From Eledone cirrhosa (taxonomy: Eukaryota), in contig OZ024741.1 of NCBI GenBank assembly GCA_964016885.1, forward strand, positions 331,514,001 to 331,578,000: a DNA stretch of 64,000 nucleotides, read 5' to 3'. The position numbers and the translations under genes were made by a program. Within the stretch, counting starts at the first letter, position 1. Each line of letters opens with the position of its first letter. Positions 1 to 64,000 of this stretch are shown here, one piece after another. The notes beneath the pieces were generated by a model. That model did no database searches, was not told the DNA's origin, and was given only the letters and a program-made list of their open reading frames with translations.

Positions 1-84
1 ATAACATATTGTTAATATGATATCCCTGAAATATATATAATGAAATAAATATGGTTTTATAAATATAGTTTCCATTTATTTAAT

Positions 85-134
<50 letters not shown>

Positions 135-143
135 TAACATTAA

Positions 144-194
144 AGTTTAAGCAAAGAATCGCTGCTTTCACCCTTAACAGGATCTTCTGAAACT
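144..194 (-). ncRNA. Type I hammerhead-like motif with variant core CAGAAGA
   Basis: Minus strand: AGTTT-CAGAAGA-TCCT GTTAA GGGT-GAA-AGCA GCGATTCTT TGCT-T-AAACT; stems I, II and III pair. Confidence 0.6.
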
Positions 195-861
195 AGAAAA
201 AATGAATCTGTAAACGCAGAAGTAAATATTTCGAAAAACGTTGTAGCCAAAGGAAAACAGGAAGATAATACTTTGGTTCGTGAAGACGTTCCCTGGTAAT
301 GAATGGAAAAAAGCAAAGATAATACGTCATTATATAGAGTGATTAGAACAATTAGACGCAAAAACAAAACCACATTTATGGTATAAATGGAGTCATTAGA
401 CTAATATTCTATTTAGGAAACTGAATGATTCTCGGCTTCGGAGTTAAGAATAATTTAAATAAATTAGTTGAACGAAATAAGGTTCATATGTGTCGCGCCG
501 GGATTACATACGTGTTTATATTTATGTGTATGTATATGTATGGCGTCTTTTTTTCGCGTATACACGTGCATGTAAGCATATAGTTGTGTGTTTGTTTATA
601 TTTAATTATTATTACTTTTCTAATTTTAATAATCTCTGTTATTTTCGTTCAACTAACTTATTTACATTATTCTTAACTCCAAAGCCGTGTCTTTGCGTGT
701 AATTGTTCTCATCGCTACACATAACGATGTATCATCTTTGCTTTTTTCCGTTCATTGGCAGGGAACGTCTTCACGAACAAAAGTATCATCTTCCTGTTTT
801 CCTTCGGTTGCAACGTTTTTCGAAATATTTACTTCTGCGTTCACGGATTGATTTTTTTTTT

Positions 862-912
862 AGTTTCAGAAGATCCCATTAAGGGTGAAAGCAGCGATTC
901 TTTGCTTAAATT
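862..912 (+). ncRNA. Type I hammerhead-like motif with variant core CAGAAGA
   Basis: AGTTT-CAGAAGA-TCCC ATTAA GGGT-GAA-AGCA...TGCT-T-AAATT. Confidence 0.6.
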
Positions 913-1044
913 TTAATCTGTTATTTTAATAAATGTTTGCTCTATGGTTCTTATATATTTGATATATATTTATCATTATCGAGCCCTCTTAGAATTTTAG
1001 TCTTCACATTTATTATTATTACTATATATATATCGTGTACATAT

Positions 1045-1312
1045 GAGTGGTTGGTGAAGTGAAAGGAAGAGCATCCAGCTGTGGAAAGATGCTTTAGCTG
1101 TAGTAAGGTTATGATATATTCCCTACTGCTGGTTCTGTGATAAAATGCACCTGGTTCACTCTGTATAATGCAAAGTAGTATAAGCAAGATGGTGCCCTTG
1201 GCCCCATCTGAGAGGCCAGTGGCTCCAATTAAGTACTGACGTGGCTAGAACAGCCCATCAAATACATGCAATCAGAAACAAAAAACGGAGTTTAAATGAT
1301 GATGATGATGAT
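1045..1312 (+). mobile_element. Degenerate SINE/LINE remnant with RTE-type 3' tail
   Basis: GGAAGAGCATCCAGCTGT...AAATGATGATGATG matches the 3' UTR of the RTE at 57580-57730. Confidence 0.6.
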
Positions 1313-1515
1313 AATGACACACACACACATATGTATATGTACACACTCACATATATGTATTTACACACAGTCATAAGCTAAAAAAAACAACAGAAATGAA
1401 TGATTCAATGTTTTTTTTTTGGCTAAATGTTACTCAAAAACTCTGAAATTCGGAATTATGTATGGTATGAGACAAATTCTTCATTTTCAATGACAAAATT
1501 TACTTCATTAATCCC

Positions 1516-1568
<53 letters not shown>

Positions 1569-1949
1569 AACACACACACACACATATAAATACATAGATG
1601 CATATATATGTGTATATATGTATATATATATATACATATAAATATTTTGGTTAGGTTTTTGGACAATTTTTCGGTTTGTTGGCTTGCGCCGAGAATAAGG
1701 CTAGAAAAATCAATAGGCTCTCAACTGAATCAATATTATATGGTATTGATGTCTTTATAAGCTGCTGAAACAATATAATCCCCACCACCATCACAGCCAG
1801 CTTCATATTAGTTCTGAATATTTATACCTTTAATCTGAAGCTTATGCTAACGTGCATGGCAGGCACACAGAAAACTGTCTTTCCAAATACAGTAAAAATA
1901 ATATATAATATAATACAATATAATAATATACTATAGGGAAGCACACACA

Positions 1950-1977
1950 CACATATATATATACATATAATATATTT

Positions 1978-2059
<82 letters not shown>

Positions 2060-2302
2060 TGCATATATATATAAATAATATATGCATATATATATAAATA
2101 ATATATGCATATATATATATATATATATAATATATATGCATATATTTATATATAATATATATGCAAATATATTTATATATAATATATATGCACATATATC
2201 ATCATATATATATATATATATATATAATATATGCATATATTATATATATATATATATGGATATATATGGGTGTATATGTATGTATATATGTGTGTGTATG
2301 TA

Positions 2303-2393
<91 letters not shown>

Positions 2394-2486
2394 GTACATA
2401 CACACACATATATACATATGTACATACACACACATATATACATACATATACACCCATGCATATATATAGATAATATATATATGCAC

Positions 2487-2573
<87 letters not shown>

Positions 2574-2580
2574 CATATCT
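1950..2580. repeat. (TA)n/(CA)n compound microsatellite with internal inverted duplication
   Basis: Direct reading; the overlapping YIYI ORFs are artefacts. Confidence 0.95.
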
Positions 2581-3034
2581 CCACACATATACAAGAATAC
2601 ATATATTATTGTCTTAGGATTTCCTAAGACAAACTTTTAATAAATATTCTTTTTCCGGTCACTTCAACTCTCGGACCATTAGAATATTGGTTAATTTCCT
2701 TCTATTTCTTCTTCTTAGAAACACAGCTGCTTCTAAAATATATATGAGATTCCTTTCACAGTTCACAGTGTCTTTGGATAACTCAATTGTTTTTAGCAGA
2801 ATCAGTCATTCCATTGCTCTCAATCTCAAATCATTTTGCTATCACACTATAGACAAAAGACCGTCCCTGACAATGTTCTGCTGCATATTAGTTATTGGTG
2901 ACATCCTGTCTGCCTGGTTTTCTGTTTCACTGGCTGTCTGTCTATCTGTCTGTCTGTCTATCTATCTATCTGTCTATCTCTCTCTCTCTATATATATATA
3001 TATGTCAATCTGTCTGTCCATCCATCTATAAATG

Positions 3035-3163
<129 letters not shown>

Positions 3164-3431
3164 ATATTCCTGACCCATGCGTTTAGAATACGTTTTTACT
3201 GATTCAAAGAAGGTCTGGCACATGTTAGTTGAAGAGACAATCTACCAATGTTTTCTACTGTTGGTTGTAGAATAATTTCAAGAACATTTATGAAATACAT
3301 GAATTTTCTGTAGTTGATTCTTTGCAATGCAACATTCTCTACCTATTACATATGGTTTCTACAGGAATCTTGGAAGTATTACTGCTTGGAATGAAGAGTT
3401 AATTATTTTGCATACGCCATAAAACAAGTGA

Positions 3432-3740
3432 AGATGGCGAATTGGTAGAGCCCTTAGAACATCGGATAAAATGCTTTGCATTATTCATTTTGGCTTACTG
3501 ATCTTTAAGTTCAAATCCCACTGAGATCAACTTTGCTTTCATCCATTCGAGTTGATAAGAAAAGTACCAGTCAAGTACTAGGGTTGATTCTTCCTGTATA
3601 TCTTTTTCTCACTTCACTTCCATCCTCTCCTCTTGAAGAAATCTGCTGTATTCAGACATGGAGAGAAGGGCTCTGACAGGTTTAAAAAGTGCCCTAGAAA
3701 CTATGACTCCCTCAAGAGTTACAGGACCATGCATGCATAC
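3432..3740 (+). mobile_element. tRNA-headed SINE (Meta-domain-like), long-tail subfamily
   Basis: A-box-like TGGTAGAG, B-box GTTCAAATCC, core CAACTTTGCTTTCATCC..GATAA..AAGTACCAG; tail shared with 29601-29942 and 61705-61998. Confidence 0.8.
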
Positions 3741-4017
3741 AAGTTCAGGCTATAAAACTGTCTGAAACTGTCTCTGATTTTATGATAAAAAAACTGTTTG
3801 TTTTAAAATGTTTATATTTACTTTAAAAACTATCCATCATAAATTTTATGTAAAAATATTTATTAGGATAGATGAAGTAGAGGAAGACCTGCTCAAACCT
3901 TCATCCATCAGATAATAAAAACCTCAGTAAGGAGCATTTGTGGGAGCAATAGAAAATCAAGAATTGTGGAAAGACTTTGTCAGGAATGTTCAACTGTGAT
4001 CACAATAATGATACTAG

Positions 4018-4178
4018 TATCAGTAGAGCATCAGACAACATGCTTTGCAGCATATAGTTACGGCTCTTTGCATTCTGAGTTAAAATCTCGCCTTTGCCTG
4101 TCATTATTACAGTGTCAATTAAATAAAGTACCAGTAATGCACTGGGTAAGTGCTGGCCTTGTGCCAAAAGTAGAAATA
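4018..4178 (+). mobile_element. tRNA-headed SINE, degenerate copy
   Basis: Similar to 4913-5098 (AAAGTACCAGTAAT..CTGGCCTTGTGCCAAAAGTAGAAA). Confidence 0.7.
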
Positions 4179-4200
4179 ATAATATTTATTATTATTATTA

Positions 4201-4240
4201 CTAGCAGAAAAACCACCCTTCGGGTGGTTTTCTGCTAGCA
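4201..4240 (-). mobile_element. Helitron-like 3' terminus (hairpin + CTAG|T)
   Basis: Minus strand ACCACCC-GAA-GGGTGGT hairpin a few nt upstream of CTAG followed by T. Confidence 0.45.
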
Positions 4241-4912
4241 TGTGCAGTGTGCATATTGATATTAGCCTCGCCATCACCTGAGGTAACACTGCAAGTGTCT
4301 TGGCTTGCCTCTAAAATCATTTGAGAGGTTGCCCAGTACTCCTCGCTACTGTCTTTTGCTCTGGTGGTGGCTCGGTTGTTCACCCCTTCCTTTACATTTT
4401 CTTTAATATTGCAACATTAAAGGAATATATCCTTCTGATATAATCGCGAGCAATTTATAATGTTATCTAAGCATTTGTAATGTTATTTATGTATATATTT
4501 AAAACATATTTGTTATGTTATTCTACTGTAAATTTATTTATATGCTTTGTATATATCATGTGTTCATATTTTCACTCCCATTTGTAACGTTATTTAATAA
4601 AATAAAAATATATATGCATGTAGATATGATACATCAAATAAAATCATAATTGACAATATACACAGAAATTGAACGAAGACTGCGTTACACTGTCTTATGT
4701 AATCAGTAACCTAATCCATGATACATTAAAAAAAGTTGATATTATATATAAACTGCATTAAGAGATAATCAGTGATGGAAATATATGAATGTTTATTTAA
4801 GCGATCGCTAAAGTGTTGACATTTGAAAATTTTAAAGAAGTGAATCTTTAAATAAACAATAAAATATATTTAATCAACAGCTACGAAATTTAAAGTATGT
4901 AATATTCATTCA

Positions 4913-5098
4913 TTGAATTGGCAGTATCGGTAGAGGGTCAGACATGCTTTCCAGCATAGTTACGTCCCTTTACGATCTGAGTTCAAATCCCGTCGAGGTT
5001 AACTTTGCCTTTCATCCTTATGAGGTCGATGTCGATAAAATAAAGTACCAGTAATGTACTGGGTTATTGCTGGCCTTGTGCCAAAAGCAGAAACAATT
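4913..5098 (+). mobile_element. tRNA-headed SINE (Meta-domain-like)
   Basis: GAATTGGCAGTATCGGTAGAG...GAGTTCAAATCCCG...AACTTTGCCTTTCATCC...GTCGATAAAATAAAGTACCAG; many copies in the window. Confidence 0.85.
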
Positions 5099-5216
5099 AT
5101 TTATTCAAAGTAATCCAACTTATTTTACTAACTGGATTAAAAGAAATAAACCATACGCAGTCCCACACTCCTTTCTTTATTATAGTTTAAATTATTATTA
5201 TTATTATTATTATTAT

Positions 5217-6173
5217 TTTTTGAGTCTCAGTCATTGATGTTAGTTAACTGGAAAGTTTGTTGAAATGAATATCAAGCCACTACCTGCAGCCTCAGATATT
5301 CAGGACGTATCGGAGGGTTCTTGCTGTTCCCAGCAAGCATGCCTTTTGAAGCGTTCCAAAAAGCGTGAAGGGGCCAATTTTCTTTAACCATCCCTGGAAA
5401 CTTTTTGAGATAGTCCCTAGTGCGCCTATGACAATCGGGATCACTTTGACTTCATGGCAGTTCCAAATCCTTTTTACCTCCCACTTTAAGTCCTGGTATC
5501 GGTTAATTTTCTCCCTCTCCTTCTTTTGTACTCTCGTGTCGAATGGGCAGGCCACATCCACAATCAGGCACGATCTTTTTTCTATGTCCAAAACCACCAG
5601 GTCAGGTCTATTGTGTTCCAGTTTCTTGTCCGTCTGTATCCTAAAATCCCACAGCACCTTCACCTGATCGTTTTCTATCACCGACTCTGGCTTATGCTCA
5701 TACCACTTCTCAGAATGTGGTAAATTGTTTACTTTGCATAGGTGCCAGTGGATCACCCTGCCCATCACATCATGTCTCCAGCCCTTATAGTGAGTCTGGG
5801 CTAGGTGTTTACACTCAGATACAATGTGAGCCACAGTCTCCTCTCTCTCTCCACAGATCCTGCACAGTGGGCTAGCCTCCTCCTTGTAAATGTGGTGTTT
5901 CAACCACTTCGTTTTGAGGGCCTGTTCCTGCGCAGCCATTAACATTCCTTCTGTAGCCTTTTTAAGGTCTCCTCTTTTCAACCAGTTCCATGTCTGTGAA
6001 TCTCTAAATTCAGTTTTCTCAAAGAAGGTACTATGAAGGGATTTTTCCTGAAGGCTGCTCTTTCTCCTTGATGTTATTTCCTCCTTGGACAACCCCTGGC
6101 CTATTGTCCCCTCCTTCAGTACAGTTCTGAGCATTGGCTCCTTACTATCAGTCACGTATTTTTTGTGACTGAT

Positions 6174-6177
<4 letters not shown>
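5217..6177 (-). mobile_element. 5'-truncated R4/Dong-like non-LTR retrotransposon inserted in (TAA)n
   Basis: Restriction-like endonuclease C-terminus; (TAA)n at 5192-5216 and 6176-6243. Confidence 0.85.
5292..6175 (-). CDS. C-terminal part of RLE-type non-LTR ORF (CCHC knuckle + PD..D endonuclease)
   Basis: CRICGEREETVAHIVSEC, RH, WDFRIQTD, NRPDLVV..VDV, EREK..RY, IVIGALG; the upstream poly-T/poly-N in the ORF track is microsatellite. Confidence 0.85.
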
Positions 6178-6243
<66 letters not shown>

Positions 6244-6974
6244 GTAGTAGTAGTAGTAGTAGTAAATTCTGTGAGGTCAACTTCAACTTTTATGCTTCTC
6301 TGGTCAATAAAACCAGTACCAGTTACATACTTTGTTGATGGAATCGATTTTCTCCCTCCCCACACAAATTGTTGTCCTTGTACTTAAAGTAAAAAAACTG
6401 TATGATGATGGTATAATATCAGTGAGCCCTGGGACCCAGGGGACAATATATTACTATGACAGAATAACGTTTATTATCCGATTAGACAGACAAAAACATG
6501 AAATGTCTCATGATAGAAACAAGCTTTGGAAAGGAATTTCACATCATTTCTTTCCCTCTCTTTCTCTTTCACACCCTTCTTCCCCTCCTACTCTTCTCCT
6601 CCCGCTCTCTCTTTCTCATTCTCATGCTTCTCCTCCTCCTCTTTCTCTCATTCACATCCTCATCTTTATCTCTTTCCTCTCTTTCTATCGCATCTGCATC
6701 TTTCTTTCTCTCCTCTCCCTTTTACATCCTCATTTTTATCTCTCTCATCCCACTTTCTCTCTTTCTCTTTCACATCTCATCATTATCTTTTTCTGTTACA
6801 TCCACATCCTTCTCTCTAACTCACTCATTTTTCTCTCTCTTCATGTCACACCCTCTTCTTTATCTCTCTCTCTCTCTCTCCTCTCTATACACACTTGGCT
6901 ATTGCATCACCCCAGCCTCACTATCACCTGCGGTAATGCAGTAATGCTGTCAATGTTTTAGGTTGAATCATATA

Positions 6975-7140
6975 TTTCTGGAGGACCAGCCTGGCATTCC
7001 TCCTGTTGTTGTATATGTAACTGAAGGAGTGAGAATTAGCGAACAACTCCAGCATTTCTCTGTTATTGTGTATGTAACTGAGGGAGGGAGTTTTAGAGGA
7101 CAAACCCAATATTGCCCTGTTGTAGTGTGGGTGACGGAAG
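6975..7140. repeat. Diverged ~58-bp minisatellite units
   Basis: GTTGT..GTATGTAACTGA.GGAG.GAG..TT.AG..GACAAACCCA units homologous to the array at 7510-7910. Confidence 0.7.
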
Positions 7141-7338
7141 ATGTACGTATCAGCTGAAAAGTTCATAGGTTCACTATAAAGGAGTGATGCTAGAACTGTG
7201 AAATCTTGCATTAATTTCAACTCTTCTTATTAATAACTGCGTTGTTTCTTTATAGGGACTATGTTGAAAAATAAACCTCATTTGGTCATTCCATGAGAGT
7301 ATCTTGGTCAGCCTATGAAATTTTCAGCTGACCTTCAT
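7140..7338. mobile_element. Mariner-type MITE
   Basis: TIR CAGCTGAAAAGTTCATAGG / CCTATGAAATTTTCAGCTGACCTTCATA; second copy at 28078-28294. Confidence 0.75.
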
Positions 7339-7509
7339 ATGTGTGTGTGTGTGTGAATTGCATCATTAATCTAATCAGAAACACTCTTTAGTGTTTTGGT
7401 CCAAAGGAGTCAGAAATATGCAATCTGAATTGCCATCTATTTGTCTCAAGTGCAAATTCTTATTACTTAACATTATGCATAAAATATTGTTGTCTTAAAA
7501 CTCACATCC

Positions 7510-7910
7510 CTACAGGACCAACCTAGCATTGCCCCTGTTGTAGTGTAACTGAGAGAGTAAGAATTTCTAGAAGACAAACCCAGAATTTCTTTGTTGTAGT
7601 GTATAACTGACAGAGTGAGAATTTCTAGAAGACAAACCCAGAATTTCTCTGTTGTAGTGTAACTGAGAGAGTAAGAATTTCTAGAAGACAAACCCAGAAT
7701 TTCTTTGTTGTAGTGTATAACTGACAGAGTGAGAATTTCTAGAAGACAAACCCAGAATTTCTCTGTTGTAGTGTAACTGAGAGAGTAAGAATTTCTAGAA
7801 GACAAACCCAGAATTTCTTTGTTGTAGTGTATAACTGAGAGAGTAAGAAGTTCTAGAAGACAAACCCAGAATTTCCCTGTAGTAGTGTATGTAACTAAGG
7901 GAGTAAGCAT
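7510..7910. repeat. Minisatellite of alternating 56/58-bp units (114-bp dimer)
   Basis: GTTGTAGTGT(AT)AACTGA(G/C)AGAGT(A/G)AGAATTTCTAGAAGACAAACCCAGAATTTCT(T/C)T repeated about 6 times. Confidence 0.95.
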
Positions 7911-8861
7911 GGTCACTCCTTTTTGTTTTCTTTCTGACTCATTTTTTTTTTTATTGATTTGCTTCTTTTGTAAATCATATTCATTATATAAATTGTACTT
8001 ATGTCCTAAATAAAATATTACACAGAAGAGAGGAAAAAACAAATTATATTTAAGTGAAACTACATTGTCATTATTGTATAGGCAATGCATTTAATACCGA
8101 TATGCTTTGAGGTGTTATTTTTGAGTCATACACCATTTATGTTCTTGCAAAACAGTATACATATATATATATATATACACATGCACATATCTAGGCACAT
8201 ACATATATGCATGCTTATATACATATACACTTACATACATATATATACCTACATACATATATATATATATACATACATACATGCTTACATACATATAAAC
8301 ATATATACATACACAGACACATGCACACAACACATACAGGCACATACACACATAACACATGCACACACACATACACACACAGTCACATGCATACAGAGAC
8401 AAATACACATACACACACATAGACACACACAGACAAAACACACACAGCTACATAGACACACACACACATACACACGCACATTAGCATTAAACTAACAACA
8501 TTAATCATAATTTGTTTTTGTCTGATTCTGTGAGTATACAGCTGAAACTCCTGAGCAACAAAACTCATCACTTTGCCATAATATAGAATAGTTGTATGTA
8601 TGTATTGTGTTGTATGTATGTAACATGTATGTAACATGGCCACTGTCACCATGCCAACAATGAAATCATATCCGCTCTCTTGCTCTGGAACCCTGACTCC
8701 AGCCTGACTAGGAGTAGGAAGCTGTCATTCCCTGACGTTATCTCTAGGGATACGGGAATCAGTAGACAGGACCTGGGGGTAGCGATGGGGGACAGGGAAT
8801 TCTGGGGCATGAGAGTGAGATCCATCATCTCGACAGTAGTCGACGAATGATGATGATGATG

Positions 8862-9390
8862 ATGTAACATGTAACCCAGTACAACCTGTCGTATGGTCGG
8901 GTCGTCGGCGACTAAACTGGCAACCCCACCAAGTTTACTTGGTGAAGGAGGGTGATTTTGGACACCCTGCGGGACAAAAAGCAAAACCTTACAAAGAGCG
9001 GAAGAACTCATAAGAGACAAACGGGCATCCGAAAGTGTGTAAATATGTATATACACATGTATATATGTGTGTATGTACATGTATACATATGTATATATAT
9101 ATATGCGTGGGGACAGAAATAATTGGACTGGATACCCAATTACGTGGTTAAATCACTGGGAGTGAAGGACCCCTAGCCTTTGTCAGGGCATTTTTCTAGG
9201 AGAAGGCAACTCAGGAAACTGGGATAACTCTGATATAAAACCTGTGGCTCAGTAGTTACATATGATGTTGATCTTTTCTTCTTTTCAGGTTATAGCTAGT
9301 GTCGCTCAGAGAGTGGGATTGGCTCAGTGCACAGTCTTTCCTCACTTTAAAAAAAATCTTTATGTACAGGCATTGCACGATAGCGTTAAT
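8862..9390 (+). mobile_element. Non-autonomous structured repeat (RTE 5'UTR-like motif), interrupted by microsatellite
   Basis: Homologous to 19484-20040, 22700-23303 and 63385-63582; TCTAGGAGAAGG motif. Confidence 0.65.
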
Positions 9391-9939
9391 TAATAATTAT
9401 TAATAATGGTATATCGTGCAATGGCCATGCTCAATAATGAGGGGGCAGCCATCATGTATGTATGTATGTATGTATGTGTGTGTATGTGTGTATTCATTTA
9501 TGTATGTATGTGTATGTATGTATGGACATATGTATGTATATATATATATATATATGTAAGTATGTATGTATATATGTATATATATATGAATGTATGTATG
9601 TATGTATATATATATGTATGTATACAAGTATGTATCATTGAAAAATGACAAAAATGATTTTTCTGATGGTTTGTTATTCTTTAATAATGATGTGTTTAAT
9701 GAATAACAATCATGAAAAAGCCATTCTTATAATTTTTCAAATATATTTTACTGTAACAAAGATTTGTCCACACACACAGTTATAGATAAAGTAGTATAGT
9801 TAATATGAAACATTGTGAGATATGTAATAAAAGACTGATAGGTTTCAGAAAGCTGGTTCAGTGTGGTAGAAATATATAAAGGGTAAAGGATGACAAATAA
9901 AACAAAACCAAATTATGTTTTTATCCAATATATTTCAAC

Positions 9940-10562
9940 ATCTATTTAAATATGTATACAGCTATGGTACGACCACACTTGGAATTCGCATCATCAGTCT
10001 GGAACCCCTATCTTGCTCAGAACATTGACCTCCTGGAAACTGTTCAGAGACGTGCAACCAAGCGCATACCCTCCATCAGACACCTACCATACTCTGAACG
10101 CCTTGCTTCCCTGGGCATGGATTCATTGAAGCTCCAATGTCTGGCAATGGACTTGGTAAACACCCACAAAGTTATTAACCATCTTGCCAACAACAACCCT
10201 GAGCACCTTTTTGATCTCCATATGTCTAACACACGTGGACATGCCTACAAAATCAGAAAACAGCACAGCTCCCATGACTTTCTGAAATATTTTTTCACGC
10301 TCAGAGTTGTTGAAGCATGGAACAAACTGCCTGCGTCAGTTGTTAGCTGTCAAGATACTGCATCCTTTAAAACCCTCATGCTTCCCAAAATTCACCAAAA
10401 CTACACCTGATGTACCCCTTCCATACACATGCACACATGTGTATATCATGACTCATGCACTGTTCATTTTCCTGACGTTTGTACATTACCCTATGTACTA
10501 TACATACACTTTTTGATGAGTTGTAGTGCACCTGAGCACTGTACACAATATTTCATTATTAT
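9940..10562 (+). mobile_element. CR1-clade LINE 3' fragment (ORF 9952-10410 plus 3'UTR)
   Basis: VRPHLEFASSVWNPY..LETVQRRATK, TRGH, FFTLRVVEAWNKLP; ends in (ATT)n. Confidence 0.9.
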
Positions 10563-10898
10563 TATAATATTTCAGGGTTAAAACACTTTTTTCAAAAACA
10601 AAAACAAAAAAAAATGAATTATTATTAAACAATAGTTTAGAGCTGCAGGGAGCAGTGTGTTTCCTATGATTGCTCCACACACACCCAATTCAGACACTTA
10701 GACCAGTCAGAGAAGAACATGTCGATTGTTGATTTTTGTTTTGCATCATATTTTGTTTTTGCATTTGAAAAGAGTGTTTTAACCCTGAAATATCATGTTG
10801 AAATATACTGTGTAAAAACATTACTTTGTTGTGATTTATTTGTCATCCTTTGCCATTTATATATTTCTACCACATTGTATAGGCTTTCTGAAATACTT

Positions 10899-10928
<30 letters not shown>

Positions 10929-10929
<1 letters not shown>

Positions 10930-11115
10930 ACAAAGGAATTGTGGTAAGGAACTAGATGGACCATAACGCACCAGAGTACTCAATACTTAGGGTAGTAGAG
11001 TGGGAAATAGGAAAAAGTATGACCCCGATGGCAGAGCTCAATCCATTTCGATGGCTATTTCTGGAAATAGCCATCGAAACGGCTTGAGCTCTGCCGTCGG
11101 GGTCATACTTTTTCC

Positions 11116-11118
<3 letters not shown>
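10929..11118 (-). mobile_element. Fold-back element family B (palindrome centred on hammerhead stem II plus tail), copy 1
   Basis: Palindrome 11007-11118; arm reads GAA-ACGGC TTGAGCTCT GCCGT-C-GGGGTC; tail 10929-11006; TA flanks; copies at 18231 and 34272. Confidence 0.75.
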
Positions 11119-11146
<28 letters not shown>

Positions 11147-12029
11147 TGTTCATGACCTAATAGAATGAAATCTGTAGTATATGTTTTTTGTTTCTTTTGA
11201 AACAGACAGTAATAATTTAGAATCAAAATAGATAACTATCAACCATAATGGTATATATTCATGCATATCATTTATGTAACTCTTTGAAATTTACACAAAC
11301 AGAATACATTTCTTTACTTAGTCATGTTGCTACAATAAGAAGGCTTTCAATCACAAATTCCTGGGTTCTAACAATACATTTGTCCCTGTAAATTGTTATT
11401 TCTCCAGAGTTACTCATATATTTAATACAGCATACCATTTATACATATATGTTGAAAATGTATGTAATTAAATCCTAGAAATAAATTATTCAAATATTAT
11501 TCTTTCCTTTAACCACTTCCACGTGTCAGTAATCACAAAAAACAACAATAGGGTTCCTTTTATGCGGACCATTAATTTACCAAAACACAAATTTGTATGA
11601 GATTTTATTTATCCAATAATCCTGGTATACATGGCATACCAATTCTGGACTCCAAAAATTAAATACATTCAATGTTATTTCCATTTTTATTGAAGGCAGA
11701 GATTTCACAAGTTTCATAGAATTTGTCAACTTGCAGTTGGGAGAATTCAAAGCAAAATTCACTAAACTCAATTAAAAAGTTGAACATTTCAACCTCTTAT
11801 CCTTCATCTAAAAAGAGAAAACTCATGGTTTCTCCAAGGTTGTGACCAAAAACTATTGATAAGTAGCATAAGTTGTGACTTTTGTCATCTTAACCCTTTC
11901 ATTACAAATTTATAATGAAAGGCGTTGCCTGTAGTTTTCAAATAAGATAGAATATTATCAAAATTAGGCAAGATTTATTAAATTAAGCTTGGTTTTGGAA
12001 TGTAACTTACCAAAGGTTCTCTGGTAAAA

Positions 12030-12220
12030 TAATTGTTTCTACTTTTGGAACAAGGCCAGCAATTACCCAGTGTATTACTGGTACTTTATTTTATCGATCC
12101 TATAAGGATGAAAGGCAAAGTTAACCTCGGCGGGATTTGAACTCAAAATGGCAAGGGCCGTAACACTATGTGTCAAAGCATGACGTCCGACCCTCTACCG
12201 ATAGTGCCAATCCACCGCCA
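12030..12220 (-). mobile_element. tRNA-headed SINE (Meta-domain-like)
   Basis: Reverse-complement match to 4913-5098 and 33197-33385. Confidence 0.85.
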
Positions 12221-12814
12221 GTTCTTTGGTAAAATAATGATGGAAAGTTATTTGATAAATATAAATACTTTAACCCTTTCCATTCCGTGTTTCTAATGAC
12301 AGGCACTGCTTATGATTTTTAATTTTGAAAAATTATGATGGAAAGAATCTAGATAAATCTAAATATTTTAAAACAAGCAGTTTAGTATCATAAAACCAGG
12401 GGTAGTTTCAGGCAGTTTATTGTATTAATAGGGTTAAAGAGAAAGTTTTAGTTTATATATGAGCATTTTGAAAATAGGCAGTTTTATGTCATAGAATCAG
12501 AAGTAGTTTCAGCTAGTAAGGTTAAGAAGAAAATTGTGCAGTTGAAGACAGCAAGTAGGTCAAAACAGTTGATTTGTGGCACAGTTTAACAGCTTGCAGC
12601 ATGCAACGAATTGTTTGTCACTTATCTCTGGTTTTAACAACAGAAGTTTTGATCAGATGTTGACAGAAAGTCATTTATTTTGAGGGATATTTGCAATTAT
12701 GTGTGTGTATATATGTGTGTATGTTTGTGAGTACACACGCACATACACATATAAATGAGTATGTCTATGTGTGTATAAATGTATATAATTTATATACATT
12801 CATATATATATCAT

Positions 12815-13197
12815 TGTATAAACGTTTGTATTTGTAAAGCCAAAACAATGCAGGTATGGACATAGAATATAAATACAAATGCAAAAGATATTGTTGACAA
12901 TTAGTCTTTTACCTTAAATTTATGTAAATGTCCTTAATTTTCGAGATAATATCTCTTCTTCAGAGGGAAGTAAAGCGGTTAAACCAGCGTTCTAAATAGC
13001 TGACTTGGCAAGCTATTTAGAACGCTGGTTTAACCGCTTTACTTCCCTCCGAAGAAGAGATATTATCTCGAAAATTAAGGACATTTAAATAAATTTAAGG
13101 TAAAAGACTAATTGTCAACAATATCTTTTGCATTTGCATTTATATTCTATGTCCATACCTGCATTGTTTTGGCTTTACAAATACAAATGTTTATACA
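12815..13197. mobile_element. Near-perfect ~187-bp-arm palindrome, family C, with a hammerhead in each arm
   Basis: Arms 12815-13001 and 13011-13197 with a 9-nt spacer; TA flanks. Confidence 0.85.
12932..12966 (-). ncRNA. Minimal type I hammerhead ribozyme
   Basis: CCT-CTGAAGA-A-GAGAT ATT ATCTC-GAA-AATT-A-AGG; palindromic stem III; the mirror copy at 13046-13080 has CCGAAGA. Confidence 0.75.
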
Positions 13198-13217
13198 TCA
13201 TTACATATATATATATA

Positions 13218-14497
13218 CAGGGTGCGGTCGATATTTGTTTGCAAGATTACTGTCTATGAAAAAATAACACAGTAATTTTATTTTTTAAGATATATAAGAT
13301 ATATATAAAAAAAAAAAAAAAATTTATCAAACTTGGGTCAGTTTGTCTTCATGACTTGTTCTTCGGAACCGGCTACAGGCCTTTGTCACTGTCCCCCGAC
13401 TTAGGCCCCTAAAGGCACTTGTGATCCTGGCCTTCAGATCATCTTTCGTATTGCAGCTAGATCTGTTGGTGTCTTGTTCCACTGCACCCCACACAAAGAA
13501 GTCGAGGGGGTTGCAGTCAGGCGAGCTGGGAGGCCAGATGTCAGGTGAAGTGTGGTCGATGAAGTTCTCTGACAGCCAGGATTGGGTCTTTCGGCTGGTA
13601 TGGCAGGGCGCTGAGTCTTGCTGCCACACGTACGGCCTACTTGCAGCTACCTGGTCGATCCTGGGCTTTACTACCTCGCTCAGAACGCGGAGGTAGCAAT
13701 CGGTGTTCAGCTTGAGGCCCTCAGGGAAGAAGTGAGGTGGCATGACGTCACATTGACTGCTGACGACACCTAAGACCAATGTTGTCGTTGGGAACTTTGT
13801 CTGCATGACTCTGGGCACGTCTTTGGATGAGACAGCGAGCCACCTGTTGTTCTGGGAGTTGATCATCTGGTCTTGGCAGAAGTTTTTCTGGTCGGAGAAA
13901 AACCACAGCATGTCTGGCTCCAGTGGATGTTTCAACTTGTTGATCAGCTTCTTTGCGTGCTTCAGTCGCTTATCTTGCATCGCCTTTGACAGAAATTGTC
14001 CTTTCCTCATCTTGTATGAAACGTAGCGAATGTCTTCATGTACCACCAGCCTAATGAGCTTTTCATCCACGCCTTTCTCCCTTGCAATGGCATGCATCGA
14101 CTTGCTAGGTTCATTGTTGATGATATCCTGAACTTCAGCGACGAACTCAGGTGTTCTGAAGGCGTCAGATCGTCGATCATGTGTTTTCTTCTCTGATGTT
14201 GCTTCGTAGTCGAATCCTGAATCTTCCAATTCCTTTCTGACCTTTTCTACCATTCTCCTGCTGACGCTGAGAAAGTCTGAAATTTCCTTATTTGTCCTCC
14301 CGGCGCGGATTCCAAGAAGAACTCTGTGTCTCTTCCACAAATTTGGAGGTTCAAAATTATTCATAATCAATTATTCTGAAAATAAATAATGGAAATATAG
14401 TCACTGTTTTTATGACGACAAGAGTGACAATGGAAGTAAAAAAAATTTGCATAAAATTAGCAGTTGAAAATTGCGAACAAATATCGTCCACACCCTG
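13218..14497 (-). mobile_element. Tc1/mariner DD37D (maT) DNA transposon
   Basis: 27-bp TIRs CAGGGTGCGGTCGATATTTGTTTGCAA / CAGGGTGTGGACGATATTTGTTCGCAA (24/27), TA flanks. Confidence 0.95.
13327..14370 (-). CDS. DD37D transposase, 347 aa
   Basis: N-terminal HTH-like region; WFFSD, WQQDSAPCH, SSPDCNPLDFFVWG; 37 residues between the 2nd and 3rd Asp. Confidence 0.9.
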   Translation of the reverse strand: MIMNNFEPPNLWKRHRVLLGIRAGRTNKEISDFLSVSRRMVEKVRKELEDSGFDYEATSEKKTHDRRSDAFRTPEFVAEVQDIINNEPSKSMHAIAREKGVDEKLIRLVVHEDIRYVSYKMRKGQFLSKAMQDKRLKHAKKLINKLKHPLEPDMLWFFSDQKNFCQDQMINSQNNRWLAVSSKDVPRVMQTKFPTTTLVLGVVSSQCDVMPPHFFPEGLKLNTDCYLRVLSEVVKPRIDQVAASRPYVWQQDSAPCHTSRKTQSWLSENFIDHTSPDIWPPSSPDCNPLDFFVWGAVEQDTNRSSCNTKDDLKARITSAFRGLSRGTVTKACSRFRRTSHEDKLTQV

Positions 14498-14504
14498 TAT
14501 ATAT

Positions 14505-14812
14505 ATAATAAAGAAGAAATTAAAAGATGATTAAAAGAGTTCCATATATTTTATTATGCGCATTTTGAATACAAAATCATCCTGGGACAAAAATTGTGTT
14601 CTCATCAGATAAAATAAGGTAACATGATATGAGGCATAATAGCACGTGTTTACAGGAAAGTGTTAAGTCTACATATGCACATAATAAAATATATGGAACT
14701 CTTTTAACCATCTTTTAATTTCTTCTTTATTATATATACTCCAGTTCTACCAACTGTTGAGTGCTACTTATCTGATATATGCATAGTTTTATTGTTCTAC
14801 AATGTTACTCAC
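14505..14812. mobile_element. Fold-back element family D with degenerate hammerhead and tail
   Basis: Inverted arms 14505-14563 and 14675-14735; tail contains TTCTACCAACTGTTGAGTGC. Confidence 0.7.
14547..14616 (-). ncRNA. Type I hammerhead, G12 mutated (consistent with CpG decay)
   Basis: TATTTTAT-CTGATGA-GAACACAA..TTGTATTC-(A)AA-ATGCGCAT-A-ATAAAATA; 8-bp stem I, palindromic stem III. Confidence 0.7.
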
Positions 14813-14892
14813 CTTCTACACACACACACACATTCATACATACATACATACATACATATATATATATATACTAGTTTACACCATTTTTTGGT

Positions 14893-15215
14893 GGAGGCAC
14901 ATTGGCCTTACAATCGAAAGGTTGTGAGTTCAATTCTCAGACTGGGTGATGTGTTGTTTCCTTGAGCAAGACACTTTATTTCACATTGCTCCAGTTTACT
15001 CAGCTGTAGAAATGAGATGATAGGGACTGGAGTTCATATCATTCCACTGCAAAGTGGCCGTGGAGGTGCCACGGCAAAAAAGCACCCAGCACTCACTGTA
15101 AATGAGGTTGGTGTTAGGAAGGGCATCCAGCTGTAGAAATCAAGTCAGAATCAGTTCCCGTCCCACCTTTGCAAGCAGGGAAAAGTGGACGTAAAATGAT
15201 GATGATGATGATGAT
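14893..15215 (+). mobile_element. tRNA-headed SINE with RTE-type tail
   Basis: GAGTTCAATTCTC B-box, CCTTGAGCAAGACACTT, tail GGAAGGGCATCCAGCTGTAGAAA..GGACGTAAAATGATGATG. Confidence 0.75.
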
Positions 15216-15239
15216 ATATATCTTTAAAATAAAAAATAT

Positions 15240-15452
15240 TTGTTGATCGACTTTCGTCAAATCAGACCTAGGAAACAATGTTTCTGTTGGTCTTTCCAAT
15301 TGCTAGTACTATCTATCGGTTGCAACTCCAGATAGAAGGAGCAACATGAAATAAAGTGTCTTGCTCAAGGACATAACGCATCGCCCGATCCAGGAATCGA
15401 ACTGACAACCTCCAGATTGCGAATCCAGTTCTCTAACCAATCAGCCACACGG
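15240..15452 (-). mobile_element. tRNA-headed SINE, same family as 58345-58560
   Basis: Reverse-complement homology along its whole length. Confidence 0.85.
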
Positions 15453-15894
15453 TGTGTGTGTGTATATATAAATATATGTATTCTAATACATACCATCATT
15501 GCTGAAGGATGATTGTTCACTCAGATACAACTATGTTGGCCAATTTAGAATCAACCAGACCAGTCCACTCCAGTCACTGACAGAATATTTGCTATCTCTC
15601 AGAATAAGAATGAAGGAGGGATGCTATGTTAGTTGGTTAGTTGGTCTATGTTGTGTTAAAGCATTGAACTCCATCTTAAATGAACAGTTTATATGACAAC
15701 ATTCTCACTTTAACACATTGATGCAACACTTTTTTCAAATTTTCTTTATCACTTTAGATACAAAACACCTGAAACTGTCTCAGATTTTATGATAAAAAAC
15801 AGTATATTTTTAAAGTGTTTATATTTATCTAAAAACCTTCCATCATTATTTTATGTAAGTACATTTAAGTTATATTCCAAATACCAGTTTAATA

Positions 15895-16248
15895 ATGGTT
15901 TCTGATTTAGACACAAGGCCAACAATTTTGGGGAAGGGGAAAGTTGATTAAATCAATCCCAGTCTGTTACTGGTACTTTATTTTAGTGACCCTATAAAGA
16001 TAAAAGGCAAAGCTAACCTCAGTGGAATTTGAATTCAGAACATAAAGGGCCATAATTTAATAATTGTTTCTACTTTTGGCACAAGGCCAGCAATTACCCA
16101 GTGTATTACTGGTACTTTATTTTATCGACCCTGTAAAGATGAAAGGCAAAGTTAACCTCGGCAGGATTTGAACTCCGAATGGCAAGGGCCGTAACTCAAT
16201 GCATCAAAGCATGGGCGTCCGACCCTCTACCGATACTGCCAATCCACC
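15895..16248 (-). mobile_element. Two tandem tRNA-headed SINE copies (Meta-domain-like)
   Basis: CTGGTACTTTATTTTA..GACCCT..AAAGGCAAAG.TAACCTC..GGA.TTGAA occurs twice. Confidence 0.8.
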
Positions 16249-17472
16249 TAATTTAATAATGAGTCCAAATTCTTGATTATTTTCAAAATTATTTGAAATT
16301 TATTGGCTTTAGAAATATTGTATTAAATAAAATATTTAAAATATTTATATTTATCTCAAAACCTTCCAATTTTACATAAGAACCAAATCTATGAAAGTTA
16401 TGCTCCAAACACCAGTTTAATAATGAGAAAGTTAGTTATATTATTAAAACCTACCAAATTGCTGATTATATTCAAATGTATTCCAAAATTGCAAGCCCTA
16501 TCTTTGATTAGAAATGAAGTAATGAAAGGGTTAAAGAGTTTCTATTTAAATTAAAATCTTCCAACATAATTTTATATATGAACCATATATTAACTATCTT
16601 AGAGATGAAATAATTAATAATTTTATTAAATCCTTCAAAATCCTTCCATAATCAATTTAAAAATAGACTGTATTTCATTAGCAGTATCGTCACAACCATC
16701 ATTATAAGACATAATGAATCCAACCCCCAACCATTGTCCTGAGATATAAATCAGAGCATCTCCATCTTTATGTGATGTGAACAGATTGAAAATGTTTTGA
16801 AGGCTGTCTAAATCTGTCTGTTCATCAAACCTGTTCTCACTGAAGGAAGGGAAGAGGATAAAGAAAAGAAATAAAAGATCCCTATTTTCTCTTATTTCTC
16901 TCCTTCCATTCTTCAACTGTCAGAAGATATTTGTGATTTATATATATATATATATATGTGTGTGTTTGTGTATATGTGTTTTGAAATAAAGATATTCTCT
17001 CATCTATAAAAATGCTATTTTCCCTATCTGTGTATATCCTTATTTTGTATGCGCTACACATCAATATATAGAGATTTCCCCTCATCTATACCTACACCAA
17101 TGGGGATTAGTTCTCGCTTCCCTTTCTCTCTCTCTCCACCTCTCCGCCTCTCTCAGAAATATGTATGTATACATATAAATAAACATATATTACTATATAT
17201 ACATCTAGATAAATAAATATATAGAAATTTGTATATAAACATATAAATATATATATATATAAATATATACATATCTATACATATAAATAAATATGTATAT
17301 ATAAATATGTATATATAAATATGTATATATAAATATGTATATATAAATATGTATATATAAATATGTATATATAAATATGTATATATAAATATGTATATAT
17401 ATATATACACACACACACACACATATATATATATATGGATAAATATGCATAATATATATAAATAAATAAATA

Positions 17473-17514
<42 letters not shown>

Positions 17515-17616
17515 TATTTTTATGAGAAACTTAAAAGCTTCATAAATTTTTTTGAGAATAGAAAAATAGTGTAAATAATAGGGCATATAAACCCCCTTCA
17601 CAAGAAAAATTGACAT

Positions 17617-17685
17617 TACTCCTGCAGGACTCAAACCCACACCTTCATGCTTGCTGGGCAGCTATGCTACCATTACACCAAAGTA
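17617..17685 (-). pseudogene. tRNA-like sequence (tRNA pseudogene or SINE head)
   Basis: TGGTGTAATGGTAGCAT D-arm/A-box, GGGTTTGAGTCC T-arm/B-box, TACTTT/GGAGTA acceptor-like ends; imperfect anticodon stem. Confidence 0.45.
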
Positions 17686-18041
17686 TTGTCACATAATATT
17701 CCATTACTCTCTCTCACTCTATATCTATCTACCTACCTTCTCCCTCTCTATCTATCTACATATCACTCTCACTCTCTCTCTCTATCTATTTACATATCAC
17801 TCTCACTCACACACTCTCTATCTACCTATCACTCAATCTATCTACCTATCACTCTTACTCTCTCTCTCTCACTCTCTCTCTCTCTCTCTCTCTCTCTGTA
17901 AATCTATATTCCACACTTGCTACACATTAATAAATATACTGTCTGCCCACTTACACCACTGGGATTAGTTTTTTTCTCTTCCTCTTCACTCTCTCTACTG
18001 CCATCTCCCCCACAGAGACCAATTATACATACATATATATG

Positions 18042-18212
18042 TATTTTAATTTTGTCTCATATAAAATAATACAACTGGCTATCCACAAAATACGTATAGT
18101 TAGCACCCCAAACGTATAACTGGGATTATACTAAGGTATATCCTAATGTTTGTTGAGTGAGACGGAAGCCGGTCAGAGTATTGCTTAAAGCTTTCTCTGT
18201 TAATGTATTAAA
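18042..18212 (+). mobile_element. 3' tail of hammerhead element family E
   Basis: Near-identical reverse complement of 41900-42070; TA flanks. Confidence 0.8.
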
Positions 18213-18230
18213 TATATATAAATATATATA

Positions 18231-18432
18231 AGGAAGGAATTGTGGTAAGGAACCAGATGGACCATAACGCACCAAAGTACTCAATACTTAGTGTAGTAGA
18301 GTGGGTAATAGGAAAAGGTAAGACCCCGACGGCAGAGCGCAAGCCGTTTCGACGGCTATTTCTGACAGCTATTTCTAGTCCAGAAATAGCCGTCGAAACG
18401 GCTTGAGCTCTGCCGTCGGGGTCATACCTTTT

Positions 18433-18436
<4 letters not shown>
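18231..18436 (-). mobile_element. Fold-back element family B, copy 2
   Basis: Homologous to 10929-11118; palindrome 18308-18436. Confidence 0.8.
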
Positions 18437-18480
<44 letters not shown>

Positions 18481-19375
18481 GTCTATTTATATATATACAC
18501 ATATAGCCTCCACCACCTTCTCCATAGAGAACAATTCTACTACCCCCTCTCTCTCTCTCTCTTTCTTTTCTCCCCTTCAGTCTCACCCTTCCTACATTCT
18601 ATATATACACATATAGCCTCCACCACCTCCTCCACAGAGACCAATTCTACTACCCCCTCTCTCTCTCTTCTTCCTCCTCCTCTCACCAATTAATGCTCCC
18701 CCTCCCCACACCTCACTGTTTCTATGTATCTACATATAGTGCCGCCCCTCCTCCTTCCATCACAGTCATCAATTCTTTCCTTTGTCTCTCTCCTCCCCTT
18801 CTGATCCTCTGTCTATTCCTCCCACTATCCCCTAACTCTCTTCTCTTTCATTCTGTTTCTCTCTCTCTCACTCTCCTACTCTCTGTCTATATCTACATAT
18901 AACCCCCCCCTCTCCTTCCATTCTTTCCTCTCTTTCACTTTCTTCCTCTGATTCTCTCTCTGTTCATCCCACCCCTCTCTCTCTCTCTCTCTCTCCCTGT
19001 CTATATCTACATTTAGATCTCACTGCCTTCATCACAGGGACTAATCATTTCCACTCTCTCTCTCTCTCTCGCTCTCTCTCCTCTCCATCTCTCTCAAACT
19101 CTCTCTCCATTCTCTTTTTCTTTTTCTCCTCCCTTCCTTCCATCCTTTCACTTTCTCTCCATATCTATCATCTATCTAATCAATCAATAAATCTATCTAT
19201 GTCTGTATGTCTACCTGCCTCTCTGTCTGTCTATCTCTTTGTCTCTCTGTCTATCTCTCTGTCTTATGCATTTTAAATTTTCTTTTTGGTCAATTACCCT
19301 TTCTCTATGCATTGCTTTTTCTTCCGCATCCCCTCTCTCCCTCTCCCTCTATCTCTCTCTCTATATATAGATAGC

Positions 19376-19409
<34 letters not shown>

Positions 19410-19483
19410 TGTATGTATGTATGTATGTATGTATGTATGTATGTATGTATGTATGTATCCACTCTATATATGTATGTATGTAT

Positions 19484-20040
19484 GTACAACCTGTCTCATG
19501 GTCGGGTCGTTGGCGACTAAACTGGCAACCCCACCAAGGTTTCTTGGTGAGGAGGGTGACTTTGGACATCCTGCAGGACTAAAAACAAAACCTGTCAAAG
19601 GGCAAAGGAGCTCTTAAGAGTCAATGGCCATCCAAAATCACCGGAGAGATGACCCCTTAGCCTTTGTCAAGGCAGAATTCTAGGAGAAGGAAAACTCTGA
19701 TATAACACCTGCAACCCTGATGGTATCCAATGATGTTGACTTGTTCTTCTTTTTGGTAAATATCATCTTGGTTAAGAGAGTGGGACTGGCTTTGTGCAGT
19801 GCCTTTGCTCACTATAAAAGCTTCACGGCACAGGCATTGCTTTATATCTGGAGATCTCTCTGCACTTGTCGTCACATGGTACCAAAGGTAAAGCACTATG
19901 TGTCAATAATTGTCACAGGTGTAGTGTTTGTACCAGAGTTTTCAAGTCGCTGGCTGGACTAAAAAGTCACACTCGTTCAGCGCATCGGTAGGGGTTCTCC
20001 TACATGGATATAAAGTAGTGGCCGTACTCGAAAACGAGTT
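19484..20040 (+). mobile_element. Non-autonomous ~560-bp structured repeat in (ATGT)n
   Basis: Highly similar to 22738-23290; TCTAGGAGAAGGAAAACTCTGA motif; 3' hairpin ACTCG AAAA CGAGT. Confidence 0.8.
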
Positions 20041-20281
20041 TATGTATGTATGTATGCACTCTATATATGTATGTAGCTGTATGTATGTAGCTATATATGT
20101 ATGTATGTATGTAGCTATATATGTATGTATGTATGCACTCTATATATATATGTATGTAGCTATATATGTATGTAGCTATATATGTATGTATGCACTCACA
20201 CAAGCACTCACATGCACACACACGCACCCCCCATATATATATATATATGGGGGGTGTGTGCATGTGTGTGCATGTGAGTGC

Positions 20282-20317
<36 letters not shown>

Positions 20318-20735
20318 GGGGGTGTGTGTGCATGTGAGTGCTTGTGTGAGTGCATACATACATACATATATAGCTACATACTTATATATATAGAGTGCAT
20401 ATATACATACATACATATATAGACATAAATATATATATATCAAACTTTCTGTCTATTTTCTATATTTTCCTGTCACACATTTAAAAAAACCAGCATTGCC
20501 CTTCAGGTATTTTAAGAGCGGTGGGTTGAAAAATAGTCTCTAATTATAGGTAGAGAAGTGTAAAAAATATATTTATTACTGAACAAAACTCCAAGAATTG
20601 TGTTCATATGTGGAAAGGCAGTTTTTTTGTTTGTATGTAAGAGTAAATGTAGATTGGTGTATGTCTATATATTTCTGTATGTGTATGTATGTACATTTAC
20701 ACACACACACACACATATATATACATATATACATA

Positions 20736-20779
<44 letters not shown>

Positions 20780-20782
20780 ATG

Positions 20783-20829
<47 letters not shown>

Positions 20830-20841
20830 TATATATGTGTG

Positions 20842-20886
<45 letters not shown>

Positions 20887-21530
20887 ATATATATATGTGT
20901 ATGTGTGGGGGGTGTATATGATTTAGAAACAACGAGAACAACTACAACAATAATAACAATCTGACCCCCCCCCCCAAAAAAAAATACCCCCCCCCCCCGC
21001 GCAAGAAAACAAAAACAAAACAAAAATAAAATTGAAAAATAAAAGCCAAAATAGAAAGAACAATAATAGAAATAAGAAATGAAAATAAAAGACTATAAAC
21101 AAAGGAGAAATCCCCACCCACTAAAAAAAAAACCCCACTCACTCAACATCCCTGCCACCTCTGACAACCTAAGGATATTGGAAATGTTTATATATGAAGA
21201 TTGGGAAGCCCATCTCCACTGTTTCTGGTGCTGTGGTTATGGTGGTGATACTGATGATGGTGGTGATGTTGATTGTGGTGGTGATGGTGATGGTGGTGGT
21301 GATGTTGATGGTGGTGGAGATTGTGGTGGTGGTGGTGGTAGTGGTGGAGGAAGGGGAGAAAGAGTAGAAAAGAAAATTGGTGGTATGTGTACAGAGGTGC
21401 TTTCTCTCTCTTGCACTCTCTCTTTCTTTCTCTCTCTCTCTTTATATATATATATATAATATATATATACATATATACATATATATACATATGTTATATA
21501 TATATATGTTATATATACATATGTTATATA

Positions 21531-21592
<62 letters not shown>

Positions 21593-21625
21593 TATGTATG
21601 TATATGTATATATATGTACATACAT

Positions 21626-21679
<54 letters not shown>

Positions 21680-21773
21680 ATGTATGTATATGTATATATA
21701 TATATGTACACACACATATATATATATGTACATATGTATGTATATGTATATATATGTAAATAATACACATATA

Positions 21774-21807
<34 letters not shown>

Positions 21808-21817
21808 CATATATACA

Positions 21818-21852
<35 letters not shown>

Positions 21853-22001
21853 ACATATGTATATGTATATATATATATATATATATGTATACATATATAT
21901 TTATATACACACACACACACACACACATATATATATGCATGTGTATGTATATATATATATATATATACATATATATATGTATGTGAATATATATAGAGAT
22001 A

Positions 22002-22090
<89 letters not shown>

Positions 22091-22699
22091 TTGTAAATAT
22101 ATATATATATATATGTATATATGTATATATATGTATACATGTTTACCTTGCCTGCTATCAACTTGGAGTTTATTTTTTTCAACTGACATTGGGTTGTCTT
22201 GTTGAAACAATATTATCAATCATCACAATGATATTTTGGTAAACATATACATAGATTATTGGGGAACTGTTTTGCTGCGTTACACATGTGTGTGTATGTG
22301 TGTGTGTCTGTGAGTGTGTGTGTATATTGTATGTGTAAGTGTGAGAGTCTGTACATTGTATGTATGTATGTGTAAATGTGTATTGTATGTGTGATGTTTG
22401 TGTGTGTACTGAAATGTATGTATGTATGTATGTGTGTTGTATGTATGTACGTGTATATGTGTGTTCTATCTGTATATGAATGAATATATGATGTTTGTGT
22501 GTGTAGTGAAATGTATGTATGTATCTATATGTGTTGTATGTATGTACGTGTATATGTGTGTTCTATGTGTATATGAATGAATATATGTATGTGTGTTGTA
22601 TGTATGTATGAATGAATATATGTATGTACCTATGTATGTGTGTGTTGTATAGGAATATATGTATGTATCTATGTATGTATGTAATGTATTATATTATGT

Positions 22700-23303
22700 C
22701 AGGTCACCAGTTGGTGCTACTGGTAACATGTATGCCAGTACAACCTGTCTCATGGTCGGGTCGTTGGCGACTAAACTGGCAACCCCACCAAGGTTTCTTG
22801 GTGAGGAGGGTGACTTTGGACATCCTGCAGGACTAAAAACAAAACCTGTCAAAGGGCAAAGGAGCTCTTAAGAATCAATGGCCATCCAAAATCACCGGGA
22901 GAGATGAACCCTTAGCCTTTGTCAAGGCAGAATTCTAGGGGAAGGAAAACTCTGATATAACACCTGCAACCCTGATGGTATCCAATGATGTTGACTTGTT
23001 CTTCTTTTTGGTAAATATCATCTTGGTTAAGAGAGTGGGACTGGCTTTGTGCAGTGCCTTTGCTCACTATAAAAGCTTCACGGCACAGGCATTGCTTTAT
23101 ATCTGGAGATCTCTCTGCACTTGTCGTCACATGGTACCATGGGCCCAGCACTGTCAATAATTGTCACAAGTGTAGTGTTTGTACCAGAGTTTCCAAGTTG
23201 CTGGCTGGACTAAAAAGTCACACTTGTTCAGCGCATCAGTAGGGGTTCTTCTACATGGATATAAAGTAGTGGCCGTACTCGAAAACGAGTTGGCAGCCAC
23301 CAT
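22700..23303 (+). mobile_element. Non-autonomous ~600-bp structured repeat, fuller copy
   Basis: Same family as 19484-20040, with 5' multi-hairpin and 3' stem-loop. Confidence 0.8.
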
Positions 23304-23373
23304 GTAATGTATATGTATTGTATGTATGTATATATGTATGTATGTGTGTGTTGTATGTATATGTAAGTATATG

Positions 23374-23407
<34 letters not shown>

Positions 23408-23499
23408 TGTATGTATGTATGTATGTATGTATGTATGTATGTATGTGTGTTGTATGTATGTATGAATATTTCTCTTTCTCTTAATTTCAAGTACTTTTT

Positions 23500-25390
23500 T
23501 GACCGGCCACCTTACTGGTGGGAAGGTTGGAAAAGAAAAGAAATTGTCCTTCCTTGAATATTTTGCAAATTTTGAAGGTGTCAGCCATCGCTGCCATTTG
23601 TAGTCTTATGAATTAGGGAGCTGTGTTCTTTGTCCACAAATCCAAGTTCAGTTATACTTTGGTCCAAGCAGGTTGGTATATAAGCTGTAGCTCCAAAAAT
23701 GATGGATATGAAACTGAAGGTGTATCTTGGATATTGGATCTGCAAACTCTTCATCATTGGTCCGTAGATGTCCTCCTTCTCTTGTATTTTTCTTACAACC
23801 TTTATATCAAGTGGGCAGCTGATCTCTACAACAGAGCACATTTTCAATGTGTGGTCCCAAACAACAATATCAGGCTGGTTGTGCTTTAATTTGGTGGCAG
23901 TTTTTAATTTCAGGTTCCACCAGTATTCTTTAGTGCCATTTATCTCAACATATTCCTCCTCATTTGTTTTTAATTTTGTTTTCCTAAATGCATTCCAGAT
24001 GGTTCTAGCTATGCCATCGTGTCTCATAGGGAGGTAGTAATAAGACAATATTCTTTCTCAGTTGGCAACAATGTGGCTAATAACTTTAATCTTTGTTTTA
24101 CAAAGCCTACTGATGGCCCTCCTCTTTTATGTAGTAGACATTTGGTAGGGATTTCTTATTCCTGTGTTGCATAGAGATATCCTTTAAGGTGGGATGTCAT
24201 AAACTTGTCGGAACTCCATGCCAGGATTTTTGAATGATTTGTCCCCTCTATGGTCTGTGTTTTTGTCTCAGGTACCCATGCACAACTTTCTCTGTAAATT
24301 GGTCGATTTTTTTTATCTTGTTCAAACCTTGAATTGGATCATCCAATTTCCCTGGGAGAGAGATTTATATCTCCTCCAGATCAATGGCTATCCTAATGGT
24401 ATTATTTCATTCATGCTAATAAACCTGGGCAAGATGGTTTCTGACCTTTTTCTTCTATTGAAGATGTTGCTTCAGTATTACTATCCGGGTCTCGTATGAT
24501 GTTAATATGGATTTTAGACCCTGGCCACCTTCCTAGCATGAGAAGTATAACCTATCCACATCACCATTGATGTTAAAGTTTCCAATAACACTGTGAAGCT
24601 TGTGAGTTTTTACATCCATTGCACTTAGTTCTTGCAATGACCAATTCAGCAGGCCAAATGTTGGCGTTGGGATTGGCACAGCATAAGTATTGTGGGCAAT
24701 GTATTTGTTGTACATTGATAGTTCTGATGACCATATTTTCTTTACTCTCTTGAGGTATTCAGTTCTGGTTTTCTCCTTATTTATGGGTCCATCATATCTG
24801 ACATTCTCATCCTGTCCAAGATATCTGTAGTTGTCACCTGACTGTAGAGGTTGTATTGTCAAGCCGTTCATCTCTAGATTTCCAGAGGAGGACACAACCC
24901 TTCTTCATTTTACTGTCAAATATGCACATTTGGACTCACCAAATTTCATTCTGATGTCTGCAGAAAATTGTGTAATGAGATCCAATTGTTTTTTGATATA
25001 GTTGGTATTTGGCCCATATAACTTCAGGTCATCAACAAAGAAAAGATGGGAGATACTTCTGGACCCACTTCTATGACAACTTTGTTTTGTGAGCAGGTAT
25101 GATAGTGGGTTTAGTGAGAGGACGAAGAGCAGTACTGATAAGCTATCACCCTGAAAGATGCCTTTCTGGTAGTGTATTGTATCAGTCTTAATTTGTTCCT
25201 CATTACCCCTAAGGATCAAATTGGTGTACCAGTTCTTGGTCAGACTTTCAGCAGCAGCTACTAGTGGTTGTGGGACTTTGGCTAACTGTAAAGCCTTAAT
25301 AATCCACCCATGAGGTGCACTAACAAAAACCTTCTGATAGTTCAGCCACACCTCAGTCATGTTCCTGCAATTCTTTGCTGTTTTTTCCTA
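23500..25390 (-). pseudogene. Decayed RLE-type non-LTR retrotransposon (RT + RLE, frameshifted)
   Basis: KGIFQGDSLS, HLFFVDDLKLY, YRYLG, DVDRLY, RHD, QPDIVVWD..VVEISCP..EK in successive broken ORFs. Confidence 0.9.
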
Positions 25391-26077
25391 TATCATTTTA
25401 TTTTATATATGTTCTGGTTTTATAATTTCACAAAGTTTTACCAATAGAGAGAGAGAGTCGGTTTCTAACATAGACACAAAACTCTCTCATTGGAATTTAC
25501 ACAACATCAACTAGGTAGATTATGTATGCATGCATGTGTAGATATGGATGTTATTGTATGTGTGGATGTGTATGTTTTTATTTGTATGTGTGCATGTGTA
25601 TATGCTTTGCATCTGTCATGTGTATATGCAGTTATTAGATGCAAAATTTTTTTTATGTATGTATGTATGTATGTATGTATGTATGTATGTATGTATGTAT
25701 GTATGTATGTATGTATGTTTGTATGTATGCATGTATGTATGTATATATGTATGCATGTATGTGTCATATGTTTATATGTATGAATATATGTATGAATATA
25801 TGTATGTGTGTGTGTGTGTATGTATGTATGCATGTATGTATATATAAATATATATATGTGTGTGAATGTGTGTGTATGTATGTATGAATATATGTATGTA
25901 TAAGATGTACTGGTGTATAGGAACAAGGTGTACAAAAACTAAACAAAGTGCCCAATAGTAGATAGCTGATACTTGGAAAGAAGTAAAGTTAAGTAGATAA
26001 ATTTGTAAGATTTTTTTTTCCTTTTTGTCCAAAACACCAGTGTTCAGTATTAAAAGGGAATCTCATAGTATATGTGC

Positions 26078-26132
<55 letters not shown>

Positions 26133-26409
26133 TATGTATGAAAACTTTGGAGTACATATTATTGTAACACCAGCACTGCCACTTGGATTGGTTACATATT
26201 GTAACACCAGCATTACCATTTTACAGAGTGGACTAGATACATTTTATCATGGAACATGTGCTAAGGTGGTCCTTGTGCCTTCAATTGTGTTGAGATAGGA
26301 ATGAGAGGTGGGCTGAAAGCATGGTGGAGTGTCACTGTGGGAGCAGTGGTAGCTACATGCTGCTTGTTGAATAAATCATCACTTGGAGAAGGAATATCTA
26401 TCTATCTAT

Positions 26410-27255
26410 CTATACGACGTGCTCGGAGAAACTCTAGGCATAAAGGAGGACGAACTGGCCAGTACTGTTTGGTAGGACCTTCCGCCCAGGACCGATGGAC
26501 AACTTCCAAAAGTCCCTGGCCTGGCAGTGCTACCGAGGAGCTCCACCAGTTCGAGACAAGTTCTACAGACACGGGCGCCCGGGCAGGGACCCTTCGAAAA
26601 AGATCTGTCCGAGATGCATGCGCGATGAGGAAACCGTCGCGCACGCATTTGTACACTGCCCAGGCGTTACCAAACTGTGGAGCTATGTAGAATGACTATT
26701 GTCGCAGGTGAGACCAATCCAGTTGACCACCGAGTCCATTGTCATGATCAAACCGCCACCCTCCTTCAAAAACGAAGGAGAGTCGGTTTTCCTATGTGTT
26801 ATGACCATGGTGAAAGAGGTTATATGGTGGACGAGGTTAAAAGGGCTGAGGTCAGACACCTTTCTCTCCGGCGAACAACTGATTTGTTTTTTTCAAATAT
26901 CATTTTGGAAGAAGAATCAGGATGGTGAGAGAGGTGCTGTACCCCAGCAAATTTTATAAAAGTGGGTGAATGTGGCAAAGATGGCCTGAGTGGTTGGGCC
27001 TTCTCTCTATATAAGCCTGTAGGCTGAGGAAAAAGAGGAAGAGAGGAAGGGAATACTCACTCTTGGTGCTCCTGGAGATGAGGGTTGTACATTTTTTTGG
27101 GGTGTGTACAACCCCTGTGTAACGCCTCCCCCCTATTGGGGATTTCAACTGTTATTTGTTATTTTATTAATAGTTTTATTTTCATATACCTGTATGTAAA
27201 CTCCCCATTTGTATTTGTCCCCTTCTTTTGTGCCCTTGTGGCTAATAAAGAAATT
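26410..27255 (+). mobile_element. Tx1/L1-like non-LTR 3' fragment in (CTAT)n
   Basis: LAWQCYRGAPPV...CPRCMRDEETVAHAFVHC...LW (zf-RVT-like), AATAAA at ~27244, (CTAT)n on both sides. Confidence 0.75.
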
Positions 27256-27304
27256 TATCTATCTATCTATCTATGTATCTATCAATATATATATATATGT
27301 ATGT

Positions 27305-27520
27305 AAAAGGTAAACAGAAATAACAACACAATCAGTACAGTATATGGAAGGGATATATTAGGTTAACGCTTGATATAGCAGGAAGAGGGTCTTAACGTTT
27401 CAGACGCTAGTCTTTCATCAGAAGAAAGAATGAGAAATATAATAGGTTGAGGGGACGGGCGGGATGGAATTGGAAAAAAATGTCTTTAGATAAAAGGTCC
27501 ATTCATGTTGACATCTCTTG
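27305..27520 (-). mobile_element. Hammerhead element family F, copy 1
   Basis: Reverse-complement homolog of 31578-31798. Confidence 0.85.
27390..27425 (-). ncRNA. Minimal type I hammerhead ribozyme
   Basis: TCTT-CTGATGA-A-AGAC TAGC GTCT-GAA-ACGT-T-AAGA. Confidence 0.85.
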
Positions 27521-28077
27521 CAATATGTATGTATGAGTGTGTTTGTGTATGTGTATTGTGTACTAAACATAGAGGATATGCAAGACATATATATATATAT
27601 ATATTGGTATATATATATATTTATATATACAAAGAGAGAAAGAGAGAGATTCTGATAACAATGGCAGCAACATTTTAACATTTGTCTGCTGAGAAAATAG
27701 CTTGAGCAAAGAAGCAAAGAATAGTTCTTTGTCAAGCTGTAAAACAAAATTTGATTTCCGAATAAGCTCACTGATTTGAAACCAGAAGGTGTTTAATTCT
27801 TCCAGGCACCCCCCCCCTCTTCCTCTTACATTGAATTATTAAGGGAAATTGCATTGTAATAGGAGAAGACATCCTAAATCTTGTTGATACATAGCATTGT
27901 TCTGTTGTGAATCAAACAGAGTAATCAAAGCCCTTAATAGAGTTAGCAAAGTTTTATAAATAAATAAATAAATAAAAATATCTCTTAACTAGATATTCAA
28001 GTACAAGTGACATATTGTAATGAAATAAATATATAAGAAAGAAGAATGTTGTATGCTGAACAAGATTTGCTGTGAAA

Positions 28078-28294
28078 TATGAGTGTTGGCTGAAAAGTTC
28101 ATGAGCTGAAAAGTTCATAGGCTGACCAATATATGCTCATGGAATGACCAAATGAAGGTTATTTTTCAACATAGTCCCTAGAAGGAAACAATGCAGTTAT
28201 TTATAAGAAGAGTTGAAATTAATGTATGCAAGATTTCACAGCTCTAGCATCACTCTTTCATAGTCAGCCTATGAACTTTACAGCTAACCCTCAT
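28078..28294. mobile_element. Mariner-type MITE
   Basis: TATGAG.GTTGGCTGAAAAGTTCAT / ATGAACTTTACAGCTAACCCTCATA TIRs; homolog of 7140-7338. Confidence 0.8.
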
Positions 28295-29600
28295 AAATGT
28301 AAAGCTAGATAGACAGACATAACACCTTAAAACCCAAGCTAAATGAGAAATTTCACTGATTGATAATTATTCCTGAAGGGAGGAAGATAGTCATGAGAAT
28401 TTCATTGTTATGTTCTTTTTTTTTTTTTTTTAAAACTTTTATTGATATTTTCTACTAGAATTCCAATAATTTGGTACTAAATAGATTTCTGAAACTTTGG
28501 TTAGATTTTCACATGTAAAGCAAGTGTAATTTACTATAAATGTTATTATAAAAAAAACTTAGATACATAATTGTTTTTCCCCAAAGTTTGAATAAGAGTT
28601 GATTATAGAAATGCCTCAGCATGATCTCAGTCAAACCAGTAAAACAGTATAAAAGTGTGAGCATTGAGATAAAACAATCATAAAAACTTGGGTTGATGCA
28701 ACACTATATTAGCTGAAAGGAAAGAGATGTTTGTTGAATTTTGTAACATTGAATATTTTATATTTAAGTTCAAAATTTGAAAATAAAGTATATATTGTTG
28801 TAATATTGTTTACACTTTTACAAAATTATAGGTATATTTACAAAATTCTAGATAATTTTTCACTAAAACTGTGTTTATTTTTTATTAAAATTGTAGAAAT
28901 ATATTTACAAAATTGTGGATATCTATACAAAATTGTAGATATATTTACCAAATTGTTGCTATTTTTCAAATTTGTATTCTTTCATTACACTATTTCTATA
29001 GAAGACACTGCCTATGGTTTTCAACTAATTTGGAAAATAATCGTGAATGGAAAGGATTTACAAATATAACTGACGTTCTCTTAAGCTGGTGTTTGGAACT
29101 TACATGAAAATATGAGTGAAGGTTTTTAGATAGAAGCACTTAAAAACAAATAGTTGTATCATACCCTTGCAAGCAGGGAAAAGCGGACATAAAATGAAGT
29201 GAAATTAATGAAATGAACCAGAAGGCAGTTTGGTATAAAGAAGGTTAACAAAATTGAAGATATTTGTACGAAATTTATATATCTTTACAAAGTTGTAGAT
29301 ATTATGAATAAAATTGTAGACATTTGTAAAATGTTTTGATATACTTACAAAAAAATTTAGCTAATTTTATAAAATTATATTTTTTATAAAATTGTTAATA
29401 TATATTTTTCATCAAAATTCGTGGTATATTTATAAAATCGTCAATATTTTCGCTAAAACTATAGCAATGTTTTTACAAACTGAAAATGTTCTTACAAAAT
29501 TGAAAGCAATTTTGACTGTGAACAAAATTATGAATTATTTTAACCAAATGGAAATGTAGTGGATTTGGTTAATTATTTTTCACATATCTATTTGTCTTTA

Positions 29601-29942
29601 TGGTGGCAAATTGGCAAAGTCATTAAAACGTCAGATAGAATGCTTTATGGTATTTGTTTTGGTTCTTTGCTCACTGAGTTCAAATCCTGTTGAGATCAAC
29701 TTTGCCTTTCATCCAATTGAGGTCGATAAAAAAATACAAGTCAAGTATTAGGATTGATTCTTCCTCTATGTCTCCTTCTCACTTCCATTCTCTCACTCTC
29801 TATTCCCCTCTAGAAGAAATCTATTGTATTCAGACCTGGAAAAGACATGGGCTCTGTCAGGCTTAAAGGAAATGCCCTAGAAATGCTGTTTGTCAATATG
29901 GTGTCCCTACAACTCACTCGGGAGCTACAGGACCATGCATAC
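29601..29942 (+). mobile_element. tRNA-headed SINE, long-tail subfamily
   Basis: Homologous to 3432-3740 and 61705-61998. Confidence 0.8.
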
Positions 29943-30509
29943 TTTTGTCTTTATATATATATATAAATATCAAGAGGATTAACAGTTTTAAACTAGTAAG
30001 ACCATTATGCAGTAGAGGATTCAATATTTGGGATAAAGAAGTGTAAATATATTAGAGAGTCGGGGCCCAACAGCTGAACTCTTGCTGTTTTGACTGTTAT
30101 CTGCTGTCACCCTCAGTGGAAAATATATACTCCTAAGATTATCTATTATATGACGGGTATCACTCCAGTTGTTAACAGTTCTTTATGCTTCAAATATTAT
30201 GCTGTTATGAAAAGAAAACAAAATTTGAAAGTTTGGACATACTTTAAGATTTTGTTATGCCTCATCATTATTTCATGCAAGAGTTATTGATATTTGAATA
30301 AAGTATATATATATATGTGTATGTATATAGTTTACATTCTGTGTTATGGCACAGACAGGTTATTGGTTTTGTTCCCTGTATATGTCAACACATAGAGGTT
30401 GAAGCTGAACATAAACCATACTGATGTTAGTAACATGGAAAGACATGAAATAGATGATGATTCTTCCTCTCCTCCTGAATAAGACATAAAAAAACCCTTT
30501 GTTATGACT

Positions 30510-30782
30510 AAAAAGTCTAAAGTCTCAAGCCTGGAGGCTCATCAGGCCAGTGCTTATCTCAGTAACTGAGATTACAAGACCCCCATCCTGGACAAAATGC
30601 TAGTCCATCACAGGGTTAAAACCCTGGCTATTGCTGGTACTCATTTTCAGCTGAATATACTGGAGCAATGTAAAATGAAGTGTTTTTGTTCAAGAACACA
30701 AAATACAACCCAGTCTAGGAATCGAGCCCACAATATTATGATCGTATATCCAACACCCTTACCACTAGGCCACATGCCTCCA
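30510..30782 (-). mobile_element. tRNA-headed SINE with Nin/Deu-like central domain
   Basis: GGCTCATCAGGCC.GTGCTTATCTC..TGCTAGTCCATCACAGGGTTA..GCTGGTACTCATTT..CAAGAACACAA; partial copy at 37860-38028. Confidence 0.65.
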
Positions 30783-31577
30783 CTTAAGACTAAGAGATAA
30801 AAAAAACCTTTGTTATGATGTCCTAAATAATTTATTATGACAGAATTTTGGCAGTAGTTTCCAGTTTTTTCACTAACAAAGAACCCTTATCTCTAAATGA
30901 ATTTTTCTTTCCTGACTCTAATGACCTCTCTTCTAGATAACAATTTAGGGTTAGGGTTAATCAGTAAGAATAATAATCAAACACGTGTTTTCCAGGATAT
31001 ATTCTGGACATCTCCCAGCAATAGTATGAATGTGCCATTAATCCAGCTTCTGAGTGTTTTTGTTAGTGACCATAACTCACATTCACAGACGAGAATGGAC
31101 TCAACTGTTGCTTTGAGTAGCCTCATTTTCATTCTTTTCTTGATCAAAGATACCCATACCTTTGATAGGGAGTTGAGAGCTTCCTATGCCTTTCCTGTCC
31201 TGGTGAACAGACATAGCAAATAAATCGCTCTACAGTTCACACCCTCATCTTTCTGATATTATAAGGAGATGGAGCCTTGCATTAGAGGGATATGTGAAAT
31301 GTCACAATGAACCTGCTGGTAGATTTCTTTTCTGGAAACCAGATGTATGCAGATGAGTTGGGAGACCAACCATCACACTGAAGGATAGTCTTGAAGATGA
31401 CACCAGGTTGGAAGCAGGGAAATTCAGATGGCAATGCTCGAAAAGGTGAGCTGGAGGAGGAACTTTGTCATGGCACCGGTAACAGATGTAAAGAAGAAGT
31501 AGAAGAATATATATATATGCATAAATTAACATCTTTTTATATATTATTATAAAACAGCATAAACAAGTTTGTGTGTG

Positions 31578-31798
31578 TAAGAGATGTCAACATGAATGGA
31601 CCTGTTATTTTTATCTAAAGACATTTTTTCCAATTCCATCCCGCCCATTCCCTCAATCTATCTTATTTCTCATTCTTTCTTCTGATGAAGGACTAACGTC
31701 CGAAACGTTAAGACCCTCTTCCTGCTATATCAAGCGTTAACCTAATATATACTTTCTATATATTGTGGTGATTGTGTTGTTATTTCTGTTTACCTTTT
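31578..31798 (+). mobile_element. Hammerhead element family F, copy 2
   Basis: Homolog of 27305-27520; ends ..TTTACCTTTT into TA; isolated 3' tip also at 47580-47608. Confidence 0.85.
31678..31713 (+). ncRNA. Minimal type I hammerhead ribozyme
   Basis: TCTT-CTGATGA-A-GGAC TAAC GTCC-GAA-ACGT-T-AAGA; stem II covaries with the copy at 27390. Confidence 0.85.
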
Positions 31799-31802
31799 AT
31801 AT

Positions 31803-31859
<57 letters not shown>

Positions 31860-31903
31860 GGTATGTATATATATATAGATGTGTCTTAGCACATATAAGC
31901 TCA

Positions 31904-31991
31904 CGTATCTGATGAGATATCGAAAAAGAGTCTAGGCTCCGCCACTTTGATTGTACCGTGAGCTGATTGATTTCGAACCAATTGTAATATG
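31904..31991 (+). ncRNA. Degenerate hammerhead with enlarged stem II (family G, element ~31877-32166)
   Basis: CGTAT-CTGATGA-GATATCGA..TTGATTTC-GAA-(C)CAATTGT-A-ATATG. Confidence 0.5.
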
Positions 31992-32684
31992 CAAATAAAG
32001 CCTGTACATATGCTGCAACACTGACTTTGAATCTTTTAAATCTATTTACACTCTGCACACTACAGCCCTAATACTGGAATACAACCCAAACAAAATGGAC
32101 CTCATCACAGAATTGAGTGCTTCGAACGGTGTGCCACCTGTAACTGTTATTATACATTAAACTAACACACACATATATATATATATACCATTTATGTTGT
32201 GTGGTTTAGCAGTGGGTAGAACTGGTCATTACAGTTAGTAAACCAAGATGAATAAATTAAAGCATTCAACATTATGCAAATCATCTATCATAGATGTGGT
32301 ATCCCATGGCTAGTGCAGGAACAGAGTTAAATATTCATTTAAAATCAACAGTAGGCCGGACTGGAAATATTCTTTTAAAGTTTTAATGTTGTAATGTTGT
32401 TAAAACGCTCTATATATTTCAATGGCCTAGTTACCTCTTCTCATCATTATGTAAGACTTTGACAATTTCATCAGGTGTAGATTGCAAAATTAGCTAATTC
32501 ATAACAGGATTATGGCAAACACAAACAGGCCTGCAAATTTAGTGTTATGTTATGGCAAACCATCTCTGAATATATATATTATCATCATAATCATTGTTGT
32601 TTTAACATCCATGCTTTCCATGCTAGCAAGGATATCATCATCATGTACGTCCGTTCTTCCACGCTAGTTGTGGGACTGGTACAT

Positions 32685-32762
<78 letters not shown>

Positions 32763-32891
32763 TTTGTTTAAAACAACAGGAGGCTGGACTAGATGAGTTG
32801 CATAATGTAGAGTGCTTTTCCTACTATTACATCATGGCTAACCTAACGGAATGGCCAGTTCTATCCAGTGGTGGTGAACAACTAAATATAA

Positions 32892-32939
<48 letters not shown>

Positions 32940-33196
32940 ATGTATGTTTTCTTGAAGATTATACCAGGATGGAGGCAGGGTAAATTCAGCAAGGGTAATA
33001 CTGGACAGGGTGAGCTGGAGGAGGAACTTAGTTGTGGCACTGGTAATGGGTGTATAGAAGAAGAAAACAACAATCAAAAGAGAGAAATGTTTACACTCAA
33101 GAGGAAAATATTTACCCAATAGTTAGTGTATATTATGTTTTTAAGAAAGTACTTCAGATTTTGAACTTTGCTCACTGAACACCAATATTACATTTA

Positions 33197-33385
33197 AGGG
33201 CGGTGAATTGGCAGTATCGGTAGAGGGTTGGACGCCATGCTTTCTAGATTACTTACGTCCCTTTACGGTCTGAGTTCAAATCCCGCCAATGTTAACTTTG
33301 CCTTTCATCCTTACGGGGTCGATAAAATAAAGTACCAGTAATATACTGGGTAATTGCTGGCCTTGTGCCAAAAGTAGAAACAATA
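33197..33385 (+). mobile_element. tRNA-headed SINE (Meta-domain-like), well preserved
   Basis: GGCGGTGAATTGGCAGTATCGGTAGAG..GAGTTCAAATCCCGCC..CCTTTCATCCTTACGGGGTCGATAAAATAAAGTACCAG. Confidence 0.9.
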
Positions 33386-33606
33386 TTACATTTAAGAACA
33401 CCAGATTGGGAATTGTTGAATTGGGGGAGAGGCAGTGAAGGAAAAGGGATAAGTTAGTTATTGATATAAAGGATGGAAATTTGATATATCTTGGAAGATG
33501 GACAAAAAAAAAAAAATCAATCATACCCAGTATAGATTAAATTTAAATATAATATTACCTTTAACTATCTGTGTAAGTAACATACATACATACATAAATA
33601 CATATA

Positions 33607-33980
33607 TCATCATCATTATCATCATCACCGTTTAACATCCATTTTTCCACATTAGCCTGGGTTAGATGAGTTGTCTTGTTGTGAGAAATGCTGGGTCAGG
33701 CGACTATGTCTTGCTCATACAGAACTGATTTTGGCTTGGTTTCTACAGTTGGATGTCCTTCCTAACACCAACCACATTTACACTGTGTACTGGGTGCTTT
33801 TTGTCATGGCATCTACATGACCACTTTGTAGTGTGGGCTGAGTACCTTTTCTCGTGACACCTATATGATGACTTTACAGTGTGGGCTGGGTGTTTTTTTG
33901 TCATGTTGCCATCACAACCAATATATAGTGTGGGCTGGGTGTTTTTTGTCCTGTCGCCATTACAACTGCTTTACTGTGTG
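33607..33980 (-). mobile_element. RTE-tail SINE/LINE 3' fragment with short tandem subrepeats
   Basis: (CAT)n CCGTTTAACATCC..GGATGTCCTTCCTAACACCAACCAC. Confidence 0.7.
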
Positions 33981-34271
33981 GGCAGAGGACTGTGGTGGGA
34001 GAGGTGTGTGGGGGTTTGGGAGTTGGGCATTTGGGCATGTATAAGGGGTGGAGTGTTAGGACGTGGGAAGTAAGTGGAAGAGGAGGGAGGTGAAGCACGC
34101 TAGATGTATGCTTCAGCCTCATGGGAGGTGTATGGAAGAATGGGGTGGAGGTGAAGTTGGTGTATATTATATATATGCTCATGACAAGGCGGGTTTTCTG
34201 TACACATACACACACACATATATATATACATCCATCTATACATATACAGACACACACACACATATATATAT

Positions 34272-34437
34272 AACGAAGGAGGTGTGGTAAGGAACCAGAT
34301 GGACCATAACGCACCAGAGTACTCAATACATAGGGTAGTAGAGTGGGTACTAGGAAAATGTTTGACCCCGACAGCAGAGCTCAAGCCGTTTCGACGGCTA
34401 TTTCAGTCTAGAAATAGCCGTCGGAGTCAAACATTTT

Positions 34438-34441
<4 letters not shown>
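34272..34441 (-). mobile_element. Fold-back element family B, copy 3
   Basis: Homologous to 10929-11118; one arm has a deletion between GCCGTC direct repeats. Confidence 0.8.
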
Positions 34442-34484
<43 letters not shown>

Positions 34485-34684
34485 CACACATGCATACATA
34501 CACACATACATACATACATACAGCTGCTTTCTTGATTCCAGTAAAACTACATAGCAAACAAGATTGATAGAAAATGTTGAATTTTCTTAACATCAGTAAG
34601 GTACTCAAGTTATGTTAACTGATAAAATGATTCTGGAAGAAAATATTACGATAAGAACAGAAAGAATATGAAAACAAAGCAAAT

Positions 34685-35100
34685 ATGAGAGAGAGAGAGA
34701 GAGGGGGGACAGAGAGAGGGGTGAGAGAGAGGGAGGAGAGGAGAGGGGGAGATATATGGGGGAAGAGAGTGGGGGTTGGAGGGGGAAGTGAGAGGGGAAG
34801 TGAGAGGGAGAGAGAGCGGGGGAGAGAGAGAGGAGGATAGGGGGAGATAGAGAAGGAGAGGGAGGGAAATAGAGAGGGGGGAAAGAGAGGTGGGAGAGAG
34901 AGAGGGGGGAAGAGAGAGGGAGAGAGAGCGGAGGAAAGAGAGACGGGGAAGAGAGAGAGAGGGGGAAGAGAGAGAGAGGAGAAAGAGAGAATGGGAAGAG
35001 AGAGGGAAGAGAAAGGGGGAAGAGAGGTGGAGAGAGAGGAGAAAGAGAGATGGGGAAGAGAGAGAGAGAGGGGAAGAGAGAGAGGGAAGAGGGGGAAGAA
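34685..35100. repeat. Polypurine (GA-rich) low-complexity tract
   Basis: Direct reading. Confidence 0.95.
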
Positions 35101-35432
35101 AAAATAAACAACACACAAATCATGACAAATAAAATAAACGATAAAATAAAATAAAATGAAATAAAATAAGATAAAAGAAAATATAATAAAATACAAACTT
35201 TATCATTTCTATTTCTGGTGCTTTCCACATTTTCCACTGAGAAACTTCTGGAACAGAAAATAATATTGACTATCAAATAGGAAAGAGAAAGAGGTAGATA
35301 GATAGATATATGTATAGAGAGATAGATAGAGAATTAGAATATATATATATATATCATCATCATCATCATATTTATATATATTTATATATATATATATATG
35401 CATATATATACATGTATATATATATATATATA

Positions 35433-35475
<43 letters not shown>

Positions 35476-35642
35476 TATATATATAAATATATATAATATA
35501 TATATATATAAATATATATAAGATATATATATATATATTAGATATATATGTCTAAATATATATAATATATATGTATAAATATATATAATATATATGTATA
35601 AATATATATATATATATATATATACATATAGAGAGATATATT

Positions 35643-35687
<45 letters not shown>

Positions 35688-36249
35688 CGAGAGAGAGAGA
35701 GAAAGTAAAAGAGGGAGAGAGAGAGGGAAATTGAGAGAGAGGAGAAAAAGCAGGTATATAGAAAACAAAACGAAACTGAAACAATAATAAAATAACAAAG
35801 TGCAATAATAACAAATAAGTATCTCGCTACATGTATATGGATGGAATTGAAATTTTTTTGCCCCAATGGAATCTGTAGCGAACATTGATGCTTTGGAAAA
35901 ATATCAAAAATGTTTGGCCACCATAGTTTAGTGAAACAGAAACAGTACAACAAACACCATGCTTCAGTTGTATCCGCATGTCAAATTGAGTGTTTTACTA
36001 GCAATATATATATATTATATATTTGTGTATACACACACACATACACGCACATATATATATATATATATATATAAACACATTTTCTATATGTACATGCATA
36101 TTCTCTCTCTCACTCTCTATCTCTCCCCCTCTCTCTCTCACTCTCTATCCCCCCCTCTCTATCTCCCCCCCTCTCTCTCTATATATATATATATAAACAC
36201 ATTTTCTATATGTACATGCATATTCTCTCTCTCACTCTCTATCTCTCCC

Positions 36250-36357
<108 letters not shown>

Positions 36358-36517
36358 GTATATATATATGTATATATGTATGTATATATGTATGTATGTA
36401 TATGAACATATGGAAAGAGAGGAAGAGAGAGAGATCTGAACCATCGCAATATTTATGAGAGAATCAGAGTGAATATGACTAAGGTCCAATATAGAGTAGG
36501 GCTGGAACATGCAAAAT

Positions 36518-36542
36518 ATACCACCACCACTACCACCACCAG

Positions 36543-36599
<57 letters not shown>

Positions 36600-36710
36600 T
36601 ACCACCACTACTACTACTGCTGTTGCTGCCAGTACTGCTGTTGCTCTTGTTGTTGCTACTACTACTACCACCACCACCACCACCACCACTGTTGCTACTG
36701 CTTCTACTAC
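36518..36710. repeat. (ACT)n/(ACC)n trinucleotide microsatellite
   Basis: Direct reading. Confidence 0.95.
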
Positions 36711-37006
36711 CTAAGTGGTTGTGTGTATTTCACTTCTGTTGCTCCAATGATGAGTGTACTAATTGTTTGATCAATGGAACAGCCTGCAAGTGGCTAAGCA
36801 TTCTACAGACACATGTACCCTTAATGTAAACCTCAGGGAGAATCAGTATGATTCAGTATGGGACAATGTTGGTCTCTTGAATTACAGGTATAACTCATTT
36901 CTTTCTGCTGAATGGACTGGAGCAAAATAATGTATAACTCATTTCTTTCTGCTGAATGGACTGGAGCAAAATAAAATAAAGTGTCTTGCTTACTGTTTAC
37001 ATTGTT

Positions 37007-37232
37007 ATTAACCCTTTTGATACCAAGATGCTTGAAACCAGTGATTATATTTATATCTAAAAACCACCCATTATAATTTTATCTAAGCACCTTTGTTAAG
37101 TTGTTCCAAACACTAGCTTAATAACGAAAAAGTCATTTTATTAAATGCTTCCAAATTTTTTTTATTGTTTTCAAAATTATTTGAAAATCATAGGCAGTTT
37201 CTTTCATTAGATATATGGTAATGAAAGGGTAA
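37007..37232. mobile_element. piggyBac-type MITE (TTAA|CCCT ends), degenerate
   Basis: TTAACCCTTTTGATACC ... GGTAATGAAAGGGTAA; related ends at 11890, 12270-12436, 16530, 37400 and 42656. Confidence 0.55.
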
Positions 37233-38997
37233 GTGTTTATATTTTATCTAAAAACCTTTAATTGTAATATTATGTAAGAACCTTTGTTAAGTTATGCTCC
37301 AAACACCAGCTTAATAATGATGAAGTTAGTTACATTACTAAATCCCTCCACATACTTGATTATTTCAAGCAGTAATTTTCCCTAAAATAGGGTAATGAAA
37401 GGGTTTATGAATTATTTTGATTTGAATTTATTTTTATTGACTTATAACTCCTGGTGATGTCGTTGGGGTCCTGTCATGACATACAGCATTTATTGGGTGT
37501 TTTAAATGTAATGGAAGCCATCCCTTCTGAATATAGCTAATTTCTTCCAGAGACAGAGAAAGAGGGGACAGGAGAGATATAGAGGACGAATCATCTCCAG
37601 TACTGGACTGGTACTTTTTTATGCCCAAATGTCAATATTGTTATTCAAGTACTATGATAGACTACAATACCCAGGTACTGCCCCTGGGGCTAAGGGCTAG
37701 AGAGTGTCAGTGAGTGACATCATGACAACATAAAATCTACTGGAAGCTAGAATCAGTAAAGTATTTCTAGTGAATGAATAAGAAAAGAATGTGCTTCTAT
37801 TTAGTCTAAAGTCTGTCTTGAGTCCAGAGGTTCTTCAGTAATGTGAAGAGACTGAGAGTACAAGACAGCTATTGCTGGTACTTATTTTCAGCTGAGTATA
37901 CTGGAGCAACATAAAATGAAGTGTTTTGCTTTGCTCAAGAACACAACGCACAACCCAATCCTGGAATCAAACCCACAACATTATGATCATAAGTCCAACA
38001 CCCTTACCACTAGGTCACATGCCTCCCCTGTTCTATTTAGTAAACAAGAGGAAATGTAGAGACACCAGATGGAATATTGAAGAAAAACCATAAATAAATG
38101 ATGAAATAGTATTTAGGACATGAAAAAATTGAGACAGAAGTGTGAAGTATATGGAAGAGGTTTGAGAGGAAATAAGAATTCAAGAGATATATTGTATAAT
38201 AAAGTGTGGATGGTCAATAATCTACATGGTTGAGGAAAATCAAAAATGAATTAGGTTCAATTATAAAAGAAAAGAAAGTGAAATTTGGTGATACAAAGGT
38301 CTGAATGAATGCCAAATAAAATAGAATGTTATAAGGACTCTCTGACAAAGCTCAGAGAAACCAAAACTTTAAACAAGATATGTATAAATCTCAAGAAACT
38401 GTAGGAATGTTTTAGCAGCTTAAGGGACAGATAAATCCATAGAAAGTGAAGCTGCGTACTAGATGCCAGAACCCCCTGCAAAAAAACAAACAAACTTGTT
38501 ACATCATTTAAGATGCCGAAACAAATGATAGAAAGAAATCCATGGAAGTAAGTGAGATGTAAGTGAGAAGGATGGAAGATGGATATATATATATATATGA
38601 CATGTGAAGGCTTTCTTTACAAAATAAACAGAAACAGTCTATCATTTGCTGTCAGGATGTAAAATATTTGCTGAGAATGATTATGTTAAAATGTTATGGC
38701 AATCCATTAATGGTTCTAGTAGTAGCTTAAGGGAAAAGCAAGAATGACTGATTGAAAGAAAATTCAATGTGGTATAAAACCAGAAGGGGAATATAAGGAC
38801 CAGAATAACAAGAAAAAGAAGAAAAAAAATGTTTTATGATAATTCTTGCCATATATGATTAGGTTAAAAAAGTTATGGCAATCCATAGATAGTTTGAGAG
38901 TAGTAGCTTGAGGGAAAGCAAGAATGACTGATGGAAAAAAGATTGAATGAGGTGTAAAACCAAATGGGATATATTGACTAAAAGGGAATATAATAAT

Positions 38998-39505
38998 TTT
39001 TTCTAGCATTGGTACAAGGCCAGAAATTTGAGAGGAAAGGAGAATGTTGATTATATCGACACCAGTACTTTACTGGTACTTTATTTTATCAACCCTCAGA
39101 AAGATGAAAGGAAAAGTTGACCTCAGAACATAGAAAGTTGTAACTAAATGCCATAAATTTCTTTCTAACATTGGTACAAGGCCAGCAAAGTTAATAATAC
39201 TGACACCAATACTTTACTGGTACTTTATTATATTAATCCTCAGAAGGATGAAAGGCAAATTTGACCTCAATGAGGTTTGAACTTAGAATGTAGATAGTTG
39301 TAATTAAATGCCATAAAATTCTTTCTAATATTAGTACAAGCCCAGCAATTTGGGGAAAGGGGAAATTCGATTATATTTAACTGGTGTTTGATTTTATAAA
39401 CCTTGGAAGGATGAAAGGCAAAGTTGACCTCAGAGAGATTTCCACTCAGAATGTAGAAAGTGCTAACTAAATACCACAAAACATTTTGTCCAGTGTTCTA
39501 TTGAT
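38998..39505 (-). mobile_element. Three partial tandem tRNA-SINE copies
   Basis: Repeated TTGGTACAAGGCCAG..CTGGTACTTTATT..GGATGAAAGGCAAA.TTGACCTC. Confidence 0.75.
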
Positions 39506-40084
39506 TCCTTCCACAGGAACTACTTGGCCCTTCTTCACCCAGCAATAACCACCCATGCACATCACATATCCATACCAATGCAGTCTCCTCTCATGCACAC
39601 TGCATCTGATTCCTCTTATACCCAGTTTCTCCCTCAGTTCATCCATGCTTTGTTGTTCTCACACATTAACATTGCATATCATCATCATCATCATTTTAAT
39701 GCCTGCCTTCCCTGCTAGCAATGGTTGGACAGGTCTACATAGACCAAGTCAGTACTGAAGTGGGGCCACTGACCTCCCAGACAGGCTGAGAGGCCTGTTA
39801 TCTTGCTAATGTACAGTCTCATGTTCTACCGAGTGCACAGGAAAGGTTGTCATATCCTTGCCACGGCTTTAGGGTTCTCTCAACCCTTTGTTTGCCAAGC
39901 TTTCTCATCACCAACCACTTTACAGCATGTACTGGGTGTGTTTATCATGTAGGTCACCAGCACTAGGGAGGCTGTCATGTTTTTTACAAAACTGAAGGGC
40001 CCTTTCAACCTTTTGTTGAAGATTGTAGACATTAGTTTCAAAAGTAGGCTGTTTAGTTGATCAAACAACAGGAGTACCACTCAT

Positions 40085-40400
40085 CTTTAGAACTGACGGA
40101 GGTTCATATAAAAAAGTAGATGAAAGAATATGATGACAGAGAGAAACAGCAAATATTTAAAAGTTATCTGGACTTGGCGATAGAACTAAAAAGAAAAAGA
40201 AAAAAAGAACTCCGATATATATGAGTGAAAATAAAACCTTGATGTCATAGGAGCACTGGGACCAATGCCAAGACAACTATTTATGAGACAGCGAGACATC
40301 AGAATCGAAACACCTTTGGCAGGATTGCAGGAAACTGCCATCTTCTATTCTGCAAGAAAGCTCTGCAAAGTTCTTGAGAGTTACTAGAACTTGTCAGCAA
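40085..40400 (+). pseudogene. Decayed RLE-LINE C-terminal fragment
   Basis: YLDLAIELK, VIGALG, LQETAIFYSARKLCKVLE, similar to the end of the 5292-6175 ORF. Confidence 0.55.
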
Positions 40401-40844
40401 ATCTCAAGTTATGATGCCATTAACTTGAGCAATATAGATCTTTGATGATGAGAATAGCACACACTGATAAAAAAAAAAAATAGCCCTGCTAGGCACAGAC
40501 TTTACTCTATACAAAGACATTGCCATTTTAACAGCATGACTCACAGAATAAACTTTCTGTACAATTTTACACACAATATATTCTACATGGTAACAATCAA
40601 CCATAATAATATGACGCTATGTGTGTTTGTATATATATATTTATAACTATATATCTGTCAGTAACTCTTTAAAATTTACATGCAGAGAAACATATACACA
40701 ATACACACTGCCTTTCCTATTCCAAGCATGTGGCTCCAATAAGAACTTCCCTTTCCAATCCCAAGATCCTGGATTCTAACCCTACAATTGTCCCTATAGA
40801 TAGTTATTCCTCCCCAATCATACATTGAAATTTGTATGCCATTT

Positions 40845-40878
<34 letters not shown>

Positions 40879-41053
40879 ATATATATACTGAACATCTATG
40901 TAATTATGTCCTAGAAATAAATGATTAAAATCTTTAATCATATCCACATGTCAAAAATTAACATAAAATATAGGATTTCTCTTGTGCATCCATTAATTCA
41001 TTAAAATGCAAGTTTACCAGTTTGACTGTTTGTTCATATAATATATATATATA

Positions 41054-41433
41054 CAGTGCATCTTTGCTTATCCGGATATCGCTTTTCCGAAATTCGATTT
41101 ACCGGACGGCTATTTCTATACTACTATTTATTCATTTAAAAAAAAGTACTAACTTTTTATGGTTTGACTCAATTCACTTTTACCAAGTTTTTAGTTATTC
41201 TTATGTTTGTTTAATTAATTTTCTTATAAATTCTAGCTGTTCTTTTGTTATTCTAATAAACTTTCTTTACTTAGCATTTGTCTTTTATTTTGACTAAAAG
41301 AAGCCAAAACATTAGAAACCACGAGCATTATGTAACAATGGGATTTTAGAATTCACTTATCCAGATATTTCACTTAACCAGATCTTTTTCTAACTGTTTG
41401 GTTTTGACCGTCCGGATAAGCGAAGTTTCACTG
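41054..41433. mobile_element. pogo/Tigger-type MITE
   Basis: TIRs CAGTGCATCTTTGCTTATCCGGA / TCCGGATAAGCGAAGTTTCACTG; TA flanks. Confidence 0.8.
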
Positions 41434-41595
41434 TATATATATATATATATATGTAGAGGTTATATCTAATTTGTTGGGATACAACAAGCTAAATATTTTT
41501 ATAACTGATATAAAGCACTCAACAAAGTGGCCCTTGAAATATGTATAATGAAATAAATATGGTTTTATAAATATAGTTTCCATTTGTTAATATAT

Positions 41596-41646
<51 letters not shown>

Positions 41647-41846
41647 ACTAGAAATTGATTAACATATATATAAACATGAATAATCACAGGAGATAATTTT
41701 TACAAGTGTGTAACCACACATAGCTAGGTAGGTAACTACTCGTTAGAATCTTAGAGCTTATTTTCCGGGTGATATGGCGCATGTCTTTCTGGCATGACAC
41801 CCATAATTTTGATTTAGATTAAATTCATTTAATTTATCTTAATTTT

Positions 41847-41899
<53 letters not shown>

Positions 41900-41903
<4 letters not shown>

Positions 41904-42243
41904 ATACATTAACAGAGAAAGCTTTAAGCAATACTCCGACCGACTTCCGTCTCACTCAACAAACATTAGGATATACCTTAGTATAATCCCAATTATACGT
42001 TTGGGGTGCTAACTATACGTATTTTGAGGATAGCCAGTTGTATTATTTTATATGAGACAAAAATTAAATACATCTCTCTTTCCAAACGATCGTTTCATTA
42101 TAAGTTTTCTACAAGTTGGGAAAATAATGTCCAGGTTATGTAGAAGCCTACACCTAGTCTATAGGAATATATGCAGGTGGGCACTTATAAATCATCAGTG
42201 GATGCCCAACAATATCGATATAAAAAAAACCCTACCGATATTG

Positions 42244-42247
<4 letters not shown>
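41900..42247 (-). mobile_element. Hammerhead element family E with ribozyme and tail
   Basis: TA-flanked; tail shared with 18042-18212. Confidence 0.8.
42081..42202 (-). ncRNA. Type I hammerhead with large branched stem II
   Basis: TCCA-CTGATGA-T TTATAAGT [~80 nt, two hairpins] ACTTATAA T-GAA-ACGATCGT-T-TGGA. Confidence 0.75.
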
Positions 42248-42274
<27 letters not shown>

Positions 42275-44482
42275 CCAGTTAACTTAGTGTATATGGTACA
42301 CCAATCCCAGACTAAAAAAATGAAATATATTCAACACTATTACTATCAATATTGAGGGCACTGATCTACACATTTCTAATGACACACTGCATCTGAATTA
42401 ATGAAGAATTTTGAGTGATTTACTAAAATTATTAATTATTTCATTACAATGCTATAAATGTGGTTGGCATTAGGGAGGGCATCCAGCCAGAAAAAAAACA
42501 AGCCAGAAACAGTTCTGCATGGGACAACTTGTCTAACCTATACAAGTAAGGAAAAATGGGCATTAAACAGTGATGGTGATGATATCATGGTCTTTATAAC
42601 GAGAAGTTCTTATATAAAATTATGTTAGAAGATTTGGATTTAAATAGGAACCCTTTAACCCTTTTTATATAACTGCTGGTAACCATCCCTGGTTCTACGA
42701 AATAAAACTTTTTATTCTAAAGTTTTTCAATTTATCTAAAAACTTTAGAATAAACAGTGTTCTATGCTCTACCGATTCTGCCTTAAACACCTCAATAATA
42801 ATTGTTTCTACTTTTGGCGCAAGGCCAGCAATTATCCCAGTGTATTACTGGTACTTTATTTTATCGATAATGACACTGGTCCACTATCATATACAACATA
42901 TATAACACCACACATACTTTACAGCAGTGTTCTGCCAAATTATTCTGGGGTTTCACAAAATAAGGTGTCTTTCAATAGAATTTAATAAAAAATATATCTG
43001 TGTTCTGTTTTTTGTTCATATGAATAAATTCTCTCTCTAAGACACCATCATCATCATCATCATCATCTTCGTTTAATGTCCATTTTCCACCCTAGCATGG
43101 GTTAGACACTACTGTTGAATTAAATTTGGTGGGGATTGTTGATAAAATATGATTTAGCAGAAAATATCTAAAAGCTGACCTCGAGAAGGATGAGCCCCCT
43201 TCAGGCTTAAAATGCCCAAGAAACACTTTATGACCCTATGACTCCATCAAGAGTTACGGGACCATGCATGCATATAAAAGCTGGTTTCTTAATTCAAATA
43301 TATAGTGTCTCTACTAGTGGACAGATCTTTAATTCTTAATGTGATTCAGTCATTGTGTGTGTGTGTGTGTATGTGTATCTGTTGAGTGTGTGTGTCTGTT
43401 TGTATGTGAGTGTGTGTTTGCATGTGTCTTGTAGCTTTTTGTTTCAGCAAAATTAAAGTAGATTGATAAAATAAGTACCAGGATCGTAAAATAAAAGAAA
43501 GAAAAAAGATTCAAGTTGATATGATCAACTAAACCAAGATGGTGCCCCAGCATAGCCACAGTCTAACTAACTGAAACCAGTAAAAGTGTAAAAAGAAGGG
43601 TAAACTCTCCTACAAAACTTACTGGCCAATGTGAAGAGTATCCATATTTCTGACTGTCCTTCCTAGTATAGAGGGTATTACAGTATCTCTCTCTCTCTCT
43701 CTCTCTTTTATTTTCCTTTTCTCTCTTACTCTATCACTTATCTCATAACAAGTGACAGATTCATACACACCCATATGTACACATGCACCAACTCGCACAC
43801 ACACATACAGACACGCACACATACGCACAGATAAATGCACAAAGACACAAACACACACATCCACCCATATATCCACATACACACAAATGCACAAACACAC
43901 AAACACACACATGCACATGCTCACACACACATACACACACAAAGGGTTACTAGCACTTCCAAAATCTCAATATACAATGGTAAAAAGACAAAACACACAC
44001 AGACAAATGCACAAAGACCAAACACTAACACAAACACATGCACATACACATACACACATACACACTTACAGAGAGAAAGAAAGAGAAAGGGGAGAGAGAT
44101 GGGGAGGGGGGAGAGAAAGGGATGTAACTGGCACTTCAAAACCCAATATAATATGGTAAAAGACCAAACGCAACCATACAAGACAAAAATAGAAGAACAA
44201 AACACAAAAAACAGGAGCCAAATTGTTAATCTCTATTGGATGGAAAACCTTTGCCCAACATGCCAGGAGATAATCCCTTGTATCATGTGACAAAAACTGG
44301 GAGATTAAAGACAAGGGGACGATAAAAATAATATTTATAATATTTTTATTATTAATATAAAATGTTTATATTCACACACACAGACATAGGCATTCATAGA
44401 TATACATATTTATACATGTATTAATGTATACATATATGTTTATTTACGTTAGTGTGTGTATATGTGTGTATGTGTGTGTGTT

Positions 44483-44525
<43 letters not shown>

Positions 44526-44601
44526 ACGATGATAATGATATATATATATGTATGTATGTATGAATAGATGTATAAAAATATAAGTCCAAACATACACAGA
44601 C

Positions 44602-44639
<38 letters not shown>

Positions 44640-44674
44640 GTGTGTGTATGTTTGGACTTATATTTTTATTGGAC

Positions 44675-44738
<64 letters not shown>

Positions 44739-45639
44739 TTATACATATGTTTGGACTTATATTTTTATACATCTATTCATACATACATAGAAGTACCTTC
44801 ATTCAATCCCCCCTACCATTATCACAAAACAAATCCATGCATATATGCAGTTATATTTGCAATTGGAGGTTTACCAATGAAGAAAGATATAAGTAAATAC
44901 ATACACACTCATATATAGATATAAATACTCCCAAACACACACATATAGATACACACACAATCACATATACATTCAGAGACATACATTGACCTACACACAT
45001 ACACAAAAATACATTAACATGCGCACACGCACACACACACACAAACACACCCTCACATATACACACATTCATATGCATACACATATACACACTCCCACCT
45101 CTTTCTCACACACACACCAATATAATATACATGCATAAAATATATATACACACACATACACTAATATATATATATATATACACACACACACACCTATATA
45201 TATATATATACATACACACCAATATAGATTCACACCATATATATATATATATACACATACAGACACCAATATATATATACACACACAGCAATATATATAT
45301 ATACTCATATACACACCAATATATATATATATATATACACACACACTAACACACACAAAGAAGGTTGATAGGAATAATCTAACTGAGAGGGTGTTTCTTT
45401 GCCAATGACTCTTCTAGTATTTACCGAAGATGGACAAAGAGTACCGGATGAAGAAATATTATTTATTATATAAGCTGGATTAGTGAGTATTTTCAATGGA
45501 GAATGACAAAAACAGACTGGAATGTAGAGATTTATAAGAGGACAGTTGACAGAAGAAAAATAACTGTGGTTGAGAATAGAACAAGGATTAGGGTCATTTG
45601 TAGCCTGATAGAACCAATATAGCTAGAGTAGGTATATAT

Positions 45640-46560
45640 TGCTATGTATTTCTTCTTTTAGTCTTTGTTATTTAGTGAAACTGTGTCGTCAATAAAGATG
45701 GCAATAATGATGGTAAATATAGTTAATTTTTCAAAGTCCAAGATTGGACTATACCATATATAGTTTTAGTCTTTGTTACTAGTGAGACCATGTTGTTAAT
45801 AATGATGGTAAACATAGTTAATATTACAGAGTCCAAGATTGGTATACCATCATCATATCATCATCGATTAACGTCCATCTTCCACGTTAGCATGGGTTCG
45901 ATGGGAATTATCCCACTTGAGGCAAGATGGATCAGGTGACCATGTCTCGCTCGTATAGGACTGTATCTGACAGGTTTTCTATGGCTGGATGCCCTTTCTA
46001 ACACCAACCACATTTACAGTGTGAACTGGGAGCCTTTTTACCATGTCTCCTACCATATATAGTTTTATTCTTTGTTACTAGTGGAACCATGTTGGCAATA
46101 ATGATGGGAAACATAGTTAATATTACAGAGTCCAAGATTGGTATGCCATATATAGTTTTAGTCTTTGTTACTAGTAGAAGATTGGTCTACCATACATAGT
46201 TTTATTCTTTGTTACTAATGGAACCATGTTGTTAATAATTGTTTCTACTTTTGGTTCAAGGTCAGCAATTACCCCAGTGCATTACTGGTACTTTATTTTA
46301 TCAATCCTGTAAGGATGAAAGGCAAAGCTAACCTCAGTGGGATTTGAACTCAGAGCGTAAATGGCCATAACTCTGTGCCGGAAAGCATGGTGTCTGGCAC
46401 TCTATCGATACTGCCAATCCACTACCTATTATTGTTAATAAGGATGGCAAACATAGTTAATTTTATATACCATATATAGTTTTATTCTTTGTTACTAGTG
46501 GAACTGTGTTGTTAAACATAGTTAATTTCTTCAAGACTGAGATTGGTATGCCATATATAG
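45640..46560. repeat. ~85-95-bp tandem repeat interrupted by two SINEs (45850-46050, 46237-46425)
   Basis: CCATATATAGTTTTA.TCTTTGTTACTAGTG.AACCATGTTG..AATAATGATGG.AAACATAGTTAAT..CAGAGTCCAAGATTGGT repeated about 5-6 times. Confidence 0.85.
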
Positions 46561-46761
46561 CAGGATTACTGTGAGGCAGGGTAGCTGTTGCTGGCCGTTC
46601 TCTGTGGCAATATGGCAATGCCTTCGCCATTTTGTCTGCGGAGCACAGCCAAATCACTGCTTAGACTAGGGTGTAGAATCTGTCCCTCTTCCTTTTTTTT
46701 TTGTTTCCTTTGAATATTGTTATTTCTTAATTGTAAACATTATTATATTATAGATATGTAG

Positions 46762-46800
<39 letters not shown>

Positions 46801-46803
<3 letters not shown>

Positions 46804-46998
46804 ACGTAGATACCCGATTTATGTTAGGAGTAACCTCAGTTAAAAAAGGTACTCAATATATTGGTAGAGTATAGACATCTTTATTATATACATAGATATT
46901 ACTTCTACAGGACTAGTACTGTTTCATTTGTATGAAACCATCCTGATTATTTCATACGAATGAAACAGTCCTGTAGAAGTATTTCTATAAATAAAATG
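46801..46998 (-). mobile_element. Fold-back element family H, copy 1 (palindrome centred on stem II)
   Basis: Palindrome ~46877-46998; arm GAA-ACAG TACTAGTC CTGT-A-GAAGT; tail with GTACTCAATA..GTAGAGT. Confidence 0.7.
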
Positions 46999-47450
46999 TG
47001 TGTGTGTGAGTGTGTGAATTATTTATTCTTTATGATTAACATTCATATAAAAAAAGAATTATATGTCTTAGAGAAGGGCCTCAAATTTCATATAGCTTAG
47101 AGCCTCATCAGGTGAAAGGCCAGCCCTGCACAAGATACCTGCAGCTAATGTGAATTCAGTTGTACAGTATTTTATCTCTCCACAGTAAATTTTTCACTTC
47201 TACAAATTTGAAATATTTTTCTCTGAGGCTAAAAGGGTTCATTGTGAAGAGGTGTGCATTTACAGAGTTTGTTTGACTATAAAAATATTGTTATTGTTAC
47301 AGTGTATGTATTTTCAGAGTTAATGGAAGTGAAAGGCTTATTTCAAACGTATTCAAAATGGAGGCATATTATCTTATATAGAAATAATTTGAGTGTACTT
47401 GAAATAACAACTCCCATTGCCAAACATTGAATTCAAAGGTTGTTTGTGGA

Positions 47451-47492
<42 letters not shown>

Positions 47493-47605
47493 ATGTATGT
47501 GTGTGAGTATGTATGTGTGTGTATGTATACATATGTTCATACATACAATATATACTGTATATATATATATATATATATGTTGTGTTGTTATTTCTGTTTA
47601 CCTTT

Positions 47606-47637
<32 letters not shown>

Positions 47638-48173
47638 CATACATGCATACACACACACACACACACATATATATATACACAAATAATAATATATCAGCTT
47701 GCCGATCACAAATAATTGTAAGGTATAAAAGAAGCTGTGGTTGAGGCAGCACAGTGTTAAATCTAACAGTGCCATAAATATAACTTGAAATCTGTGTTTT
47801 CTGAAAAATCAAATATGTGATGTCAGCTTTAATAATCTGTTATGTTGAAACTAAGTATTCTCTCCTGGTTACAGAGAAAGAAGAACTGTTTGCCTTGGTA
47901 TAATTAACAAACAGGCTGGCTATAGATAAAGGCTCCTTATCTAAACAACAAAAATATTTTTATATATATTGAAGAGGATTTCCTGCAGCAGACAATGTTG
48001 AATAGATAGATAACTTTGTAGATCTCATCATTGTGAATGTTTTTTAAAGAGAATTTGAAACTATTAGACATGGACAATTGCATCCATAATGGCTTTTGTC
48101 ATTGCAACATTTATAAAGAGTAAAATGTAAGAAAAAGATGGTTGGCATGTGTATGTGTGGAAGAAAGATCGCT

Positions 48174-48210
<37 letters not shown>

Positions 48211-48705
48211 AGCTGGCTGGTGTGCGCGTGTGGAGGAAAAATGGCTAGTGTGTACGTGTGTGTATGTGTGTATGTGTGGAGGAAGCTGGCTGGTCTGGTG
48301 TGTGGAGGAAAAATGGCTGGTGTGTGTATATGTGTAGGAAAAATGGTTGGTGTGTATATATGTGTAGGAATGATGGCTGGTGTGTGTGTGTAGGAAAGAA
48401 GGCTGGTGTGTATGTGTGTAGGAAAGATGACTGCTGTGTGTGTGTAGGAAGAAGGGCTGGGGGTTATATTGTCATAGTGATGAGAAGGAACATTGGAAAC
48501 AAAGCACCAATATATTCAACCAAATGCTATTAACATTTTTATCTTAAAAGTGTGCCTGGTTTATAGCTAAAAGAAAATAGGATAACATATGTCAGGATAT
48601 TCCCATTTTCATTACAATAAGATAATTGTGCATATATGTTTATAAACACGCACACAAACTAAATATATATATATATATGCATATATGTTTATAAACACGC
48701 ACACA

Positions 48706-48742
<37 letters not shown>

Positions 48743-48840
48743 TATATGTTTATAAACATGCACACAAACTCTCTCTCTCTCTATATATATATATATAGCC
48801 CATGCTAGCATGGAAGATAGACGTTAATCGATGATGAGGA

Positions 48841-48896
<56 letters not shown>

Positions 48897-49210
48897 ATGT
48901 AAAAGGTCCCCCACACATGTGTGTAACATACATTGTCGTCACCATCTTATGTCCCCTTGTCCATTCTTGCATGGGCTGGAAGGGTCTTTTTCAGCATAAC
49001 ATATCTCTACTCACTGCGTTCCTTCATCATTTCCTCTGCAAGCTTCAGCAATTTGGGATCAGCTGTCATCACCTCAATACAAGGCTTCCTTGGTATCTAC
49101 TCTACCATCCTTTCACATATAAATACATAAACACATAAACACATACACACACATATATTGATATAAATGTTAAACACTATATATATATATATACACATGC
49201 TTATATATAA

Positions 49211-49268
<58 letters not shown>

Positions 49269-49289
49269 TACATATATACATATATACAT

Positions 49290-49331
<42 letters not shown>

Positions 49332-49443
49332 GTATATATATGCATACATATATACATACATATATACATACATATATATATATACATATATATATATACA
49401 TATGCATATATATATACATATATATACGTACATATATATATAC

Positions 49444-49521
<78 letters not shown>

Positions 49522-50052
49522 GCACATATGTATATATCATCATTTAACATCTGTATATAAGTATATAAAAAGTAGATAAAACAAAAAAAAAAGCAACAAG
49601 AACAACAAAAATATTGAGCTAAATCGAAGCAGGGACTGTGAAATATCTTTCGACTTTCAAGATATTTATAAATACACAAGGAAATAAAATGAATATTTAT
49701 TGCAAGACTGAATGGCTTTGGAAAGTAAATTAATAGGAATAATTTGATGAAGTTTTCCTAGTTCCAATTATATTAATAGAGAATGGAGAATAACTGAGAT
49801 GATACAGTAATTTATGACAGAACAATCTCGTCTCTATGAGGGCTGTTGAAAGCATTGCTACTTTGACGAACAGCTCCGAATTAATTAGATTCATTTTATG
49901 ATGCTGGTATGCCATAATGTTGCATTTTGATTTGTTTGATGGTTGGTGCTGTATGGGGGTGGGTGGGTGGGGGAATAACGTTATATATCTTGCCTACTTC
50001 ACTCTCCCGCGCAAAACATATATTTATATATATATATATATCTACATACATA

Positions 50053-50112
<60 letters not shown>

Positions 50113-51121
50113 GGTTGATGGTGTATGGAAAATAACATTACGTCTTGCCTCCTTAAGTCCCCCAACAAAAACGTATATATATATTCATATATATATATAT
50201 ATATATATCTATATATATACATATATAGATATATACATATACAAAATATAGATATATAAAAAAAGTAAAAATGAAATATAATAAATGAAGAAATATAAAC
50301 TGGAAATGGAAGAAAAGAAAGAAAGTGGAGGAAATGAGACTAAATAAGTAAAAAAAGAAACAAAAAACAAAACAAAACATAAACAAAACGGAAAAGAAAA
50401 GATAAAGGGAAAGAACGAAGTTTCTTGCACAGAAGAGAAGAGACTTTTTTTTACTTCTTCCATTTTCTAATATCTGTAATATCTAATTGGTATATTCTCT
50501 CACATTCATTTTTCCTACATTGTTTACGCTGGAATCAAAACTAACCATGGAGATGCCCCAAGCAAATATTATTCAATGATGAGTCTTGTAGGTTTATTAG
50601 AAGGCGGGCTTCTCTGTTTGTAGTATGTGTATGTGTGGACATAGAACTTGGCATGTATATATTCATATGTCTATATATGTAAATGTGGTTGTATGCTTTT
50701 TTTGCATTTTATATATATATCGATATTTGCCTGTATGAGTGTTTGTTTCATATATTATATCATATATATATATATATATATATATATTGGTGTATGCATG
50801 TATTGCTTGGTCCATAGATATATAAATATTTATGTGCATATATATATATGCATGCATGCAGATATTAATATATATATATTCTTTCTAAATATGTATATAT
50901 TATAGTAATGTGTAGTTTGAAGATGAGTATATGTATATGCATGCATATATACACATATATATGCAAATGTATATTATCATTATTACTTCATTACTGTATA
51001 AATACAATAAAGAGATTTTGATGAATAGGAATATGCATATTAATATTTCTACACATAGTCACATATACATTTGTATTCTTGTTGTTTAATATGTTTGCAA
51101 TATGAATATATATATACATAC

Positions 51122-51174
<53 letters not shown>

Positions 51175-52444
51175 ACATTGCATCCTTATCTCTGTTGAGG
51201 CATATTTATATCAATACATATATACAATTAATTACACATCATCATTACTACATTGTAACTGTATAAAAGATGCTGTTGAATTAATAACATATGTATAGAT
51301 AACTGTAGAGATATTCCCCTATACACCTCTTTGTCACGCATTGGATAAGCTGTTACTGTCTGAGTCAGTTCCTATTTCAGTTACCCTCTCCTCCTACATG
51401 GGTTGTTAGGGACCATGTCTTGTCAATATATTCTAATTTTGGCATAGTTTCTATAGCTGGATTGCCTTCCTAACACCAACCACTATATAGAGTAAACTGG
51501 GTGTATGTTATTGTGTCAACAGCACTAGAAAGGTTGCGATGTCCTCAACAAGATGAAAGACCTGTCTCTACCCAACGATGTTGTCTGTTCAATTGTTGAC
51601 CATTTTGAAGAGTAAACTGGGTGCATTTCATCACGGCACCAACACTAGAAAGGTTGTATTGCCCATACATGGCAAGAAGAGCCATTCACATTCCATACCA
51701 TCACTGTTCTTTCAAGGTAAAATTACCCAAGTGTAATTTTCATTAGAAGTGGTGGTCTGGGGGTTAAAAGAGGAGAATGAGTATGAATATGAATGAGTAT
51801 GAATATGATATTAGGTGAGAGAGAGGGAAAAGGTTAGCTACATGTTAATTGTGGCTGGGAGGTTGTGTAATAGATGTTTCTTGCATACAGAGTAGGTGAC
51901 CTTCCTATAGCATAGAGTGATAGCTTAGTGAATATCACATAGAGCAATGTGGGGAGCTTTTAAAGCATGATGTAGTAGATGAGAGGTCTGATACTGTCAA
52001 CTACCACAGCCACTGCCTTAATGGCTATTTTGCCCTGGTTCCCACGTAATAAATTTGTCATAATGTGAAAGATAATCACATATCATCAAAAATTTCATGA
52101 AAAATAACTGCATTAACAATAACCACATTCCTTGATTTTAGGTGTTTTATACATATGATACTGAATACATGCAAATATCACATGTTTCTGCATGAGAACC
52201 AATGATGATATCAAGTGTTCTGCAAATGATAATTAAATATATAAATTTGATGCAACCAATAACATCTTGATGCTTAAATTAATTTTAATGTGGTTAAGAA
52301 TATATTTGCTTTCCTTCTCCATCACTTGAACAATAAACAATGTGAACCTTAAAATAAATGATTTAAGAAGCTTAAGCTTGGAATAAAATATATACACCCT
52401 ACATTCAGTGTTAACTATGATGTATGTATGTATACATATATATA

Positions 52445-52857
52445 TCATCATCATCATTTTACGTCCGCTTTTCCCTGCTTGCAAGGGGTCTTATTCAGCA
52501 CAGCATCTCTCCACTTGTCACAGTCCTTTGTCATCTCCTCTGGGAGCTTCAGCAATCTGAGGTCTGTTCTCACCACCTCCACCCATGTTTTTGTGGTCTA
52601 CCTCTACTGCGTCTTCGTTCTACTGGGATTTCTTGGCACTTTTTTACCCAGCGGTGATCTTCCATGTGCATCACATGTCCATACCATCGCAGTCTTCTCT
52701 TCCGCACACTACAACTTATCCCTCTTATACATAGTTTCTCTCTCAACTCATCCATGCTTGGTCACTCATGCACATTGACATTACACATCCAATGGAGCAT
52801 GCTTCATTTCTCTCCAGCGCCGTCGCATATCCTCTGCAGTTGGTGCCCATGTCTCAG

Positions 52858-52860
<3 letters not shown>
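52445..52860 (-). mobile_element. RTE-clade LINE 3' fragment
   Basis: ELREKL.IRGI...RRLRWYGHVMHME..GRP; (GAT)n tail. Confidence 0.85.
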
Positions 52861-52894
<34 letters not shown>

Positions 52895-52899
<5 letters not shown>

Positions 52900-53670
52900 T
52901 AAAATAACAGATTAAAGTTTAAGCAAAGAATCGCTGCTTTCACCCTTAACGGGATCTTCTGAAACTAACAAAGTCAATCTGTGAACGCAGAAGCGAATAT
53001 TTCAAAAAACGTTGCAACCGGAGGAAGACAGCAAGACGATACTTTGGTTTGTGAAAACGTTCCCTGGCAAAGAACGGGAAAAAACGAATATAATACGTCA
53101 TTAATAGGAGCGGTAAAAAACAATTACACGCAAAGACAGAACCACGTTTATGGTATAAAAGAAGTCGTAGACTAATGTTCTCTTAAGTGGTTCATAGAGA
53201 CGTTCTCTGGCAATGAACGGAAAAAACGAAGATAATACGTCATATGTGGAGCATGGAGAACAATTGCACGCAAAGACAAAACCACGTAAATGGTATAACT
53301 GAAGTCGTAGACTAAAATTCTAACTAGGAAACCGAATGATTCTCGCCTTCAGAGTTAAGAATAAAGTAAATAAAATACAGAGGTAATTGAAATTAAATAA
53401 ATACATACACGCATCCATATACGAACGAACCAAAGTATCGTCTTCCTGTCTTCCTCCGGTTGCAACGATTTTGAAATATTCACTTCTGCATTCACAGATT
53501 GACTTTGTTAGTTTCAGAAGATCCAGTTAAGGGTGAAAGCAGCGATTCTTTGCTTAAACTTTAATCTGTTATTTTAATAAATATTTGCTCTACGGTTCTT
53601 ATATATTTGATATATATTTATCCTTATCGAGCCCTCTTTGGATTTTAGTCTTCAAATTTATTATTATTAC
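52895..53670 (+). mobile_element. Fold-back hammerhead element family A, copy 2
   Basis: Homolog of 130-1022; hammerhead-like motifs at 52916-52966 (-) and 53510-53560 (+); internal ~120-bp duplication. Confidence 0.8.
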
Positions 53671-53702
53671 TATATATATATATATGTGTGTGTGTGTGTA
53701 TG

Positions 53703-53880
53703 TGAGTCTGGGGTTCACAGGTTAACCACAGTAATGTACTCAATACATTAGTAGAGTGTATACAACAAATTTAATGTAGAAATGACTTCTACAGGACTAG
53801 AACTGTTTCATTCAAAGGATTTCCTTCAAATGAAACAGTTCTAGTCATGTAGAAGCCATTTCTACATTCAATTTGTTATA
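53703..53880 (-). mobile_element. Fold-back element family H, copy 2
   Basis: Palindrome ~53760-53880 centred on ATTCAAAGGA TT TCCTTCAAAT; arm GAA-ACAG TTCTAGTC CTGT-A-GAAGTC. Confidence 0.75.
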
Positions 53881-54009
53881 TATAACGAAAGTTTTTGGTC
53901 GTATTGAACAGAACAAATTTTGTATTTTTGTTAATCGCTTGTTAAATGCAAGGACCCCATTCAATCATTACCTTCTATCTAGCTACCCAACACCCCTCCC
54001 TCCCACACC

Positions 54010-54105
54010 CACGCACCACCATTGCTATTACGTGGACCAATCATAAAACAGAGCCCCCACGCATCACCAGTATTATTACGCGGACCAATCAGAAGCCAGA
54101 GGCCT
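54010..54105 (+). promoter_or_regulatory. Duplicated ~48-bp unit with CCAAT boxes in the RTE 5'UTR (putative internal promoter)
   Basis: TATTACG(T/C)GGACCAATCA occurs twice. Confidence 0.4.
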
Positions 54106-54208
54106 ATACTATCGCTTGCCTGGTTGCCTTTCGATATATGATGGATGGATGGACTGCAGAATCCTGGAGAGTGGAGGAGAGAGAGAAAAATCTGGACGCT
54201 CAGCGACA

Positions 54209-57200
54209 ATGCCAAAGATAAAGACAAATTCACCTCTTGGACGAGAATGCGAGCACTCCTCATTGTTTCGACCGCGGACGGCTAACATAACCCCATCGCC
54301 CCCCGCCCCCCACCGCCCCCAACCCCCAAACGCAATCCAAAACTTCAGAGTTGGTACCATAAATGTAGGCACACTAAAGGGTCGCGCTAACGAGGTTGTA
54401 GAAATGCTTGAACGTAAGGAGGTCGATGTTTGTTGTATTCAAGAGACCAGGTGGAGGGGTGGGTCTGCTAGGTTCATTGAGGGTAAAAAACGATGTTATA
54501 AGCTTTTCTGGGTGGGAAACGACGATGGGCTGGGTGGAGTAGGAATCATGGTAGCAGAAAAGTGGGCAGATAAGATAATAGACGTAAATAGAGTGAACGA
54601 CAGAATAATTAAAATACGACTTGTCCTCAATAGAACTACGGTGACAGTAATATCTGCGTACGCACCCCAATCCGGACTGCCCGGCACTATAAAAGACAGA
54701 TTCTATGAGACACTGATGCTAACTACCTCCCAAATATCCGACAGTGACTATATAATTATCGCAGGCGACCTAAATGGTCACGTTGGACAACATTGTGACG
54801 GCTACGACGAAATCCATGGAGGCTATGTGATGCAAATAACCTAACTATCTGTAACACTAACTTCAAAAAACGTGACAATCACCTGATCACCTATAGATCC
54901 GGGGAACACACAAGCCAGGTAGATTATATCCTTACCAGAAGACGTGACAGAGTGTCTGTTGTAAACACTAAATCCCTCCCCCATGAAGAATGCACCTCCC
55001 AACATAGACTGATAATTAGCGACCTCATAGTCAGGACGAGACGTACTCGACAGCAGAAGAGGACTATCCTCAGGAGAAAAATATGGAAGCTAAAGGACCC
55101 CACAGCCAGGAATAAATTTCAAAGCATATTACTTGATGCTTTCGACAGTAAGGAAGAACATTTAGAGTCGGACAATATAGAGGGAGAGTGGGAATTTCTG
55201 AAAGCAAACCTGCTGTTGGCGACAGACGAAGTCTGTGGCTGGAGCAGGCCTGTAGGCAGGAGGAGAGTAACATGGTGGTGGAACAGTAAGGTGGAGGGGT
55301 CAATTAAGGCCAAAAAGCAGGCTTGGAAAGTATGGCGGGATGGGGGAAGTAGAGAAGACTATCAAGTGGCCAGGAGGGAAGCTAGGAGACAAGTGTACTT
55401 AGCAAGAAGGGAAGCTGAGGAAAGAAAGTTCAAGCATGTTCTACAACGCGATGACCAAAAACGTGAGGTGTTCAGGATTGCTAGGCAATGCGTCAAGGAA
55501 AACCGTGATATTGTCGGGGAGAAGTGTGTACTAAACGACGATGGCACACTTGCCATCACCAACGCTGATAAGAAGGTAGCTTGGAAGTGTCACTATGAAA
55601 GGCTACTAAATGAGGAGAATAAATGGGAGAAAGACAGTCTCCCCCATATCGACCCAATAGAGGGACCAGCAGTGTTAGTCGAGGGGAGTATAATAAGTAA
55701 GGCAATCAAGGATATGAAGACGGGTAAGGCGGCTGGGCCTTCGGAAATAGTTGCTGAGATGCTGAAGGCATCTGGCACGGTGGGACACACCATGGTCACC
55801 CGCATAGTTAACCAAGTCGTACAGAATGGGGTTGTTCCGAAGGACTGGCATAGCAGCATCATCGTTAACTGTTATAAGGGTAAAGGAGACGCCCTAGATA
55901 GGAGTAACTATAGAGGCATTAAATTAATCGACCAGGTCATGAAGGTCACGGAAAAAGTAATAGCGCAACTAATCAGAGAGAGAATTGACCTAGATGAAAT
56001 GCAGTTCGGGTTTGTGTCAGGCAAAAGTACCACAGACGCTCTTTTCATAGTACGACAACTACAGGAGAAGTACCTAGCTAAAGGTAAACCCCTCCACTTA
56101 GCTTTTGTCGACTTGGAGAAAGCCTTCGACAGAGTCCCCCGCTCCATTATCTGGTGGGCTCTTAGAAAACTAGGCGTTGACGAATGGCTTGTGAGGGCTA
56201 TACAAGCCATGTATAAAGAAACAGTCAGCAAGGTTAGAATTAACAACGAATATAGTGAAGAGTTTAGCGTAAAAGTTGGCGTCCATCAGGGCTCTGTTCT
56301 CAGCCCACTACTATTTATTATTGCCCTTCAGGCTATAACAGAGGAGTTCAAGACAGGCTGCCCATGGGAACTCCTATACGCAGACGACCTGACACTCATA
56401 GCGGAATCAATGGCCGAGCTAGAGAAGAAATTCCAAACATGGAAGCACGGCCTAGAGTCAAAAGGACTTAAAATTAACCTGGCTAAGACCAAAGTACTAG
56501 TTTGTAGGAAAGAAAACAAGGCGGCGGTCCCTTCTGGGAAATGGTCGTGCTCGGTGTGTAGTAAAGGCGTAGGTAGAAACTCCATTTTATGTCCTAAATG
56601 CAAAGTATGGGTGCATAAAAGATGTAGTGGGATCCCAGGTAAGCTAACTAAGAACAGATTTTACATGTGGCCGGTGCTCTGGTGCAATAAGTAGCAGCAA
56701 GTGCCCACAAAATACTAGCTCTTTCAATTGCGCAGAGGGTTCTATAGAAATAGTGGACAGCTTCCGTTACCTGGGCGATAAAATCAGCAGTGGGGGAGGG
56801 TGCTCTGAAAGTACTGTAGCTAGAGTCAGAACTGGTTGGAAAAAGTTCAGAGAGCTTATACCACTATTAGCTGCTAAAGGGTTCTCCCTAAAAATGAAAG
56901 GCAGGTTGTACGATGCCTGCATACGAACAGCAATGCTGCATGGCAGTGAGACCTGGGCATTGTGTGCAGAGGATATACGCAGACTAGAGAGGAACGAAGC
57001 TTGCATGCTCCGCTGGATGTGTAACAGTAATATACGTGAACGGCAAAGCATAAACGAACTAAGGAAAAAATTAGAGATAAGAGGGATCAGATGTTGTTTA
57101 CTCGAGAGAAGGCTACGTTGGTATGGACACGTGATGCGCATGAAAGTCGATAGCTGTATAACAAAGTGCAGGGCAATAAAGATAGACGGTAGTCACGGAA

Positions 57201-57331
57201 TAGGCAGACCTAGAAAAACCTGGGACGAGCTGATAAACTCCGACATCACACACTTACACCTCTCCAAGACAATGTCACTGGACCGAGACCTTTGGCGGTA
57301 CTCAGTAACAGAGAAGACCCGCCTTACCTAA
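54209..57331 (+). pseudogene. APE-RT ORF with two lesions (deletion ~54828, frameshift ~56655)
   Basis: GTINVGTL, CCIQETRW, SAYAP, GDLNGHVG, DYIL, FVDLEKAFD, VHQGSVLSP, YADD, FRYLG, RLRWYGHV, GRPRKTW. Confidence 0.9.
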
Positions 57332-57726
57332 ATATATAGTAAAACCTACTCCAGCCAGTAGGCATCTCTAACAAAATACACCCAGTCCCACCACCACCAC
57401 CCCCACCCCATCCACACCACCCCGTTCTATGTAAAGTTATGTTGGTGCCGCGCCATCGAGGCCGAAACAAATGAGATCGTGTAGGTGTCACGACAAAAAA
57501 ACACACAGTCCACGCTGTAATGTGGCCGTGTAGGCAACACGGTAAAAACCTCCCAGACCCACACTGTAAATGTGGTTGGTGTTAGGAAGGGCATCCAACT
57601 GTAGAAAACCTGCCAGACAGTCCTATGCGAGCAAGACAATCACTCTTGCCTCAAGTGGGACTACCCCCGTCCAAACCCATGCAAGCGTGGAACACGGACG
57701 TTAAACGTTGATGATGATGATGATGA

Positions 57727-57792
<66 letters not shown>

Positions 57793-58089
57793 AACAAATT
57801 TAATGTAGAAATGGCTTCAACATGACTATTTACACACACACACACACATATGTAACATCCTCATCAATTTTGCATCAACTTTGTCATACTGGCATGGGTT
57901 GTATAGGTCTTTTGAAGTCATATGAATGTTTTATAGCTAAAGGCACCAAATGCCCTTGTTTATGTTAACACTTTTAATTGTTTCATACAACATACATGAT
58001 GTACCTATTTTAAGTCAGATACACACACCATTTATGTTTATAATCATATATATCTCTGTATGTAATTTATACATAGAGTATATATATAT

Positions 58090-58330
58090 ATCATCATCAT
58101 CATCTTCATCATCATTTTACATCCACTTTTCCCTGCTTGCAAGGGTGGGACGGGTCCTATTCAGCACAGCATCTCTTCACTTGTCATGGTCCTTCGTCAT
58201 CTCCACCGTGAGCTTCAGTGATCTGAGGTCTGCTCTCACCACCTCTGCCCATGTTTTTCGTAGTCTTCCTCTACTACGTATTCCTTCAACTGGCATTTCT
58301 TGGCACTTCTTCACCCATCGGTCATCCTCC
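58090..58330 (-). mobile_element. RTE-clade LINE 3' fragment
   Basis: MEDDRWVKKC..GRLRKTWAEVV; homolog of 52445-52860. Confidence 0.8.
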
Positions 58331-58344
58331 ATATATATATATAT

Positions 58345-58560
58345 GGCGTGTGGCTGAGTGGATAGAGAATTGGATTCGCAATCGTAAGGTTGTGAGTTCG
58401 ATTCCTGGACCAGGCATTGCGTTATGTCCTTGAGCAAGACACTTTATTTCACGTTGCTCCTTCTACCTGGAGTTGCGACCGATAGATAGTATTAGCAATT
58501 GGAAAGACCAACGGAAACATTGTTCCCTCGGTCCGATTTGACGAAAGTCGATCGTTCCTT
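58345..58560 (+). mobile_element. tRNA-headed SINE flanked by (TA)n
   Basis: A-box TGGCTGAGTGG, B-box GTTCGATTCC, TCCTTGAGCAAGACACTT. Confidence 0.85.
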
Positions 58561-58909
58561 ATATATATATATATATATATATGAATATATATATATATAT
58601 ATATGAAAGGGACAAGGCAGTGTGGTTACTAATAACGAGTGTTTAGAAAGTAAAGGAAGCACAAACATAGAGATAGACATTTCCCCTCATCAGTTGTCTA
58701 CTGTAGGTCTCAGATGTTTCAGCGAATTAAAGACAATACATCTATCCGCAGTGTAAAAAAAACTTAGAAAGTTATTAAGGAAAGAGATGATGGCAAAGAG
58801 AGAGAAAGAAAAAAAAATGGAAGAGAAAGAAAAAAGAGAAAAATGAGAGAAAAAACATACCGATAGAGAGACGCAAACATATATATACACTCACACACAC
58901 ATGCATATA

Positions 58910-59260
58910 TTGGGTAATTCAGTAGAATCGTGATTTACTGAGTATGGTACAATATCAGCTCTTTATGCTATGGCAGAGTGTATATATTCAGAACAAAATG
59001 AGGTTTCACATTAAGGTTTTTATTCATTACACAATTATGAACATTTCACAGATGGGTGGCTCAGGATCCATGTTAATATAGACACGATTCCAGCCCCGAT
59101 TTGTTCATCAGACTTGCTAATCAAGGAACACCGACATCGCATCTCTGGCTGGACTCACGTCTATAACATTAACATGGATCCTGAGCCACCCGTCTGTGAA
59201 ACAGCTGTAAATGTGCATAATCAATAAAGACCTTAATGTAAAACTTTGTTTTGTTCTTAT
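58910..59260 (-). mobile_element. Fold-back element family I with long-stem-II hammerhead
   Basis: Inverted arms ~58990-59095 and 59145-59258; CTGATGA at 59111-59105 (-); GAA-ACAGCTGT-A at 59198-59209 (+). Confidence 0.6.
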
Positions 59261-59360
59261 TATATCTATCTACTTATCTATCTATATCTATCTATCTCTC
59301 TATATATGTATGCACAAATATATATATACAAATATATATATATACATATATATATATATA

Positions 59361-59888
59361 TCATCATCATCATCATCGTTTAACGTCCATATTCCACGCT
59401 TGCATGGGTTTGGACGGGAATTTTCCCACTTGAGGCAAGAGTAGTTGTCTTGCTCGCATAGGACTGTCTGGCGGGTTTTCTATGGCTGGATGCCCTTCCT
59501 AACACCAACCACATTTACAGTGTGGGTCTGGGAGGTTTTTACCGTGTTACCTACACGGCCACATTACAGCGTGGACTGTGTGTTTTTTGTCGTGACACCT
59601 ACACGACCTCATTTATTTCGGACTGGATGTTGTGGTACCAACATAACTTTACATCGAAAGGGGTGGTGTGGATGGGGTGGGGGTAGTGGGACGGGGGGGT
59701 ATTTTGTTAAGAGGTGCCTACTGACTGTAGGTTTCACTTTGTACTTAGGCAAGGCGGGCCTTCTGTATTACTGTGTAGCGCCAAAAATCTCGGTCCAGTG
59801 ACATTGTCTTGGAGAGGTGTAAGTGTGTGAGGTCGGAATTTATCAAGTCGTCCCAGGTTTTTCTGGGTCTGCCTACTCCGTGGCTACC

Positions 59889-59894
<6 letters not shown>
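59361..59894 (-). mobile_element. 5'-truncated copy of the RTE at 53885-57730
   Basis: Reverse complement of ~57182-57725. Confidence 0.9.
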
Positions 59895-59938
<44 letters not shown>

Positions 59939-60513
59939 ATATATATATACATATACCCTATGTATAAATAAATTCTTGCAGTCACCTAAACCATTTCAGA
60001 TTTGCAGGTATGCAGCAAAGTATGATGCAGCTAAATACTCCTTGCAAGTCTGGAATTATTTGCATTATTAGCTAGAAAGCTAAATTGCAGAACAATAATG
60101 ATACTTACTGGCACATGACAAGGTAATTTGTGAAAGACAGCAATTAATTTCAAAGGCAAAAGCTAAAATAATAATTAATTGTAAAGCAGCATTCTTCAGT
60201 GATACTTTACTTCAATCAATAGGGAAGAAGTAATAAGAGAAAAAATATTCAATCTATTGTTAATGCTGGAATATTATGCATACACATGCACATATACATG
60301 TGTGTGTGTATATGTGTGTGTGTGTATATATATATATATACACACACACATATATACATACACAAAATCACACGTATATATGTACACACACACACTCACA
60401 CACCCACACATATATATATACATATACATCTACATTTATATGTGTACATTATATGTGTGTGTTTGTGATAATTATATATATATATAGTTTGTATAATTAT
60501 ATATATACATGTG

Positions 60514-60547
<34 letters not shown>

Positions 60548-60620
60548 CGTGTGTGTGTGTTTGTATATGCATGCGTATATATTTATATATGTATATATAC
60601 ATATACATATGTATAATATG

Positions 60621-60666
<46 letters not shown>

Positions 60667-61099
60667 TATATATATATTCTATAAAACTCCTTATCAGCAC
60701 AAACAATGTCCCCCCCCCCACACCTATACACATATGCTTACACATATACCTCCCCCCATATATATATTATCAATTATACACCTAGCTGGCATTATGCTTG
60801 TTATTAATTCTACTGATTGAAGTGATGCCTCTATTCCTAACCAATATTTATTTCAAGAGAGGATTTGTCATCCAGTGTTCCATTGTTTGAATTCATATAT
60901 ATTGTTTCCTCCATTGTTAGGAAAACATGTTTTCCAAGAATATGGATTTTTGCCTTTCAGATTCTGCTCTGCTTCTTTCAACAAAATTTTGTTTATTCCA
61001 TGTATAACATTAAAGACCTTATCACTCCTCACTCCTATTGCTGCTGCTCTCGCCTTCTTCATTACCAGATTACCAGCTTTATTTCATCATTTACTGTTG

Positions 61100-61139
<40 letters not shown>

Positions 61140-61208
61140 ACCATCTCTTTAAGGCTGCATCGAGTTCTAACAATGTTATCAGCTCCACCATAAACAAGTG
61201 GATACCTG

Positions 61209-61240
<32 letters not shown>

Positions 61241-61260
61241 CACTTAAATACACACACACA

Positions 61261-61329
<69 letters not shown>

Positions 61330-61704
61330 AGTGTATATATGTATATATACACTTACATATACACACACACACATACGTACATACATATATATATTGTATG
61401 TATACATTCCTAATGTGTATATGGTATCATAATATATATATATTATGAAACATATATGAATGAAATGGGGGAAATGCAAGAAATGTTGGATTGGATTGTA
61501 AAATAGTTTTGTATGTAAAAGAGATTCAATGCATTGCTGTGAAGGTTAGATTGTTTGGTTATAGTTGGTTAAATTGGGTAATGCTCATTAACACATTGGA
61601 AAAGTCTTCAGCAAAATTTCATCCACATCAATTTCATCTAGATTTTGATGAAATGTGAACACATAGTGAACAGAAAACAGTTAAATCATCTATTGTGCAA
61701 AATA

Positions 61705-61998
61705 GAAGGCAAATTGGCAGAGTCATTTGAATGTCAGTTCAAATTCCACCAAGGTCAACTTTCCCTTTCATCCTTTTGAGGTCGATAAAAACAGTGCCAG
61801 TCTAGTACTGGGGTTGATTTTTCCTCTATATCTCTTTATCACTTCTATTCTCTCACTTTCCATCCTTCGCAGGAAGGAAATCTTCTATATTCAGGCCTGG
61901 AAAGATGGGCTCTACCAGATTTAAAAATGCCTTAGCAATGCCTTATATCAATATAGTATCTCTATGACTCCCTCAAGAGTTATGAGACCCTATCATAC
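61705..61998 (+). mobile_element. tRNA-headed SINE, long-tail subfamily (internally deleted)
   Basis: Homologous to 3432-3740. Confidence 0.75.
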
Positions 61999-63384
61999 AT
62001 TGTGTAAAATACAATTATCTATTCATCAATTTAGGAATTGGAAATAAGTTCAAATCTTCAGAAAATCTGTTGAACTCATAAAGTAAGCAAAAGAATGATG
62101 ATAACAAGTTGAATTATTAATATAGTAAATTGCATGGTCTTTTATTGTTACAGAAATATTATTACAGGAAGTTGAATAAAACAAAGATGTTCATGTGGAG
62201 ATATATGATGTGAAGTGTTGAATAAAATAAACTCTGTGGATTGTGATGTATATTGAACACCTGGAAACATGATAGGGAGACAGGCTACAGATGTGTGTTT
62301 AGAGATGTGAGAGAGTAAGAGATAACCATATGTGCTGTCATACGCACAGATCTGCTTGCCAGCAGTGGGCAAAACACCAGGTGGCATCTGCTACCATCAA
62401 AACCTGGTATCTAATAAGAAAAAGATAGCTGGTAGGCATGGCCTTTTACCTGAGAAGATCTCCTTCTGTGCTTGGATATATTGTACTGAAAATGAAAAAT
62501 TTAATATGCCAATGAATATGATATAAAAATATTTATTAGTTTCAAACACAATATCAAGCTAGGAATGTGCGTGCACACGCACACACACACACACACACAC
62601 GCGCGCGCATGCACACGCGCACACACATACACACGCACGCACACAAACACGCACACACACGCACACACACACCCACGCACACATAAACACACACTTTCGC
62701 CGAGACTAAGTAAGTGACATAGTCACTACTTTATAACTCATAGCGAAAGGTCTTCAAAATGTTTTTAAATAAACATACAGTATATTATCAAATATACTAT
62801 ACATACATTCATACATATATTGCTATTTCAGAGAATTGATACTATATATATATATATATTTCCTGAATATGTGGTTGTAATCAGTAAAGAACTCGCTCTT
62901 AATATGTAATCATAGAAGTAAATATACTATAATGTATAAAATACATAGCAAACTAGAATATACCGTCTTAGGTACTCAGTTTCTTGAAGTAAAATTAAAT
63001 TGCTTCAAAAAACTCAGATTGTATATGCCAGTTTGCCATGCATTTCATACTATATAGTAAATGTATATATATATATGTTATAATGGCTGCAACCCAATTT
63101 CAAGAAATGCTATCACTTGATACTTAAGCATGAGCAGCATGGATATGCTCTTTTAGTCCTGTTAGGGACTTGCCTACAGCCAGCCATGTCATGCAATGCA
63201 AAAGATGTGACATATTAAGTAATGCTTGTGCTTGAAGTTTTTTTAAGTGTGGAAATCCCATCACTGAACACTGAATGCATTTACCTAAAAAGTAGATCTG
63301 GTCCACATCATTGGATGCAAATAAAGTCGCAAGTATTATATCAGTGACTTTCTCTTAGAGCGGTGGGTGTCTTAATGAAGACTT

Positions 63385-63582
63385 GGGGTCACTAAATCTC
63401 ACATTTCAGTGCTACTGGTAATATGTAACCCAGTACAATTTGTACATGGTCAGGTCGTTGGCAACTAAACCAGCAGCCCCACCAAGCTTGCTTGGTAAGG
63501 CGGGTAATTATGGACACCCTGTGGGATGAAAAACAAAATCTGTCAAAGGGCGGAGGACCTCAGGAGACTCAATGGCCATCCA
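63385..63582 (+). mobile_element. 5' part of the structured repeat family at 22700
   Basis: GGTCAC..GTGCTACTGGTAA.ATGTAACCCAGTACAA..GGTCGTTGGCAACTAAAC. Confidence 0.7.
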
Positions 63583-64000
63583 ATAAAGTATATATATATA
63601 TATGCAGCTAACTGGCCAGACTTGTATCATAATGTGGACAACCCATCTAACCCATGAAAGCATGGAAAAATGGACGTTAAATGATGAGGATGATGAATGA
63701 TATATATATATATCGTCTATGATGTCACAGAACTTAAGTTCACAGATATCACGGACTTGTCTCTCCTCTTCCTATATTTCCGTTGCATTACCATCTTTGT
63801 TTGTTTACATGTCTCGCTGACTTCACCCTATTTTACGTGTCCCAATAACTTTATTTAGTTATTGCTCGCACCAACCAGAGGTATATGATCTTTAAAGCGA
63901 AGAAATACCAATGAAGGCTGGAGGATCACTGTTGAAGGACTAATTTTATTCATATGTAACCCATGTGCAACCAATCAGCACGCCATTTTTCATGTATATA

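Follow-up and report, generated by a model that had tools for sequence, protein, structure and literature searches.

The hammerhead-like motif with A at position 4 (A4) that recurs in the window, the whole 64-kb stretch of DNA analyzed, was traced to a Penelope-like retroelement (PLE) of the Hydra clade. Its conservation indicates that it is a genuine core variant, under selection and long inherited; both the ribozyme and the retroelement clade are already known. The reading that we favor, with slightly better than even confidence, is that of a predicted weakly cutting, probably protein-assisted type I hammerhead.

The whole window was searched with a hammerhead descriptor in which position 4 was left free. 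Exactly four sites were matched, and these are the four arms that the first-pass annotation had placed at 144-194, 862-912, 52916-52966 and 53510-53560, with the sequence that it gave. No site was matched in any of three block-wise dinucleotide shuffles, and the four window matches are not chance. Position 4 is A in 4/4 arms and the hammerhead topology with three stems is present in all of them, supporting a type I fold. The described part of the motif was borne out; the true motif is larger, a bulge linking stem I to a distal helix of 9 bp. As claimed, stem II has a U.U at its base, but it is not unusual, occurring in 14/26 published Hydra-clade rows (Craig 2021, File S2). A U10.1-U11.1 mismatch has already been described as tolerated (Perreault 2011, PMC3088659), and the stem II U.U is an ordinary feature, not a new one.

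Read from sequence, the extended type I hammerhead fold of arm 2 occupies 843..921 on the plus strand. It comprises distal stem I (9 bp, 843-851/913-921), the bulge (852-861), stem I (862-866/908-912, with a G.U pair), the core (867-873, with C3 at 867 and A4 at 868), the U.U (874/886), stem II (875-877/883-885), GAA (887-889), stem III (890-893/903-906) and H17 (U907), with the predicted cut at 907/908. Arm 1 (144..194, minus strand) has C3 at 189, A4 at 188 and a predicted cut at 149/148; its distal helix is damaged by a small deletion and the third pair of stem II is U.G. Arm 3 (52916..52966, minus strand; C3 52961, A4 52960, predicted cut 52921/52920) has the family majority form. In arm 4 (53510..53560, plus strand; C3 53515, A4 53516, predicted cut 53555/53556) an A.G mismatch breaks the third pair of stem II.

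Two insertions had been recognized in the window and both stand, but the four arms are not separate events: the two arms of one insertion are one event, and the window therefore holds two events, not four. Both insertions are pairs of 5'-truncated copies, head-to-head and facing outward into (TA)n, with a ∼90-nt tail on one side only. Insertion 1 spans 122-1021. Its left arm (122..687, minus strand) contains 5'-truncated 3' UTR and pseudo-LTR (pLTR), ends at (TA)n without a tail and has 77-84% identity by blastn to the full-length genomic copy L041. Its right arm (688..1021, plus strand) is a shorter inverted pseudo-LTR that runs into the ∼90-nt tail (the beginning of the 5' UTR) and then (TA)n, at 86% identity to the L041 pLTR and tail. 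Insertion 2 spans 52887-53681. The left arm (52887..53426, minus strand) is again 5'-truncated 3' UTR and pseudo-LTR ending at (TA)n, at 92% identity to L041, and the right arm (53425..53681, plus strand) is a short inverted pseudo-LTR and tail followed by (TA)n, at 97% identity to L041 over 246 nt. No coding piece of the element was found inside the 64-kb window. Matches of 50-66 nt to the family's extreme 3' end, partly TA repeat, were also seen at 18181-18230 and 41866-41931.

The shared element is ∼3.5 kb long and was derived from ten genomic stretches with close motif pairs. Copy L041 has a direct-orientation repeat-ORF-repeat layout with the motif in both repeats, and L055 has the same layout. 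The motif lies in the pseudo-LTR and the predicted cut falls ∼156 nt upstream of the ATG (L041). Approximately 30 of the 68 best-scored copies retain an uninterrupted 713-codon frame, with 95-97% identity. The ORF carries YRDD at 350 and YIGL at 602, assigned by motif to a reverse transcriptase plus an endonuclease of GIY-YIG type at the C terminus, together with RWR at 41, DKT at 119, CxCX5C at 568, CxxC at 666 and CxH at 694; Pfam and PDB searches with the ORF gave 0 matches. Published Hydra-clade PLEs have a C-terminal endonuclease ORF with RW[K/R], DKT, CxCX5C, CxxC and CxH, and (TA)n targets (Craig 2021, PMC8557442). Because the ordered ORF motifs equal this description, the source of the window arms is assigned to an ordinary member of the known clade, a Hydra-clade Penelope-like element (EN+). 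Insertion into (TA)n was seen in both window insertions and most fetched loci, and inverted 5'-truncated copies tailed at one end in both window insertions and many other loci. The closest named family is Hydra-1_Obim, with a similar N-terminus as compared by eye. Identity as a non-LTR retrozyme was rejected, the copies being scattered fragments of a coding element, inverted and truncated, and not tandem non-coding units with a hammerhead in each. Identity as Naiad was rejected on ORF motifs and layout.

Genome-wide counts cover one 3.0-Gb assembly. Exact patterns gave 22,105 matches with A4, 110 with U4 and 135 with C or G at position 4, and 0 with reversed-pattern controls. A looser pattern gave 30,626 A4 matches against 1,126 with U4, and the family size exceeds 30,000 copies. 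A4 was present in 115 of 117 arms chosen without regard to U4; the U4 required in canonical type I hammerheads (CUGANGA) is not the state of this family. A hidden canonical U4 subfamily was considered and rejected: 17/20 loose-pattern U4 loci inspected were fold-back junctions centred on position 4, and the native 5' (upstream) strand of stem I was kept in 0/20. Three of ten strict-pattern U4 loci were true point changes. The apparent U4 at junctions arises because the short palindrome TTC-A-GAA lets an inverted arm read U; it is a strong hot spot for template switching, and in motif searches its products resemble canonical CUGA cores. As an observation in its own right, about a thousand fold-back loci (L093-L112, e.g. 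G000:C1:4182335) invert exactly at position 4 in TTC-A-GAA. One sequencing run containing the family showed no difference at position 4 among the differences listed, and in six small-share runs of other organisms nothing aligned on the motif.

Older subfamilies were reached through loop variants of the motif. The older-subfamily pattern gave 147 matches, and among the first 100 listed position 4 was A in 88, U in 6, G in 4 and C in 2; all four U4 loci fetched from these matches were junctions. A4 was present in 30/30 old-subfamily copies, of which 29 were gathered by BLAST with a 281-nt stretch; the search pattern that yielded the first old copy held some core positions constant, and conservation may therefore be somewhat overstated. 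Positions C3, G5, A6, G8, A9, G12, A13, A14, A15.1-U16.1 and H17 were each kept in 114-117 of 117 young arms, and the same core positions (C3 to H17, excluding 4 and 7) in 28-30 of 30 old copies. The earlier proposal that the source element already carried A4 holds, since A4 is family-wide and has passed through subfamilies both old and young while the stems and the remainder of the core stayed conserved. Aligning genomic copies, as the first-pass annotation had suggested, showed the stems to be conserved, the opposite of the outcome that it had set against its claim.

Old and young consensus sequences differed at 0/53 core and stem positions and at 11/25 free positions (Fisher p 6e-7), with 60% identity over 151 upstream columns. 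Compared with a second young subfamily, the old consensus differed at 0/53 core and stem and 9/25 free positions, with 68% identity upstream. The free positions that changed between old and young copies were N7 (U to A), loop 2, loop 3 and the stem I bulges. The other nine unpaired core positions, G8 and G12 included, were unchanged (against N7, p 0.017 for one young subfamily and 0.073 for the other). In hammerhead numbering G8 and G12 are the catalytic residues. Protein fragments of the old lineage were 69-74% identical to the young protein, decay included. As the core and stems remained unchanged while the loops, bulges, N7 and the upstream flank diverged, the fold including its core was kept by selection with A4 in place.

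This pattern bears directly on whether the motif is a functionless relic, in which an inactivating U4A in a master copy spread by hitch-hiking. Any change in the master of a retroelement is common to all its copies, and uniformity within the family alone is therefore uninformative; such a history would produce it readily. It fits poorly with 0/53 core and stem changes beside an upstream flank only 60-68% identical (p 3e-10 and 8e-8). On these comparisons the relic reading is largely refuted, and we give it very little credence.

Stem I continues via the bulge into the 9-bp distal helix, for which 93% of cells were paired in 15 old and young copies. Across the same 15 copies stems I to III as well as the distal helix were 93-100% paired, against 23-52% in slid controls. 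Covariation was not detected, 1/21 pairs having changed on both sides in the 15 copies and 221/500 shuffles scoring as high; the stems are conserved in sequence rather than by covariation. The modelled probability of the hammerhead secondary structure did not exceed 0.0015 for A4 copies as they occur in nature, or 0.0026 when position 4 was replaced by other letters. In the folding model A4 raised a competing helix that buries G12-A15.1 from ∼0.01 to 0.3 in young copies, with a smaller effect in old copies. Folding energy z-scores of five arms were unremarkable (−0.95 to +0.24). Rfam returned no hammerhead among 6 matches at E up to 10 for 201 nt of L041, or among the best 150 of 278 matches for the window; the matches obtained were microsatellite-driven microRNA matches and chance matches only, and were discarded.

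These structural features were weighed against the reading that the motif is a fully active monomeric hammerhead, with the distal helix, a contact between bulge and loop 2 and a stable stem III fully offsetting A4. The conserved 9-bp distal helix and the 4-5 bp stem III agree with such a design, tertiary contacts have been suggested to offset core variants (Perreault 2011, PMC3088659), and in a fungal PLE the hammerhead, which has a large helix III, functions as a monomer (Cervera 2014, PMC4209133). The remaining helices are less favorable, stem I being weak and A-U-rich and stem II only 3 bp long, with the predicted competing helix in addition, and loop 2 and the bulge varied freely between subfamilies. 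Single and double CUGA-turn mutants were all low in a tertiary-stabilized hammerhead, the exception being a C3/G8 swap, so that stabilization did not rescue them (Roberts 2023). Full activity is accordingly considered improbable.

The first-pass annotation had offered a natural core variant and an attenuated ribozyme as alternatives; the two are compatible, and a cleavage-dead motif whose fold is kept is a third candidate. In the favored reading, that of a weakly cutting hammerhead, a Hydra-clade Penelope-like retrotransposon is the source of this type I motif, in which A4 was passed down through old and young subfamilies with the remaining fold unaltered. Cleavage after CUU would probably be retained but slow, and folding help, from the element's own protein or from a loop-bulge contact, would probably be needed. 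Any cutting, the cutting rate and the help of protein are features that we infer as likely. Position and topology are those of canonical Hydra-clade hammerheads (L041 map; Craig 2021). The natural variant U4C is a poor cutter in vitro that nevertheless suffices in vivo (Perreault 2011, PMC3088659), and a Penelope-type hammerhead cut only with the element's protein (PMC11167929). The CUGA-turn mutants of Roberts 2023 count against weak cutting as well, and catalytic hammerhead mutants had no effect on insertion in vitro (PMC11167929), so that cutting may be dispensable. The absence of covariation, the low modelled probability of the hammerhead structure with its competing helix, and the lack of an Rfam hammerhead match also weigh against weak cutting. 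A footprint of cutting was not found in the genome: the predicted cut site is the start of 162 copies and a control 4 nt upstream that of 130 (p 0.07), the first 20 of the 162 being mostly true junctions and the control starts being taken without equal inspection. Speculatively, slow cutting may be of advantage to the element, whose copying template is the uncut RNA.

Much of this would also be expected of an RNA that does not cleave, its three-way fold being kept as a binding site for the element's reverse transcriptase-endonuclease or a host factor, for RNP assembly or template choice. The weakness of CUGA mutants, insertion in vitro without hammerhead catalysis and the lack of an excess of copies starting at the cut site all agree with this, as do the several successful lineages in the genome with differing core changes and the growth of the family beyond 30,000 copies. 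Set against it is the identity of the unchanged unpaired positions, which are exactly those of the catalytic core, the sole changed core position being one that is free in active hammerheads. A fold kept for binding need not reproduce that pattern, though a protein reading the folded core could. We regard binding without cleavage as a possible but clearly less probable explanation than a weakly cutting hammerhead.

Sister lineages in the genome show that the core has changed elsewhere. A second, young Hydra lineage, whose 808-codon frames are intact, has a C4 core (CCGAAGA) and a long stem II insert (L165-L169, L172); its motif lies in the 3' repeat, ∼800-900 nt past the ORF. Its pattern gave 2,122 matches; of the first 100 listed, 87 have C4, and CpG decay may account for some of the 13 with U. 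A third Hydra lineage (L049:7100-7250, L155-L163) has U4, but position 9 is U in most of the 10 copies read. The core of this A9U lineage, CUGAUG-U, sits before a G-C closing pair, and a relative (L174) has canonical A9. Further sister families have U3-A8 or canonical cores, among them a Hydra family with a U3-A8 core (UUGAGAA) and palindromic stem III on the minus strand of L205, past an ORF end near 2741. A tree was built from 270 C-terminal positions of 19 loci, using families of this genome only and a midpoint root. The A4 and C4 lineages lay apart with U4 families beside each; support was 100 for the branch separating the A4 group, and deeper nodes were weak. Published Hydra rows have U4 in 26/26, having been found with a canonical descriptor and hence being biased (Craig 2021, File S2). 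From these rows and the U4 families beside both the A4 and C4 lineages, U4 is likely to be the ancestral state, with at least two changes at position 4, and the tree and cores indicate that C4 arose in the sister lineage independently of A4. We tentatively suggest, without regarding it as the probable case, that position 4 is a tuning site, at which a predicted working A4 hammerhead here and C4 in the sister lineage would each give slow, protein-gated cutting that spares RNA for copying yet keeps transcript processing. The A9U or U3-A8 cores of other sister lineages fit relaxed catalysis as well as tuning, which counts against the weakly cutting reading.

The family was compared with known systems. 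It shares with the Hydra-clade hammerheads of Craig 2021 (PMC8557442) the type I topology in the pseudo-LTR and the U.U flanking stem II, and the elements share ORF motifs, (TA)n targets, inverted 5'-truncated copies and a one-sided tail. It differs from them in having A4 where those rows, selected with a canonical descriptor, have U4, in a stem III that begins A-G-C-A with a 9-nt loop where theirs begins A-C with a loop of 1-3 nt, and in the presence of the distal stem I helix. Metazoan PLE variants likewise include family-wide hammerhead variants in repeats, with U3-A8 among the core changes; their activity in vitro was low and cofactors were suggested (Cervera and De la Pena 2014, PMC4209133). 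Unlike the motif here, those motifs are minimal, of dimer type and with little helix III, and U3-A8 there is compensatory whereas A4 here has no visible compensation. The text portion covered of that paper mentions no position-4 change. The viroid U4C (Perreault et al. 2011, PMC3088659) is, like A4, a natural position-4 change, and the variants there cut slowly, but it replaces a pyrimidine by a pyrimidine, unlike U4A. U4A does not occur as a string in the running main text of that paper.

The PAc hammerhead of Anolis Poseidon (PMC11167929) is likewise in the pseudo-LTR of a PLE, upstream of the tail at which copying begins. Its cut site showed no RNA ends, just as no excess of genomic junctions was found here. 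It belongs to another PLE clade and its ORF starts inside the ribozyme, whereas the ORF here lies downstream of the predicted cut. In the literature searched no natural U4A was found; an A4 variant already in print, or a U4A rate already measured, may have escaped the search, and the novelty of a natural A4 hammerhead is provisional.

PLE hammerheads are nearly universal, yet they are poor cutters and were dispensable for insertion in vitro, and the A4 family bears on why they are retained. A4, C4, A9U, U3-A8 and canonical cores occur together in a single clade of this genome, a natural series in which at least the A4 and C4 lineages still have coding copies that are intact or nearly so. Cutting by A4 would mean that genome searches rely on too narrow a hammerhead consensus; absence of cutting would mean that a conserved hammerhead fold does some non-catalytic work. 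Were position 4 a tuning site, standard CYGANGA searches would miss such ribozymes wholesale.

Other repeats and frames were also noted. Window positions 1-50, with the 10 bases before the window (L001:751), hold a minimal hammerhead with canonical CUGANGA that belongs to another repeat family; it has a AUAUAUAU palindromic stem III and directly adjoins insertion 1, and relatives occur in L013, L024, L049, L052, L123 and L206. Three palindromic stubs in (TA)n, at ∼11020-11110, 18330-18425 and 34350-34430 of the window, carry GAAAC-hairpin-GUC parts without an upstream CUGANGA. An 848-codon open frame for an unrelated LINE-type reverse transcriptase lies between family copies at L047:2006-4549 (minus strand). 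A 288-nt inverted repeat at 57496-57783 and 59301-59588 of the window, 91% complementary and with its halves 1.5 kb apart, is likely to be another fold-back insertion.

Follow-up and report, generated by a model that had tools for sequence, protein, structure and literature searches.

Short head-to-head palindromes in (TA)n runs of the Eledone cirrhosa genome raise the question of how a sequence that carries only half of a hammerhead ribozyme comes to be joined to its own inverted copy, and what fixes the point at which the two copies meet. The window analyzed here, a stretch of 64,000 nucleotides on contig C2 (the genome searched amounts to 3.0 Gb), contains three copies of an element of 170-205 bp, each between (TA)n runs and each built to the same plan: an extension of 79 bp on one side only, then an arm, a short center that varies, and the inverted arm. 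A sequence-only reading of the locus had recognized the palindrome, and the structure proved real; the centers of the three copies are all different, and all lie between inverted GCTATTTC and GAAATAGCC. Folded as DNA, copy 1 reaches -62.7 kcal/mol (z = -14.65), with 0 of 200 shuffles equally good. Throughout, the G of GAAAC is numbered +1, which puts the predicted cut after C+23 and the A of AGTCC at -17. The copies and their parts are as follows.

10916 to 10928, no strand assigned: left (TA)n target flank of copy 1, read from the sequence
10929-11117: copy 1, a head-to-head palindrome in (TA)n
10929 to 11065, minus strand: tail-bearing arm of copy 1, from loop II (-15) through the 3' half hammerhead and the 3' strand of stem I into the tail; a putative cDNA primed at the distal start
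10929 to 11007, minus strand: tail of copy 1, 79 bp, spanning the gap between two inferred reverse-transcription starts
11064 to 11117, plus strand: tail-less arm of copy 1, from -11 to TTCCTA; a putative cDNA primed at the proximal start
11065 to 11103, plus strand: 3' half hammerhead of copy 1, its sequence mapped on the native fold
11065-11075, plus strand: 3' strand of stem II, copy 1
11076-11079, plus strand: GAAA, copy 1
11079-11097, plus strand: stem III, copy 1
after C11098, plus strand: predicted cut, copy 1
11099-11103, plus strand: 3' strand of stem I, copy 1
11118 to 11139, no strand assigned: right (TA)n target flank of copy 1, read from the sequence
18234-18436, no strand assigned: copy 2, with the tailed arm to -13 (ending at 18364) and the tail-less arm from -18 (18376)
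34272-34441, no strand assigned: copy 3, with the tailed arm to -11 (ending at 34404) and the tail-less arm from -17 (34405)

The two arms of copy 1 have a 2-nt microhomology in common (11064-11065), and the center of copy 2 is an 11-nt filler (18365-18375) that repeats arm sequence. The longer arm of copy 2 is the tail-less one; in copy 3 also, the tail-less arm begins further 5' than the tailed arm. Each arm had been described as a clean 3' half hammerhead, which holds for four of the six window arms, in which this half is intact, but not for the left arm of copy 1, where base changes break stem III, or for the right (tail-less) arm of copy 3, where a loss of 23 nt between two GCCGTC repeats has removed GAAA and stem III. 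The 5' half was rightly said to be missing: no complete hammerhead core was found in the three window copies, which are without the 5' core and the 5' strand of stem I. The axis of the palindrome had been equated with stem II, and it does lie in the stem II/loop II region, but the hairpin in the window is the product of inversion and not native stem II (CGGCTATTT/AAATAGCCG), with which it has 9 bp in common. The one-sided 79-bp extension, which the sequence-only reading had not described as such, is the tail of a Penelope-like element (PLE) and is the key to the mechanism; in autonomous copies (L055, L096, L097, and L116), it continues into the start of the open reading frame (ORF). No ORF piece was found within the window by tblastn. 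Elsewhere in the window, positions 9965-10410 hold a degraded 3' end, which we take to resemble that of a CR1/L2-type LINE, and positions 57496-57783 and 59301-59588 hold inverted 288-bp copies of a common short repeat, 1.5 kb apart, which end in (ATG)n/(TA)n and have the look of independent SINE-type insertions.

What has been inserted head-to-head in (TA)n, in minimal form, is the end module of a Hydra-type PLE; this module is the pLTR of an element encoding a reverse transcriptase (RT) plus a GIY-YIG endonuclease. An origin from a PLE pLTR had been proposed for the unit, and the unit was indeed found in the sense orientation beside an RT/GIY-YIG ORF; among 30 loci fetched by means of the parent RT, several carry it after the 3' UTR or before the start of the ORF. 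The parent ORF has the motifs YRDDG, DKT, RWR, and CxCX5C (SDKT, RWR/KWR, and CNCPERSTC were read in L055, L092, and L095, with RWR rather than RWK), translations of L095 and L097 show the RT followed by a C-terminal GIY-YIG domain in one short ORF (<3 kb), and there are 485 homologues of about 700 aa. Hydra members lack the CCHH motif of the endonuclease; in the copies read, the endonuclease is interrupted by stops. These motifs fit the published description of the Hydra clade (PMC8557442), a placement made from the motifs and from likeness to published Hydra proteins as judged by eye; Pfam gave zero matches for three ORF pieces. The flanks of the copies agree with the (TA)n insertion of Hydra members, and the insertions have the unit typical of EN+ PLEs: a pLTR, an adjacent inverted 5'-truncated copy, and a one-sided tail. 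A Neptune-like parent was rejected, the motifs fitting the Hydra type. Nor is the feature a non-LTR retrozyme, that is, a head-to-tail tandem with full hammerheads, since the copies are dispersed and head-to-head and hold half ribozymes, or a MITE/palindromic master element, in view of the one-sided tail and of 68 distinct centers in 77. An endonuclease piece in L032 was likewise rejected as the parent's and assigned to a different PLE family, one that has a canonical hammerhead of its own. At L032, a second abundant PLE family (L058-L087; 1522 candidates with the seed L032:1101-1500, minus strand) is joined head-to-head to an arm of the palindrome-forming family; in the second family, the linker is of the CxC type, the 3' UTR is long and contains tandem repeats, and the hammerhead is minimal and canonical.

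Exact patterns matched 38,884 arms, 11,274 short palindromes (center of at most 30 nt), and 503 non-inverted copies having the upstream half across the genome, and the reversed-pattern controls gave 0 matches; the patterns are of unequal strictness, and the ratio of palindromes to non-inverted copies is therefore rough. It is in the non-inverted, or native, copies that the full three-way hammerhead fold is present. Their order is ACCCC, TTGANAA, G, the 5' strand of stem II, a 33-nt loop closed by native stem II, the 3' strand of stem II, GAAA, stem III, GTC, and GGGGT, which together form a complete hammerhead fold of type I whose core is U3:A8; self-cleavage is predicted. It had been anticipated that non-inverted copies would carry stem I plus a core upstream of the hairpin, and they do, but the core is TTGANAA and not CTGANGA. 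TTGANAA was present in 54 of 58 native copies (44 TTGAAAA, 6 TTGATAA, 3 TTGAGAA, and 1 TTGACAA, the variable position being N7) and TTGAAGA in 2 of the 58, proportions that are biased because 30 of the 58 loci were fetched by a pattern fixing TTGAAAA. In one subfamily, the C3/A8 type, these two core positions are unpaired in the copies seen. CTGANGA followed by GACGGCTATTTC, sought as an exact pattern, gave 0 matches genome-wide; CTGANGA at most 30 nt from an arm gave 10. As a candidate native core, CTGAAGAGTCC was rejected, the 17 GAAGAGTCC loci being junctions and the long copies showing TTGAAAA. An Rfam search at E <= 1 returned 278 matches, and no hammerhead was among the 150 matches listed, which were to miRNA models of the simple-repeat kind; to the palindrome itself, mir-1329 was assigned with a weak score.

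The fold was also examined by thermodynamic prediction and by comparison of copies. For L183, the unconstrained minimum-free-energy (MFE) structure is the three-way junction (z = -2.81); across the five native copies folded, the hammerhead was the MFE structure in one, the centroid in two more, and neither in two, with z-scores from -0.87 to -2.81. For a sister family with TAGCTG as the 3' strand, a compensatory CAGCTA was predicted upstream, and a search found 31 places; of the 30 that were read, about 19 are sister copies with CAGCTAGAT/ATCTAGCTG, 2 show canonical CTGAGGA, and the rest are CpG changes of the main family. When 24 chosen natural copies were set on the native fold, 90.6% of cells were paired, with 82-93% per helix, compared with 27-44% in slid controls. 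Both-sided changes were seen at three stem II pairs and at the 3:8 pair (UA in 18 copies, CG in 2, UG in 1, and unpaired in 3) and none in stem III; the rows are related and come from two related families, so that this covariation counts few events. At 31682-31705 (+) and 27398-27421 (-), the window additionally holds two copies of a separate repeat whose minimal hammerhead core is canonical (CTGATGA...GAAAC) and which probably represents the end of some other PLE family, and there are further CTGANGA...GAAA matches at 47086-47111 (-), 12939-12963 (-), and 31909-31925 (+); five such matches compare with 2.75 expected by chance, and some may be chance.

The ends of the arms were mapped in a sample consisting of 95 of the first 100 anchor matches, their neighbors, and 264 kb made up of the window and its continuation, with two of the sampled loci coming from the short-palindrome search; an arm end is the maximum of an alignment and includes microhomology. 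Among 164 arms, 14 read through, 4 end at -49 to -24, 106 at -23 to -9, 16 at -8 to 0, 12 at +1 to +22, 4 at +23 to +25, and 8 beyond, ends above 0 being under-sampled. The inversion points, for which a random distribution had been named as the unfavorable outcome, are not random: they pile up in loop II and at the predicted cut. Ends per base fall from 7.07 to 0.15 across -23/-24, a 46-fold drop, and this sharp edge falls on a conserved TTTAGT/TTCAGT in loop II. The edge is a band from -23 to -9, with peaks at -13, -16, and -9, rather than a single base, and for that reason resection or microhomology has to be invoked. In the sister family, TTAGT stands at the same distance although the rest of the loop differs, and 6 of 8 truncated sister arms, judged by eye, end at -16/-17. 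The motif TCAGT/TTAGT resembles the invertebrate initiator. A TATA-like box at about -30 is not conserved in the sister family, and a cap-derived G was sought at the edge and not found, the unshared base that follows the edge being A in 17, C in 4, G in 4, and T in 3 of 28 cases. Penelope transcription has been described as beginning inside the upstream pLTR (PMC2377424), and TATA and Inr-like motifs have been noted in pLTRs of the rotifer Adineta vaga (PMC3846280). A depth step and loose ends at the loop II edge appear in three contig sets, which represent one sample, may be the assembly's own, and are given no weight as support.

Some individual loci show further features at this edge. At L197 and L201 (contig C1 near 4,947,000 and 5,226,749), 12-16 T stand directly before AGTCC at the 5' edge of the arm, which suggests A-tailing or RT stuttering at a template end. 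L244 (C1 15,465,563-15,466,028) consists of three tail-less arms in tandem, with (TA)n between them and each starting from -16. At L287, L292, L297, L307, and L312, the edge AGTC runs directly into the sequence after the cut site, suggesting either a deletion or a jump between two RNA ends over GTC microhomology.

Insertions carry one tail. With matches in the TA part removed, 69 head-to-head pair rows included 0 with two tails and 0 with two short arms: 59 pair a tailed with a short arm by strict ends, 9 pair a tailed arm with one whose alignment end is trimmed (one of these rows repeats L195), and 1 pairs a short arm with a tail that has an inner deletion. Tail-less arms end mostly at +43 (57 matches). 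The 20 long pairs, whose arms are 111-3271 bp apart, comprise 14 of tail plus short, 4 that are unclear, and 2 with two tails (L116, a partial tandem, and L302). Early stops, that is, ends above 0, were found in 19 of 80 tailed arms and 5 of 84 tail-less arms, an excess that is expected if the distal cDNA meets the proximal cDNA on the same RNA. Among 77 centers, 68 are distinct, which points to de novo origin of the insertions, and two recur four times each.

A second end lies at the predicted ribozyme cut. Four tailed arms of the arm sample begin at +23/+24, and a genome-wide search for tailed arms in which a purine precedes +24 found 711 matches. By eye, the first 100 of these include 31 true junctions, 7 of them supplied by the C3/A8 subfamily, and 16 of the 31 are symmetric: the partner arm also ends at the cut site, with 1-5 filler bases between. 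A script applied to 30 fetched +24 loci found 13 junctions, 9 of which are symmetric. At +21, the one control position, there were 151 matches, and 30 of these yielded 11 junctions and 0 symmetric ones. ORF pieces follow arms that end at -17/-18 or +24 in L054, L055, L268, and L301; in L268, the piece lies between two arms, both beginning at +24. That a minority of arms stops exactly at the predicted cut suggests that the ribozyme cuts in living cells, and the junction sequences suggest that its 3' product may be copied.

In twin priming of L1 elements, both target strands prime on the RNA, which leads to 5' inversion. The Eledone insertions are, in our judgment, best explained overall by twin priming, with a probability of roughly 0.65: two cDNAs would each be copied as far as a fixed 5' end of the RNA and then be joined. 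A protein, probably a dimer, would open both target strands; one strand would be primed at a proximal start (after TTCCTA, +43) and the other at a distal one (the end of the tail, about +123). The RNA would begin in loop II, probably at an initiator-type transcription start, and on such an RNA, synthesis of the two cDNAs would reach the end after about 60 and 140 nt; a few untemplated bases would be added, and end-joining by microhomology would give the palindrome. On ribozyme-cut RNA, the cDNAs would run off at +24, and on read-through RNA, or after a template jump, they would continue and give rise to long copies with inverted pLTRs. The scheme departs from that of L1, where the second priming can occur at any site and there is hardly any overlap between the two segments, in that both starts are fixed and both cDNAs would usually reach the end of the RNA. 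Our confidence in twin priming is higher than that in the transcription-start step. Against the explanation as a whole stand the width of the loop II edge, the missing cap-derived base, the unconserved TATA-like box, the mixed folding results for native copies, the share of the C3/A8 subfamily among the +24 junctions, the two long pairs with two tails, and the in vitro findings for PAc given below.

A bolder proposal, which we put forward tentatively and do not expect to hold in full, places the PLE transcription start inside loop II of the element's own hammerhead and adds a strong-stop transfer across a 41-nt repeat. Retroviral minus strong-stop DNA is a short cDNA that runs off the 5' end of the RNA. 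The RNA 5' end of the PLE, with half a ribozyme, would be unable to cut itself, and the 3' pLTR would be whole and be cut after GUC. The two RNA ends would then have the 41-nt repeat (-17 to +23) in common, much as retroviral RNA has its R region. By jumping across the repeat, short cDNAs that had run off could go on to copy the full element, and the palindromes, present by thousands, would be strong-stop cDNA pairs that failed to jump; unlike in the retroviral process, neither a tRNA primer nor an integrase would be involved. No jump across the repeat was observed; a jump of this kind leaves no scar.

The rival to twin priming that the sequence-only reading had put forward is fold-back: a single cDNA would stall at stem II, snap back, and serve as its own template. 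Such a course would suit the position of the axis, which is in the stem/loop II region in most copies, as well as the existence of native stem II and the fact that both arms of a pair usually carry the same subfamily letters, and PLE palindromes have been ascribed to self-priming before (PMC3846280). The stem base (-2 to +1), however, is the end point of only 6 of 164 arms, against 91 that run through the full stem II strand and end within loop II (-11 to -23), and the full native loop that fold-back on stem II would leave was found in 0 of 77 centers. Copying from a tail-less strand cannot yield a tail, and a tailed strand can serve as template only for what it contains; yet in the 59 strict pairs, the tail-less arm extends further 5' in 29, the tailed arm in 20, and neither in 10, and 5 have a tailed arm that ends within the tail and has no sequence in common with its partner. 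A single folded strand can make neither a longer tail-less arm nor arms that do not overlap. In addition, the arms of L233 and L235 mix clearly different subfamilies, and the tail/no-tail rule also applies to long pairs up to 3.3 kb. The arm-length test largely refutes the fold-back model, and we regard it as very unlikely. We consider it highly improbable that the short palindromes are long inverted insertions whose centers were deleted later or that they arose by MITE/SINE-like spread of a few masters. Palindromes are unstable, deletions between GCCGTC repeats are common, and the two recurrent centers would suit a few masters; some very short arms may indeed reflect later deletion at the palindrome center. 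Such deletion does not explain the loop II edge, since random loss of centers would not give the 46-fold drop across -23/-24; symmetric junctions, moreover, occur at +24 yet not at +21, and several autonomous subfamilies each have many different centers.

An explanation that keeps twin priming takes the edge to be an RT block or another RNA-processing end instead of a transcription start. The block could be an element protein on loop II or a contact between loop II and stem I; the processing end could come from an event at a TTAG site like a 3' splice site. We think this unlikely, though it would accommodate an edge that is a band and is without a cap-derived base; TTTAG/TTCAG reads as a splice acceptor, a Penelope intron ends beside its hammerhead (PMC4209133), and L183 has an inner hairpin whose 3' strand covers -20 to -14. 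Against it, a shared upstream exon was not seen in truncated arms, and many retain part of TTTAG; the sister family keeps TTAGT and the edge at the same place but has no inner hairpin there; and non-native filler lies between arms that both reach -17, as it does at +24 junctions.

Several published systems share parts of this picture, as described in the sections consulted of the papers cited. The Hydra clade of C-terminal EN+ PLEs (Craig et al. 2021, PMC8557442), which includes Hydra-1_Obim, is like the Eledone family in having DKT, an RWK-like motif, and CxCX5C, a C-terminal GIY-YIG, an ORF of about 700 aa, (TA)n targets, a hammerhead near the 3' end, an inverted 5'-truncated copy, and a one-sided tail. 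Hydra-1_Obim is a different family, with a canonical CTGAAGA core, a short loop II, and "no pLTR" (PMC8557442), and the Eledone family differs in its U3:A8 core, its 33-nt loop II, its tail of 79 bp as opposed to 30-40 bp, and its stump palindromes, which outnumber long copies. For the Poseidon element PAc in vitro (Frangieh et al. 2024, PMC11167929), two internal RT starts bound the tail, both strands are cleaved in AT-rich DNA, and a dimer is predicted; in the sections consulted, that study found no strand to differ from the other in its start site and the cut site to be free of RNA-seq reads, and it leaves inverted copies unexplained. The Eledone family, in contrast, would use one start per strand in each insertion, and some of its copies begin at the cut site. 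Penelope of A. vaga (Arkhipova et al. 2013, PMC3846280) has head-to-head palindromes at the inverted junction, with an optional tail; these were ascribed to self-priming on an antisense template, whereas the Eledone arm statistics favor two sense-templated cDNAs. Cercyon PLEs of Schistosoma mansoni have U3-A8 minimal hammerheads, with opposite-strand pairs 100-700 bp apart (Cervera and De la Pena 2014, PMC4209133), but these are without stem III, whereas in the Eledone hammerhead stem III measures 5 bp and stem II 9 bp, and loop II is long. Published work (PMC8557442, PMC11167929, PMC4209133, and PMC3846280) already covers inverted copies and tails, palindromes at junctions, self-priming, the pair of RT starts, and U3-A8, and further PLE literature was consulted (PMC2377424, PMC13282606, and bioRxiv 10.64898/2026.07.22.740005); the literature searched, which included few subscription papers and did not extend to the PLE reviews of 2005-2006, yielded no statement of a one-tail-per-insertion rule, of PLE twin priming, or of insertion ends at the hammerhead cut.

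The making of inverted PLE pLTRs and tails, and the role of the hammerhead, are called open in the parts of the PLE literature consulted. The Eledone genome offers thousands of natural reaction products that follow three rules: each insertion carries a single tail, arms stop sharply in loop II, and a further set of ends marks the cut site. These rules argue against the printed self-priming model and tie the two RT starts known in vitro to the two target strands, and the junctions would constitute genomic evidence for germ-line cutting by a U3:A8 hammerhead, a ribozyme that CUGANGA descriptors overlook. For annotation, the stumps are easily mislabeled as MITEs, SINEs, or miRNA hairpins. If true, the strong-stop scheme would give the PLE hammerhead a job and would bring pLTRs, tails, and inverted copies under one account.

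Follow-up and report, generated by a model that had tools for sequence, protein, structure and literature searches.

Can a complete hammerhead ribozyme lie hidden behind a long folded insertion in helix II, and does such a motif cut its own RNA in the animal? Both questions are raised by a locus of Eledone cirrhosa contained in the 64-kb stretch of DNA analyzed here (hereafter the window). Penelope-like elements and animal retrozymes are already known to carry hammerheads, whose part in the life cycle of the element is not settled and which show poor activity in vitro. With moderate confidence, we favor the view that the locus holds a complete type I hammerhead of the Penelope-like-element kind and that its carrier is an abundant non-coding retroelement with (TA)n as its insertion target, the motif lying on the sense strand and being predicted to cut the RNA of the element after GUU.

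Architecture of the motif

Reading of the 64-kb window places the hammerhead on the minus strand at 42081-42202, where its parts follow one another as UCCA-CUGAUGA-U-UUAUAAGU-(77 nt)-ACUUAUAA-U-GAA-ACGAUCGU-U/UGGA. The slash marks the predicted cut, after GUU, between window positions 42085 and 42084. The features are the following:

42081-42202, minus strand: whole type I hammerhead motif, 122 nt (sequence reading; sole descriptor match in the window)
42199-42202, minus strand: 5' strand of helix I, UCCA, partner of UGGA at 42081-42084 (sequence and RNAfold)
42192-42198, minus strand: core C3-A9, CUGAUGA (sequence reading)
42183-42191, minus strand: U10.1 (42191) and 5' strand of helix II, UUAUAAGU (42183-42190) (sequence and fold)
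42106-42182, minus strand: 77-nt insert in place of loop 2 (predicted three-way junction)
about 42147-42177, minus strand: hairpin 1 of the insert (predicted fold)
42107-42145, minus strand: hairpin 2 of the insert, UUCUACA/UGUAGAA plus inner loop (predicted fold)
42097-42105, minus strand: 3' strand of helix II, ACUUAUAA (42098-42105), and U11.1 (42097) (sequence, fold and alignment)
42085-42096, minus strand: G12 A13 A14 (42094-42096), palindrome ACGAUCGU (42086-42093) and U17 (42085) (sequence reading)
42081-42084, minus strand: 3' strand of helix I, UGGA, with which the predicted 3' cleavage product would begin (sequence reading)

The conserved type I core, C3 U4 G5 A6 N7 G8 A9 ... G12 A13 A14, is complete (42192-42198 and 42094-42096), and its halves lie 95 nt apart. 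The A15.1-U16.1 pair is present (A at 42093, U at 42086), and H17 is a non-G residue, U17 at 42085. Three helices surround the core in the type I order, of which helix I is the open one and the other two are closed. Helix I comprises 4 bp and helix II 8 bp over a U.U; helix III, drawn as a hairpin, has 2 bp and a GAUC loop, so that its full 8-bp form requires two molecules. The G10.1-C11.1 pair, the most conserved pair of helix II, is absent and its place is taken by U.U (42191/42097). This replacement and the shortness of helix I count against the hammerhead reading.

An earlier note on this DNA had described a hammerhead with a multibranched stem II of about 100 nt. The motif and its predicted multibranch stand, as do the perfect core (CUGAUGA and GAA), stem I (TCCA/TGGA, 4 bp as UCCA/UGGA), stem II (UUAUAAGU/ACUUAUAA, 8 bp over U.U) and the insert hairpin TTCTACA/TGTAGAA. 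The palindrome given as an 8-nt stem III is likewise there, but the single-molecule hairpin comprises only the 2 bp and the loop. The other insert hairpin, CACCT/AGGTG, rests on a G at 42154 that is private to the window copy, and hairpin 1 of the family has the register CCUGCAUAUA/UAUGUGUAGG. Position 42154 is U in 169 of 171 family instances, a gap in 1 and G only in the window copy; in contigs of X1, the other base accounts for 14161.3 of 14233.1 depth at this position. The note had also likened the U.U to that of a family A; U.U does lie at the base of stem II, but the three other minimal hammerheads of the window lack it, having a bulged A followed by G-C, A-U or G-C at 10.1-11.1. Beside the inverted pair of minimal hammerheads, in the interval 27000-32200, we found no Penelope-type ORF and one stop-free frame of at least 120 aa. 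The window also contains a LINE at 54047-57331.

CTGATGA alone occurs at chance frequency in the window (13 sites versus 11.59 expected). The search was made with the whole motif, described by the core, a helix II of at least 5 bp, at most 160 nt between the core halves, a helix III of at least 2 bp, H17 and a helix I of at least 4 bp. This search, which relaxes the length of stem II as the earlier note had suggested, gave one match in the window (42081-42202) and none in 300 dinucleotide-preserving shuffles. The Rfam hammerhead models gave no match at the gathering score in the whole window and none at E up to 10 in 41800-42500, in agreement with the prediction that length-limited models would miss this architecture. 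The miss was expected because of the 77-nt insertion, and we still count it as a failed test. At three full-length loci of the element, Rfam at a loose threshold returned only microsatellite-driven miRNA look-alikes. At least two further unrelated motifs built in this way, helix II being long and helix III palindromic, are present in the same genome.

Folding, which the earlier note had proposed as a check, gave a divided answer. RNAfold assigns the 122-nt motif -29.6 kcal/mol (z -3.5), but the hammerhead fold of the window copy as a single molecule, at -23.2 kcal/mol, is 6.4 kcal/mol less stable than this minimum, where GAUGAU (core) and GAUCGU (helix III) are base-paired. For subfamily B of the carrier repeat, described below, the values are -24.9 for the minimum-energy fold and -24.2 for the hammerhead-compatible one. 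A three-way-junction helix II is predicted for the window copy and for representatives of subfamilies A1, A2, A3 and B; the pairing of the insert, which the note had expected to be conserved, is kept in its overall form in these predictions, but with hairpin 1 in the other register.

The carrier repeat and conservation of the motif

The motif belongs to a 5'-truncated copy of an abundant non-coding repeat with a unit of ~725 bp, in a genome of 3 billion bases. The earlier reading did not recognize the motif as one copy of a high-copy repeat. The window contains the following parts of it:

41901-42242, minus strand: copy of the non-coding ~725-bp unit, truncated at its 5' end, subfamily A1, from AATATCGG to ...GTATTAAAT (comparison with other copies)
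41849-41900, unstranded: (AT)26 microsatellite at the 3' end of the element (sequence)
42247-42274, unstranded: (AT)14 microsatellite at the truncated 5' end, the target microsatellite (sequence)
18039-18213, plus strand: another copy of this element, limited to sequence 3' of the predicted cut and beginning 11 nt after it (ATGTATTTT...)

The boundaries 41901-42242 were set by comparison with 20 and 40 other copies, and the full ~725-bp unit (A) was defined on locus L113. The hammerhead lies on the sense strand of the element, ~190 nt upstream of the 3' end of this unit. A sister subfamily, B, has a 994-bp unit; in the two units, stop-free frames reach 59-60 codons at most. The window copy, devoid of the 5' part of the element, is probably an inert, dead relic.

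A 31-mer from the 3' end of the unit has 581 exact occurrences genome-wide and a subfamily B 31-mer has 143. A first-look search of the genome returned 2841 candidate copies, and the 40 that were scored are 93-100% identical. A conserved 23-mer had 0 matches in a metagenome scan. (TA)n borders nearly every copy, which denotes insertion into this microsatellite, and 5' truncation is frequent. Head-to-tail tandems of one partial and one full unit account for 8 of 27 subfamily B insertions; they are also present in subfamily A, where tandems were called at 6 of 100 sampled places and most copies are single and truncated. The carrier forms these pseudo-LTR-like partial tandems yet is non-coding. 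With its (TA)n insertion, 5' truncation, partial tandems and absence of a reading frame, the repeat has the properties of a non-autonomous, (TA)n-targeting Penelope-like derivative. We also considered a SINE with a (TA)n tail mobilized by a LINE, which is less likely because (TA)n is found on both sides and the partial tandems are joined directly head to tail. The genome is rich in Penelope-like elements, with 10,598 first-look GIY-YIG candidates, and all 150 of the 150 scored exceed the cut-off of Pfam. As for an autonomous partner, no resemblance to units A or B was found at 26 (12 + 14) GIY-YIG loci, drawn from the 150 scored matches out of more than 10,000 candidates.

We compared 171 distinct family instances. 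Subfamilies A1, A2 and A3 retain CGAUCG, whereas subfamily B has CAAUUG together with a CUGAAGA core, changed at the free position N7. The palindrome, ACGAUCGU in A1-A3 versus ACAAUUGU in B, has therefore undergone a double change that leaves helix III palindromic, and the core, both strands of helix II and the palindromic helix III are retained in B. This maintenance amounts to two CpG decays, which retain a palindrome in half of all cases. In an alignment of 65 copies, picked by a pattern that requires near-intact ends, the palindrome pair is GC in 36, AU in 19, GU in 1 and other in 9. Over the same copies, A15.1-U16.1 is standard in 65 of 65, each of the four pairs of helix I in 64 or 65, and the 8 pairs of helix II in 97.1%. 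Hairpin 1 shows changes of G.U to A-U and G-C, with double changes in single copies. Covariation is thin: double changes occur in 4 of 39 pairs, a count reached in 50 of 500 shuffles, and helices I and II and the stem of hairpin 2 are invariant between subfamilies and thus uninformative either way. Between units A and B, the hammerhead scores 20-23 of 25 per comparison window and some other blocks score equal or higher, such as the one at unit positions 321-346 with 25 of 25. A contig from a second organism (X4, record 22) covers the whole motif, with no difference listed in the core. Contigs of four sequencing runs, of unrecorded kind, yielded variants, with neither ends nor joints informative on cleavage.

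Start positions of truncated copies

The genome records where the copied RNAs began, and in two subfamilies the starts of truncated copies rise sharply from the predicted cut. For subfamily A, we took the first 100 of the 581 places of the 31-mer, which represent 99 independent insertions. Between 0 and +25 from the predicted cut, 26 to 27 of the 99 starts were found versus 3.77 expected; 15 to 22 of them fell within 0 to +11 versus 1.74 expected (P from 6e-10 to 3e-17). Upstream, the stretch from -36 to -1 held only 2 starts, both of them outside -14 to -1, and no other 12-nt bin contained more than 5. In an earlier independent sample, 7 of 30 truncated copies started in the same 12 nt (0 to +11). 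The sample that gave the lead had 11 of 29 starts in the 13 nt that follow the cut, and the edge of the query biases it. Subfamily B repeats the pattern: of 55 insertions, 12 have their start at 0 to +25 versus 1.5 expected (P 7e-8), after 3 of 27 in the first sample of this subfamily, and two starts lie just before the predicted cut, at -8 and -2. Short copies share the polymorphisms of long copies and are thus not a separate lineage.

At finer scale, a start exactly at the predicted cut was seen for 1 of the 99 insertions of the unbiased subfamily A sample, most starts occurring 2 to 22 nt later, with many at +10 to +17 within a TA-like patch (ATGTAT / ATATAT). A census by sequence pattern recovered 6 loci, plus 1 more, that begin exactly at the first base after the cut, and 9 loci spread across the 14 bases upstream; L237 and L127/L094 are further copies that begin exactly at this base. 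In this census, +0 is a local maximum, with 6 to 7 loci versus 0 to 1 at each of -1, +1 and +2. A further census, of (TA)3 before GTCTCATATAAAATAA, gave 317 matches and was set aside as uninterpretable, because it is inflated by TA-like sequence of the element and by other subfamilies. There is a second cluster of starts, without any ribozyme, about 200-280 nt upstream of the predicted cut, where a TA-rich patch (about 220-235 nt upstream) gathers 7 of 30 starts. As truncated copies pile up right from the predicted cut, the hammerhead is likely to self-cleave in vivo.

Other processes could also shape this distribution. The motif might be real but idle or nearly so, the starts marking an internal transcription start zone of the 3' module, of the kind of a pseudo-LTR promoter, which lies beside the motif by chance. 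Internal promoters have been described for Penelope-like pseudo-LTRs in a passage on Penelope and Chlamys (PMC8557442), and a dispersion of the starts over ~25 nt rather than on one base, with a single one of 99 exactly at the cut, is what such a zone would produce. However, the onset in subfamily A matches the predicted cut to the base, from 0 starts in -14 to -1 to 15 to 22 in 0 to +11, and the census has its local maximum at +0. That a start zone should begin at this point by accident has odds of about 5 in 700 positions. We consider a start zone of this type unlikely. More improbable still, in our opinion, is that reverse transcriptase halts at the 3' base of a stable minimum-energy fold that pairs the whole 122 nt, such that the fold matters and catalysis does not. 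This would suit subfamily A, whose minimum-energy fold is closed by UCCA/UGGA and GAUGAU/GAUCGU with its 3' base at +3, and 7 of 15 starts in 0 to +11 sit at +2 to +6. Yet subfamily B has the same start zone without a strong alternative pairing (-24.9 versus -24.2), the starts extend to +25, far from the base of the helix, and there is no comparable excess just 3' of the other stable hairpins predicted in the unit.

That the motif is a chance look-alike with neither structural nor catalytic role, the start excess being due solely to TA-like microhomology between element and (TA)n target, appears very improbable to us. The full descriptor had no match in 300 shuffles, although CTGATGA itself is at chance frequency, and the motif lies on the sense strand with an architecture like that of the Penelope-like hammerheads published in parts of PMC4209133; the two further unrelated motifs of the same build in this genome also speak against accident. 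Microhomology would account for the many starts in the ATGTAT / ATATAT patches at +10 to +17 and for those in the TA-rich patch about 220-235 nt before the cut (7/30), but the starts at +0 to +9 lie within TGGAAAGAGG, which has no TA-like letters, and in unit B, where +11 to +18 holds 8 starts, the other TA-rich patches have 1 to 2 apiece.

We thus return to self-cutting of the element RNA, for which the following sequence of events may be proposed. Transcripts of full units or tandems would fold the hammerhead, and cutting between 42085 and 42084 would likely occur as a pair of molecules or with the help of a protein. The weak helix III (2 bp and the GAUC loop) could become complete when the palindromes of two motifs pair with each other or, alternatively, through a bound Penelope-type protein. 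Cutting would leave a 3' fragment of ~190 nt that retains the 3' end used for target-primed reverse transcription. This fragment may then be copied into (TA)n sites, with the loss of a few 5' bases or with joining at the first TA-like patch.

Relation to known hammerheads and elements

A natural hammerhead of the discontinuous or extended type, with a long insertion in helix I, was reportedly described by Martick and colleagues in 2008 in the Clec2 3'-UTR. Both motifs have a complete core whose halves are split by a long helix-closing insert, but the insert is reported to lie in helix I of a mammalian mRNA there and lies in helix II of a retroelement here.

For the hammerheads carried by Penelope-like elements, Cervera and de la Pena (2014, PMC4209133) give 4-5 bp as the length of helix I and 7-8 bp as that of helix II, together with a palindromic helix III and action as dimers. 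The minimal and small-helix-III hammerheads of metazoan pseudo-LTRs treated there, for which a helix II stem of 6-8 bp is also listed, share with our motif the type I topology, the lengths of helix I (4 bp here) and helix II (8 bp here) and the extra nucleotide after A9 (U here). Both also have a palindromic 15.2-16.2 and loop 3, which implies action as a dimer, and both are present in many copies and lie close to the 3' end of a carrier in which partial tandems occur. In contrast, loop 2 is small and the motif about 40-50 nt long in the published examples, versus a 77-nt two-hairpin domain and 122 nt here; 10.1-11.1 is reported as a highly conserved G-C versus U.U here; and the published carriers encode reverse transcriptase and a GIY-YIG endonuclease, whereas ours has no reading frame. 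The same source mentions poor cleavage in vitro for Penelope-type hammerheads, and part of the report on one purified system states that the hammerhead is dispensable for insertion, with no RNA-seq ends at its site (PMC11167929). The U10.1-U11.1 mismatch is described in a passage of PMC3088659 as occurring in natural hammerheads and as the best tolerated.

The axolotl retrozyme hammerhead HHR_Amex2, as presented in part of PMC7229834, combines U.U at the base of helix II with a 2-bp helix III and a tetraloop, as does the motif here, and palindromic helices III are reported in sections of PMC4209133 and PMC7229834 for both Penelope-like-element and animal retrozyme hammerheads. Animal non-LTR retrozymes, in the portions of Cervera and de la Pena (2020, PMC7229834) and of Li, Clavereau and Pollet (bioRxiv 10.64898/2026.07.22.740005) that deal with them, resemble the present repeat in being non-coding, AT-rich and non-autonomous, with one type I hammerhead per unit and, as here, a proposed Penelope-like link. 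Their units measure 150-450 bp and form dimers to large multimers, whereas ours measure 725 and 994 bp and are mostly single, 5'-truncated or arranged as one partial plus one full unit. The (TA)n-targeting Penelope-like clades Naiad and Neptune, in passages of Craig et al. (2021, PMC8557442), share with the repeat a strong bias for insertion into (TA)n and pseudo-LTR-like partial tandems; in contrast to these clades, the repeat here was linked to no protein-coding partner at the 26 GIY-YIG loci. Craig et al. also mention elements whose hammerhead core halves are 35-50 nt apart, too far for current descriptors, and in that part of the paper formation of full hammerheads by these "half-core" cases is not demonstrated.

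The locus indicates that a complete hammerhead can hide behind a 77-nt branched insertion of helix II, beyond the Rfam models and the usual descriptors, and surveys that found no hammerhead in some Penelope-like lineages may therefore undercount. More tentatively, and with considerable doubt, hammerheads whose helix II is enlarged to a folded domain of 50-95 nt might constitute a working class in Penelope-derived elements, hidden from descriptors and covariance models, in which case the pile-up of starts would be the first trace, left in a genome, of in vivo cutting by such a ribozyme. If true, this could account for the reported lack of hammerheads in some (TA)n-targeting Penelope-like lineages. 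The start-position test provides a cheap computational probe of in vivo ribozyme processing for any high-copy retroelement that bears a ribozyme, and the pile-up of starts makes hammerhead cutting in the animal directly testable in Eledone cirrhosa.

A hammerhead sequence with a branched helix II

The minus strand of 42081-42202 reads UCCA CUGAUGA U UUAUAAGU (77 nt) ACUUAUAA U GAA ACGAUCGU U UGGA, and its parts have the order of a type I hammerhead. The complete core, the UCCA/UGGA stem I, the helix II with U.U and the 8-nt palindrome described in the earlier note were all read on this strand. The predicted cut falls after GUU, between positions 42085 and 42084.

Parts of the motif, in order, as read in the sequence of the minus strand
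Helix I: UCCA/UGGA, open
Core: CUGAUGA, then GAA after helix II
Helix II: closed, 8 bp above U.U
Helix III: closed, A15.1 first and U16.1 last
U17, then the 3' strand of helix I

The core heptamer alone occurs at chance frequency in the window (13 sites versus 11.59 expected). A whole-motif descriptor (at most 160 nt between core halves, helix II of at least 5 bp, helix III of at least 2 bp, non-G at position 17, helix I of at least 4 bp) matched the window once, at 42081-42202, and gave no match in 300 dinucleotide-preserving shuffles of it. The RNAfold energy of the motif is -29.6 kcal/mol (z -3.5). Rfam returned no family at gathering score over the whole window, and its hammerhead models gave no match around the motif site at E up to 10, bearing out the prediction that models with a limited stem II would miss this architecture. 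Craig et al. (PMC8557442) mention cases in which 35-50 nt separate the core halves and to which no descriptor applies.

The motif has a short helix I and lacks the G10.1-C11.1 pair. The proposed palindromic stem III stands as a palindrome, but as a hairpin within one molecule it amounts only to A-U and C-G pairs around a GAUC loop, the full 8-bp form needing two molecules. An alternative fold, in which the core GAUGAU pairs with GAUCGU of helix III, is more stable than the hammerhead of a single molecule by 6.4 kcal/mol. Taken as a whole, the motif is very probably a real hammerhead sequence of Penelope type.

RNAfold of natural representatives of subfamilies A1, A2, A3 and B gave a shared plan, an 8-bp stem opening into two hairpins, in agreement with the multibranched stem II proposed earlier. 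One of the two insert hairpins then named, UUCUACA/UGUAGAA (hairpin 2), was recovered; the other, CACCU/AGGUG, is present in the window copy only. It is completed by a G at 42154, and the same column in 171 distinct family instances holds U in 169, a gap in 1 and G in the window only. At this position, the other base accounts for 14161.3 of 14233.1 depth in contigs of sequencing run X1. The family hairpin 1 pairs in a different register, CCUGCAUAUA/UAUGUGUAGG. In contigs of runs X1 and X2, whose kind (DNA or RNA) is not on record, summed word depth within 41880-42260 reached ~250,000 at 41958-41983 and at both core-bearing ends of the motif, but was lower by a factor of 10 to 20 across the insert.

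The carrier repeat, its subfamilies and other hammerheads

Copy comparison places the sense strand of the repeat on the minus strand of the window, where the copy (41901-42242) is truncated at its 5' end. In the genome (2,995,841,428 bases, 1796 contigs), the 261 bases around the motif had 2841 first-look candidates, and the 40 that were scored were 93-100% identical. A full subfamily A unit measures ~725 bp (on locus L113, ATTATACTCTTGAATTGG... through ...GTTAATGTATTAAAT) and the unit of the sister subfamily B 994 bp (locus L150, 597-1590). A 31-mer from the 3' end of unit A has 581 exact genome occurrences and the corresponding unit B 31-mer 143. Units A and B, alone or doubled, contain no stop-free frame of more than 60 codons.

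Copies have (TA)n on both sides, truncated 5' ends included. Units also stand head to tail without intervening microsatellite (...GTATTAAAT followed directly by ATGTTACTC...), usually as one 5'-truncated copy and then a full copy (8 of 27 subfamily B insertions), and such tandems were found in subfamily A too. The repeat shares with Penelope-like elements and their non-autonomous relatives the (TA)n target, 5' truncation, pseudo-LTR-like partial tandems and near-3' hammerhead described in sections of PMC8557442, PMC4209133 and bioRxiv 10.64898/2026.07.22.740005. The genome is full of Penelope-like elements: the Pfam GIY-YIG model had 10,598 first-look candidates, and 150 of 150 scored ones were over the cut-off. 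A protein-coding partner was sought at 26 loci around GIY-YIG matches, and none of these resembles unit A or B.

All fetched loci together gave 171 distinct motif instances, which fall into subfamilies A1 (that of the window), A2, A3 and B. CUGAUGA and ACGAUCGU are retained in A1-A3; in subfamily B the core reads CUGAAGA, differing at the free position 7, and the palindrome ACAAUUGU, with helix III altered on both sides so that it is still an 8-nt palindrome. In a 65-sequence alignment the palindrome pair is GC in 36, AU in 19, GU in 1 and unpaired in 9, several of these nine coming from a targeted search for the one-sided variant. Retention of the palindrome lends weak support, since each of the two changes is a CpG decay, and a pair of these preserves it half the time. 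Helices I and II and the hairpin 2 stem are identical between subfamilies and therefore uninformative either way. In hairpin 1, G.U is replaced by A-U and G-C, and several changes make the hairpin longer in B; its double changes occur in single copies. Over the alignment, 95.3% of cells pair, versus 34-50% with partners slid, and double changes are found at 4 of 39 pairs, a count reached in 50 of 500 shuffles. Because these closely related sequences were selected by a pattern needing near-intact ends, we take the alignment as consistent with the fold and not as proof.

Between units A and B, the hammerhead region scores 20-23 of 25 per comparison window, and some other blocks are well conserved too. 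A contig of a second organism (run X4, record 22, 292 nt) covers the whole motif, with no listed difference in the core. In an unbiased subfamily A sample, 47 copies span the motif; in 25 the core, helices I and II and the frame of helix III are all unchanged, and the core pattern is gone from 10, a mix expected from decay after insertion. At L239 386-508 (+), a B-like copy whose core reads CUGACGA and whose hairpin 1 has a pair-preserving double change (A-U to U-A) may mark a further subfamily.

Other hammerheads and features (L183, L185, L193 and the like are fetched loci in local coordinates)
Window 31682-31705, plus strand, and 27398-27421, minus strand: classic minimal Penelope-type hammerheads with CUGAUGA, bulged A, 4-bp helix II and GAAACGUU; inverted, 4.2 kb apart, 10.1-11.1 pair G-C versus A-U
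Window 12939-12963, minus strand: third minimal hammerhead-like motif, CUGAAGA, bulged A, GAGAU/AUCUC, GAAAAUU
Window 54047-57331, plus strand: LINE-like, with endonuclease/exonuclease/phosphatase domain (E 3e-10), then reverse transcriptase (E 2.3e-32) and PHD finger
L183 7975-8094, minus strand: hammerhead-like, 120 nt, 8-bp helix II closing a ~75-nt insert, palindromic helix III ACACGUGU, 5-bp helix I
L185 6895-6974 and 7354-7433, plus strand: hammerhead-like, 80 nt, present twice at a distance of 459 bp; helix II carries a ~45-nt hairpin, helix III is ACCGUCGGU
L193 8168-9697, plus strand: 45-nt hammerhead motif in four identical copies at intervals of about 480-510 bp
L150 128-190, L180 about 1031-1073, L183 about 8823-8867: small hammerhead family AGUCA CUGAAGA GGUCAC...GUGAC GAAAGAACU

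The three minimal hammerheads of the window have a bulged A followed by G-C, A-U or G-C, and no U.U, so that the family A comparison of the earlier note finds no counterpart among them. In 27000-32200 there is a single overlapping stop-free frame of 120 aa or more. The L183 and L185 motifs, found in a scan of 26 Penelope-centred loci, are unrelated motifs of the same build and would pass stricter thresholds that gave 0 matches in 300 shuffles. A long (TA)n-rich tract follows 45 nt after the end of the former, and the copies of the latter lie downstream of an 844-codon open frame ending in a GIY-YIG match. L193 looks like a retrozyme-type tandem array, and the AGUCA CUGAAGA family adjoins unrelated loci.

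Starts of truncated copies around the predicted cut

A retroelement copy that arises by target-primed reverse transcription preserves the 5' end of its RNA template, so we examined where truncated copies start, numbering from the first base 3' of the predicted cut (+0). In a first sample, biased by the query edge, 11 of 29 loci start within 13 nt 3' of the cut. In a second, for which an 83-mer of the 3' end served as query, the 12 nt after the cut hold the starts of 7 of 30 truncated copies versus 0.81 expected (P 2e-5). The main sample comprised the first 100 of the 581 3' 31-mer places in genome order, which, one tandem pair being taken as a single event, yielded 99 independent insertions; the flanks of these subfamily A copies all differ. 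By BLAST ends, 22 of the 99 start at 0 to +11 versus 1.74 expected (P 3e-17), and 15 still do so with ends pulled back over the flanking TA run (P 6e-10, same expectation). From 0 to +25 there are 26 to 27 starts versus 3.77 expected. Two lie in the 36 nt before the cut, none in the last 14 of these, and every other 12-nt bin holds at most 5.

A pattern census, requiring (TA)3 and then element sequence within 13 nt, with starts as we read them from the matched strings, gave 27 distinct loci (54 matches) whose element part starts at +0 to +10. With the next upstream anchor, it gave 15 loci (39 matches): six start exactly at the first post-cut base and nine are scattered over the 14 bases before the cut. 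For subfamily B, 3 of 27 insertions start at 0 to +25 in a first sample. A second, independent one of 60 places, 5 of them dropped because an upstream copy ran off the fetched stretch, gave 12 of 55 versus 1.5 expected (P 7e-8), with two starts just before the cut (-8 and -2). Short copies carry the polymorphisms of long copies in similar proportions and are therefore by-products of shared source RNAs, with no separate short element behind them. The window itself contains one post-cut copy, at 18039-18213 (+), starting 11 nt after the cut. A second, weaker 5' truncation cluster lies ~200-280 nt before the cut in unit A, in partly non-TA sequence (GGCGGUCACUCUAACACUGACGGG...) with no ribozyme or evident cause; the window copy starts there (42242).

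TA microhomology explains part of the start zone, leaving the starts within TGGAAAGAGG unexplained. An internal transcription start zone would fit the spread of starts over about 25 nt, and those at +2 to +6 would fit a halt of reverse transcriptase, in subfamily A, on reaching the base of the closed 122-nt fold. Against both stand an onset at the predicted cut that is exact to the base, the local maximum at +0, and the recurrence of the zone in subfamily B, where the alternative pairing is missing from the minimum-energy fold. In vitro, cleavage by published relatives is poor (PMC4209133), and in one system the ribozyme is dispensable for insertion (PMC11167929). On balance, we lean towards cleavage by the motif in vivo, with the start zone as the footprint of the ribozyme.

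A possible route from cleavage to insertion

What is established is the motif, the repeat that carries it and the surplus of copies starting from the predicted cut onward. If the ribozyme is active, transcripts of full or tandem units would fold the hammerhead, and pairing with the palindrome of another motif would complete the weak helix III, as passages in PMC4209133 propose for Penelope-like element hammerheads and report for newt and viroid ones. Alternatively, a bound element protein may complete it; the ribozyme of an anole element is described in a section of PMC11167929 as protein-assisted. Cutting would free a ~190-nt 3' fragment retaining the 3' end needed for priming. Reverse transcription would then place a copy of this fragment in (TA)n; in many cases a few bases would already be missing, or the joint would form at the TA-like patch met first (ATGTAT in A, ATATAT in B), from which it would follow that most starts lie at +2 to +22 and few exactly on the cut. 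The 77-nt insert occupies the position of loop 2, where minimal hammerheads without loop-loop contacts should tolerate extra structure, and U.U at 10.1-11.1 has been reported in active natural hammerheads (PMC3088659 and PMC7229834).

A literature search returned no paper on hammerheads that carry a multi-helix domain in helix II, nor did the search return one on a copy-start excess at a hammerhead cut. The motif has the core, helix and palindrome features of Penelope-like element hammerheads; three further features of these classes are absent, namely a loop 2 of small size, the G10.1-C11.1 pair and agreement with a curated model, and its carrier differs from published animal retrozymes in size and array features. 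In function and context, it resembles the hammerheads of Penelope-like elements and animal retrozymes.

Follow-up and report, generated by a model that had tools for sequence, protein, structure and literature searches.

The window analysed here is a 64,000-nucleotide stretch of the Eledone cirrhosa genome (assembly GCA_964016885.1, contig OZ024741.1, positions 331,514,001 to 331,578,000). The genome searched spans 3.0 Gb and is rich in microsatellites. Two short repeats in the window, copy 1 (46801–46998) and copy 2 (53703–53882), are homologous to each other (78% over 83 nt), and each is an inverted repeat. Both fold into hairpins whose stability is reached by 0 of 200 shuffles each (z −10.7 for copy 1 and −15.8 for copy 2). 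On these points, and in the central sequences it quoted from the two copies, the preliminary description was accurate. We refer to the repeat as family H; its features in the window are as follows, pLTR being the terminal repeat of a Penelope-like element.

46744–46799, no strand: (TA)n target tract bordering the tail of copy 1
46801–46882, − strand: one-sided tail of copy 1, a pLTR extension that aligns with the pLTR tail of relatives L190 and L114; arm boundary approximate
46883–46942, − strand: left arm of copy 1, a pLTR copy with the hammerhead 3′ half intact; GAAA at 46925–46922, then stem III and loop III, with the GUA site between 46906 and 46905
46942–46997, + strand: right arm of copy 1, its short end in TATA-like sequence
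46943–46949, + strand: CTGATTA, the 5′ hammerhead core of the copy 1 right arm, with G8 changed
46951–46960, + strand: true stem II of the copy 1 right arm, TTC-ATAC-GAA
46962–46965, + strand: GAAA of the copy 1 right arm; GUA site after 46975
53661–53702, no strand: (TA)n/(TG)n tract bordering the tail of copy 2, with an approximate start
53703–53758, − strand: one-sided tail of copy 2; boundary approximate
53759–53819, − strand: left arm of copy 2, hammerhead 3′ half intact, truncated inside stem II; GAAA at 53809–53806, GUA site between 53790 and 53789
53818–53882, + strand: right arm of copy 2; a G8-A9 remnant (GA, 53818–53819) is all that is left of the core
53821–53830, + strand: stem II of the copy 2 right arm, with loop CTTC
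53832–53835, + strand: GAAA of the copy 2 right arm; a single change in stem III, GUA site after 53851
57786–57828, − strand: third family H copy, partial, with the segment 3′ of loop III as far as the short end, adjoining (TA)n

The tail of copy 1 is found on its left arm and is absent from the right one. That left arm has a stem II with loop ATAC and a core reduced to a GATGG remnant, and the two arms of copy 2 overlap by 2 nt at 53818–53819. In a check for target-site duplications, the insertion ends merge into TA microsatellites. Both copies had been described as continuing into a hammerhead 3′ motif, GAA-ACAG(8 nt)CTGT-A-GAAGT. This motif is intact on the − strand of both left arms, but neither copy has it on the + strand: copy 1 carries a 6-nt deletion in loop III, with 46969–46970 remaining, and copy 2 departs from the motif with ATGT and GAAGC.

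In neither window copy do CUGANGA, GAAA and NUH follow one another in order with stems I to III. The window copies are old, decayed products, trimmed still more at the join, which leaves no functional ribozyme in either arm. To judge from their sequence, self-cleavage is not expected, and a transcript across either copy is predicted to fold as one long hairpin. An Rfam scan of the window returned no hammerhead family among the best 150 of 416 rows, which were microsatellite miRNA noise.

A type I hammerhead in thousands of relatives

Family H is abundant. The genome contains 9,426 exact occurrences of a 28-nt arm motif and 0 of its control. When copy 1 served as the query, a DNA search returned 2,912 first-look candidates, of which 40 were scored. 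An alignment of 30 relatives places a whole type I hammerhead in each arm, with CUGANGA, GAAA and NUH in order and stems I to III present, and puts the centre of the inverted repeat at or upstream of the core. The motif is a type I hammerhead, and the full-length relatives carry the 5′ half, whose absence was to have refuted the initial reading. A pattern of stem I, core, stem II and GAAAC of the ACTTC type matches the genome 381 times (up to 1 mismatch), and the equivalent pattern for the subfamily of copy 1 matches exactly 246 times, both with 0 matches for the control. The expected upstream ACTTC-CTGANGA is thus found in the first set of relatives, but the subfamily of copy 1 has a GACATTC-type 5′ stem I strand with a bulged A.

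To describe the ribozyme, we tallied 142 distinct arms with an intact core from all loci collected, a set that is not unbiased. Stem II is TTC/GAA in 122 of them, and loop II takes the form of many different tetramers. Pair 10.1/11.1 is U.U in 135 arms, in place of a purine-pyrimidine closing pair, and the cleavage triplet ends in UA in 139. In a tally by subfamily, the two strands of stem I differ in concert from one subfamily to another (AGCTTC/GAAGCT, GGCTTC/GAAGCC, GACATTC/GAAGTC). The hammerhead fold lies within about 1 kcal/mol of the MFE in 4 of 9 arms folded, and an arm folded by itself shows no stability beyond that of its shuffles (z 0.56).

Upstream of the hammerhead lies a promoter-like motif. 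Among 22 long arms, 16, most of them from one subfamily, have TATAAAT at a distance of 35 nt upstream of C3; in L315, which belongs to the subfamily of copy 1, the distance is 37 nt. Transcription usually starts about 30 nt below a TATA box. With this spacing, the start would coincide with the ends of the short arms. We infer from the position of the TATA box and the ends of the DNA copies that the element RNA would begin just before the hammerhead.

The parent Penelope-like element

In relatives that lack an inverted arm, the sequence further upstream holds CCAAT and TATA motifs and then passes into an internal TG/TA microsatellite. In one of them, L190, pLTR and tail run into an open reading frame (ORF) with no TA break between. 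The ORF is broken but near-full. Its translations, read by eye, contain the RWK-like motif RWR, DKT in place of DKG, a CxCx5C linker, GIY-YIG, CxxC and CxH; CCHH is absent, and CxxC and CxH stand beside E and N, as in the Hydra clade. The GIY-YIG domain matches Pfam PF01541 at E 0.0048, below the cutoff, and the reverse transcriptase (RT) part scores 0.96–0.97 against HTH_animal/RVT_1 clusters. The Pfam search of this ORF returned no RT family, and a PDB sequence search with the RT piece gave 0 matches.

Other loci repeat the association. Inverted pieces of the L190-type ORF are joined directly to the pLTR in L098 (94%) and L107 (92%), a 77% ORF piece is likewise joined to the pLTR of another subfamily in L207, and the 3′ UTR of the ORF lies upstream of the pLTR microsatellite in L157. 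The ORF-linked pLTRs belong to the TCAC and CTCC loop subfamilies. Among the relatives examined, no ORF link was found for the ATAC and CTTC subfamilies of the window copies themselves; both align to the linked pLTR. By the evidence of these sister subfamilies, the predicted parent of family H is an EN+ Penelope-like element (PLE), with RT plus C-terminal GIY-YIG. The diagnostic motifs read in the ORF of one relative point to a Hydra-type parent, and two further Hydra-clade features, (TA)n insertion and a hammerhead, are present in family H.

A census of head-to-head joins

We took 90 loci from the first listed matches to the 28-nt motif, which cover the first ~52 Mb of one contig. Of these, 2 were removed as the second arm of an insertion already counted, 16 as segmental duplicates and 1 as a further duplicate, leaving 71 independent loci, a sample free of bias as to upstream sequence. 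The census needs one exact 28-mer, so the sample leans to younger copies. L226 and L242 were not counted as head-to-head, as their second motif comes from a neighbouring or remote copy. A head-to-head arm is present in 43 of the 71 loci. The other 28 have no matching inverted arm, and some of them have partly deleted inverted arms that the motif misses.

The arms are pLTR ends. Their joins vary but cluster 4–6 nt upstream of CUGAUGA, where 38 of 86 arms end (counted from C3). The spacer between the two GAAUG motifs ranges from 0 to 467 nt; it is 35–38 nt in 19 of 43 loci, the modal class, with the two cores facing apart, and 8 nt or less, which corresponds to a centre on stem II, in a single one. 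At least one arm retains an intact CTGANGA in 34 of 43 loci. The tail is confined to one arm: 40 loci have it on one, none on both and 3 on neither (Fisher p 2e-9).

The two arms of an insertion always come from one subfamily, and loop II is identical in 26 of 36 pairs (shuffled mean 4.6, maximum 13). On average, however, the arms of an insertion show 3.6 differences between them, against 3.9 between arms that share a loop but come from separate copies (p 0.49), which gives no support for descent from the same RNA molecule, and homogenisation of arms within one copy was not seen in the head-to-head loci. In polarity the joins are symmetric: the tail arm reaches further 5′ than the other arm in 15 loci, less far in 17 and within 2 nt in 8. 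Identical joins also occur in both polarities (L220 and L260 vs L259; L238 vs L234). The join follows a CAG, a possible splice acceptor.

Origin of the inverted ends

Each hairpin, in the reading that we consider probable, consists of two 5′-truncated pLTR ends of a Penelope-like family set head-to-head in a TA microsatellite, likely the result of two reverse-transcription events that began at opposite-strand nicks and reached the RNA 5′ end. The steps would be these. A TATA promoter within the pLTR would start the element RNA just before the hammerhead. The enzyme would begin cDNA at two internal sites, yielding the short end and the tail end, as the anole element does in vitro. The two cDNAs would be made from nicks on opposite DNA strands, each running to the RNA 5′ end, where the cDNA ends would anneal via 1–3 nt of microhomology, lose a few bases and be joined.

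The two copies were initially read in another way: reverse transcription would turn back on itself at stem II of the hammerhead, and the central hairpin would be a stem II that co-varies, its sequence replaced and its pairing kept. Some copies do look like this. In copy 2, one arm has been shortened as far as stem II (spacer 14–15 nt), L248 has a spacer of 0, and units of the neighbouring family B have no recognisable core in most copies seen. Yet the spacer distribution refutes fold-back at stem II as a family rule, and a core that is intact in so many head-to-head relatives argues against it too. The centre of copy 1 holds the CTGATTA core, with the true stem II after it. The pairing in question is arm-to-arm; the arms pair because they are duplicates of one another, and an inverted duplication keeps its pairing whatever the sequence. 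Since stem II is near-invariant and loop II variable, the difference between copy 1 and copy 2 comes down to loop II (ATAC vs CTTC) and truncation. We regard this explanation as the least probable of those considered. Barely more credible is a fixed non-autonomous palindromic element, either MITE-like or a master SINE, amplified as a unit. The great abundance of the repeat, its shortness, its TA flanks and its inverted arms would suit it, but joins and spacers differ between copies, more than a third of the census loci (28/71) have no matching inverted arm, and the arms are the pLTR of an ORF-bearing element. The outer ends are also unequal, where a MITE has equal terminal inverted repeats.

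A closer competitor keeps the element and the RNA start and changes the second priming event: a single cDNA would bend over at its 3′ terminus and serve as its own template, or, as has been suggested for rotifer PLEs, an antisense RNA would prime its own copying; the second arm would then be cut back at the short end by the endonuclease. Self-priming has been proposed from palindromic junctions (PMC3846280). It accounts for the shared subfamily of the two arms, and a mini-hairpin can arise at frequent joins like GG-AAG-CC. A self-copy, however, cannot hold 5′ bases that are absent from the tail arm, and among the 32 clear cases there are 17 whose tail arm falls short of the other arm. This 15:17 split argues against a self-primed hairpin, as do the mirrored identical joins, although later deletions at the palindrome tip could randomise the longer arm and so weaken the test of arm length. 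Large asymmetric cases such as L115 also count against it. We consider self-priming unlikely, but well ahead of the other two alternatives. Taken with the join positions and the strict one-arm tail, the symmetric polarity favours two cDNAs that end at the RNA start.

A wider proposal can be made only tentatively, and we would place it somewhat below even chances. PLE enzymes may copy one capped RNA twice, from two internal starts onto both cut strands, each time to the cap, and join both cDNAs; the thousands of joins would thus map the promoter start and record two-primer integration. The variant with a U.U-closed stem II may cleave only as a dimer or with protein.

Comparison with known systems

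The structure itself is already known: it is a published PLE insertion product. An inverted 5′-truncated pLTR copy and a one-sided tail are typical of EN+ PLE insertions (PMC8557442, PMC3846280). Insertions of the Pen2a_Av type in Adineta (PMC3846280; PMC8557442 Fig. 2) resemble family H: their pLTRs are head-to-head and carry a TATA/Inr-like motif, the tail is at one end, the join shows microhomology and 5′ truncation is heavy. Family H differs in that most insertions consist of the last 60–190 nt only, the tail is about 80 nt and not 30–40, and the joins cluster just 5′ of a hammerhead, in a family with at least 9,400 exact motif copies. A (TA)n bias and the Hydra-clade motifs have been published (PMC8557442). 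The Hydra clade of C-terminal EN+ PLEs described there shares RW(K/R), DKT, the CxCx5C linker, C-terminal GIY-YIG, CxxC/CxH around E and N, a hammerhead in the pLTR and (TA)n insertion; in contrast, the near-full ORF seen here is broken, and family H has a long TG/TA microsatellite inside its pLTR.

Metazoan PLE hammerheads (PMC4209133) likewise have a type I core in the pLTR and a palindromic loop III (CTAG), and occur as many scattered single motifs and close opposite-strand pairs; in Schistosoma such pairs lie 100–700 bp apart (PMC4209133). Unlike these, family H has a stem II of 3 bp, closed in nearly all tallied arms by U.U instead of G10.1-C11.1, and a stem III of 4 bp with an 8-nt loop. 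Poseidon of Anolis, which belongs to another clade, offers a biochemical parallel (PMC11167929): given AT-rich DNA, the purified protein cleaves the two strands and extends them both, its cDNA begins at two internal sites between which the tail lies, and the ORF starts just downstream of the hammerhead. A change at G8 abolishes the Poseidon hammerhead (PMC11167929). Non-LTR retrozymes (bioRxiv 10.64898/2026.07.22.740005; PMC7229834) are, like family H, non-coding, PLE-derived and equipped with a type I hammerhead, but they are head-to-tail tandem units, whereas the window copies and 43 of 71 census loci are head-to-head stubs.

To this record, family H adds a putative Hydra-type parent, counts of join position and polarity, and the U.U-closed stem II. 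Our literature searches on Penelope inverted ends, twin priming, hammerheads and TATA, which covered few subscription journals, listed no paper on joins clustering at the start site. The family is a large natural data set on the making of inverted PLE ends, a step called unresolved in the literature consulted, and it indicates that a Hydra-type family can be present in thousands of copies within a single animal genome.

Neighbouring elements in the same tracts

Several sequences near family H loci were considered as parts of the family and set aside. TA tracts intervene between family H and a GIY-YIG piece upstream of L115/L116, and likewise a Neptune-like ORF in L121; both are unrelated insertions. 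The centre of a 1-kb inverted repeat at L123 and the unit upstream of L158 belong to other tandem elements, with units of 545 and about 575 nt, respectively. A core search for family B gave only 36 heterogeneous matches, many of them at joins. The ORFs and tandem units set aside here are separate insertions in the same TA tracts.

Other hammerhead-bearing units and a LINE in the window

Hammerhead motifs recur in the window in palindromic, minimal, and fold-back units, and a broken LINE is also present:

12795-13217: palindrome, arms of 207 nt each
31682 (+) and 27421 (-): minimal hammerhead, two copies
10915-11135, 18230-18440, 34270-34440: family B fold-back units
54341-57330: broken LINE, with AP endonuclease and RT frames

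In each arm of the palindrome, a core reading CTGAAGA/CCGAAGA is accompanied by stem II, GAAA, and a stem III of minimal size, and the unit is likely a further head-to-head pair of Penelope-like element (PLE) pLTRs. The two minimal hammerheads, with a stem II of 4 bp, stem III nearly absent, and (TA)n at the end, are typical of the PLE minimal motif. In family B, the units hold the 3' half of a hammerhead (GAAAC...GUC site), and no consistent 5' core emerged among 36 pattern matches; the join between arms is not constant in length (4-38 nt), and the tail is one-sided, sharing a short motif with the family H tail. The broken LINE lies directly downstream of family H copy 2.

Relatives of family H at other loci

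Loci with relatives of family H contain the following features:

L123:480-2940: inverted repeat, arms of about 1 kb
L190:1-4000, L190:8900-10000; L105; L036: further ORF fragments of Hydra-type PLEs, belonging to other families

In the L123 inverted repeat, a different, 545-nt tandem element is joined to the family H pLTR, which suggests a copy made from a read-through composite. A single family H copy and its flanks have also been multiplied within a larger repeated segment (L193 and about 14 similar loci, all on contig C1). At four loci (L211, L249, L268, and L281), additional G bases immediately precede the start of the arm on its 5' side, at a position occupied by CA in the long parent; in these few cases, cap copying or terminal addition may be the source of the extra G. 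The Hydra-type ORF fragments sit nested at TA tracts.
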